A stretch of 64,000 nucleotides of DNA from Macrostomum lignano (lineage: Eukaryota). The stretch lies in contig NIVC01000107.1 of the NCBI GenBank assembly GCA_002269645.1, positions 310,001-374,000 on the forward strand. The letters are read 5' to 3'. The notes beneath the pieces are model-generated. The model searched no databases, was not told where the DNA came from, and saw nothing but the letters and a program-made list of their open reading frames with translations. How positions within the stretch are numbered: the first letter of the stretch is position 1; every line of letters starts with the position of its first letter. The translations under genes were made by a program, and so were the position numbers. Shown in pieces: positions 1 to 64,000 of the stretch.

Positions 1-400
1 ACAAAAATATTAGAAAGCCCTTAAAACAGTATTTTTGTGCTCGAACATGAGAAAAAAATTGCAGAGTAAGACTGAAGAAGAGGCATATGGATTTTCCTCT
101 GCATTTTTTCCTTTTAGAGCAAAATCGGCAGAAAAAGACCTGGTTCTCAAATGTGCAGCAAAATCTGCAATCCGTAATTCCCAGAAACGAGACTAAAGCG
201 TAATGTTACTTTACGCGAAAATTTAAAAGGTTTTTTCCTTGCTTGCTCATTTCGAAAACTTAATTCTCGTCTCGGCGGCTTGCTCGCACAACCCGGAACA
301 GGAAACTAGCCGCACGATCAGCGGGAATAAAATTGCGGGAGGGGATTAGCTCATTTGTTAGTTAGTAATTTACGGTTTACAGCCGTGATCTAAAGTGGTC

Positions 401-18186
<17,786 letters not shown>

Positions 18187-18895
18187 TCTAATATTAACTG
18201 ACAATAATAAATAATAAATTAAATACATATCCGCCGCATACTACTGCTGCTGCGCGAGACTACTGCTGAACAAAAATTCTGGCAAAACGTCTGCTAGCGA
18301 TTTCAATCAATCAATACTGAACTCGGGTTCGCAGTCGGACACACTGATTAGAGCCATTCCTGTATTGCTACTTGATTTCTTGATCAGAGCTCCCTGCCTC
18401 TGCACACCCACTAATCACTGCTTTATACACCTCTGCCCCAGCCAGGTGCAATCCGACTTCCTTTTTGGTCCGTTTTTTTGCTGTCTTCAAGTCTGTCCCC
18501 AGTCTGATTCGCAATTTTGTTTTTTTTGAGTTTTGTTATAATTGCAAATTTTATAAATTGATTATTTTGAGTCAATTCTGTGCAGTAGAACTGTTTTTAA
18601 CTGATTAGCGCTTTCTTATCTGAGTGATTCTTCCCCAGTAATCCCCTTCAATTGGTGCTTTGAAATTCATTTATTCACTGTTTTGTACCTGATTACTATT
18701 AGTAATATATTTATTAATTTGTTACTTTTTCCGCACGGACTGTTTAGTGGACATATAATAAATAATAATGATGATGATAATAGCAACAAATGTTCGCAGG
18801 CTCAGGTGCCAATGGACTTATCGACTCATTCATTTATTACGAGCGTATCTGAAAGGTTTTCCGGCTCTCATCTTGAGGGTCATGAAGAATTGAAC

Positions 18896-19011
18896 TTTGA
18901 GGAAAGCCAGGAAAACGAAAGCAAAAACGAACATTCGCATTTATGACCAAAATTATTAAATAAAAAATGCGAATGTTTGTTTTTGCTTTCGTTTTCCTGG
19001 CTTTCCTCAAA
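18896..19011. repeat. Near-perfect inverted repeat (47-bp arms, ~22-nt loop)
   Basis: tttgaggaaagccaggaaaacgaaagcaaaaacgaacattcgcattt pairs with aaatgcgaatgtttgtttttgctttcgttttcctggctttcctcaaa, one mismatch. Confidence 0.92.
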
Positions 19012-19376
19012 CGATGTACCTTACCTTGACTCTGAATTGAAATTTAAAGTGCACAGTCGGTTGGAGTTTTCCTATGGCGAAACTCTGAAGCCTCTGACAA
19101 GTGACGAGAATTGCTTTTGTCAGCCAAAGTTGAGAATTCCCATTTGCCAGCAGTAGATATGGTCTTGCCCATAGACAGGAAAAATGGTCAATCAAATTGA
19201 TAAATCTGGGGCCCGTGCTATAGAATACTCTTAACTACTAAATCCTTAAGAGTGTCCTAACTCCTAGCTCCTAGCTGGCTTTTCTGTGCGAATAGAATCA
19301 AGAGTAAATTTTGAGAGTTAGGAGGCCCCTTAAGGACGTTAGGATACTCCTTGGTGAATTTAGGAGACCTCATTAA

Positions 19377-20616
19377 CAGTAGGAATACCAAGCCATTTTT
19401 CCGCCCGTCGAACTACCAAGGGGGGGAGGGAATTTCCCCCCCCTGACAATTTTTTTTGCTGCGCCGGAACGGAGCAACGCAGACACACAAAATTCAAGAA
19501 CACGGGCTAACTTTTTGTTGCGCACCTTCTCAAACAAGAATCAAGTCGCCAGCCCTCCGGACCGTCGAGATATTCAACAGGTGGCATCAGGGGAGTAAGG
19601 ACAACTGAGCGTGATTTTTCATCATGCTCTTAACATTTCTGAATCATAAAAAAATAAAAAAACCGATTGAATTTACTGGCTTCTTAAAAGCATAACCCTT
19701 TCTGCATAAAAATTGGGTTCAATATTATAGTTGAATAAACTATACAGCTTTTCGAATAAAATATGTATGTAGCTCGTATGCATAAAAGTATGTGTAATAA
19801 TAATATAAATATACAGCAACATGAGTTCAAGCTTAACTATAGCAATTTCCGTGCTTGAAAAATTTTGAGAGCTTTAGAAATGTTATAAGAGCATGATGAA
19901 AAATCACGCTCAGGTGTCCTTACTCCCCTGGTGCCACCTGTTGAAGGTGCCGACGGCGTCGGGGTGATGGCTGAATGCTTGACTGACTAGCTGAGGATGT
20001 CCAGTAGTTGAGGTTTGCTCATTATTGAAGCTTGATAAGAAAAACCTGACATAGTTGCAAAAAGAACGTCCATAGTCACCTGATGCCACCTGTTGAAGGT
20101 GCCGACGGCGTCGGGGTGATGATGGAAGGCTCGAGAGACTAGCTGAGGATACCTAGCAGTTGAGGTATGCCCACTGTCGAGGCTTGATCAGCGAAACTCG
20201 AGAAATTCGTATCAGAGTGTCCATAGTCACTTGGTGCCACCTGTTGAAGGTCCAGAAGCTCCGCCTGGGTGAAGGCTAGTGACCAACGAAGTCAGAGCTG
20301 ATGCAGACACATGTGGTCGACGTGCTGATGAAATTTGGAGGCTTGGCAAGGCTGCACTGAGGCGCAGTGCTGATTGGCGCACAGGGGTGTACTGAATACA
20401 CTGGCGCTCATGGGAAAAATCCGACCCTCCGGCAGAACCGTCGAATACCTCGACGGTCCGGAGGGCTGGCGACTTGATTCTTGTTTGAGAAGGTGCGCAA
20501 CAAAAAGTTAGCCCGTGTTCTTGAATTTTGTGTGTCTGCGTTGCTCCGTTCCGGCGCAGCAAAAAAAGTTGTCAGGGGGGGGGGGAAATTTCCCCCCCCC
20601 CTTGGTAGTTCTACTG
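19377..20616. mobile_element. Non-autonomous foldback-like DNA element with TTAA target duplication
   Basis: TTAA|CAGTAG...CTACTG|TTAA. About 170 bp of near-identical TIR (19411-19580 vs 20445-20610), a nested inverted pair (19577-19640 vs 19877-19943) and three ~150-bp degenerate modules. No transposase ORF. Confidence 0.85.
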
Positions 20617-21099
20617 TTAAACCAATTTTGACTTTTGTTTACAGTCAGTACTAGCTCGTACAGTCTCTAAGATAATATGTACCTTCACTACATACCTGTA
20701 CATGTACATGTAGCTAGTTGAGAAAGTCAGAAATGAATTTTGAACATACGCTCGTAAAAAACTTGCGTGGCCAAGCTTAGCGAAACTAGTGCGCATATTT
20801 TCGTGCAGTTGCTAAGCTGTTTTGTCAAGCACATCTGCTCTCTATGAAGATCATAAAACACCTAAGCTTAATTGCTATGAGCATACGGTAATGCCAATCC
20901 ATCCAGTATTGTGTAAGCATACGGGTGATGTATGAGTGGGCAAACTAGATCGCAAAAGGCTGTATATTACGTGAATATGTTATTGAAATCATGCACAATC
21001 ATGAGTCGCATACCAATTAATAAAGACCATTTGGTCGAAAATGTGTACTGTTTACCAGTACATGCACGTCTCTATAGCCTTCCATCCTAATCTGTTCAT

Positions 21100-21408
21100 T
21101 CTCCCATTGTCTCTCTCTCTGCTCTCTCCTCTAGTATCCTCTATCATCTCTGCTCTCTGCTCGCTCATCTCCTCTCTATAATCTCTCCTTTCTCTTCTCT
21201 CATCTCTCTACTCTCTTATCTCTACTCTCTTCTATCTCCTCTCACTTTCTCCTATCTACTCTTTTCTCTCTCATCTCATCTCTCTCATCCCTCCCTCTTT
21301 TGACCTCTACTCTCTCCTCCCGTTTCTCTTGCCCCTCTTTTCTCTCTCCCTCGATTCGCTCTCCCCTTCTTCTCTCTCCTCTCCTCTCATTTCTCCTCTC
21401 CTCTCACA
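21100..21408. repeat. CT-rich low-complexity tract
   Basis: Degenerate ctctc repeats. Confidence 0.9.
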
Positions 21409-22346
21409 ATAAATTTGTATGAAATCCTCCGATGGAATAACCAACGGAGTTTTTGACGAGGAGCTGGCAAAAGTCATACGAAGTTAAATGAATTCGTGTT
21501 TAAGGATTATTTAGCTTTCTATTAAAAAACCTTCCAATTGCAAAACTATCTAATAAAAATCCTAAAAAGCAAAGTCCACGGGGGGTGTGTGTGAGATTTG
21601 AGTTAGTGTAAACTATTTTTTGTTTTATTAACTATAAGCTGCGTGCGGCAAGCAGAACCGATCCATCGACAGGTTTTATCAATCGAGATGACAAAATGAA
21701 TGGGATCATTAGGATTCCAAGTAAATACGTTTAATTGCCACATTAATTCACTTGGAAGTTGAAAGTAACATGATTGGTGGATGACGAAATGACTCTCTTC
21801 AGGTAGTGCATGTTAATTAAGATGACGAAGTGACCCTAGTCGAGGTGAGCACCCCAGACACCTCAGATGAAGAAATGACTAGGAACCACCGACTTATATG
21901 AGCTAATAATTTAATTTAATAAATTAATAATCGAGGTATCCTTTGTAGTCAAGTTGTTCCTCCTGAAATTCAGTCTGTCGCTCTTTTCATTTCTTTGCTT
22001 TTGGCAGTTGGTTACTATACCGACAAACGCCTACATTCCGTTCCTAAAGGCGATGTAAAATTTAATCGATATTGAGTCTTGACTACGGGCTTCTGACTAC
22101 AGCACAGACGCCAAATGTTGCCTGTACCAGCAAGTTGGCTGGTTCGGAACCCCTCCCGAAGGGTCTTTGACGTGACCGCTCTTTTTAAGATATGAACTTC
22201 CGAATCGAGACTATGAAGTGACAAACGGTTTATTTTAAGCTGAACCTTGCGTCCTCACTACACAAAGCCTCACTATGGCAACTGAATGAAAAACTTTGAT
22301 GTCAACAAAGCAGGGCATGCAGCTGCCGTCACGTCCTCGAGTTCGG

Positions 22347-22723
22347 TCAGGGCTCGCACGAGTCGCACTCGGCCAAAATCGTGCGGTCCTTTTTGACCTC
22401 CAGCACTCGGCAGTAGCCTGAGCAGCAGTCCTTGCCGCTCCAGCACCTGGTGCCGCCTTCTGAGCACGACTTGCTGGATGAGCAGGCCGGTGCCATCTCT
22501 AGCTCTGCAGTGAGGAAAATTGTGTATTTATATAGATACTTTATATAGAGTCTTTGGGGTTAATGGCCCTCCTGGGTGCGAATGGCTCAGTATAACCCAC
22601 CAGAGCCATGCAATACCTGTACTTGAAAAGAAGTCTCAATCGTCAGTTAATAAATGGCATTGCAAATGCATAAAACAGCTACTCACGGGTAAGAAGAGTT
22701 ATGATAATAAAAAAGTTGAACAT
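22347..22723 (-). CDS. Secreted knottin/conotoxin-like peptide K1 (64 aa)
   Basis: Exons 22723-22687 and 22504-22347, phase-1 GTGAGT...CAG intron. MFNFFIIITLLTQLEMAPA-CSSSKSCSEGGTRCWSGKDCCSGYCRVLEVKKDRTILAECDSCEP*. AATAAA on minus strand at 22229-22234. Confidence 0.88.
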
Positions 22724-23231
22724 TTGTAATTTAGTGAAGAAGATGGAACTGTGTGTGCAAAGTGCAGTTGGATTCGAAGATCGGTGGTACTCAGATCCGG
22801 ACACTTGGCTGCATGATGATGGAGATGGATGGAGAATGATAATCAGGCTTAGTTCTGGCTCAACTGCTGCCATAGACGGTAAAGGCCTGACACAAATTGA
22901 AGAGACAAAGAGAAGGTTCTGTAGCTGCCGGCGGAGACTGTCCCGCCAAGCATGGATTTCTTGTCTATGGTAAAAAGTCAAACTTCTCTGTGGCACAGTC
23001 AACTGCAAGTGCCAGGGGTTCTCAATTCCTCTGCAAGACCTGGTCACTAAAATCTCAAGCTTATATGATGTACTTGCTGCTTGCTTGGAATAGAACTGCC
23101 CTTTTTACGCAGTTATAGAATTTCTATTGGATACATGTAATTATTGGTCTGAAAGTTGGTAGCGGAAATGAAAGCTTAGCAATCTCTACACACGGATATA
23201 TTGCGGCAGAGATCAAAACGGGGTGAAAAGC

Positions 23232-23612
23232 ACAGGCTGGGCTGGCAGCAGAGATCAAAGCGGGACAGCAGGGTACAGGCTGGGCTGGCGGCAGAGATCA
23301 AAGCGGGGCAGCAGGGTACAGGCTGGGCTGGCGGCAGAGATCAAAGCGGGGCAGCAGGGTACAGGCTGGGCTGGCGGCAGAGATCAAAGCGGGGCAGCAG
23401 GGTACAGGCTGGGCTGGCGGCAGAGATCAAAGCGGGGCAGCAGGGTACAGGCTGGGCTGGCGGCAGAGATCAAAGCGGGGCAGCAGGGTACAGGCTGGGC
23501 TGGCGGCAGAGATCAAAGCGGGGCAGCAGGGTACAGGCTGGGCTGGCGGCAGAGATCAAAGCGGGGTAGCAGGGTACAGGCTGGGCTGGCGGCAGAGATC
23601 AAAGCGGAGCAG
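23232..23612. repeat. 42-bp minisatellite directly downstream of the K2 stop codon
   Basis: Unit caggctgggctggcggcagagatcaaagcggggcagcagggta, about 9 copies. Confidence 0.95.
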
Positions 23613-23625
23613 CAGGCACAGCAGC

Positions 23626-23950
23626 TCAGGTGCACTCTGCAGTGAACGTCAAGTTCGGCCAGGCCTTGAGCACTCTGCAGTAGTGTGAGCAGCAGTCTTT
23701 GCCCGACCAGCAGCTCACTCCGTTGACCAGACATGGCTCTGTGGCGGGGCAGGCGACTGATGATCTCAAGTCTGCAACAAATTGAGCGGGTAACGGACTG
23801 CTCTTTGTTCATTCTAGTCTTGGTTTTAATTAGGAAATAAAATCGTTATTTACAGTTGATATTAGTCGATAGACTGCCTGAAAACTCACAGATTAGCAGT
23901 AAAATGAAGAAAGCAAGCAGAAGTGACTTCACGGACTGGTGTATTTTCAT
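23626..23950 (-). CDS. Secreted knottin/conotoxin-like peptide K2 (68 aa)
   Basis: Exons 23950-23890 and 23771-23626, phase-1 GTGAGT...CAG intron. MKIHQSVKSLLLAFFILLLIYLRSSVA-CPATEPCLVNGVSCWSGKDCCSHYCRVLKAWPNLTFTAECT*. Shares CWSGKDCCSxYCRVL and AEC with K1. Confidence 0.9.
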
Positions 23951-24209
23951 GGCTGCGTGATCAAGTTGGCAAACCTGCAAACTGACTTCTTGTGGTGGTC
24001 GCTCAAGTGAAGGTGGGTGCCAAAGCGCATGGCACCGAGAAGTAAATAAAAGTCCTTGTCTTGAAATTGTCTGTGGCTGAAAACCTGTTTCTTGTAAAAG
24101 AACAAGACTCTGCTTTTACAAATCAAAGAGACCATTCTAAATCAGAATTTATTGCAAAAATTTTATATACCGGTATTTAAAGCAGAAATTTTCAGTGGAA
24201 AGAAACCAT

Positions 24210-25129
24210 ATGTCTGGCTGGCTTATGTTACTCCTGCTGGGCCTCTCCGTCAGCAGCCAACTGATTACATGTGAGTCAGGGAGTTTTCAATGTCAGCGTT
24301 GCGCGCCATCATTGTGTTATGAACTTTCATGTTCTGAATTCGTGTTCTGAATTTATGTGTCCTGAATCTGTGTTCTGAATTCGTGTTCTGAATTTGTGTC
24401 TTCAATCTGTGTTCTGAATTCGTGTTCTGAATTTGTGTTCAATCTGTGTTCTGAATTCGTGTTCTGAATTTATGTTCTGAATTCGTGTTCTGAATGATCT
24501 TGTTCTGAATTCGTGTTCTGAATTCGTGTTCTGAATTCGTGTTCTGAATTCGTGTTCTGAATTCGTGTTCTGAATTCGTGTTCTGAATTCGTGTTCTGAA
24601 TTCGTGTTCTGAATTCGTGTTCTGAATTCGTGTTCTGAATTCGTGTTCTGAATTTATGTTCTGAATTCGTGTTCTGAATGATCTTGTTCTGAATTCGTGT
24701 TCTGAATTCGTGTTCTGAATTCGTGTTCTGAATTCGTGTTCTGAATTCGTGTTCTGAATTCGTGTTCTGAATTCGTGTTCTGAATTCGTGTTCTGAATTC
24801 GTGTTCTGAATTCGTGTTCTGAATTCGTGTTCTGAATTCGTGTTCTGAATTCGTGTTCTGAATTCGTGTTCTGAATTAGTGTTCTGAATTAGTGTTCTGA
24901 ATTCGTGTTCTGAATTAGTGTTCTGAATTTGTGTTCTGAATTCGTGTTCACGAAGCTTCTTTCCTCCAATCCAGCAGCGCAGGCCTGCAAGTGCCCCAGG
25001 GACCACCGCGGCTGCACCCTGAAGCAGGACGGCCAGGTGTGCGGCCGCGGCAGCGAGTGCTGCTCCCGATGGTGCCGGCTGAGCTCGGTCGCGTCCGGCA
25101 TTAACAGGCGAGTCTGCGCGTCCTGCTGA
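24210..25129 (+). CDS. Secreted knottin/conotoxin-like peptide K3 (71 aa)
   Basis: Exons 24210-24270 and 24975-25129, phase-1 GTGAGT...CAG intron. MSGWLMLLLLGLSVSSQLITSAQA-CKCPRDHRGCTLKQDGQVCGRGSECCSRWCRLSSVASGINRRVCASC*. Confidence 0.9.
24328..24950. repeat. 13-bp minisatellite filling the K3 intron
   Basis: Unit gaattcgtgttct. Confidence 0.97.
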
Positions 25130-25289
25130 TGAAGCTGAGCTGGCACCAGGCTCCCGCGGCCTCATCGCTTGGGGGGAAGAAACCGCATCACTAGTGCATG
25201 TATTGTAATAAGTTCACTGTTTTATACTCTGTTCATTTTAAATACACAAGTTACCGCAACAAATCAGTACATTTTAGTACAGTAATAAT

Positions 25290-25692
25290 GTACTGAATAG
25301 TCTATATAGTCTATGTTCTTCACTGAATAGTCTATAGTCTATGGTCTTCACTGAGTAGTCTCTATATAGTCTATGGTCTTCACTGAATAGTCTATAGTCT
25401 ATGGTCTTCACTGAGTAGTCTCTATATAGTCTATGTTCTTCACTGAATAGTCTATAGTCTATGGTCTTCACTGAGTAGTCTCTATATAGTCTATGTTCTT
25501 CACTGAATAGTCTATAGTCTATGGTCTTCACTGAGTAGTCTCTATATAGTCTATGGTCTTCACTGAGTAGTCTCTATATAGTCTATGGTCTTCACTGAAT
25601 AGTCTATAGTCTATGGTCTTCACTGAGTAGTCTCTATATAGTCTATGGTCTTCACTGAATAGTCTATAGTCTATGGTCTAACAGTCTATACC
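25290..25692. repeat. 28-32-bp minisatellite, left arm of an inverted pair
   Basis: Unit gtctatggtcttcactgaatagtctcta(ta), ending in unique ggtctaacagtctatacc. Confidence 0.93.
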
Positions 25693-26619
25693 TATTGACA
25701 AACTCGGCAAATAAAACTTTGTTTAAAAAATTCGTTGCCCACCTCCGCTTGACTAAATTCCTACATGTACATTATTTTGAGAATTGGTGTTGCCAGGGCC
25801 CATTTTATTGCCGCAGGCACTCATTAAATTTAATTTGAATTTCTGAAAACCTTTCTGCCTTTCTGCAGAGGATAAACTATTTTATCCAATGACTCAAGAA
25901 GATTGAGAAAATTCATTAAAGACATAAACAAGCCACTCTGAACTGCCCTGAGGCTCGATTTAAATAAATGAGACAGAAGGAGGTGGTTCTTTGTTATTAA
26001 TATTTTTAAGAACGAGATAATAATGGGCCAAAGGACTGCAACCGTTTGATTGCGGGTGCTTTCTATTTAGCTATAGCTTTTTGATGATGATGGGACATTC
26101 CGGAAGAAAAAATGTTCTAGAAAGAGTAGCGCGGGAATTCAAGTTAACTATATTTAGAATTATTTTTATCGTGGAAATTTCTAGAATGAAATGTTTACTA
26201 CATGGTCAGAAAGTTTGCGAAGGTTCAGTACAAGGTCACTACGGCTTCATTTTGGTACGAGTGTACCGATAATATGATCTGCTTTACGTCGAGAAACTTA
26301 ATTATTTAGTAATTGATGATTAAAGTATAATAGCAATTAAAATTAAAAGTTTAAATTAAAATAAATTTTAAGAAATTAAGATTTTAAAACTAGGATTTTT
26401 CATCAAAAGAATAAGTTAATAACAGTAATAGAATAGCAACAAACACTAATTATTTTTTGTTTTTTTTCCTTCATTGTACTATAGCCTTAAATAACATTTT
26501 TAAATATGAAAATCAGCACCCTCTGCGCAAATTTTTAATAACAATATTTGTTGTTAATATGTACGCTCGTAAGTACGGTTGAATTTTTAAAAGAGCGCTT
26601 CGAATCACTTCGTACTGAC

Positions 26620-29424
26620 CTGCTTGAGGAAATTTTCCAGGCTGAACAAATTCGATTTTTGCAGTGTCCACAGCGTTTGTTCATGCACACTATGCGGCTT
26701 GCGGCAACGATCCATTTTGTGACCAGCATCAGGTGCGATGCAGAGTTGATCCTGCCTGGCATTTGGACGGCAGTCTCGAATTCGAAGCCATTTCGAGTTT
26801 CCCTTCTTGGCCACCAACAGCCAGGACTCCTGGCACTCATGCAGACCAGCGGGCCCGATGTCCTTTTTCAGTGTATAGTGCACCTGATCCTCCGATTCAC
26901 AGCAGTTGTCGCAGCCGAGACGCCAGCAATTGCCTTGCTCGATCATCGATGTTGGAAACCTGGCCTGCGATTGAAAAGTTTTTTCATAATGACCAGAGGT
27001 TTTGGTATAGACTGTTAGACCATAGACTATAGACTATTCAGTGAAGACCATAGACTATAGAGACTATTCAGTAAAGACCATAGACTATATAGAGACTATT
27101 CAGTAAAGACCATAGACTATAGAGACTATTCAGTGAAGACCATAGACTATAGAGACTATTCAGTGAAGACCATAGACTATAGAGACTACTCAGTGAAGAC
27201 CATAGACTATAGAGACTATTCAGTGAAGACCATAGACTATAGAGACTATTCAGTGAAGACCATAGACTATAGAGACTATTCAGTGAAGACCATAGACTAT
27301 AGAGACTATTCAGTGAAGACCATAGACTATATAGAGACTACTCAGTGAAGACCATAGACTATAGAGACTATTCAGTGAAGACCATAGACTATAGAGACTA
27401 TTCAGTGAAGACCATAGACTATAGAGACTATTCAGTGAAGACCATAGACTATAGAGACTATTCAGTGAAGACCATAGACTATAGAGACTATTCAGTGAAG
27501 ACCATAGACTATATAGAGACTATTCAGTGAAGACCATAGACTATAGAGACTATTCAGTGAAGACCATAGACTATAGAGACTATTCAGTGAAGACCATAGA
27601 CTATAGAGACTATTCAGTGAAGACCATAGACTATATAGAGACTATTCAGTGAAGACCATAGACTAAGACCGTGTTAAGTCAATGTCAATCAGACTCCAGA
27701 AAAAATATACCAATATCTCGCATTCTGGACTTCTGTATTGAAAACAAAGCAATTCTGCTTTTTTCGAAATTGATGCACAAGTTTCTTACGCTAAAGCTGT
27801 CAGTCCAGTCAGGTATCATAAATTCTACCAGAGACAAACCGACTAGTTTGAGCAAAGTGAGCGAAGTTCTGGCGATCCCACTATTTTCGTGCGTTCTATA
27901 TACGACCTAAGTTAAGTTGCTGTCCATGCTTTACGAGTGTAAGTACATGTAGTTTGATGCATTTAGCCACGATTTTTAAACGGCTGTTGAATATAATTTA
28001 CAATTTACGAGAAAACTCACAGTTTTATCATTTTCTGGCTTAAGATATTCCTTGATCCAATTTTTGTCCAGTTGATCCAGACCGGCTGCTCCAGATGCTT
28101 CCTCAATTTGTCTTCTTTTGTGCTGGGACACAAAACGTAAGCTCGGTAGCCGCTCAGCTGCCTCCTTCATCCGGCGAATGCCCTCGGCGGGATCTTGGCC
28201 GCTGACCAGGAGAAAGCGGCCGAACTCGAACCGGACGTGAAGCCTCGTCTTGTTGCTGTCTGCAGCAGCCTGCTCTTCGAGGGCTTCGTATCTCTCACGA
28301 AGTTCGACCTTGTCGACAGCTTCTTCATTCTCATTCAGACCCAGCAGCCTCAGCTGGGCCCAGGTGTTTGTTAGATCGACTTTTTGCAGCAAGTATCTGG
28401 CTTTCTGGATTCTGTCCTCGCCAGCATCTTTTGTTTTGATGAAGTACAGAGCGCACTGGAAAGCGAAATCGCTCTTCAGGAACTCGCTATCTGACAGAGT
28501 CTCGCCAGTCTTCAAAACCTTCAGCTCCTTGTTCTTGAGCCTTTTCTTGAGAATTTGGTCCTGGTCTCCTTGGATTGGCACTTTCTTCCACTGCACCATT
28601 TTTGTCAGTCCGCGATAGACTTTGCAGCAGGTGATGTATACATGGAGGTGCTCGCCTGCAAACTGAACCGCCTCATCTGCCAGCTGCTCAGACTTGTTGA
28701 AATGAACAGCGGAGTACGCGAGGGCCTCAGCGAACCGAGCCAGAAACATCGGGTGCTGGACTTTACATTTGTCCAGAATCCTCTTAGCCTCATCCCACAG
28801 CTCCACTCTTTCCTCTCCAATCTCAGCACTGAGGTCCGCCTGACGCCTCTGCATGGCCATCGCCTCTGCCAGACCGAAGCGCCAGTGGAAGCTCTGGACC
28901 GACTGCTCCAGATGGTGCTCCACCTCCAGCTTCAGGGCCTCCCGGAACGCCTTCGCGGCCTCCTCCAGCTGCTGCCTCCCGAAGCTGAGCAGAGTCCAGC
29001 CTTTGGCGCCCCAGACTGAGGCCCGGACCTGCGGCTTCTGCCACTCATCAGAGAGCTTCTGAAGCATCATCTGCTCTTGCTGCTCATCTGGGTGGAATTT
29101 GTTCATCAGGTGCAGCTCCGTGGCCTCGATCAGGAAGGCCACATCCATGGTTAAAGGTGAATTAGCATTCAAATCCAGCTTTGCTTCGTTAAGGTACTTC
29201 AGACACCGTGCTTCATCACCAGGTTGCTCCAGCATGTGCACGTAGACCAGACTCAGCAGGTGCAGCCCCTTTAGTCCGAGCTGGGTGTCCATCCTGCCTT
29301 GCAAGCTGCTGACGAGTCTGTCGATGCTCTCTGGGCTCTCGGCAAGTTTCGGCCTCCACTGGAAGTGACACGGAACCTCGCCCAGGCTCTTGAAAGACTC
29401 CGCTGGATTGTTGAGTTCCGCCAT
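26620..29424 (-). CDS. IFIT5-like TPR protein, predicted fused in frame to a ZC3H7/HELZ2-type zinc-finger exon; 3' end unresolved
   Basis: Exon 29424-28021 (468 codons) has IFIT hallmarks LGEVPCHFQW (cf. CHFTW), KGWTLLSFG...AAKAFREALKLEV and LHVRFEFGRF. Phase-0 donor ACT|gtgagt at 28021 matches phase-0 acceptor cgcag|GCC at 26964. Exon 26964-26620 encodes ...HECQESWLLVAKKGNSKWLRIRDCRP...CRKPHSVHEQTLWTLQKSNLFSLENFLKQ. Candidate last exon 26278-26225. The IFIT part is firm; the fusion is a prediction. Confidence 0.75.
27005..27665. repeat. 28-32-bp minisatellite, right arm, reverse complement of 25290-25692
   Basis: Starts ggtatagactgttagacc (mirror of the left arm inner end), then unit catagactatagagactattcagtgaagac. 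Lies in the predicted IFIT-ZnF intron. Confidence 0.93.
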
Positions 29425-30652
29425 GGCGAGAACTGACTGTCTGAATGAACGGGGGGAGGGGGTAGGGTTGGGATCAGCTCTCAGGCAGCTGTCAGACCAG
29501 AGAGTCGGACTGACATCAGTGGCTCTACAAATGAAAAAAACCGTTAGACCAAGCAAGGAGAACAATTAGTTTTACAAAATTACGAGTAGTAATGTTGGGT
29601 TACTTCCTTAGTACTTAAGCAGTAACCCTGTTGTTATATATAAATGTTGTCTGTTGTCTCTTTCGATTGAAGCTAAAATAAACCTTGATGATGTCCGCTT
29701 TGGACGAAAAGCTTTGGCACGAGCTAATTGCACAACATTTTTCCTAGCTGCTGGTTCTATTTTTGAATCTGACGCTGATCTCAGAAAAATAATAATGGAG
29801 GTTACTAAAAAAAGTCACGTACCGGAGCAGCAGTTGACAGATTTGACCCAATGGCTCACAAGGTACAGCCTACCTGATCGATATTTTAGTTCCATATTTC
29901 TGCTTTAAATAGCTATCCAAATATATACCATATGGTTGAACCTGTTATGAGGGATTTTTAGTGAAGAAAACTAGCAATCAGCGCCCCCTGTTGGGGAGCC
30001 AACATGGTATGGAATAAAAATTATTGAACAAACTACATTTAGCTTCTGACCTCTAAGCCTTGACATTTCAGCAATTCTCCCCAAGAGTCGCAGCATTAGC
30101 AACCTCTCCCCCTCAGGGCTTGACATCTTAGCAATTGATCCCTAATGAACCTTTTGTGTTTGACACTTCAGTCTGTTTGACTCTTCTTTTACGTTAGACA
30201 TGACAAAAAGTTTTCGTTTCACTGGGGACGGTGCAAAGTATGAAGTTAGTGCGTTTCGAGAGAGGTTGGCCCCCTGTTCCACATTTCTGTGGGACCAACA
30301 AATTTAAAGTTAAGAGACGCAGCTTTATAAGCTTCAATGACAACTCTCACAGCAGTCATATTCATATCACAGGAGCACCCACGGGTTCGCTTGTAAATTT
30401 GCAGCTACTGTTCGAAAATGAAAAGAGCAAATTAGCGAGATCACTTACCGAAATACAGATGCTGAGAATGGCTTAGCGACTTTGTAGCACGGCTGGTTTA
30501 TGTGAGTTGGTTTTGCTGGCCATTTAGTTTCAGATACATGTATAATATACAGTGTATACCATGCAGTCATATATGAACATGTACAATAGTTGGAATGGCG
30601 GACCCCCTACGCACTTAAAATCTAATTGGGGCGAGAATGTCAGATACAAATA

Positions 30653-31998
30653 CGAGGTGTATTCAAAAAGTTCTTTTCGGTGCCCTACAAAACTGAACAC
30701 AAAACAACTGGAACTATGAAAACACTGTTAGATTGCTTAACATGATTCGGTCACTCAACATATTCACCGCCAATGTCTTTGCACTTCTGCCAGCGATTTA
30801 CCAGGCCTCTGATTCCGGAACTCACACCACTCGCGTCCGTTTGGCGAACAGCTTGATTGCATGCAGCCTCAATGTGCTCGACGCTGTCGAATCGAATGCC
30901 CCGAAGGTGCTTCTTCACAGATGGAAATAAGAAGAAGTCGCACGGCGACAAATCAGGCGAATAGGCTGGATGTTGGAGCACTTCCCATCCCCATTTGCTC
31001 AGGAGTTCCACGACGTTGTGCTTGCGATGTGCTGGCGCATTGTCGTGCAGCAGGATCACGCCAGATTCCAGCAGATCAGGGCGCTTCTTTCGTATTGCTG
31101 GGCGCAGCTTCTCCTGCAGAATCCACTTGTAGTAGTCCCCATTGACGGTGGTTCCTTGTGGGACTGCCCAGTTCAGCAGGATTCCTTGGGAATCAAAAAA
31201 CATGACGTGCATGATCTTCATCGCGCCCTGCTTCCTGATGGCCTTCTGAGGTCTTGGAGAATGTGCTGGAAGCCATTCGGCAGACTGGGCCTTTGTCTCA
31301 GGATCCCAGCTGTAAACCCACGTCTCGTCTCCAGCTACAATTCTTGATAGAAAATCCTCCCCTTCTCGATGGAACCGACGCAGGTGGCTGCTTGAAGCCA
31401 CAGTTCGCTGCATCTTTTGCTCACCTGTCAGCAGGTGTGGCACCCACTTGCAAAACTTTTTCTGCAGGTGAAGACGCTCCGTCAGAATGGTGTGGACGCT
31501 TCCTACTGACACACCAACGTCTTCTGCCAACTCTTCGCAAGTCCGTCGCCGATCATCATCCAGGAGCTCTTGCACTTTCTTCACAACAGTCTCGTTGGTT
31601 GCAGTCATCGGCCTTCCAGAGCGATCATTGTCCTCAACGCTCTCTCTTCCCTCAGCGAACAGCCGGTACCATTTTCGAACTGTCTGCTCAGTTGGTGCAC
31701 ATTTGCCAAGCACTTGCTGAAGCTCCCTAAACATATCCGGTGGCTTTTTTCCTTGCAGAAACTGAAACTTCATCAAGCTTCGAACGTCTTGCTTTGAAAA
31801 TGATTCAGCCATGGCCAAGAAATTGAGTGGTAGCTGATAGAAATGTTCGCTGCTCTAACATAGTTGCAAACTGAGACTTAAAACCCTAGGAACGTTTAGG
31901 CCATAGACATAACTTGGTGAAATCGCTAAAATTCTGTTTACAAGGCTTTTTAAAAATAAATGCCAAAGGACCGAAAAGAACTTTTTGAATACACCTCT
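30653..31998 (-). mobile_element. Full-length mariner (DD34D) transposon
   Basis: TA|cgaggtgtattcaaaaagttcttttcggt at 30651-30681 and its inverse accgaaaagaactttttgaatacacctc ending 31997. About 1.35 kb, enclosing a transposase ORF. Confidence 0.95.
30751..31812 (-). CDS. Mariner transposase, intact ORF
   Basis: Motifs WVPHLL, GDETW, LHDNAPAH and HPAYSPDLSPCDF, with 34 residues between the second and third Asp. ATG at 31812; no stops or frameshifts. Confidence 0.97.
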   Translation of the reverse strand: MAESFSKQDVRSLMKFQFLQGKKPPDMFRELQQVLGKCAPTEQTVRKWYRLFAEGRESVEDNDRSGRPMTATNETVVKKVQELLDDDRRRTCEELAEDVGVSVGSVHTILTERLHLQKKFCKWVPHLLTGEQKMQRTVASSSHLRRFHREGEDFLSRIVAGDETWVYSWDPETKAQSAEWLPAHSPRPQKAIRKQGAMKIMHVMFFDSQGILLNWAVPQGTTVNGDYYKWILQEKLRPAIRKKRPDLLESGVILLHDNAPAHRKHNVVELLSKWGWEVLQHPAYSPDLSPCDFFLFPSVKKHLRGIRFDSVEHIEAACNQAVRQTDASGVSSGIRGLVNRWQKCKDIGGEYVE

Positions 31999-32755
31999 GA
32001 ATACACCTTTTGAATGTACCAGCATATTCTGTTCGCAACTGCACTCTCTGGCTGTGATCGGTACAGTACGGAGCTAAGAGGAAGTTTGGGGAAATTGAGG
32101 GGGAACTTCATTGTTTCTCAATCCTCGTCTCCCTCCTTACGTACATGCGTGACGGAGTCATATCACGGGTCTGGGTGATTGCGAGCTACATTCAACTGGC
32201 TCTCTCGAGGGCTCGATCACAATCTTGTTCAGTTACCACATAGTCTATACAAAAGAATCCACATTGACTGTATGTGTGGTAGCCCAGCATTAATGTTGAT
32301 CGATAATTTCCACCTTTTCCTAATGGCAACGCCAAGCAACGGACGCTGACGAGCTCGCTCGAACAACAGCAAGTTGAGATGCCTTCAAGTTTGAGTTAGC
32401 AACGCCGAGCCGTGCTACCCACACTCAGTGCAGGTGTTCATGCTTTACCGGCGGTGACAGGTGCGCACTCAGTGTTTCGTCGACTGCCTGCTGGCTCGTG
32501 CTGTCACCCGAATTTGGTAGGCGGCGGGAATGGCCTTTGTTTTCGCGCTATAACGCTGCTTTTTTTAGGCTGTAGGCATTCTGGCTCGCGCTCAACGCTT
32601 TCGGGGCGAAATCGTCTCAAAAAACCAGCAGTTTTGCCCATTTCGCAGACTCCAGAGCACATGCATGCGCAAGCGCGCAAACACTGTACGCTTGGGGATT
32701 GACAAACCCCCTGTGACCAATTTTCCTGCACACAAGCCCCAAATGAGCGAGGCCA

Positions 32756-32824
32756 CACAAGGAATCGAACCCGGGTTCTTGGCGGGAGAGTCGGACTCGG
32801 TTCACCACTGAGCTGATCCGCCCC
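32756..32824 (-). mobile_element. tRNA-derived SINE-like head (second family)
   Basis: Minus strand reads agctcagtggtgaa...cccgggttcgattcc, i.e. Pol III A- and B-box-like motifs, without a clean cloverleaf. Confidence 0.5.
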
Positions 32825-33741
32825 GTCCGTAACTGTACGAGTATGGAGGGCGGGGATCCTTGACAGACGGTTAAAGGATGTCGATATTTCACCAAAAACT
32901 ATGAGCACTGGTTTTCAAGGAATTCAATCTAAGGAATTCAAGCCTGGACATCCAGTCCAAGGAAGCAGCTTCTTAAAGATGTACTTTAGCAGAACAGACA
33001 GCTGCCCCTAAACTAGAATGAGCTGCCTCTAGATCTTCTTCTACGAGCTAGAAGCTGAAGCCGCAACAATAGGCTAGCTTGTGTTCGTGAATTTTGTGTT
33101 TCACCTTTGGGATAGTTCTACAGGTGCAACCGAAGGAACTCGAGCTGTCCGGCTTTGACTTGCGTCCGAGCAGCGTACATACCATACTACTTTTTAATAA
33201 ACCAAACCAATTGAACTAAAAATACAATTGACTGCTGGTCTTATAGAAATGTCATTACCTGATTATTTATTTTTTAAATCAAACCAAATCAACTCGCAGT
33301 ATCAAAAACATTGAATGTTGAAGTCTGTGACAGTAGAAAGCGTGAAAAAACTGCATTAAAATACAGCCTGATATTTGGTAAACGAGTATGAATATAGATG
33401 GATATAGTGCTGCATAATTACTGGTTCTACTCAGAAGCGCTAAGCTGGCTCTAAGAGCGAATGAATAAGACACTAAAAATAGCATCAGCCAGAGTAGGCA
33501 CACAGGAGTTGCAGCATTTATTTCTCATTAGTGATATAGAAAAAGGGAAGCACACATCAGATTGGAAACATGTAGAAGAAAATTTGTGCTAAAATTTACA
33601 CTCAAAATATTTTTATTTTATAACCAATGCTCAAGCTACACTACTCGGGCAAGCAAGTCAGTAGCATCCAACGAGTGCATTAGCCGGGCGGTGGGCACGC
33701 GGGTTAAGCGGAGAACATTTTGGACAGCAATAATGTCAGGC

Positions 33742-34020
33742 AGGGGTCCATAGACACGGACAGGGGGTCAGGTGGGGTCCATAGACACGGACAGGGGGTC
33801 AGGTGGGGTCCATAGACACGGACAGGGGGTCAGGTGGGGTCCATAGACACGGAGAGGGGGTCAGGTGGGATCCATAGACATGGACAGGCGGGGTCAGGTA
33901 GGCTCCATAGACACGGACAGGCGGGGTCAGGTAGGCTCCATAGACACGGACAGGCGAGGTCAGGTAGGCTCCATAGACACGGACAGGCGGGGTCAGGTGG
34001 GGTCCATAGACATGGACAGG
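33742..34020. repeat. 31-33-bp minisatellite whose first unit contains the ZNF stop codon
   Basis: Unit ccatagacacggacaggcggggtcaggtggggt. The terminal unit encodes LSMSMDPT* of the ZNF ORF. Confidence 0.92.
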
Positions 34021-34817
34021 CGGCGCGCGTGGGCCCGCAGGTGGCGCACCAGGTCGCCGGGGCGCTGGAAGCCGCGCGGGCAGATCACGCAGTCGAGTCG
34101 GCGACCGGCGGCGATGGCGTCTTCGTCCTCGTGCGCCCGCCGGTGGCTGTCCAGGTGGCTGCGGCGGGCGAAGCGGTGCTGGCAGAGGTCACACTGGAAC
34201 GGCCGCTCGTTGGCGTGCAGGCGGCGGTGGCTCAGCAGGGAGCCGCTCTGGGCGAAGCTGCGGCCGCACTGGGCGCAGGCGAAGGGCCGCTCGCCAGAGT
34301 GCGTGCGGCGGTGGCGGGACAGGTCGGTGTTGCGCGGGAACTGCCGGCCGCACTGGTCGCAGCTGAACGGGCGCTCGTCGGTGTGCCGGGCCCGCAGATG
34401 GCTGCGCAGGTTGCTGAGGCGGGCGAAGCTGGACGGGCACTGCTCGCAGCTGAAGGGCCGCTCGCCGCTGTGCACCCGCATGTGGCTGCTGAGGTGGCTC
34501 CGCTGGCCGAAGGCGAGGCCGCAGTCGCCGCAGCGGTGCGGTTTCGCGTGGCTCCGCCGATGCCGAGACAGCTGGCGGAGCTCCGGGAAGCGGCGCGGAC
34601 AGTCCGGACAGCTGAACTGCTCGGCCGCGGCGGCCTCCATGGCGTCAGGCGGCTGGCGCTGGTCGGGCGCGGACTGCCGATCCTCAGTGTGCGGCGGCTG
34701 CTGCTGCAAGTCGGGCATGGCGGGGCGGGGGTCAGAGACCAGCTGCTCAGCCGCGGTGTGCATATATTGGGGCCGGCAGCGGCTCACATGCCGGCTCACT
34801 GTGTGGCAATGCGCCAT
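33993..34817 (-). CDS. C2H2 zinc-finger protein, 7 fingers
   Basis: Seven CxxC...HxxxH units with HSGERPF-type linkers in the 274-aa ORF. The true start codon is uncertain. Confidence 0.9.
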   Translation of the reverse strand: MAHCHTVSRHVSRCRPQYMHTAAEQLVSDPRPAMPDLQQQPPHTEDRQSAPDQRQPPDAMEAAAAEQFSCPDCPRRFPELRQLSRHRRSHAKPHRCGDCGLAFGQRSHLSSHMRVHSGERPFSCEQCPSSFARLSNLRSHLRARHTDERPFSCDQCGRQFPRNTDLSRHRRTHSGERPFACAQCGRSFAQSGSLLSHRRLHANERPFQCDLCQHRFARRSHLDSHRRAHEDEDAIAAGRRLDCVICPRGFQRPGDLVRHLRAHARRLSMSMDPT

Positions 34818-35326
34818 TCACATTTCTGCTGCAGTCCCCACCTCACTGAGCTCTGCTCACAGCTCTCAACACTTCCTCGGACCACCCGGGCCAAGGTGGC
34901 TTTTTTCTAACTGCTGCTTTTTTATCGGCCTGCCGCGCTATCTTGCTGGGCCTCCCTCTCTCTCTCTCGCTCAGACCACTGGCAGCAATCTATGGGAACA
35001 CCTGTGGAACACCTGCCAGAAGTGAGACGTCCTTTTCTATTTTAAAAAATGGGTGAGCAGGGTGTTCTTCATTTGCCGATAACTCAGCTAGCTCAGCTAA
35101 AATATGCCAAAGAAACAAGCAAGGTGAAAGACGCACAGGTGTATTGAAATAAAAATAGGGCATGAAACAAAAGTGAAATTGAATAGGAAATCAAAGCGTG
35201 TATTTGCCATCGGCCTGGCTGTGACCAAGCAGAGCGATTCGTACATTGCGAGCTCAGCTCGGCAGGCCATGAAGTCACTGGGTGCCGCAGCATTAGCTGG
35301 ATATGAATGAAACTGGCTGCCGCAGC

Positions 35327-37475
35327 TCACACGGGCTTCGTGACCATCAGAGCAGCTGACGGGCACAGGTCCAGCGTGTACAGCGGCTTCTCCATGTCCT
35401 CAGCGGTGAACACCCGCTTTGGGAACAGCGTCATAAGGGCGAAGTCCTCACCAGCCCGGCCGTCTGTCCGGTTGGTTCGAACGTAGCAGGCCACCGCCGC
35501 GAGGCTCTCCTTGGCGCCGAACTGGGCAGTGAGAGGCTGGCCGCCGCCCGGCAGGCGGATCTGCAGCCGGCAGGTGTCGCCGTCCGACACCGCGGCGGGG
35601 GTCGCCGCCTTCGGCAGGCTCGGGCCAGATGGCGCGCCAGCGGCAGCCGCAGGGGCAGCCGGTTGACCCGCGGCCGCTCGGCGCTCTTCGGCTTCGCGCG
35701 CCTCCATCTCGGCGCGGTCCTGCGCGTAGCGCTGCCTAATGCGCGCCAGGTATTCGCGCTGCTCCTCCTTCTCGCGCCGGCGCGCCTCGGCCTCGCGCTT
35801 TAACTCCTGCTCAGCGGACTCCTCGCGCCACTTTTTGAGGCCTTTGCCGTCCGTGCGCCGCTTCCGCTCGCGCTCCAGCTCCGCCCGGCGCTCCTCAGCC
35901 TCCCGCTCTTGGCGCTTCGCCTCCAGCTTGGCCTCCAGCTGGCGCAGCTGCTCCGCCTTCTCCTCGGCTGTCAGGGCGCGGACCTGCGGTTAGGGCGGGG
36001 CGGATTCTGCTTGCGAGCTGAGATGGGGCGGATCATCCATCCGCTAGTTGGGGGCGGATTATCCGCTAGTTTGGGGGCAGTGGCGAATCTGGCATTAGAC
36101 AATGAGTTCGCTGACATTAACAGCCCTTCCCCAGCTGCTCACCTCCTCCGTGGACTGGGAGAAGTTGGCGTGGCCGGTCTTGGCGGCGTGGAACTCGGCC
36201 TCGGCCGGGCTGCGGAACAACTTGCCGCAGTCGTCGCACTTCAAAGATTTTGCATCGGCATCGGTGGCCTCCGCCGAGCCGGCGGTGCCTCCCGCCGACT
36301 CTCCTGACGCCGCCGACGAAGCAGCTGCCGCGTTGGCTGCCGGCGCGGGCTCCGGTTCCGGGATCGGGTCGTCAATATCCGGGTCATCCTGGTGGCTGGA
36401 CAGCCTGTGGAATTTCCGAGGAAAAAGCAGAGTTAGGCAATGTTGGCATTGCCGAGTCAGCTGGGGTAAGATCGCTACTTGGTTAGAGGCGATTCTCAGC
36501 TGAGGTCAGATGGCGGTTCTCATGGTGAGATCGGGGGGCGATTCTCATGGTGAGATCAGGGGAGGATTCTCATGGTGAGATCAGGGGGCGATTCTCATGG
36601 TTAGATCAGTGGGCAATTCTCATGGTGAGATCAGGGGGCGATTCTCATGGTGAGATCAGGGGGCGATTCTCATGGTGAGATCAGGGGAGGATTCGCATGG
36701 TGAGGTCAGGGGGCGATTCTCATGGTGAGATCAGGGGAGGATTCGCATGGTGAGGTCAGTGGGCAATTCTCATGGTGAGATCAGGGGGCAATTCTCATGG
36801 TGAGATCAGGGGGCAATTCTAATGGTTAGATCAGGGGGCGATTATCATGGTGAGATCAGGGGGCGATTCTCATGGTGAGATCAGGGGAGGATTCGCATGG
36901 TGAGGTCAGGGGGCGATTCTCATGGTGAGATCAGGGGAGGATTCGCATGGTGAGGTCAGGGAGCGATTCTCATGGTGAGATCAGGGAGCGATTCTCATGG
37001 TGAGATCAGGGAGCGATTCTCATGGTGAGATCAGGGAGCGATTCTTATGGTGAGATCAGTAGGCGGTTCTCAGGTGGTATCAGGTGTCAGTATGGTCAGG
37101 GTGGATCCTCGGTTGATGTCAGAGAGTGACTTTGGTCTATCAAAATTCAAAGCCAAAATCGACAAACTAAATAAGTTATTACATTGTTACGATATTACTT
37201 GTAATATTAGTATACTCGTACTAATTAAACCAGCAAAAACATGAGTTGGAGAAACTTGAAGTAATACAATGGACTTACCAGTCCATTGCTGCTTCAATCC
37301 CTTTGTTCCCCGACTTCAACAGAGCTTTTTTTCTAAAAATAAAAGACAAAATAACGATTTCACTGGCAATGTAGCTTGTAGACATAGCAAGTGATTTATT
37401 TGGCATTTCTTACGCTCTGATTTCGGAGAAACCCATGTCTAAGAGCATGCTCAGGTTGGAGTCATTGGATGACAT
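35327..37475 (-). CDS. UBXN1: UBX domain-containing protein 1 (UBA - zinc finger - coiled coil - UBX), 344 aa
   Basis: Exons 37475-37414, 37332-37279, 36404-36143, 35983-35327, total 1035 nt. [52 protein letters not shown] (UBA), KCDDCGKLFRSPAEAEFHAAKTGHANFSQSTEE, and C-terminal UBX with FPKRVFT...LDLCPSAALMV. Confidence 0.93.
36515..37075. repeat. 25-bp minisatellite, UBXN1 intron 2
   Basis: Unit ctcatggtgagatcagggggcgatt. Confidence 0.95.
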
Positions 37476-37767
37476 GGCAGATTCGACTGTTGCTGGAAGT
37501 ATTGGATTTGAAAGTTCATTTGTTTAATTGACTTAATTTGAAGGTTTAAGATAAATTATAATACCTGGTCATTCAGAAGTTATTGTATTTTACAAGTAAA
37601 AATTATAATTAGTTAGAAAACATGTATGCATTATATGTACATGCAATGTGTGTAAGGCCTTCTCTATTTTTGTACAATTAATAATGCTTTTTGCACAAAT
37701 TGAATTTGCACAAAATCTCTGAAAAAATATTATGTTGAAATATTTATACATGTAATTCAACAGGCCA

Positions 37768-37980
37768 GGGGGTTGTAGCCTAGAGGTTAGAAAGTTGGAC
37801 TCACGACTGAAACTGAAAAGTCGGGGGTTCAATTCCTAATCCCACTGGAAAAATTTGTGTCCATGAGCAAGACACTTAATTCTGCATTGCTTCAGTTCAC
37901 CCAGCTGTAAAATGGGTGCCAGCATTAGCTGGGGTAATTGAAGGTGTGTGTGGCGACCCCAAGTCCTTGGACTGAACAGC
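37768..37980 (+). mobile_element. tRNA-headed SINE, copy 1 of 3
   Basis: A-box tagcctagaggtt, B-box ggttcaattcc, core tgtgtccatgagcaagacactt...cacccagctgtaaaatgggtgcc. Homologous to 47846 and 63651. Confidence 0.85.
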
Positions 37981-38681
37981 TATACTTATTTGACAATGAC
38001 CAATTTTTTAAAGTAAGATGTGGAAAGCCTTTTTTATTCTTTATTTTTAAGCAAAAATCTAATTTTCTGTGATTTCAAATCTGCACAAAAACTAAAAAAC
38101 AAACTTTTTGTTTAAATACTCATATTTTTCTAAATATTTTTGTGATTTTTTGTTTTAAATGAACCAAGAAAATAGTATAAATAGATGCAAATTTTCAGAC
38201 AGGAGAATCAACCTTGCCAACTGTGGTTACATATAATCAATAATAAACTAGGCCTAGCAGTTAACAATAAGTGTTCCAAATGAAATTAAATCTTTGAGAA
38301 TTCAATTTGACTTGGTTAATTTTCTGAGTAAAGTAGAAGGATTATAAGAATATACCATATATACTACTGAGAAGTAGAAAACCATAGTAAAAGAGACAAA
38401 GTAGATCTTGAAGCAGACATATAGAGGCCATGACCTTCTAATCTCAGAAATGCCCAGGACTAGAAAGATCAATACATGCAATCCATATACTAGTAGAATA
38501 TATACTGCTCAGATCAGATATTTATATATATAACACTACTAGAATTAATTAAGAATGCTACCAATGGAATAATAATGCTACCAGTAAGAAATAGGAAATA
38601 CTAAGAACTATTACTTAGACTAATACTTAGATATATACTCAGACTTAGACAAATATTCAGTTACATATACTAAGAATAAAA

Positions 38682-38915
38682 GTCCTGCAACGACTGAAAG
38701 AGAACAACATAACCATCGGGAAGGATAAGTGCAAGTTTTTAGTGGATTAAAATAATCTTCATGGGAATGCTGCTAACTTGCAAGGATATTTAGGGTCTCA
38801 ACCAATTCTAAGAAAGTAGAGAATTAGCTCAGGAACAACTTGGTGGAAGCTTTTAGGACATTTACAGAGACTGAAGCAAGACCTTAGTGACACCACACTC
38901 TCAAATCTGCTACAT
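38682..38915 (+). pseudogene. Decayed Gypsy-like LTR retrotransposon pol fragment
   Basis: Reads LQRLKENNITIGKDKCKF (end of RT domain) then a stop; RLKQDLSDTTL downstream. Confidence 0.6.
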
Positions 38916-39854
38916 AGTATGCCAGAAAAAATGACCCCCTATACCATAAATTCAAATTTACACCACAAAAAACTAATTTACTTGTGATCTATATGCCAGA
39001 CATTATCAAAAAAGCATTGCGACAATGAAGGATTTTTTTGTTGCAGCAATACAAGAATAATTTTTTCTTGGAATTGGGATCAGGATTTGGGATCAGGTCT
39101 TTTAGTATATTGAAGTTTGTAGGTCCATATAAAGTTAAACAAAATTGAGCAAAAAATGTCAATATCAAAAGTATAACACAACAAAATTGATGCAAAGTTT
39201 TGTAATTAACAAAGTAATAATGTAATGAATACAAGTTAAAACAAAATACATTTAAATTTAACATAACATAACACATTTAAATTTAAATATTTACTAATTC
39301 TATAAACTTTTGATCAAAAGAACTGTTCCCAATTCTTGTGTTTTTTAGGGTTGGGATCCTAGTCCCATAGGAATACAATTTTCCTTGGGATCCTAAGATT
39401 TTGGGATTGGGATCCCATCTAACAGTCCAGTGCTGCCACTAGGCCTACCTGCATTTTTAATGCAGCTACATTTTTTAGCTCTGGCTCTGTGTTATGCAAT
39501 AATTTTTTCACCAGGCATAATATCTGCATTTTTTCTTATTATATTATATAGGCCCTACACTGTACCCTGTACCCATCCTTTTTCATGATTATAAATAAAC
39601 AAGCCTAGTTGGCAGTCAAATTTTGACTCTGTTTCATACTTGTCTTTTTAATTTTAAGTAACATTTTTGGTATCTAGCAGTCAGCAAAATGATCATTTGT
39701 TTTATTTAATGCTGTCACTCTCCTCTCACTTAAAGCACAAATTAATTAATCCTTTCCATATATTTCAGTGTCCTTATTTTGCAAATCAAACTACTGTCAT
39801 AGCCAAGTGCCAATGATAATACCAAATAGCAAAGAACCTAGTAAAAGCCACCAA

Positions 39855-40300
39855 ACTCTTTTCAAGAGAGCTGGATTAAGAAATTGAATACACAGACTTG
39901 GTTTCGAAAAGGCAAAACCCCAACAATTGCTTTGTGCTCAGCCTGCAACGATGCCAAAATATCTGTGGCCCAAGCAGGCATTTAAGCTCTGCGTCAGTCA
40001 GCACAAGAAGGGTACTAAGCACATTGTTGCTGTTTCTACCATGAAGTCGCAGCAAGCACTCTATCAAGCATTTTTTTGTTGAGCCCCTGGCTGAAAAGGT
40101 TGATGCAGCTAAACCAGCTTATCAAGTTATAGAAGCTGAGCTTTGTTGGTGTCTCCATCTGTGCAAAACAAATACCACAATCAATTCGCAGGATCATTTG
40201 GCCCATCTTTTTGATCAAATGTTTCCAGACAGCCAAATTGCTAAAAGATGACCTACGGTTAAACAAAGCTATTGTACCTTCTTACTTATGCCATGGATCT
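39855..40300 (+). pseudogene. Decayed hAT-like transposase N-terminus with BED-type finger
   Basis: FQESW...CSACNDAKISVAQAGI*ALRQ / HKKGTKH (stop plus frameshift), then IEAELCWCL...LFDQMFPDSQIAK*. Confidence 0.6.
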
Positions 40301-40515
40301 ATTTTTCTAGAAAAGTCTGGTAGAACTGCTGAAAACGACACCAAAACGACACTAGGCCTACTATGTCTATCATGCCCATAATGTATATGTCATTAGGCCT
40401 ATATAAATTATTTAATGAGTCAGTTCTTTAGGTCTCTGCCTCAGGGATTAAGTTAATATAAAAAATTTTGGGTAGGATGTTGGCATAGACCTTAGTCCTA
40501 TACCTAAAGTAAGTT

Positions 40516-40551
<36 letters not shown>

Positions 40552-41178
40552 AGTTTGGCTGAGGCAAGAAGCCTGTATGGCAAATATATTTCAATGCATT
40601 TAATAAATTTCAATAAATCACACTGAATAGTAATTCAAGAGAGAAGGATGGAGTTTTGCAATAATATGTAATGTATCTTTATATCTATTTTAAAAGTAAT
40701 CATATTTTGTACTTATTTTAAATTGTGCATTGTTTGTACTTGTATTGTATTCTATTTATATTTTACTGTACTTTTTACTGTATGTATTTATGTTCATTTT
40801 GCTGGACAGTTTAAAATGAAGCTTGTTTTAATGACTAATAATTAACTAATGTAAATATGAGTCATCGTTTTTTGTAAGAGTTCGCCGATCTAATTTGGCA
40901 CTCTGGTCTCGACTGACGATGCAAATATTCAAATGGGACTTCTCGGCAACTAAGTTATTACAAATATAGTATTTGAAAGAGCACCAAATTTTTCTACGAA
41001 ACTTTAAACGATCTTTAACGACTAACAAAGCAAAAAGTGAGTAAGAAATTAAAAAACAAGTATTGTATGAAATTGATGAATAGCAATTCGATTGATCCCG
41101 TAGGTAATGAAAAATAAGTTGGCGTCACTAGGGGAGCGCATAGATGCTGGCAGGGAGACAGGATTTCAATACTAATCT

Positions 41179-41697
41179 CAAGGACCACTAGAAGTTACCG
41201 TTGTATCAGAACGCAACACTCGTAAATATTGCAAAATTATTTGAAGGCCCGCTTGTTTGCATTGCAGCTGAACTTTAAATGCTCATAACTCCGGACTGGT
41301 TGCACTTAAAAAGATTTTTTTTTCGCCAGGTTGCTCAAAATTTTGTTTTCTTTAACATGATGCAAGTTTGGCGCTATATCTACATGTAGGAGCGGCGGGC
41401 GTACAGTAAAGTAACGGCAATACACAATATTTCATTGCATACAAAATGAATAAAGTTTCAGTTACTATCTTAAACTATCTAGATTTAACAGATTAAAGCC
41501 TAAATAAAGTATAAATACACCTATTTATGGAGCTTCTGAGGCTCAAATGTAGTGCATGCTTCTTTAAAACAGTCAAGTAGAATACTTTTTTGAAGGCAAG
41601 TACCGATAAATACACGTAAACAAGCGGGCCTTCAAATAATTTTGCAATATTTACGAGTGTTGCGTCCTGATACAACGGTAACTTCTAGTGGTCCTTG
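41179..41697. mobile_element. 519-bp MITE, 80-bp TIRs, 8-bp TSD, P-element-like termini
   Basis: actaatct|CAAGGACC...GGTCCTTG|actaatct. TIRs 41179-41258 and 41618-41697 differ at one base. CANRG termini with an 8-bp TSD fit the P superfamily. Confidence 0.88.
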
Positions 41698-43058
41698 ACT
41701 AATCTCCGGCTTAAGCCAAAAAAGTTCTGCAACGTCAAAACGAAATGCAAATAGGTATTGATCAGACAATAGCAAAAATCAAATGTAAGGATTGTTGGCA
41801 ATTAAAGATGAAGGATATTTTAATGACCAAAAAATAGAGCGCTTAAGTCCGATGATAATAGAAAATATTTGAGATGAGACTGACACTCGGAAATAACAAA
41901 AATATCTGCTTCTTTCTAAAGCACTAAACCTTAAAGCCATTTTTACAGGATAAACAAAGATAAACAGCCTTAAAAATGGATCTCCCAATTAGAATGATTT
42001 TTATAATTAACCAAAAAATGATTCACTTTCCTATTTTCACAGTGCACTAGATTAATATTCGAGTGCGAGAGTATACTCGCTTGCTCTCTGTTGCTTCAAA
42101 TTTTTATTATAACTTAAACGAGAGCAAGCTTTGTGCATGATGTAATATGAGCTGCCCACTAGAGCTACGCACAAAGCGGTTTGCACTCGTACATTTAACA
42201 ATCAGCCGATCTCATGAGTAAATGTATATATCTCATGATTTCCTCATCGTATCCAACTGCAGAAGATGATTCCTAATGTGAAGAGCAGTCCTTGATGTGA
42301 GACTCGGTTGGCATGCTGACTGTCTTTGTTTCAAAATGAGGCCTAAAATTCGAAGATCGTCTATCTCCTCCTGAGAAAAATGCTGGCCTTATAGCTGGGC
42401 GAGGCCGGCTGGGGCGGGTCCATGAGATTTGCCCGCAGTGCATTTTGCCCTTGAGCGAATTGCCCGCCGATATTTGCCCGCCGAGATTTGCCCGATTTGC
42501 ACGCAATTTACATGTAGTGCTATCTTAGACGGCGAAAGGGCAGGAATGAGTCAATTAGAGTTAGTCTATAGGGATCTTGAAGGCTTTAATCTTCTGGATC
42601 AGCTCTATGGCGACAAGTTGACAAATTTCAGGCCAAAAGCGAGAAAGCACATGCACATGTATTTTCTGAGAGTTCAATGTACTTCGTACGAGTAATAGTG
42701 CATCCAGCGGAGAGACTCCTCAGCGCAGGAACCCCTGGAAAGTCTTCTCTGTCCCTGCATGGACACGACAACACCCTGGCCGATTTTCGTGCACAAGCCT
42801 CAAATGAATGTGTGACCGGGCACGGAATTGAACGAATTAGGGTCCGCCTCTCAATTACAGTATAGCTACATGTACAGATACGTGCGCCAGAAAGTTTTCA
42901 TCCTTGAAATGTTTGGCTATATGAAGTCCTGGCTTGCTAATCTGTCCAATTTAATAAATAATTGAGCATTGATTAATCAGTCGACAAGGCGCTCTGGAGA
43001 ACGGGAAGTCTGCAAAGTCACAGCGTCACTGCGAGGGAGCTCCACTCGCAGTCATCGA

Positions 43059-43916
43059 TCAAGCGCACCGGAATACCTTCTTCCTATTGCGGATCGCCAC
43101 CATGGAGCAGATGCCGCTGCAGCAGTCGGAGTCGCTCTGTGCGCACTCGGTTCCGGTGGCCTTGCAGCGGTCTCGCAGGCAGGTGGAGGCGCTGTCTTAA
43201 AATGCCAATGGTTTTGCATTAAATAGTTTAATAATATCGAATTCTTGTTCGATACCACCTAATTGTCGAAGAAGTCATGAAAAATTAGGTTGTCTGTCAT
43301 TTCGGACAGAACGACATCGCGACCAAATGTCTTTCCGTCGAACACTACAATCCCCTTTGACAGCTCTAGACTGAGCTGACTGATTGTACCCGCTGCAATC
43401 TGCTCACACTGACTGATCCTACCCGCTGCAATCTGCTCACACTGACTGATTGTACCCGCTACAATCTGCTCACACTGACTGATCCTACCCGCTGCAATCT
43501 GCTCACACTGACTGATCCTACCCGCTACAATCTGCTCACACTGACTGATCCTACTCGCTGCGATCTGCTCACACTGCAACTGATCCTACCCGCTGCAATC
43601 TGCTCACACTGACTGATCCTACCCGCTGCAATCTGCTCACACTGACTGATCCTACTCGCTGCGATCTGCTCACACTGCAACTGATCCTACCCGCTGCAAT
43701 CTGCTCACACTGACTGATCCTACCCGCTGCAATCTGCTCACACTGACTGATTGTACCCGCTGCAATCTGCTCACACTGCAACTGATCCTACCCGCTGCAA
43801 TCTGCTCACTAACTGATCCTACCCGCTGCAATCTGCTCACTCACAGAAGTTCTTGAATGATTATGAAACTTACTGATGATGACTAACAGACAAAATAAGA
43901 AGAACAGCAGTCTCAT
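43059..43916 (-). CDS. Secreted knottin/conotoxin-like peptide K4 (59 aa)
   Basis: Exons 43916-43874 and 43195-43059, phase-1 GTAAGT...AAG intron. MRLLFFLFCLLVIINSAST-CLRDRCKATGTECAQSDSDCCSGICSMVAIRNRKKVFRCA*. Confidence 0.88.
43372..43842. repeat. 33-bp minisatellite in the K4 intron
   Basis: Unit ctgatcctacccgctgcaatctgctcacactga. Confidence 0.95.
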
Positions 43917-46339
43917 GTTTTACCAATGAGTGCGAGCAGTGGAGGAACAAGTGATCTTTTACAAACGACAGAAGCTAATTGATTGTAAACCACTGCAGCC
44001 ACATGTGCAACCATTTCTGCATGCATTAAGCTCATAATTTTATTGCCATAGAAATGGGAAGTTCTCGCTTCTTGTTTCAGCCAGAAGCAACATGCAGCTA
44101 TAATAACAGAAGATTCATCCAAGATGAATGAAATTCTTCTGCAGAACAAAATTCGCAAAAAGCATCAACTCTTTTTGTCGCATTGCTCTTTTTGGATGCA
44201 TACAGTTAGGGGGGGGGGGGCGTTTCACAATCGAAAAGGTTTCTAATTTTTAATTTTTTAAATCAAAATACGACGTTAATTACTCAATTTCTACTGCACA
44301 GTGTAAATAGACTATACGCATTAAAACATTGGGACTGTAGAGCCTTCACCAACTCTGGAAGTGACTGGTGTTGTTATTGCAACAGCGTTTTAGCAATTCA
44401 GCTGTGGAGGACCCCGGCATCAGGCGTTGCATGCGTCGCTACCGCAAATCGAGATTCCGTTGTACCCCAAAGCGATGCGCTCATTCGGATGTTTCGAAGT
44501 CGAAACGCACATCCGAATGATGTTTCCGGGTCTCCGCAGCCTTTTGTAGTCCTCGTTCACTAAATCCGATCAGCCAAAACTATTCAGCTATTCAGTCTTG
44601 ATTCTTTTGGGTTGTCGGGGGGGGGGGGGTCAAGGCTCATGTGGTCGCACCGGGTGGCCGCGGCGGGGCTCAGGTGGAAAACCAAAATTGTAGCAGCAGC
44701 GAAGGCGCAGTAGCGACACGGAACGGCTGAGCGTGGCTGCAGTCTTGGCGAACTGCAATTTGTCATTTGGACGCAACTTCTTTTATCGCTAACTTTTGTG
44801 GCTAACTTTTATGTTATGGCTGACTCGTTACTGGCGTAAAAAATAATAACTTGTCTGATTAGTAGTGCATATTTCTCGCTCACATACGGAATAAGTTTTT
44901 TTCAGCTTAAACCATGACAAACTAATCAAACAGTAACCAACAGTAGCATGATGCGTCCCAGTGTTCCCGCATCCGTTGGATCAACGGTGAAATAACGTTG
45001 GGCCGTTGATTTGTCGTTAAAGAAAAAAAATTTCAATTTATCCTTACGACTATTTCCTATTAGGATATCAACATATTTTTGGATTTGCCGGGGGTTATAG
45101 ACCTGTTAAAGAGACAATAAATACCGTTGAACCAGCGTAGGAATCGCGTTGAGAAACTATCCGTTGAATTGGCGCAGAATAACAACGGTCATCCGACGAT
45201 ATCATTAAAAGCCTAGTTAATGTTCACTTGTTACTACTAAAAGTAACAAAAAGAAGATTCAACACAAAGTTTGCTTACTAATTGGTTAGAATATAGTCTG
45301 CCGGCTGGCTTAATGATATTTTCTCCATTATTTAAAAAAGTTAATAAAATCACGCGGTAGTTTAATTATAATGCAACAAGTTAAAACAGCTTGAATAGGT
45401 AGAACAGGTAAAAAGTATATGTAACTATCATAAGTGTTACTCAATTTATTTTATTATTTAGAAAATAAATATAAATACACATTTTGTCAACAATCCTCAT
45501 AAAATACAGCAAAGTTTAAAGTTTTCATAAATTTTATTGACGTTTTGTTATAGTCAGTTTGATCGTGCTTTGAGCATTTCAAAATTAATAATTTAAAACC
45601 ATTATCGAAATGGAGCCGATATAGCAGATCTGAAGTCTTGGCTTACCAGGTTCGGCGACAGTATAGGTCAGAAAAAGTATTTCTGAAAATGTCAATGAAG
45701 ATTTGCAGGATATTAAACTTAAATACTTCGATTTAAATACACATGTAGATGCATGGCGCGTGGAGTTCTGCGAATTTCTAAATTTCCCCTAATTGCGAAT
45801 TGATTTTTCGAAGGCATTTTAATTTTAAGAAGATTTAAGCAAATGATTTTTAAAATAATAAATCGCAAAACTCAGACGCAATGGATTGCGCAGTACTGAA
45901 ATAATGGCCAAACACGAGTGCGCGCACGAGTGTCTATGGCCATCATTTCAGCCCCTTACCTACTACGCAACGGCATTGTCTCTAAGACACATAAGAGGCC
46001 ATTATTTCAGCATAGCGTAGTCTGGCGGCCATTATTTCAGCGTGCCGGAAGCGGTAATTATTTCACACTTTTTTATCACGCTTCAATTCGCTGTTTTGAG
46101 AGTTATTTTACCCATAGACGACTGAGATGTGTGTCTTAGATTGACCATATAGACAACACTGTGATGAGTGCTGATTTCGTTTGCGCCTCGCAAGAAATCA
46201 GGAAAGCGGGTAGTCTATTTGTCTTGTCAAACAACTATGGCTGGTGCATCTCGTCGAACAGCCCCGCTTATTAAATTGGAAACATCTTCTTGTCGACGAC
46301 TGAACGAACACCCGTGTTGACAAAAGCCGGTATCTATAA

Positions 46340-46675
46340 AGTCAGTTCGAACTTACATGAAATCGGCCTAAATGGTAACTGCGAACATGTTCAAAGATCT
46401 TAGATCATGTTCAGAAAGCCTAATAAACCGAACTAATATGTTTACTATATGTATTATGATACTTCGCTTTTAATGTATTGTAATGATGATTGTAATGTAT
46501 CACTTTCTTAAGCATCCAGACTGACTGAGTTAGATAAATAGCTACCAGTATAGTACATACCAACAGACAATAAGTAAGCTAGTAAGCTTTACTAGGCTCA
46601 TTGAACATGCACGAAGATCTTTGAACATGTTCGCAAAAGCCGTTTAGTACTTTTCCGTGCATGTTCAAATTAGTC
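46340..46675. mobile_element. Degenerate MITE-like inverted-repeat element
   Basis: ctaaatgg...tgcgaacatgttcaaagatct (46368-46400) mirrors agatctttgaacatgttcgca...ccgtttag (46615-46648). No TSD resolved. Confidence 0.55.
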
Positions 46676-47152
46676 TAATGCTGTTGACAGGGGTGGAACG
46701 AACCGTGCGACCTATGCTTCAGTGGAGATGCGGGTGAAGGGTGAAGAGACACAGGAGATGCGGGTGAAGCATGGTAAGCATAATATGTCAACAACATTGT
46801 AAGTAAATTAGTGTGGCTATACTAATGGCTATAGATCGAAACTGAATTTTTTACAATGTCCATTAATCTGCAGGTCGGATGGATTCGGAACGCGCAATTC
46901 GCTTCTTCGAGAACTGCCACTTCAAGGATTGCACGTTTCAGTTTTAATGAGCAACTTCTGATGTACAGTCTATGACTACTGGACGTGTTGCTTTTGTGCT
47001 TAATGTGTGTGTTTTCCATTGTTTGTTAGCTAAAATGTCCTGACTATCCTTTTTCAGCGTATTCCAGAATAGTACATTACACAATAGTTCGCCGTTAGGC
47101 GCCCTCTGATTTCTCATTAACGCCCGCAAAGCATGGGTATTACTATAATTGT

Positions 47153-47279
47153 GCCATAGACATTTGTGTCCTTGACAAAGTGGGACAAAATTAGCGGGCA
47201 GTTAATGATATTAACTGCCCGCTAATTTGCATTAAAGTAAGCGTGACTCCTGCAAGCGGGCTTAAATGTAGTCTATGGC
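47153..47279. mobile_element. Small element with (tg)ccatagac / gtctatgg(ca) ends and an internal 19-bp palindrome
   Basis: Internal aaattagcgggcagttaat-gat-attaactgcccgctaattt at 47188-47228. Confidence 0.5.
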
Positions 47280-47845
47280 ATTAAAAGGCAAGAATAAGTG
47301 CCCAGCGGGCACAAAGGTCATGGTACAATGTTATGTACATGTAGACTGTTTGCGATTATTAACCCCTTATGTCAGTTAAAAAATACATAGTTGACTAATC
47401 GTCTATGGTTCAAACGCCTGCTAAAGCTGAAATAATGGCCAGTTGAGTTTGTCATTACGCCAGCTAGGCTGTGTCTTATGGACAATGAGCGATTAATGTC
47501 AGGATTCATTCGAAAAAAATTGATTGCAACAGAGATTTGAATAAAAACTAGGTTTGCGCGTAAGGGGAGCGAGCGGTGACGTTACTGGGGGAAATGTGTG
47601 ATATGTGACATGTTGCTGGGGAAATTGTGATGTCTCGACATACATGTATGGACTAGTAGGCTTCCAAATTCTAATGCAGGACGCGTTCACGAACATCGCA
47701 TTGAATTAGGTTGCCCTCTAGAGGTTGGGTGTGGTGCCTCTGACAGCAGGAGAGCCGGGGTGTCGGAAGTTCCATCATCTGTCCGCCAGCGTCTAGCTAG
47801 ATCTCTCGACGTGCCTTCGATGTCGTCCTGAACACAGAGAATAAC

Positions 47846-48043
47846 GTGGTCCTTGGTGGTTAGAGCGTCGGACTCTCGACTTGAAGGTCGGGGGTTCGAT
47901 TCCCGGTCCCACTTGAACGATTTGTGCCCTTGAGCAAGACGCTTAACTCTGCATTGCTTCTGTTCACCCAGATGTGTAAAATGGGTGCCAGCTGCATTAG
48001 CTGGGGTAATTGAGGGTGTGTGTGGCGACCCCCCCCCCCCCCA
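47846..48043 (+). mobile_element. tRNA-headed SINE, copy 2 of 3
   Basis: tggtggttagagcg...ggttcgattccc, followed by the same core as 37768 and 63651. Confidence 0.85.
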
Positions 48044-48227
48044 GCAGGGGTGTCGGAACCGGGGGGGCCCACTTTTTAGCATGATTCTGCAAGTGCCCTT
48101 TTTTAATTTCAAGCAAGTATCGGCCGGTTTTCGGCTTTGGCTGATATAATAGCTCGTAGTTCAGTTGTTCTCAATCCTATTCCACTACAGTTTTTATCTA
48201 ATGTGCCTAAGCCTAGCGCTTTTAGTG

Positions 48228-48995
48228 CAGAGGTCAGCAAACGTTTTACCTCTAGGGCCAGATTGAGAACAGCGCATGACTGCCCTTCTGGGTCCGCTTC
48301 GCTGGGCCCTCTAAGCAAAACGCGCGCCCAGGAGTCCGCGATGACTGCGGGCTATAAGGAGAGAGGATGGGGAATAGAGAAGAGAAGAAAATACGAGCGC
48401 AGGAGCGAGAAAGGAGAGGCGAAGGAATAAAGGAGAAGAGAGTAGACGAGAAGAAAGATAAAATAGGAGAGAAGGAGAGGAGAGAGAAGGGAAGGGAGAA
48501 GAGAATGGAGAGGAAACGGGAGATGAGAGGAGAGGAGAAAGAAGAGAGGAGAGGAGAGGGGAGAGGTGAGATGAGAGGAGAGGAGAGGATAGGAAAGGAG
48601 AGGAGAGAGGTGAGGAGATGAGAGGAGAGGAGAAAGAAGAGAGGAGAGGAGAGGGGAGAGGTGAGATGAGAGGAGAGGAGAGGATAGGAAAGGAGAGGAG
48701 AGAGGTGAGGAGATGAGAGGAGAGGAGATGAGAGGAAAGGAGAGATCGGAGAGGAGAGGAGAGAGGTGAGGAGATGAGAGGAAAGTAGAGAGGAGAGGAG
48801 AGGAGAGGAGAGGAGAGGAGAGGACAGGAGAATATGAGAAGAGAGAGGTGAGGGAAGAGAGCTGAGAAGAGACACAAGCATCGAGCGGGCCGGATTGCTA
48901 TTGTGAAGATTCAAAAGGACCCAAGGGCCGGATATAGAGAGGCTTTGCGGGCCACATTTTGGCTCTCAGGCCGGAGTTTGCCAACCCCCGGCCTG
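48228..48995. mobile_element. hAT-like non-autonomous element carrying a purine-rich low-complexity tract (48350-48870)
   Basis: Ends cagaggtcagcaaac and gtttgccaacccccggcctg, subterminal gggccgga motifs, flanks ttttagtg / ttttagta (8-bp TSD, 7 of 8 match). The TIRs are imperfect. Confidence 0.6.
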
Positions 48996-51025
48996 TTTTA
49001 GTATTCAGCCTTTTTACTTTGGCATCTCTGATCAAAATCCCGAGTCCACCGCAATCCCAAGATAAAAGAATAAAGAGACAGCGCCAAGAGGAACTGAAGG
49101 AGGCAGCCAAGAGATCCAGAAAATTACTGGTCTTGCCCTGGCAATTTTCATTCATTTTGATATGAATTAAGTTGATATGAGCTGTCGGTTGCACATCTGC
49201 CTATTGGTGTAGGTGTAATCAATTGTTATTATTACGCACAGAGCATTGAGATTACAGATAGAAACAGCCCGAGGACAGAGTCCAATAAATTTACGCTCGT
49301 ACACAGATCGAGCGTAACAGTTATATCGATGAATTTTCGATGCATTGATATAAGCAAGCCGAAACTCCAAAGTCGGATTATATATGAGTGCCAAAATTTT
49401 GACTGAGGCACGAGGCTGTGGCAGTGTCAAAGACCGAAAAAATGAGGCAGCTTTAGACAGAATTTTAACAGGCTCATTAAGGATAGGTAGCCAAAAAGTA
49501 CAGCACTCCTTTCAATTTCTGAAGCAGCAAATTGTCATTGCATGGGCCAGTAGCTAGGTTTATTTGCGTTTTCTGTCTCAACTAATGTAATGGAAATTTA
49601 ATCCATAGGGTCGAACGCGACGAGACGACATTTGTTTTTCGCTTGGTCTTCGGTTTTTGATTTAAGAATTTTTCTATGAATGTCACGTCGTAGGGTATGG
49701 TAGGCTGTAGCTAGCTAGGCTTGCAAAAAGCAAATCCAATGAAAGCTAGAACTAGTAGCTGTCGGCTGGCCGGTTCCAGTTCAGTTGCTGCGTTGCATTT
49801 ATCATTCATGAGAGGACGTGTATGCGACCCGTGTTCCAACTCCAACACAGGCTCTTCAAGATGCCTGAGCTAAGTAACCCTAACCCTAACTAAAGTTATG
49901 TTATGATAGATGATAAGGCCTATCAAGTTTTTTATTTTGCATTTGCTTTTTCGCTCTTTCGCTTGAAAGCTGCGAGTGGTATAATAAAATTTATACCTAC
50001 CTAGACTAGAGAATTCTTTGTATTGTAGACATAGGCCTACCTTAAAAATAGCCTAACCTAAGTAGATTTTTAACTTTTTTGATAGGGGCCTAATGATAAT
50101 TTTGAATTTTATAATGTAATAAGTGCTTTAAAATTCAAGTTTCATTGTTTTATTTACTAAATTGAACCAAAATATTCATTCAATAGGCTAGGGCTCATCC
50201 CTATGTATGTATAGGCCTATATATAGGGCCTAGGCCTATGTATAGTTTTAATACTATGTGAATTAGGGCTAGGCTAATTTGGGCCTTCTATCCAACTAGA
50301 CCACAAATCAATATTGTAATTTTTGGAAAATTGGCTAATTGCTTATTTTGTAACTTTTTTATATTAATTTTATAATTTTATTTTGGCAATTCTTATTTTT
50401 TCCATGTTTAATTCTTTAAAGTTTAATAATTTTTAATTCAATTAAGTACAAAATTATATAGGCTATAAAAATTTGAGAGAAACAAAGGAAAGCTTCTATA
50501 ACTGGTCAATGAATATAAAAAAAGAAAATAAGCTATAAATAGTTTAAAGCCAGAGAAAAAAATTTAAATTGTACATAATGCAAAACTATATTGCAAGAAA
50601 GCTCCAAATATAAACTATGTCCACTTTTTCATTAAAGGTATGCACTTTTACATGCACCTGTGATTGTGTGTGTATGTGTGTAATAGTGATAGCCCATAAT
50701 TCATGGGTTTTGTACTTTGAGGCAGTGTGGTCAAATGAATACAATGCGAGAAGTGATTGCAGAGAAGAAAAAGTCACAAAGGCTTGGAAGGCCAGTGCGC
50801 ACTTATATATTTTACTTAAACAAACTACTAACCAGCATGATTCAGCAAACACCAAACTCTCCACCCGGCCTAGGCTGGTCTAGGCAGACAGAAAAACCCC
50901 CTAGCCAATCAGAACGCAAGAACACTAACTAGCATACAAGCTGTATACACAACAATGGGGTCTCAATTGTGACAGCCCAGGCATCCAAATCTTGCATTTC
51001 TTCCACCCACTGCATTTCTCTCCAG

Positions 51026-54000
51026 TCAACGCCAAGAAGTCAGGCTGCTCAGCAGCCGGAAGGCGCCCCAGGCCAGCTGCAGCAGCTGTCCTATCCCTAC
51101 CTCAATCTGTTCAAGGAGCTGGGCGTTGGCCAATGGAACAGGTCAGAGTGCCATGGCGGGGTGGCCTCCTACATGGACCAGACTGTCAAGTCAACTGCCT
51201 TCAGCATCCAGGGCGCGGTGTCCGCCTCCAACTACATCCAGCTGCCCAGGCCTGCTGGCCGCGGCCTGCAGCTGCAGTGCCGCTACCTGTACGTGCAGTT
51301 CCGGCCCAGCCCCGGCCGCCACTTCGTGCTGCACGTGGACCTGGCAGCGGCCGGCACCACCGCCCCGGTGCGGCTCAGCGTCAGCAGCCTCTACAAGCGG
51401 CCTGCCGGCGGCGCCGCTGCCATCAAGCTGCCGTTCGTCTTCGACGCCGACGGCCGAGGCCGCCTGCTGGCCGCGCCGCCGGACGAGTCCGAGGCGCCGG
51501 CGGCCGGGGCGCCCTGCCCGGAGGCGGCCCGCTGGACTCTGCTGCGTCTCGACCTGGACTGGGCGCTGCGGGTGTTCGCCGGGGTTCGCCTCGGCTGCCT
51601 GCGCGGCCTTCGGCTCTGCGCCTGCATGAGCGCTCGCGCCGTCTTTGCCGCCTCCAGGCGCTACCAGCCGAACGCATCGCCCGTCTCCGAGGAGGCGCTG
51701 CCCCGCGCCATGGCCTTCTTCCTGGGCCGCGGCGAGCGCTTTGAAGATCGCTACGATTTTGTGCAGCTACCCGAGCCCACAGTCGAAGCTCGCGAGGCCG
51801 CGCCTCCTGTCGGGCCGGCTGAGCGAAGACCCTCGCCGCCGCCTGCGCCGCTGACGCCGCCGCCGCCTCAACAGCCGCAGTCGTCCTTCGTCAGGCCGGC
51901 TGCTTCTGTGCCGGCGTCAGCAGCGGCGGAGCTGCGCCTGTCGCGGGTGCTGGGCTGCACACAGCCGCACAGCGCCTGCTGGACCCAGGAGGAGCTGGTC
52001 TTCCCCTGCCACGCCCTGGTGGTGGCCCAGTGCCTGGCCACCGGCCGCCAACGCTTCTTCACCGGCCACACGGACTCCGTTGGCTGCGTGGCCGTGGACT
52101 CCGCCTGCGGCCGGATGGCCAGCGGCCAGCGCGGCCTGCTCCGCCTGTGGGACTTCGCCGGCCAGCGCTGCCTGGCCCACTGTCCGGCCTTTCAGCTGGG
52201 CGCCGGCCTTCTGGCCTTCTCGCCCGGCGGCCTTCGGTTGGCCGGCACCGGCCGGGACGCTCACGGACGCTTTGTGGTCACCGTCTGGCAGGTGAGCCGG
52301 GGCTGGCGTGCTGGGATTTGAATCAAGATAGGATGGGATTTGAGTCATGATTGGATGGGATTTGGGCCTGGGATGTGGAATCTGGTGGATAATTTTCCCC
52401 ACATCTGCGACCCCCAGACGGACGGGCCGGTCGTCCGGCTGCTCGCCAAGGCCTGCAGCGACCAGGCCCCCGTTGCCCTGCACTTCCTGGACGAGGCGCG
52501 CGTAGTCACCTGCGGCCGCGGCGCCGTCCGCTTCTGGCGTGTCAAAGGCGGCGGCGGCGCCGCCGGAACCTCGGCGCTGCTCCGCTCGGCGCCGGCCGCC
52601 CTGGGCGAGTACGCGGCGCTGGACTTCACCGCCGTCTGCCCGCTGCCCGGGCCTGCCGACGCTGACCCGCTGGTGCTGGCTTGCGCCCGGTCCGGCCACG
52701 TGCTCGAGCTCGGCGCCTCCGACCTGGCCGTCCGGCGCGCCCGCCGCCTGCTGCCGTCGGACCGGACAGCCTGGCGTGGCCGAGCTCGGCCGGCCGGCAT
52801 CGAGGTGTCCGCGGTGGCGGCCAACGAGTCCTTCTGCGTGACGGGCTCGGCCGATGGCTTCCTGCGCGTCTGGCCGCTCGACTTCTCGCAGGTGGGTCTT
52901 CGACTCGAGGTCCCTCACTTGAAGCTCGTTTTATCTCTGTGTTTGACCCTGGGACTAATTTGTGCGGGCTGATTTGGAAATGAACTGGTGCACCGCCTCT
53001 TGCAGGGAAGTCTAGTTATAATGTATTGAAATTTCCTCTTATCTTGAAATTGACCAAAAATTACACCTGACTGAATTACACTTGACTGTAGCTGACCAAA
53101 TCATACCTGACCAAATTACACCTGACCAAATTACACCTGACCAAATTACACCTGACCAAATTACACCTGACCAAATTACACCTGACCAATTTACACCTGA
53201 CCAAATTACACCTGACCAAATAGCACCTGACCAAATTACACATGACCAAATTACACCTGACCAAATTACACCTGACCAAATTACACCTGACCAAATTACA
53301 CCTGACCAAATTACACCTGACCAAATTACACCTGACTGAATTACACTTGACTGTAGCTGACCAAATTACACCTGACCAAATTACACCTGACCAAATTACA
53401 CCTGACCAAATTACACCTGACCAAATTACACCTGACCAAATTACACCTGACCAAATTACACCTGACCAAATTACACCTGACCAAAAAGCACCTGACCAAT
53501 TTACACCTGACCAATTTACACCTGACCAATTTACACCTGACCAAATTATACCTGACCAAATTACACCTGACCAAATAGCACCTGACCGAATTACACCTGA
53601 CTGATATTACCCCCCAAACCTTACCTTATAAAATTCCCCGCTCGCCCAGGTGCTCCTCGAGGCCGAGCACGAGAGCCCGGTGGTGACCGCCGCTCTCAGT
53701 CGGGACGGCGCCAGCGCCCTGGCCGCCACCGCCGCCGGCTGCCTCGGAGTCCTGGACGTTGCCCGCCGCGCCTACCGGACACTCGTCCGCTCGCCCGGCC
53801 CCGGCCCGGTTGCCTCCGCCCATCTCGGCCGGGACACCCTGGCCACGGTGTCCGCCGGCGACAAGTCGCTCCGCCTGTGGAGCTCCGACCGCCTCGACCA
53901 GTGCCAGAGCTTCGGCCTCGCTGAGCCGCCCTGCCGCGTCGCTGTTCACCCCCGCGACGGCCTCGCCGCTTGCGGCTTCCGCTCCGGCCACGTCCGCTTG

Positions 54001-57000
54001 TTCGACCTGGCCGCCGCTTCCATGCTGGGTGAGCGGCGCAGCCATAGCGGCGCCGTCAGCGGGCTCGCCTTCTCCGCCTGCGGCCTCCGCCTGTTCTCCT
54101 GCGGCTCCGACGGCGGCCTGTCGGTTCACGACGCCTCGGCGGCCTGCGCGCTGCTCCGCTCCGTGCCCGACGTTGTCGCCAGGGTCGGCGCCGGCGGCTC
54201 CGAGGACCGTCCGAGCCCGCTGGCCGTGGACTCGGCCGACCCCGGCGGCTCCCTCATTGCCTACATCGGGCCGACCGGCGCCGCGGTTGTCGTGGCCGAA
54301 GGCGCCACCCTCGCTGAGCTGATCCGCGTAGACGTCACCATGGTCGCCGGGGCGGGCGTGGCGGACGCAGCCCGCGCCCTGCAGTTCGGCGCCGGGCACC
54401 TCCTGGTGGCCACGGAGGGCGGCCGCCTACTTCGATTGGAGCGCCGTTCCGGCCGCCTGGCCTCCCAGCTGTCCGACCTCGGCCGCTGCGACTGCCTCTG
54501 CCTGAGCCCGGACGGCCGTTACTGCGTGGCCGGGGTTGGCCGGCAGCTGAAGCTGTTCCAGAACTGCTCGACCGGACAGGTGCAGTTCTCCAGCTTCCTG
54601 GGCCACAGCGGCCGAATCTGCGCGCTCGCCTTTAGCGCCGACGGCGCCAGACTGATGTCCGTTGGGGAGGCGGTCCTCGTCTGGGACTTCATGGCCCCGC
54701 CGGCATCTGAGAAGCCTGCCGAGAACCTCAGGACTGAGAACGGCGCCAAGGTTTGTGGACAGTGAAACCAGCCCCACCTGACTCCCAATGTACATCAGCC
54801 TCCCCACCTCACTCCCAATGTACATCAGCCTCCCCACCTCACTCTCAATGTACATCAGCCTCCCCATCAACTCTTTGAGAAGTTTTCCATTTAATCCTTG
54901 TAGAAGCCTCAACCAACACCCGTCACGCCGGCCGCTCCGCAGTCGCGACACCGAGTGGAGGCGCCGGTGCGCGACCCCGGCCCGGGCCCGGCCACCGGGA
55001 CGGCGAACCCGGAGCTCGCCGATGCCGTGCCGCTTGCGAACGACGGCAGCAGCTCCAGCTCCAGTGTGTCCGACTGCGAAGTCACGGAGCTCGCCGCGCC
55101 GGCCTCCAGCGCCCCGCCTGCCGAGCCGACGGTGTCGCTGCCGGTGCCGCCGCTGGCGCTGTTGCCCGACGAGCCGGCGGCGGGAGACGACGGCGGCGCT
55201 CCGCACGAGCATCCGGCGCCTTCATCTGCGCGCCACTTTCGGTCCGGCGCCGAGTCGTTGCGACAGCCGCCTGCCGACCAGCGGCGCTACCTGGCGCGGC
55301 CCGGCGAGGAGGCGCTGAGGCTGCGCGCCGGACTCGGTGCCGGCTCGGGCGTCGGCGCCATCGCCTGGCTGGAGGGCCGCGGCCGTCTGGTGTACGCCGT
55401 CGGCTGCCAGCTGCTGTCCGAGGACCTCGAGACCGGCCTGCAGGCGCGGCTCTGCCAGCTGCCCGGCCCGGCCACCGCGGCCGCCGCCAGCTCCGACAGC
55501 CGCCTGGCCGCCTTTTGCTGCCTCGGCGGCGGTCTGCGCATTTTCGACGCCGAGGCTGCCGACGCTGCGAACGCCGAGGCGCCGGAGGGAGTGTCGATGG
55601 CGCTGATCTGCCGCCCGCTGTCCGGCGGCCCGGCCACCTGCGCGCAGTTCAGCAGAGACGATCGCTACCTGCTGACCGTGGGCAACCACGCCGATCCCCT
55701 GCTGCAGGTCTGGCTGGGTCCCGACTGGCAGGCCGTGGCCAGCCACCGGGCGGCCTACCCCGTCAACGACGTCTGCTGGCGCGCCGCCGACCTCGCCAGT
55801 TTCGTCAGCGTCGGCACCGCGGCCGCCCTCTCCGTCTGGTCGGTGGTTAGCGGGCCGGACGGATCGCAGCGGCTGCAGCTGGAGGAGCTGCCCGCGCCGG
55901 ACGAGGCCATCGGACGGCGGCCCGGACTGCGGGCGTCGGCTGCCTCAGCCGAGGAGCTGTCGGCTTGCACCGTCGACTCTGACGACGCCGCGTTTGTGGC
56001 CGGTGGCCGCGGCCGGGTCTCCGTGTGGTCGCTGGGCGAGCGCCGCTGCGTCATGCACTGGGAGGCCGAGGCCAACGAGGTGTGTCGGCTGGCCCTGCGG
56101 CCCGGCGGCCTCCTCCTGTGCGGAGCCGCTGACGGCGCCGTCAAGGCGTGGGACGTGCGCGACATCCTTGGCCTGGGCGGCGGCGGCTGGTCGGGCGGCC
56201 GCGTCCGGCTGGTCAGCTCCGCCCGACTGGATGGCGCCGTGCTGGCGCTGCTGCCGGACAGCCAGGCCGAGCTGGCGCTGGCCGCCACCGCTGCTTCCGT
56301 GTGGTGCCTCCGAGTTGCCGAGGGCGCCGCCACCCGCCTGATCGCCGGCCACGCCGCCCGCGTCGCCGCCGCGGCGCCGTTGCCCGGCCTCGGCGTCCTG
56401 GCCACCGGCGACGCGTCGGGCGCTGTCCGAATCTTCGACTCGGCCGGACGGCAGCTCCTGTGCCAGCTGCAGCCCGGCCGCCTCTCGGCCGCCTGCCTCT
56501 GCCTGGCCGCGGACGCCCTCTACTTGGCGGCCGGCTACGGGGACGGCCACGTCCGGGCCTTCACGGCCGGCGCCGACCTCGGCCAGACTTTGAAGGCCCG
56601 CCCGCACGCGGCCGGCGTGTCCTCGCTGGCTTTGGACCCCGGCCACCGTTTCCTGGTCAGCGGCTGCTCCGACGGCCTGCTGGCGCTGACGGGTCTCGAC
56701 ACCGGCCTCGTGCTGCGCGTCCTCCGCGACCACCGCGGCTCCGGCGTCGCCTGCCTGGACATCCAGCCGGACTCCGGCGGCTGCCACTTCCTGGCCTCCG
56801 CGGCCGACCGCCGCCTCAGCCTCTGGGCCTGCGCCGACTCCGCCGACTCCGTCGACCTCCGCCTGTGGCTGGCCTTCCCCCTGCCGGCCTTCGCCCCAGG
56901 CAGCGGCCGCCCGCTGTCTGACGATCCGACGGCCGCCATGGAGCTGCCGCCGGCGCTGGCCCGCTTCTGCCCGGCCGACGCCGACCTGCTGCTGCTGACC

Positions 57001-57300
57001 GGCTGCGCCCAGCAACCGGCCGTGGACCTCTACAGCCTCGCCCAGCGCCGAGTCGTCCGCTCCGTGTCGCTGCCCCGCTGGCCGCACTGCCTGGACGCGT
57101 CTCCGTCCGGCCGCCTGCTGCTGCTGGGGTCGCTCGGCCGCCTTGTCACCCTGCTGGACCTCGGCAGCGGCTGCTTCCAGGACTTCGTTGGACACGCGGA
57201 GGGCCTGTCCTGTGTCCGGTTCGGCGAAGATGGACGGTCCTGCTGGACTGCGGCAGGGAGAGACGTCCTGGGCTGGGATGTGCTGATCAGGGACTGCTGA
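51026..57300 (+). CDS. WDR90: WD repeat-containing protein 90 (CFAP20/DUF667-like N-domain plus WD40 propellers); first exon unresolved
   Basis: Exons ~51026-52291, 52418-52891, 53650-54750, 54904-57300, all phase 0, GT-AG. Motifs YPYLNLFK...GAVSASNYIQLP...RYLYVQFRP, DFSQ|VLLEAEHE and QDFVGHAEGLSCVRF...VLGWDV match WDR90. A candidate start exon is ATGCCTGAGCTAA|gt at 49861. Confidence 0.9.
53060..53605. repeat. 15-bp minisatellite, WDR90 intron
   Basis: Unit aaattacacctgacc. Confidence 0.97.
54776..54870. repeat. 30-bp repeat x3, WDR90 last intron
   Basis: Unit aatgtacatcagcctccccacctcactccc. Confidence 0.85.
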
Positions 57301-57482
57301 GTGCGCTGGGGTGTGCTGATCAGGGACAGCTGAGTGCGCTGGGGTGTGCTGATCAGGGACAGCTGAGTGCGCTGGGGTGTGCTGATCAGGGACAGCTGAG
57401 TGCGCTGGGGTTTGCTGATCAGGGACAGCTGAGTGCACTGGGGTGTGCTGATCAGGGACTGCTGAGTACGCTGAGGTGTGCT
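57268..57482 (+). repeat. 33-bp minisatellite copied from the last 11 codons of WDR90
   Basis: CDS end ctgggctgggatgtgctgatcagggactgctga is followed by units gtgcgctggggtgtgctgatcagggacagctga. Confidence 0.93.
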
Positions 57483-57782
57483 GAATGTTGCTCATTTGTC
57501 CGTCCATGTTTTAGCTATAAAAATGAAATAAAATTTGTATTTTAATTAGCAGAAATTTTGCGCATTCCGTCCTATTTAGCTCGTAATACACAATATACAC
57601 ACTGTAATTAGCCTGGCTGCTAAAGTTTATTTCGATACATATCGGCAATCGACTTGTAGTTATAATGATAGCTCTACCTACCGGTAGCCAGCTGTTGTAT
57701 GACCTACAATGACCCAGCTTTGTTACAATGTAGAAGCATTCCATTTGCCTGTCATTATTAATAATTTTATTTTGCTTGCAGA

Positions 57783-58022
57783 ATTTCTCCCGGCTGTAAT
57801 TACTGTATTCCCCAGCTCCCGGCTGTAATTACTGCATCCCCCAGCTCCCGGCTGTAATTACTGTATTCCCCAGCTCCCGGCTGTAATTACTGTATTCCCC
57901 AGCTCCCGGCTGTAATTACTGTATTCCCCAGCTCCCGGCTGTAATTACTGTATTCCCCAGCTCCCGGCTGTAATTACTGTATTCCCCAGCTCCCGGCTGT
58001 AATTACTGTATTCCCCAGCTCT
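57783..58022. repeat. 29-bp minisatellite
   Basis: Unit cccggctgtaattactgtattccccagct, about 8 copies. Confidence 0.95.
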
Positions 58023-58299
58023 GGCAGCGACTCTCAGTTCGGGCTGCTGGGCTTTTCCCATTTTGTTTTTAGTACGTTTTTTACTAGTAAAATGCTTTGC
58101 TATTACTTTGCAAGTAGTATGAACTGAGTGCTTGATTTTCATGTAATTTTCATGTACTGCATTGGCTATTGAATAAACGGCTGGTCTGTTTCTTAGTGCC
58201 ACAATTTTTATTTTTGCTTTCTTCATTGCATTGTCTACCATCTCGTGCTGTGACTTTGAAATTTGACAGCTTTGCTGCTGATTGAGTTGCTTTTTTCCT

Positions 58300-58570
58300 T
58301 TCGTTGGTAAGCCAGAATCTGCCGATACATACTGAGAATTCAGAAATCTACCAGAAATCTGCCGACACAGCTGGCAGTTCACAGAGAATTAAAAAGTCTA
58401 CCTGAATCTGCTGATACAGCTGGCAGTTCACTGAGAATTCAGAAATCTACCAGAATCTGCTGATACAGCTGGAAGTTCACTGAGAATTCAGAAATCTACC
58501 AGAATCTGCTGATACAGCTGGCAGTTCACTGAGAATTCAGAAATCTGCCGACACAGCTGGCAGTTCACTG
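58300..58570. repeat. ~49-bp tandem repeat
   Basis: Unit ctgctgatacagctggcagttcactgagaattcagaaatctaccagaat. Confidence 0.85.
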
Positions 58571-58963
58571 GAAATTTCTACGCAATCTCAGCAGAAAATG
58601 GCAGTTCACTGCTCGATCGCAGAGGTTCTTATCTTTCAATGGAGTGATTTTGCAACCAGCTGTTTTCAATATCCGCTCGAGTCTCTCAAATTGAGTAGCC
58701 GATGGTCTGAAAGCGCGTACGGATGCAGGGAAGAAGCTGGGGTTCCTGCTGAGCAGTTACTGTAGTCAGGGGGTCGAGAGGATTGAAATGGAGACGGAAT
58801 CTTCAAGCGCAGGTAAGGAGCAGGAGAGAGAAGAGCCTCCGTCCTCTTACCGCGATGGGGGGGGCTGCCACGAACTGTGCAAATTGATTTGCCTGTCCAG
58901 GTGAGCTCGGGGACGGGCGGGGGAAGAGCTGAATAGGGGAGAGGATGAAGTTCGGAGGCTGGG

Positions 58964-60829
58964 ATGAAGCTTAAATCGAAGCTGCAACTCTGCTCGGCCC
59001 CGACAGCATCCGGAGACGGCAGCCCTGAGCTGGCGATGCAGACGGCCGATGGCACCCGGCTGGGGCAGCTGATGCAGCTGCCGTGCATGCAGAAGTACCT
59101 GGCCAGCTTCCAGCCCGACGCTGTCGCCGAGATTCAGCGGCACATCGACAATCGTCTCAAGCGGTCGACGCCTACGACGACAGCCGCACCGTCGCCGCAT
59201 CAGCCGCCGTTCCGTCTGCCGACCTACGCCGAGTACGTCCGCATGGTGCAGTCGCAGCAGGACCTGCGCCCCCAAGTTCGCGTTGTTGACAGTGAGAGCC
59301 GGCAGCTGCGGCACAACCACAGCGACACCGGCGGCTGCCAGCTGAGCGGCCAACGCCGTCGGCTATACGACGACGAGCGACTGCAGACGGTGTCGGAGCT
59401 ACTCGCTTCCGAGGAGCGGTTCAGCAGCGACCTCCGCCTGCTGCACACCGAGTTCCGCAGGCCGCTGCTGGCCAGCCGCCTCCTCAGCGCCGAGGACGTT
59501 GCGGACGTCTTCGTCAACCTGCCGCAGCTGCTGCGGGCTCAGGTCTCCCTGCTGGACCGCCTTCGACTGGCCGTCTCTGCAGCCGTCGCCGCCGGAGATG
59601 CCGACCAGGCCGCTGCCGGCGTAGCCGACGCCTTCCTGGACGGCGCCACCGACCACCTCACCTGCCTGCGGCACTACAGCGTCGGGCACCGGCGCTCGCT
59701 GGCCCGCCTTGACCGCCTGGAGCGGCGCTGCCGCCTGCTGCGCCTCTTCCTGGCGGCCTCCCAAGACGACAACCCGCGCCTGCGCCGGATGCCTCTGCGC
59801 GCCTTCCTCATCCAGCCCGTGCAGCGGCTCATGCGGTACCCCCTGCTGCTCGACCGCCTGCTGCGGCTCAGCAGCTGCGGCGGCGGCGGCGGCGGCGGCG
59901 GAAAGCTCGACTTTGCCAGCTCGACGGTCGAGCGGCTGCGCCGGGCGAAGTCGCAAGTCGAGGCCGCCATTGCCGAGACCAACGCCCGCGCCCTTGAGCC
60001 GTCCGACGCGCAACCCCAGCAGCCGCCGCAGCCGCAGGCGCCGTCGCCTCCTCCGCGGCAGCTGCTCACCTCTGCCTCTTCGAACTCGCTCTCGGCCATC
60101 GGCTGTCTGCGCCACTTCGCCGGCCCAACGAGGAAGGCGACGCCGCTGACAACAGCCGCCGCTGCGGTCGAATGGGCGGCTGCCAGCCGGCAGCGCAGCG
60201 CCTCCTGCAGCGGCGCCGACCTGGTACGCCTCGCGCTTGACCGCCTGCGCTGGGGCACCGCAGCCCGCTGTTGCTTCAGCGGCGCGGTCTACGCGGCCCC
60301 GACCGCCACGGCCGACCTTCGCAGCGGCTGCTGGGCGGTGCTGATCTCTCGAAATCTGCCAGAGGACGCCGGGGCTGCCGAGTCTGGCGCGAAGAAGCTT
60401 TCAGCGCTGCTGTTTCCTGGAACTCTGGACCGCGAAGCCGCAGCGGTCGCAGCTGAAGTGGGCGACGATGAGCCGGAGGCGGCGCTGCTGCTGTTCCAGG
60501 AGCCGCGGCTCGGCAGGCGGGCGCTGCTGCGGGAGCCGCTGCTGCTCAGCGCCTGCGTTGTCGGCGAAAGCAGCGACGACTTCAGCGTCCGCGTCTCGGA
60601 CGTCCGCGGCGGCAGCGGCGTCGCCCGCCTGCGGCCCGCGGTTGACTCGCCAGCGGCTGCCCTGCGTCTCCAGCGACTTCTGCGCCGTGTCAGCCTGCGC
60701 TGCGGCCGCTGGCGCCTGCGGAGGCCGGCGGCGCCCAACGCCCTCCTGGCTGGACTGGTCGGCAGCTCGAGCCCCCCACCCACGTCTGTGGCGTCCGGAC
60801 ACTCCTGGCTGGAAGAAGCGGAGCGTTGA
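58964..60829 (+). CDS. Dbl-homology RhoGEF, single coding exon, 621 aa, degenerate PH-like C-terminus
   Basis: DH motifs TVSELLASEERFSSDL, DVFVNLPQLL and LRAFLIQPVQRLMRYPLLL. Subfamily not assignable by eye. Confidence 0.88.
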   Translation: MKLKSKLQLCSAPTASGDGSPELAMQTADGTRLGQLMQLPCMQKYLASFQPDAVAEIQRHIDNRLKRSTPTTTAAPSPHQPPFRLPTYAEYVRMVQSQQDLRPQVRVVDSESRQLRHNHSDTGGCQLSGQRRRLYDDERLQTVSELLASEERFSSDLRLLHTEFRRPLLASRLLSAEDVADVFVNLPQLLRAQVSLLDRLRLAVSAAVAAGDADQAAAGVADAFLDGATDHLTCLRHYSVGHRRSLARLDRLERRCRLLRLFLAASQDDNPRLRRMPLRAFLIQPVQRLMRYPLLLDRLLRLSSCGGGGGGGGKLDFASSTVERLRRAKSQVEAAIAETNARALEPSDAQPQQPPQPQAPSPPPRQLLTSASSNSLSAIGCLRHFAGPTRKATPLTTAAAAVEWAAASRQRSASCSGADLVRLALDRLRWGTAARCCFSGAVYAAPTATADLRSGCWAVLISRNLPEDAGAAESGAKKLSALLFPGTLDREAAAVAAEVGDDEPEAALLLFQEPRLGRRALLREPLLLSACVVGESSDDFSVRVSDVRGGSGVARLRPAVDSPAAALRLQRLLRRVSLRCGRWRLRRPAAPNALLAGLVGSSSPPPTSVASGHSWLEEAER

Positions 60830-60841
60830 TTGTCCGTTGAA

Positions 60842-61313
60842 ATCAAGGATCTGGGATCAAGGATCTGGGATCAAGGATCTGGGATCAAGGATCTGGGATC
60901 AAGGATCTGGGATCAAGGATCTGGGATCAAGGATCTGGGATCAAGGATCTGGGATCAAGGATCTGGGATCAAGGATCTGGGATCAAGGATCTGGGATCAA
61001 GGATCTGGGATCAAGGATCTGGGATCAAGGATCTGGGATCAAGGATCTGGGATCAAGGATCTGGGATCAAGGATCTGGGATCAAGGATCTGGGATCAAGG
61101 ATCTGGGATCAAGGATCTGGGATCAAGGATCTGGGATCAAGGATCTGGGATCAAGGATCTGGGATCAAGGATCTGGGATCAAGGATCTGGGATCAAGGAT
61201 CTGGGATCAAGGATCTGGGATCAAGGATCTGGGATCAAGGATCTGGGATCAAGGATCTGGGATCAAGGATCTGGGATCAAGGATCTGGGATCAAGGATCT
61301 GGGATCAAGGATC
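60842..61313. repeat. Perfect 14-bp minisatellite starting 13 nt after the RhoGEF stop
   Basis: (atcaaggatctggg)n, about 33 identical copies. Confidence 0.99.
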
Positions 61314-61777
61314 TTAATACTATGCATAATTTACTTCTTGCACAACTCGCTTTGCGTGACACGAACGCCACTTTTATTGCAAGACTCAGTAGTATTAGCG
61401 TTTTTTCAGTTACTGAAATAAACATTTACAAATGATGCTTAAATATAATATAACCTTATCATGCACTGTAGACTATGCAGTGTACATAAATATGTGCAAA
61501 TTTTAATCGCCACCTTCAGTACGAGGTGCTGCCCTTCAAGACGCTGCCTGGCGCAACAAGCAACAAAATAAACAGCAATAGTGCTGAGTAGACGAGTAGC
61601 TAGTTGAGATGACTAAACAGTTAGCCTATCTTATTAAGAGTGCTGTCCTTAAATTACACAATGGCAGCATTCGATACTTGAGTAATTGTCATGACCAGGC
61701 TTTATCAGGGTACTGCGCTCGTGTTTCCACAAAAATCGGAAAAGGGGTCAACTTAACTCAAAAATCTTCCAACATAA

Positions 61778-62260
61778 ATGACACAAATGCCACACAAGCT
61801 GACACAAATGCAACACAAGCTGACACAAATGCAACACAAGCTGACACAAATGCAGCACAAGCTGACACAAATGCCACGCAAGCTGACACAAATGCCACGC
61901 AAGCTGACACAAATGCCGCACAAGCTGACACAAATGTGACACAAGCTGACACAAATGTCACGCAAGCTGACACAAATGCCACACAAGCTGACACAAATGC
62001 CACGCAAGCTGACACAAATGCCGCACAAGCTGACACAAATGTGACACAAGCTGACACAAATGCCACGCAAGCTGACACAAATGCCGCACAAGCTGACACA
62101 AATGTGACACAAGCTGACACAAATGCCACGCAAGCTGACACAAATGCCGCACAAGCTGACACAAATGTGACACAAGCTGACACGTCACGCAAGCTGACAC
62201 AAATGCCACACAAGCTGACACAAATGTCACGCAAGCTGACACAAATGCCACGCAAGCTGA
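61778..62260. repeat. 21-bp minisatellite
   Basis: Unit gacacaaatgccacacaagct and variants. Confidence 0.97.
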
Positions 62261-62600
62261 CTCGTAAGATAAGCAAGATACGAGTTAAGAACATTGTTCT
62301 AAAACTGCTTAGAGCTACACACTGCACCATAAATCTTATATACATATTGTTGTATATAAGATTTATGCTCAGCACTCTCTCTACACTCTGCATGCCTACC
62401 ATGCAGTTCTACAAATAGCTTCAAGCACTGAGTTGCTGCGGTCTCGGCCATAGACAGTCGCAGTAAGCGGGTCGCAGTAAGAAGCGACTGGAGGTGGCGA
62501 TCCGTACGTTACAAGGTGTTTATTCAGACGAATTTGTTAGGAATTTTAATGTTTGACCCCTGAAGTGTCACTTAAAAGTGCATGCACTTTACAAGCTGCA

Positions 62601-62916
62601 ATGAAACTCGGATTATCGAAAAACTTCAGCCTTTGGCTGCTGGTCTGTGCGCTCCTGCTGAACTGTGAGTGCTGCAACGTCTGCTCAGTTTTTATCGATT
62701 TTTGCTTATCAATCTCACTGTGAGGGATGTCAATCTCAACCATCTCACTCCGCAGGCACCGGCAGGGTGTACAGCTGCCAGTGGAGCGTCTCCGGCTGCG
62801 CCAGTCGCCACCGCAGCTGCCAGTACGCCTGGGAGTGCTGCCCGGACCTCGACTGCCGGCCCTACGTTGACCCGGTGGACGAATTCCAGTTTCCCGATGT
62901 CCTGGTCTGCCAGTGA
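62601..62916 (+). CDS. Secreted knottin/conotoxin-like peptide K5 (74 aa)
   Basis: Exons 62601-62664 and 62756-62916, phase-1 GTGAGT...CAG intron. MKLGLSKNFSLWLLVCALLLNCTGRVYS-CQWSVSGCASRHRSCQYAWECCPDLDCRPYVDPVDEFQFPDVLVCQ*. AATAAA at 62998-63003. Confidence 0.88.
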
Positions 62917-63094
62917 GCCGCGTGCGGGCTTTGACCTTCTCTGTTCTCACCTGTTTTGTGCAGCTGTGTCTGACATTTAGTAAGACGGAGTGTTAAAATA
63001 AACTGATTTAAGTCGTTTTAATTTGTCTTTCTATGTGACCAACAGTTGATAATGAATGGCAAAACTTTAGTTAAACAGCAGAGTTCGCAGCAGG

Positions 63095-63384
63095 TCATTC
63101 GCAAATGTTGGTGTAGACGCCGCTTCCGTACATGTGCTCCGGGACGGGGATTCGCTGGCAGGTGAAGCTGCAGCAGTGCCGGTCCTCTCGGCAGGGGCCG
63201 CCTTTCGGATTGCAGGGCAGCTCAGCGCCGCAGGTGGTGCAACCAGCTGCAAATTTGTTGCAGTTCTGAATGAGGGGCTGAACTTCAACTGCAATGACGC
63301 CCTATGCGATAACTTTGCCGTTGGGCGCCTCAACTCACCGACAAGAGCCAGCAGGACAAGCAGATGAAGAACACAATGCCTCAT
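63095..63384 (-). CDS. Secreted knottin/conotoxin-like peptide K6 (65 aa)
   Basis: Exons 63384-63339 and 63246-63095, phase-1 GTGAGT...CAG intron. MRHCVLHLLVLLALVAGCTT-CGAELPCNPKGGPCREDRHCCSFTCQRIPVPEHMYGSGVYTNICE*. Confidence 0.9.
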
Positions 63385-63650
63385 TATGATGCTGGTGTGG
63401 CAGGTATGCTGTTAGTAGTTAACCTCTCAATTCAAAGTACAAATCTGCGGAGCAGAAAAGCGACATCTCTGGCGCTCTGCACTCGGACACGAAACCGTCT
63501 CTGGTTCAAAGTGAAAAATCTCCGAAGTTGTCATCGGATGTGACACTCTGAAACTATGAAAATTTTCTTAGCATTAAGTAATCTGAGCATGACTTCGCTA
63601 ATGCTAAAAGTTTGTCATTTTCTTGGCTTCTGGGCTTCCAAGACAATGAT

Positions 63651-63868
63651 GGGGTTGTAGCCTAGTGGTCAGAGCGTCGGACTCACGACTGAAATGCTGG
63701 GGGGTTCGATTCTCGACCCACTCAGAACAGTTTGTGTCCTTGAGCAAGAAACTTCACTCTCCATTGCTTCAGTTCACCCAGCTGTAAAATGGGTGCCAGG
63801 ATTAGCTGGGGTAATTGAGACTGTGTGCCGACCCCCCCCCCCCCCCCCCAGTCCTTGGACTGAAAAGC
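63651..63868 (+). mobile_element. tRNA-headed SINE, copy 3 of 3
   Basis: A-box tagcctagtggtc, B-box ggttcgattct, same core and gtccttggactgaa tail as 37768. Confidence 0.87.
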
Positions 63869-64000
63869 CGTACGCAGTTTTCAGATGCGCCGCTGAGCAG
63901 CAACAAAGGACGCGAACCTGAAAAGTTAATTCAGGCGGTCAGGGTGCATTAGATGGCGCGCTTCAGGGCGACAGAGTCCACCAGCGGTGCCGAGCGCACA

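Follow-up and report, generated by a model that had tools for sequence, protein, structure and literature searches.

We describe an intact, single-exon gene of the flatworm Macrostomum lignano that, on balance, we consider likely to be a real gene encoding an IFIT-related solenoid with a changed ligand pocket, probably a clamp or scaffold. In textbooks, IFITs figure as interferon effectors. According to the published survey they arose alongside interferon in the jawed vertebrates and are missing from invertebrates (PMC3688568), and our literature searches on the subject found no report of invertebrate or flatworm IFITs. The lineage described here is a real invertebrate IFIT-like lineage, previously undescribed, and the protein is, judging from its sequence, a member of a divergent invertebrate IFIT-like family. 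The gene lies in the window, the whole stretch of 64,000 nucleotides that was analysed, taken from contig NIVC01000107.1 of the M. lignano assembly Mlig_3_7 (GCA_002269645.1). An earlier note on this DNA had proposed an interferon-independent IFIT5-like antiviral protein in an invertebrate; the host is indeed an invertebrate, and because the lineage stands outside jawed vertebrates it cannot be interferon-driven in the vertebrate sense. Interferon genes occur in jawed vertebrates and not in the invertebrate genomes examined (PMC3688568).

Gene structure and genomic setting

The reading frame occupies the minus strand from 29565 to 27976, 529 codons from stop to stop in the ORF list, and so long a stop-free run has a chance of about 3e-13 at the local base composition. 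The first ATG, at 29424, has no in-frame ATG upstream and opens a complete, intronless coding sequence of 482 codons and a TAA stop (27976..29424, minus strand; ORF list and translation). The earlier note, which named no strand, had counted 468 codons, slightly too few; the motifs it quoted (PCHFQW, KGWTLLSFG...AAKAFREALKLEV and HVRFEFGRF) are all found in the uninterrupted frame. The start codon is in strong context, with G at both -3 and +4, and homologues likewise start 10-25 residues ahead of their LECHFxW motif. Vertebrate IFITs have most of their coding sequence in one exon (PMC3688568); the single coding exon of the flatworm gene is in line with this. Its ATG is not set apart on a separate first exon. 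In the short leader (29425..29470, minus strand), CAG acceptors 10-20 nt ahead of the ATG come after a polypyrimidine tract, making a candidate cis- or spliced-leader acceptor that agrees at 5 of 6 positions with the M. lignano trans-splice motif [T/C]TNCAG (PMC8629364). Trans-splicing in the host, raised as a condition in the earlier note, is documented: about 30% of M. lignano genes are trans-spliced by spliced leaders (PMC8629364).

Contamination or foreign origin was considered and ruled out, the gene lying between those for clathrin heavy chain and WDR90 on an M. lignano contig of 392 kb, with which positions 27751-34812 agree at 100% identity. Its flanks contain a mariner element and minisatellites. 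The 64 kb window contains no second IFIT-like gene, the paralogues sitting on other contigs, and an Rfam scan of the window gave no match. In an exact-protein look-up, neither the IFIT-like product nor a 274-aa zinc-finger ORF was on record, and a collection of 15 billion proteins held nothing identical or at least 50% identical to the IFIT-like product. The ISRE core, GAAANNGAAA, matches once in the 1.2 kb upstream (30414-30423), without enrichment.

The GenBank record NIVC01000107.1 has no gene call over 27976-29424, and GC3 is 0.65 in the IFIT-like gene vs 0.84-0.92 in neighbouring genes, so that expression is no more than presumed. Both observations would suit an unexpressed or decaying paralogue with a frame still open yet unused, a reading that we hold to be quite unlikely. 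The Mlig_3_7 annotation uses RNA-seq evidence (PMC8629364) and lacks this gene, whereas paralogues are annotated, and decay would also be compatible with the lack of close relatives in the protein collection, the loss of several family-conserved basic residues and the repeat-bearing flanks. Against it, 482 codons stand intact despite an identity of only ~25-29% to the nearest paralogues, which argues for long-term maintenance of the frame. Besides its good start context, the protein keeps all three family-invariant residues (L104, W128 and A163), and its model is confidently folded (pLDDT 83.2).

Relationship to vertebrate IFITs

Read as an intact gene, it encodes a protein in which IFIT landmarks can be followed from end to end (all on the minus strand). 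PCHFQW, at the N-terminus (residues 18-23; 29356..29373), is the counterpart of the IFIT motif CHFTW (C18 H19 F20 T21 W22), which is invariant in an alignment of 17 vertebrate IFIT sequences; in the flatworm CHFQW (residues 19-23) C, H, F and W are kept and T is replaced by Q. The block KGWTLLSFG (141-149)...AAKAFREALKLEV (156-168), at 28921..29004, aligns with IFIT5 EKGWALLKFGGKYYQKAKAAFEKALEVE, with W143 conserved and Ser147 at the position of IFIT5 K150. Further on, KVYR (268-271; 28612..28623) aligns with IFIT5 K257-F-Y-R260, and HVRFEFGRF (396-404; 28213..28239) with IFIT5 H-YHYGRF (379-385); a LGRF-type motif is present in the long flatworm paralogues too. A putative basic patch, HKRR (435-438; 28111..28122), falls in a predicted C-terminal helix and would lie at about the place of the IFIT5 basic helix (K415-K426), in a register that is not conserved.

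Four tests point to homology with IFITs rather than generic TPR similarity, as the earlier note had held: phmmer, the family profile against the PDB, hhalign and Foldseek. With the window protein as query against 1.84 billion representatives (E <= 1e-3), phmmer gave 20 matches, 15 from an invertebrate family (among them the named M. lignano proteins PAA92423.1 and PAA70660.1) and five vertebrate IFIT-like proteins, namely IFIT5-like or IFIT1-like proteins of two frogs, a stingray and a milkfish, and the unnamed electric-eel protein KAK1793859.1, which itself reaches 611 bits with the vertebrate IFIT profile. The vertebrate matches have E-values of 1.2e-7 to 4.5e-5 against the whole library, at identities to vertebrate IFITs of ~16-27% and with direct significance confined to the first ~170 residues; in the reverse search, the vertebrate IFIT profile gives the window protein 36.6 bits over residues 12-170. 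Searched against the PDB, the flatworm family profile ranks IFIT5 (1.5e-9), IFIT2 (5.8e-8) and IFIT1 (3e-7) ahead of all natural TPR proteins; Prp6, at 4e-3, comes first among the natural non-IFIT entries. Profile-profile alignment with hhalign spanned 340 columns and IFIT5 residues 11-386, with a probability of 99.05% and E 2e-18. Single-sequence searches of other kinds returned little: the window protein alone matched only IFIT5 among PDB sequences (E 0.21), its Pfam scan gave nothing significant (TPR_2 at E 0.17), and a word-indexed homologue search had no match, the same search with the family alignment returning only one family member (P0007). The near-empty word-indexed results arise because that index is too insensitive for this family.

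The predicted fold is an all-helical, TPR-type, IFIT-like solenoid. The AlphaFold2 model (pTM 0.80) was built from an input alignment of 26 rows, five of them vertebrate IFITs, which may have drawn it toward the IFIT fold; a single-sequence model was unusable (pLDDT 44). The best seven Foldseek matches in the PDB are all IFIT1, IFIT5, IFIT2 or IFIT2-IFIT3 entries (E 1e-6 to 3e-4), with moderate query TM scores of 0.50-0.58 at full length for the IFIT1, IFIT5 and IFIT2 entries, from a model whose alignment held IFIT rows, and of 0.29 for the IFIT2-IFIT3 entry. OGT comes next (E 7e-4, TM 0.38), and TM does not exceed 0.43 for any non-IFIT TPR protein. A Foldseek search of viral structures found no match at E <= 1e-3 and thus no hint of viral capture.

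A generic TPR scaffold, whose likeness to IFITs would stem from the repeat motif through convergence or TPR consensus and not from specific ancestry, has to be weighed here, and we regard it as very unlikely. Cross-matches among TPR proteins are frequent in profile comparisons, designed consensus TPRs are among the PDB matches of our family profile, and Liu et al. (2013; PMC3688568) found that the best invertebrate BLAST matches to IFITs were unrelated TPR proteins. Yet landmarks outside the repeats occur in the same order (CHFxW ahead of repeat one, then KGW...FG, then GRF towards the C-terminus); the 1.84 billion representatives yielded no further named TPR family at E <= 1e-3; natural non-IFIT TPR proteins of the PDB are at least five orders of magnitude worse by profile, with lower TM; and Pfam TPR models are barely matched.

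Common ancestry with IFITs, which we prefer and which would extend along most of the protein, is not ancestry with one vertebrate paralogue. The label 'IFIT5-like' proposed for the protein stands insofar as IFIT5 is its closest solved structure by sequence, and it must not be read as orthology: the nearest kin of the protein form a separate flatworm-type family, closer to it than any vertebrate IFIT is, and orthology to IFIT5 specifically was rejected. Of the 15 members of the invertebrate family, only hypothetical proteins of M. lignano have names; the others come from animal contigs in ENA long-read assemblies (ERZ25074608, ERZ26859043 and ERZ25069296), whose contig neighbours point to animal DNA and no further. 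The closest relatives, PAA92423.1 (BOX15_Mlig030191g2, 1062 aa), PAA70671.1 (1091 aa) and relatives on ENA contigs, match with E 1e-13 to 1e-9 and 27-30% identity over the first 230-275 residues. PAA92423.1 and PAA70671.1 have the motifs LECHFxW, xKGxT, LW and GRF in common with the window protein and are nearly intron-free, as are the paralogues P0004 and P0024, which are annotated in the genome. Unlike the window protein, PAA92423.1 and PAA70671.1 are about twice as long and carry a conserved C-terminal domain of ~290 residues, which has no Pfam or PDB sequence match and is absent from the window gene and its flanking DNA.

The RNA tunnel and the likely role

Seventeen RNA-contact positions of IFIT5 were mapped onto the window protein by alignment, a mapping that past about residue 300 depends on a weak alignment. 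The three strongest electrostatic contributors in IFIT5 are K150, R186 and R253, and the mutant K150M loses 15-fold in affinity and Q41E/K150M/R253M ~150-fold (PMC9677429). All three are replaced in the flatworm protein (K150 by S147, R186 by M191, R253 by I264), as are Y156 (L153), Y250 (H261), Y254 (T265) and H287 (F322); F337 is also replaced, and R307 has no counterpart. Four contacts are kept (R260 as R271, Q288 as Q323, L291 as L326, D334 as D350), and two swaps are conservative (E33 to D35, F339 to W355). I264 and T265 lie a little upstream of KVYR. The hhalign alignment pairs T37 with G43 and Q41 with T47 in a stretch of uncertain helix register, and in an ungapped extension K415 becomes Gln and K426 Gly. 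With a pI of 6.3 the protein has a net negative charge, and alternative basic residues (R150, R193, R194, K268, R271 and K436-R438) might form a positive groove. The RNA tunnel is poorly conserved, and 5'-ppp or cap0 sensing of the IFIT5 type is not supported for the window copy.

It seems unlikely to us, in view of this, that the protein is a working IFIT5/IFIT1-type sensor that would clamp RNA with a 5'-ppp or an incompletely methylated cap in a basic tunnel and serve as an antiviral effector, independent of interferon and tuned to TMG-capped trans-spliced host mRNAs. Such a role would agree with the full-length collinearity and equal length with IFIT5, with the retention of W143, R271, Q323, L326, D350, W355 and a basic C-terminal helix, and with the share of trans-spliced genes in the host. 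It would agree also with the rest of the family, where Arg or Lys occupies the R186 position in 13 of 15 members and several members keep a basic residue at the R253 and R260 positions; most of the long M. lignano proteins and their relatives on ENA contigs, unlike the window protein, retain Arg at the R186 position. The replaced basic and aromatic contacts, the missing R307 and the negative charge oppose it, as does the solitary ISRE-core match.

By analogy with IFITs, the protein is probably a cytoplasmic clamp or scaffold whose helical subdomains would enclose a ligand in the groove between them. The window copy most likely does not clamp 5'-triphosphate RNA in the IFIT5 style, because the positions of K150, R186 and R253 are non-basic. 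IFIT3 acts as a partner of IFIT1, and it is more plausible that the flatworm protein would either bind a different ligand or serve in a comparable manner as partner or modulator of RNA-binding paralogues.

Evolutionary reading and comparison with known systems

The specific similarity of the flatworm family to IFITs in sequence and fold would mean that the IFIT scaffold arose earlier than the interferon system, or apart from it. A broader scenario, which we put forward only tentatively and consider rather doubtful as a whole, is that the IFIT fold is older than jawed vertebrates and forms its own family in flatworms and some other invertebrates, some members being fused to a novel C-terminal domain as a possible effector, and the family monitoring RNA 5' ends independently of interferon in animals whose own mRNAs bear two caps (m7G and the TMG spliced leader). 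In that case the window gene would represent a short form of IFIT size, its ligand pocket remodelled. With a sequenced genome and trans-splicing, M. lignano would be a tractable model for the original role of the scaffold, and the C-terminal domain of the long paralogues may reveal how the clamp couples to an output. Caution is needed with names: the window protein is an IFIT relative, and vertebrate IFIT function cannot be transferred to it by name because its pocket chemistry differs.

Among known systems, the generic TPR superhelices (the OGT TPR domain, LGN/Pins, Prp6) resemble the flatworm protein in their all-alpha helical-hairpin repeats, yet they match much more weakly (Foldseek E >= 7e-4, TM <= 0.43, profile E >= 4e-3) and are without the CHFxW and GRF landmarks. 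The 'GW' tryptophan of IFIT1 stacks on the cap, and it is kept in the flatworm protein as W143. Human IFIT1, a binder of cap0 and 5'-ppp mRNA (PDB 5W5H, 5W5I and 5UDI), heads the Foldseek matches (E 1.3e-6, TM 0.55/0.61), although the basic tunnel residues common to IFIT1 and IFIT5 are missing in the flatworm protein and IFIT1 is a weaker sequence match to the flatworm family than IFIT5. From human IFIT5, the monomeric 5'-ppp RNA clamp (PDB 3ZGQ, 4HOQ and 4HOR), the flatworm protein differs in sequence (identity ~16-20%) and in the absent R307 loop; the flatworm gene has its start codon within the main exon, belongs to no IFIT cluster and stands outside any interferon system or ISRE context. 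By sequence, nevertheless, no PDB entry matches better than IFIT5, which also ranks with the best by fold (TM 0.56-0.58), and the two proteins, both of 482 residues, are collinear from CHF(T/Q)W through KGW(A/T)LL(K/S)FG, AFxxALxxE and GRF to a basic C-terminal helix.

The IFIT-like gene and its surroundings

The IFIT-like gene occupies a stop-to-stop open reading frame of 529 codons on the minus strand (29565 to 27976), the chance of so many stop-free codons at the local base composition being about 3e-13. Its first ATG, at 29424, is preceded by no in-frame ATG within this frame, carries G at both -3 and +4, and has a polypyrimidine tract with CAG acceptors 10-20 nt on its 5' side. The product (window protein, 27976-29424) has 482 residues; the open frame described in an earlier note is thus confirmed, its count of 468 codons being slightly low, and all the motif strings quoted there are present, at residues 18-23, 141-149, 156-168, and 396-404. 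The record's gene list for the stretch calls the zinc-finger gene and the transposase but has no entry over this frame, in agreement with the protein collections, where neither an identical nor an at least 50% identical match to the window protein was found. The gene has a GC3 of 0.65, and the coding stretches of its neighbours (clathrin, zinc-finger, WDR90, and RhoGEF) have values of 0.84-0.92; weak expression or a separate evolutionary past may account for the difference.

The gene is flanked by a 30-bp minisatellite array (27017-27665), which begins some 310 bp 3' of the stop codon and has a related array at 25292-25695, and, about 1.2 kb upstream, by a mariner/Mos1-type DNA transposon of 1,347 bp (30651-31997, minus strand). 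At least three other copies in the assembly match this one at 99.8-99.9% identity; its uninterrupted transposase ORF (353 aa; 30751-31812, minus strand), with HTH_48 and Transposase_1 domains, encodes a protein identical on four contigs of GCA_002269645.1, an accession that several papers give as the Macrostomum lignano assembly Mlig_3_7. One of these loci, NIVC01000107.1:337751-344812, matches window 27751-34812 with 100% identity over 7,062 bp, which assigns the window to that contig. The remaining genes comprise clathrin heavy-chain exons (5973-16864, plus strand), a five-finger C2H2 zinc-finger gene (33993-34817, minus strand), WDR90/POC16 (50969-57300, plus strand), and a RhoGEF gene (58964-60829, plus strand). 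The zinc-finger open frame spans 274 codons, compared with a 228-aa GenBank product from a later ATG, and a 33-bp minisatellite (33735-34023) overlaps the 3' end of the gene. Overall, the window is extremely minisatellite-dense, with 37 Tandem Repeats Finder rows scoring at least 200 (e.g. the array beside the IFIT-like gene, 7729-8262, 15041-16103, 16870-17769, and 60842-61314); many fall between the coding exons of the clathrin heavy chain, in what look like gaps, and give rise to long spurious ORFs in GC-rich stretches.

Homology to vertebrate IFITs

In a published survey, IFITs were found in jawed vertebrates only, the best invertebrate and cyclostome BLAST matches being unrelated TPR proteins (Liu et al. 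2013; PMC3688568). Taken alone, the window protein shows no significant domain in a Pfam scan, and its sole match among PDB sequences is IFIT5, a weak alignment (E 0.21) spanning CHF(Q/T)W and KGW(T/A)LL(S/K)FG. When 1.84 billion cluster representatives were scanned with HMMER (E <= 1e-3), 20 matches were obtained, 15 from flatworm-type invertebrate IFIT-like proteins (hereafter the family) and five from vertebrates, with no other TPR family among them. Four of the vertebrate matches, from two frogs, a stingray, and a milkfish, carry IFIT5-like or IFIT1-like annotations; the fifth, an unnamed electric-eel protein, reaches 611 bits with the vertebrate IFIT profile. Searched the other way round, this profile, built from 17 vertebrate sequences, recovered the window protein with 36.6 bits over residues 12-170, placing it among the three family members nearest IFITs. 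Against PDB sequences, a profile of the family ranked IFIT5 (1.5e-9, aligned over 13-313), IFIT2, IFIT1, and IFIT3 above every natural TPR protein, the first of which was Prp6 (4e-3); the remaining matches were designed consensus repeats, each matched over one repeat. Direct comparison of the family with vertebrate IFITs by hhalign gave a probability of 99.05% (E 2e-18; 340 columns; IFIT5 residues 11-386), and local alignment carries the match on to the GRF motif (window protein 380-404, IFIT5 363-385).

The predicted structure is in line with these searches. A single-sequence model was poor (pLDDT 44); AlphaFold2 with a 26-row alignment, five rows of which were IFITs, yielded an all-helical model (pLDDT 83.2, pTM 0.80). 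With those IFIT rows in the alignment, IFIT1, IFIT5, IFIT2, and IFIT2-IFIT3 entries took the first seven places in a Foldseek search of the PDB (E 1.3e-6 to 2.7e-4), with query TM of 0.50-0.58 over about 500 columns for IFIT1, IFIT5, and IFIT2 and 0.29 for IFIT2-IFIT3; OGT came next (7e-4, TM 0.38), and a search of viral structures returned nothing at E <= 1e-3. IFIT homology, to which HMMER in both directions, PDB profile ranking, hhalign, and Foldseek point, is well supported. A literature search for invertebrate or flatworm homologues retrieved no report of an IFIT-like protein, and IFIT homology in invertebrates looks new.

The invertebrate family

The family consensus (15 members) reads LECHFxWxPE, IKGxT..CFG, and F.WLWG.AF...R..R. 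Its only named members are the M. lignano hypothetical proteins PAA92423.1, PAA80017.1, PAA70660.1, and PAA70671.1; the others are encoded on long-read contigs from ENA, where the neighbouring sequences are of animal type, namely a Cys-loop receptor and retroelements. Nearest to the window protein are single long ORFs of AT-rich coding sequence at the ENA loci L005 (ERZ25074608), L006 (ERZ26859043), and L007 (ERZ25069296), lying beside animal genes and retroelements on contigs with coverage of 84-96x and 3x. The family thus occurs in at least one other invertebrate. Several members outside the window are longer, at 860-1,090 aa (P0002, P0004, P0016/P0028, P0019/P0026, and P0024; loci L006, L008, and L009), and have in common a conserved C-terminal domain, about 290 residues long, with the invariant elements R-E-H-x-I, W...W, and Y..AH.AAEFAE. 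This domain has no match in Pfam or among PDB sequences; it may serve as an output or effector module joined to an IFIT-like clamp. The 64-kb window contains neither a second IFIT-like sequence nor any trace of this domain.

RNA tunnel residues compared with IFIT5

The IFIT5 residues whose mutation alters RNA binding are listed in Table 5 of PMC9677429, the same paper giving K150, R253, and R186 the largest electrostatic contributions. After the IFIT5 (full-length, P0029) and IFIT1 sequences had been checked against published numbering, positions were mapped through the hhalign alignment. All three of these are lost in the window protein (K150 to S147, R253 to I264, R186 to M191), as are Y156 (L153), Y250 (H261), Y254 (T265), H287 (F322), and F337 (N353), and R307 has no counterpart. 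R260 (R271), Q288 (Q323), L291 (L326), and D334 (D350) are kept, as is K257 (K268), which lies outside the Table 5 list; E33 (D35) and the aromatic F339 (W355) have similar residues in their place, and T37 (G43) and Q41 (T47) fall where the helix register is uncertain. By ungapped extension, K415 and K426 correspond to Q434 and G445, near a basic HKRR patch at 435-438; the pI of the protein is 6.3. In M. lignano, about 30% of genes are trans-spliced to a leader of 35 nt, whose TMG cap is extrapolated from other taxa (PMC8629364). Given the replacement of the main contacts in the tunnel, the IFIT5-like RNA-end sensor proposed in the earlier note is, as judged from this residue mapping, not supported for the window copy. 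Across the family, the K150 position is mostly Cys, and about half of the other members carry a basic residue at the R253 and R260 positions. Thirteen of the 15 others have Arg or Lys at the position of R186, which, together with the lost contacts, marks the window copy as unusually poor in IFIT5 contacts; within the family, it alone keeps the KGW of the IFIT type.
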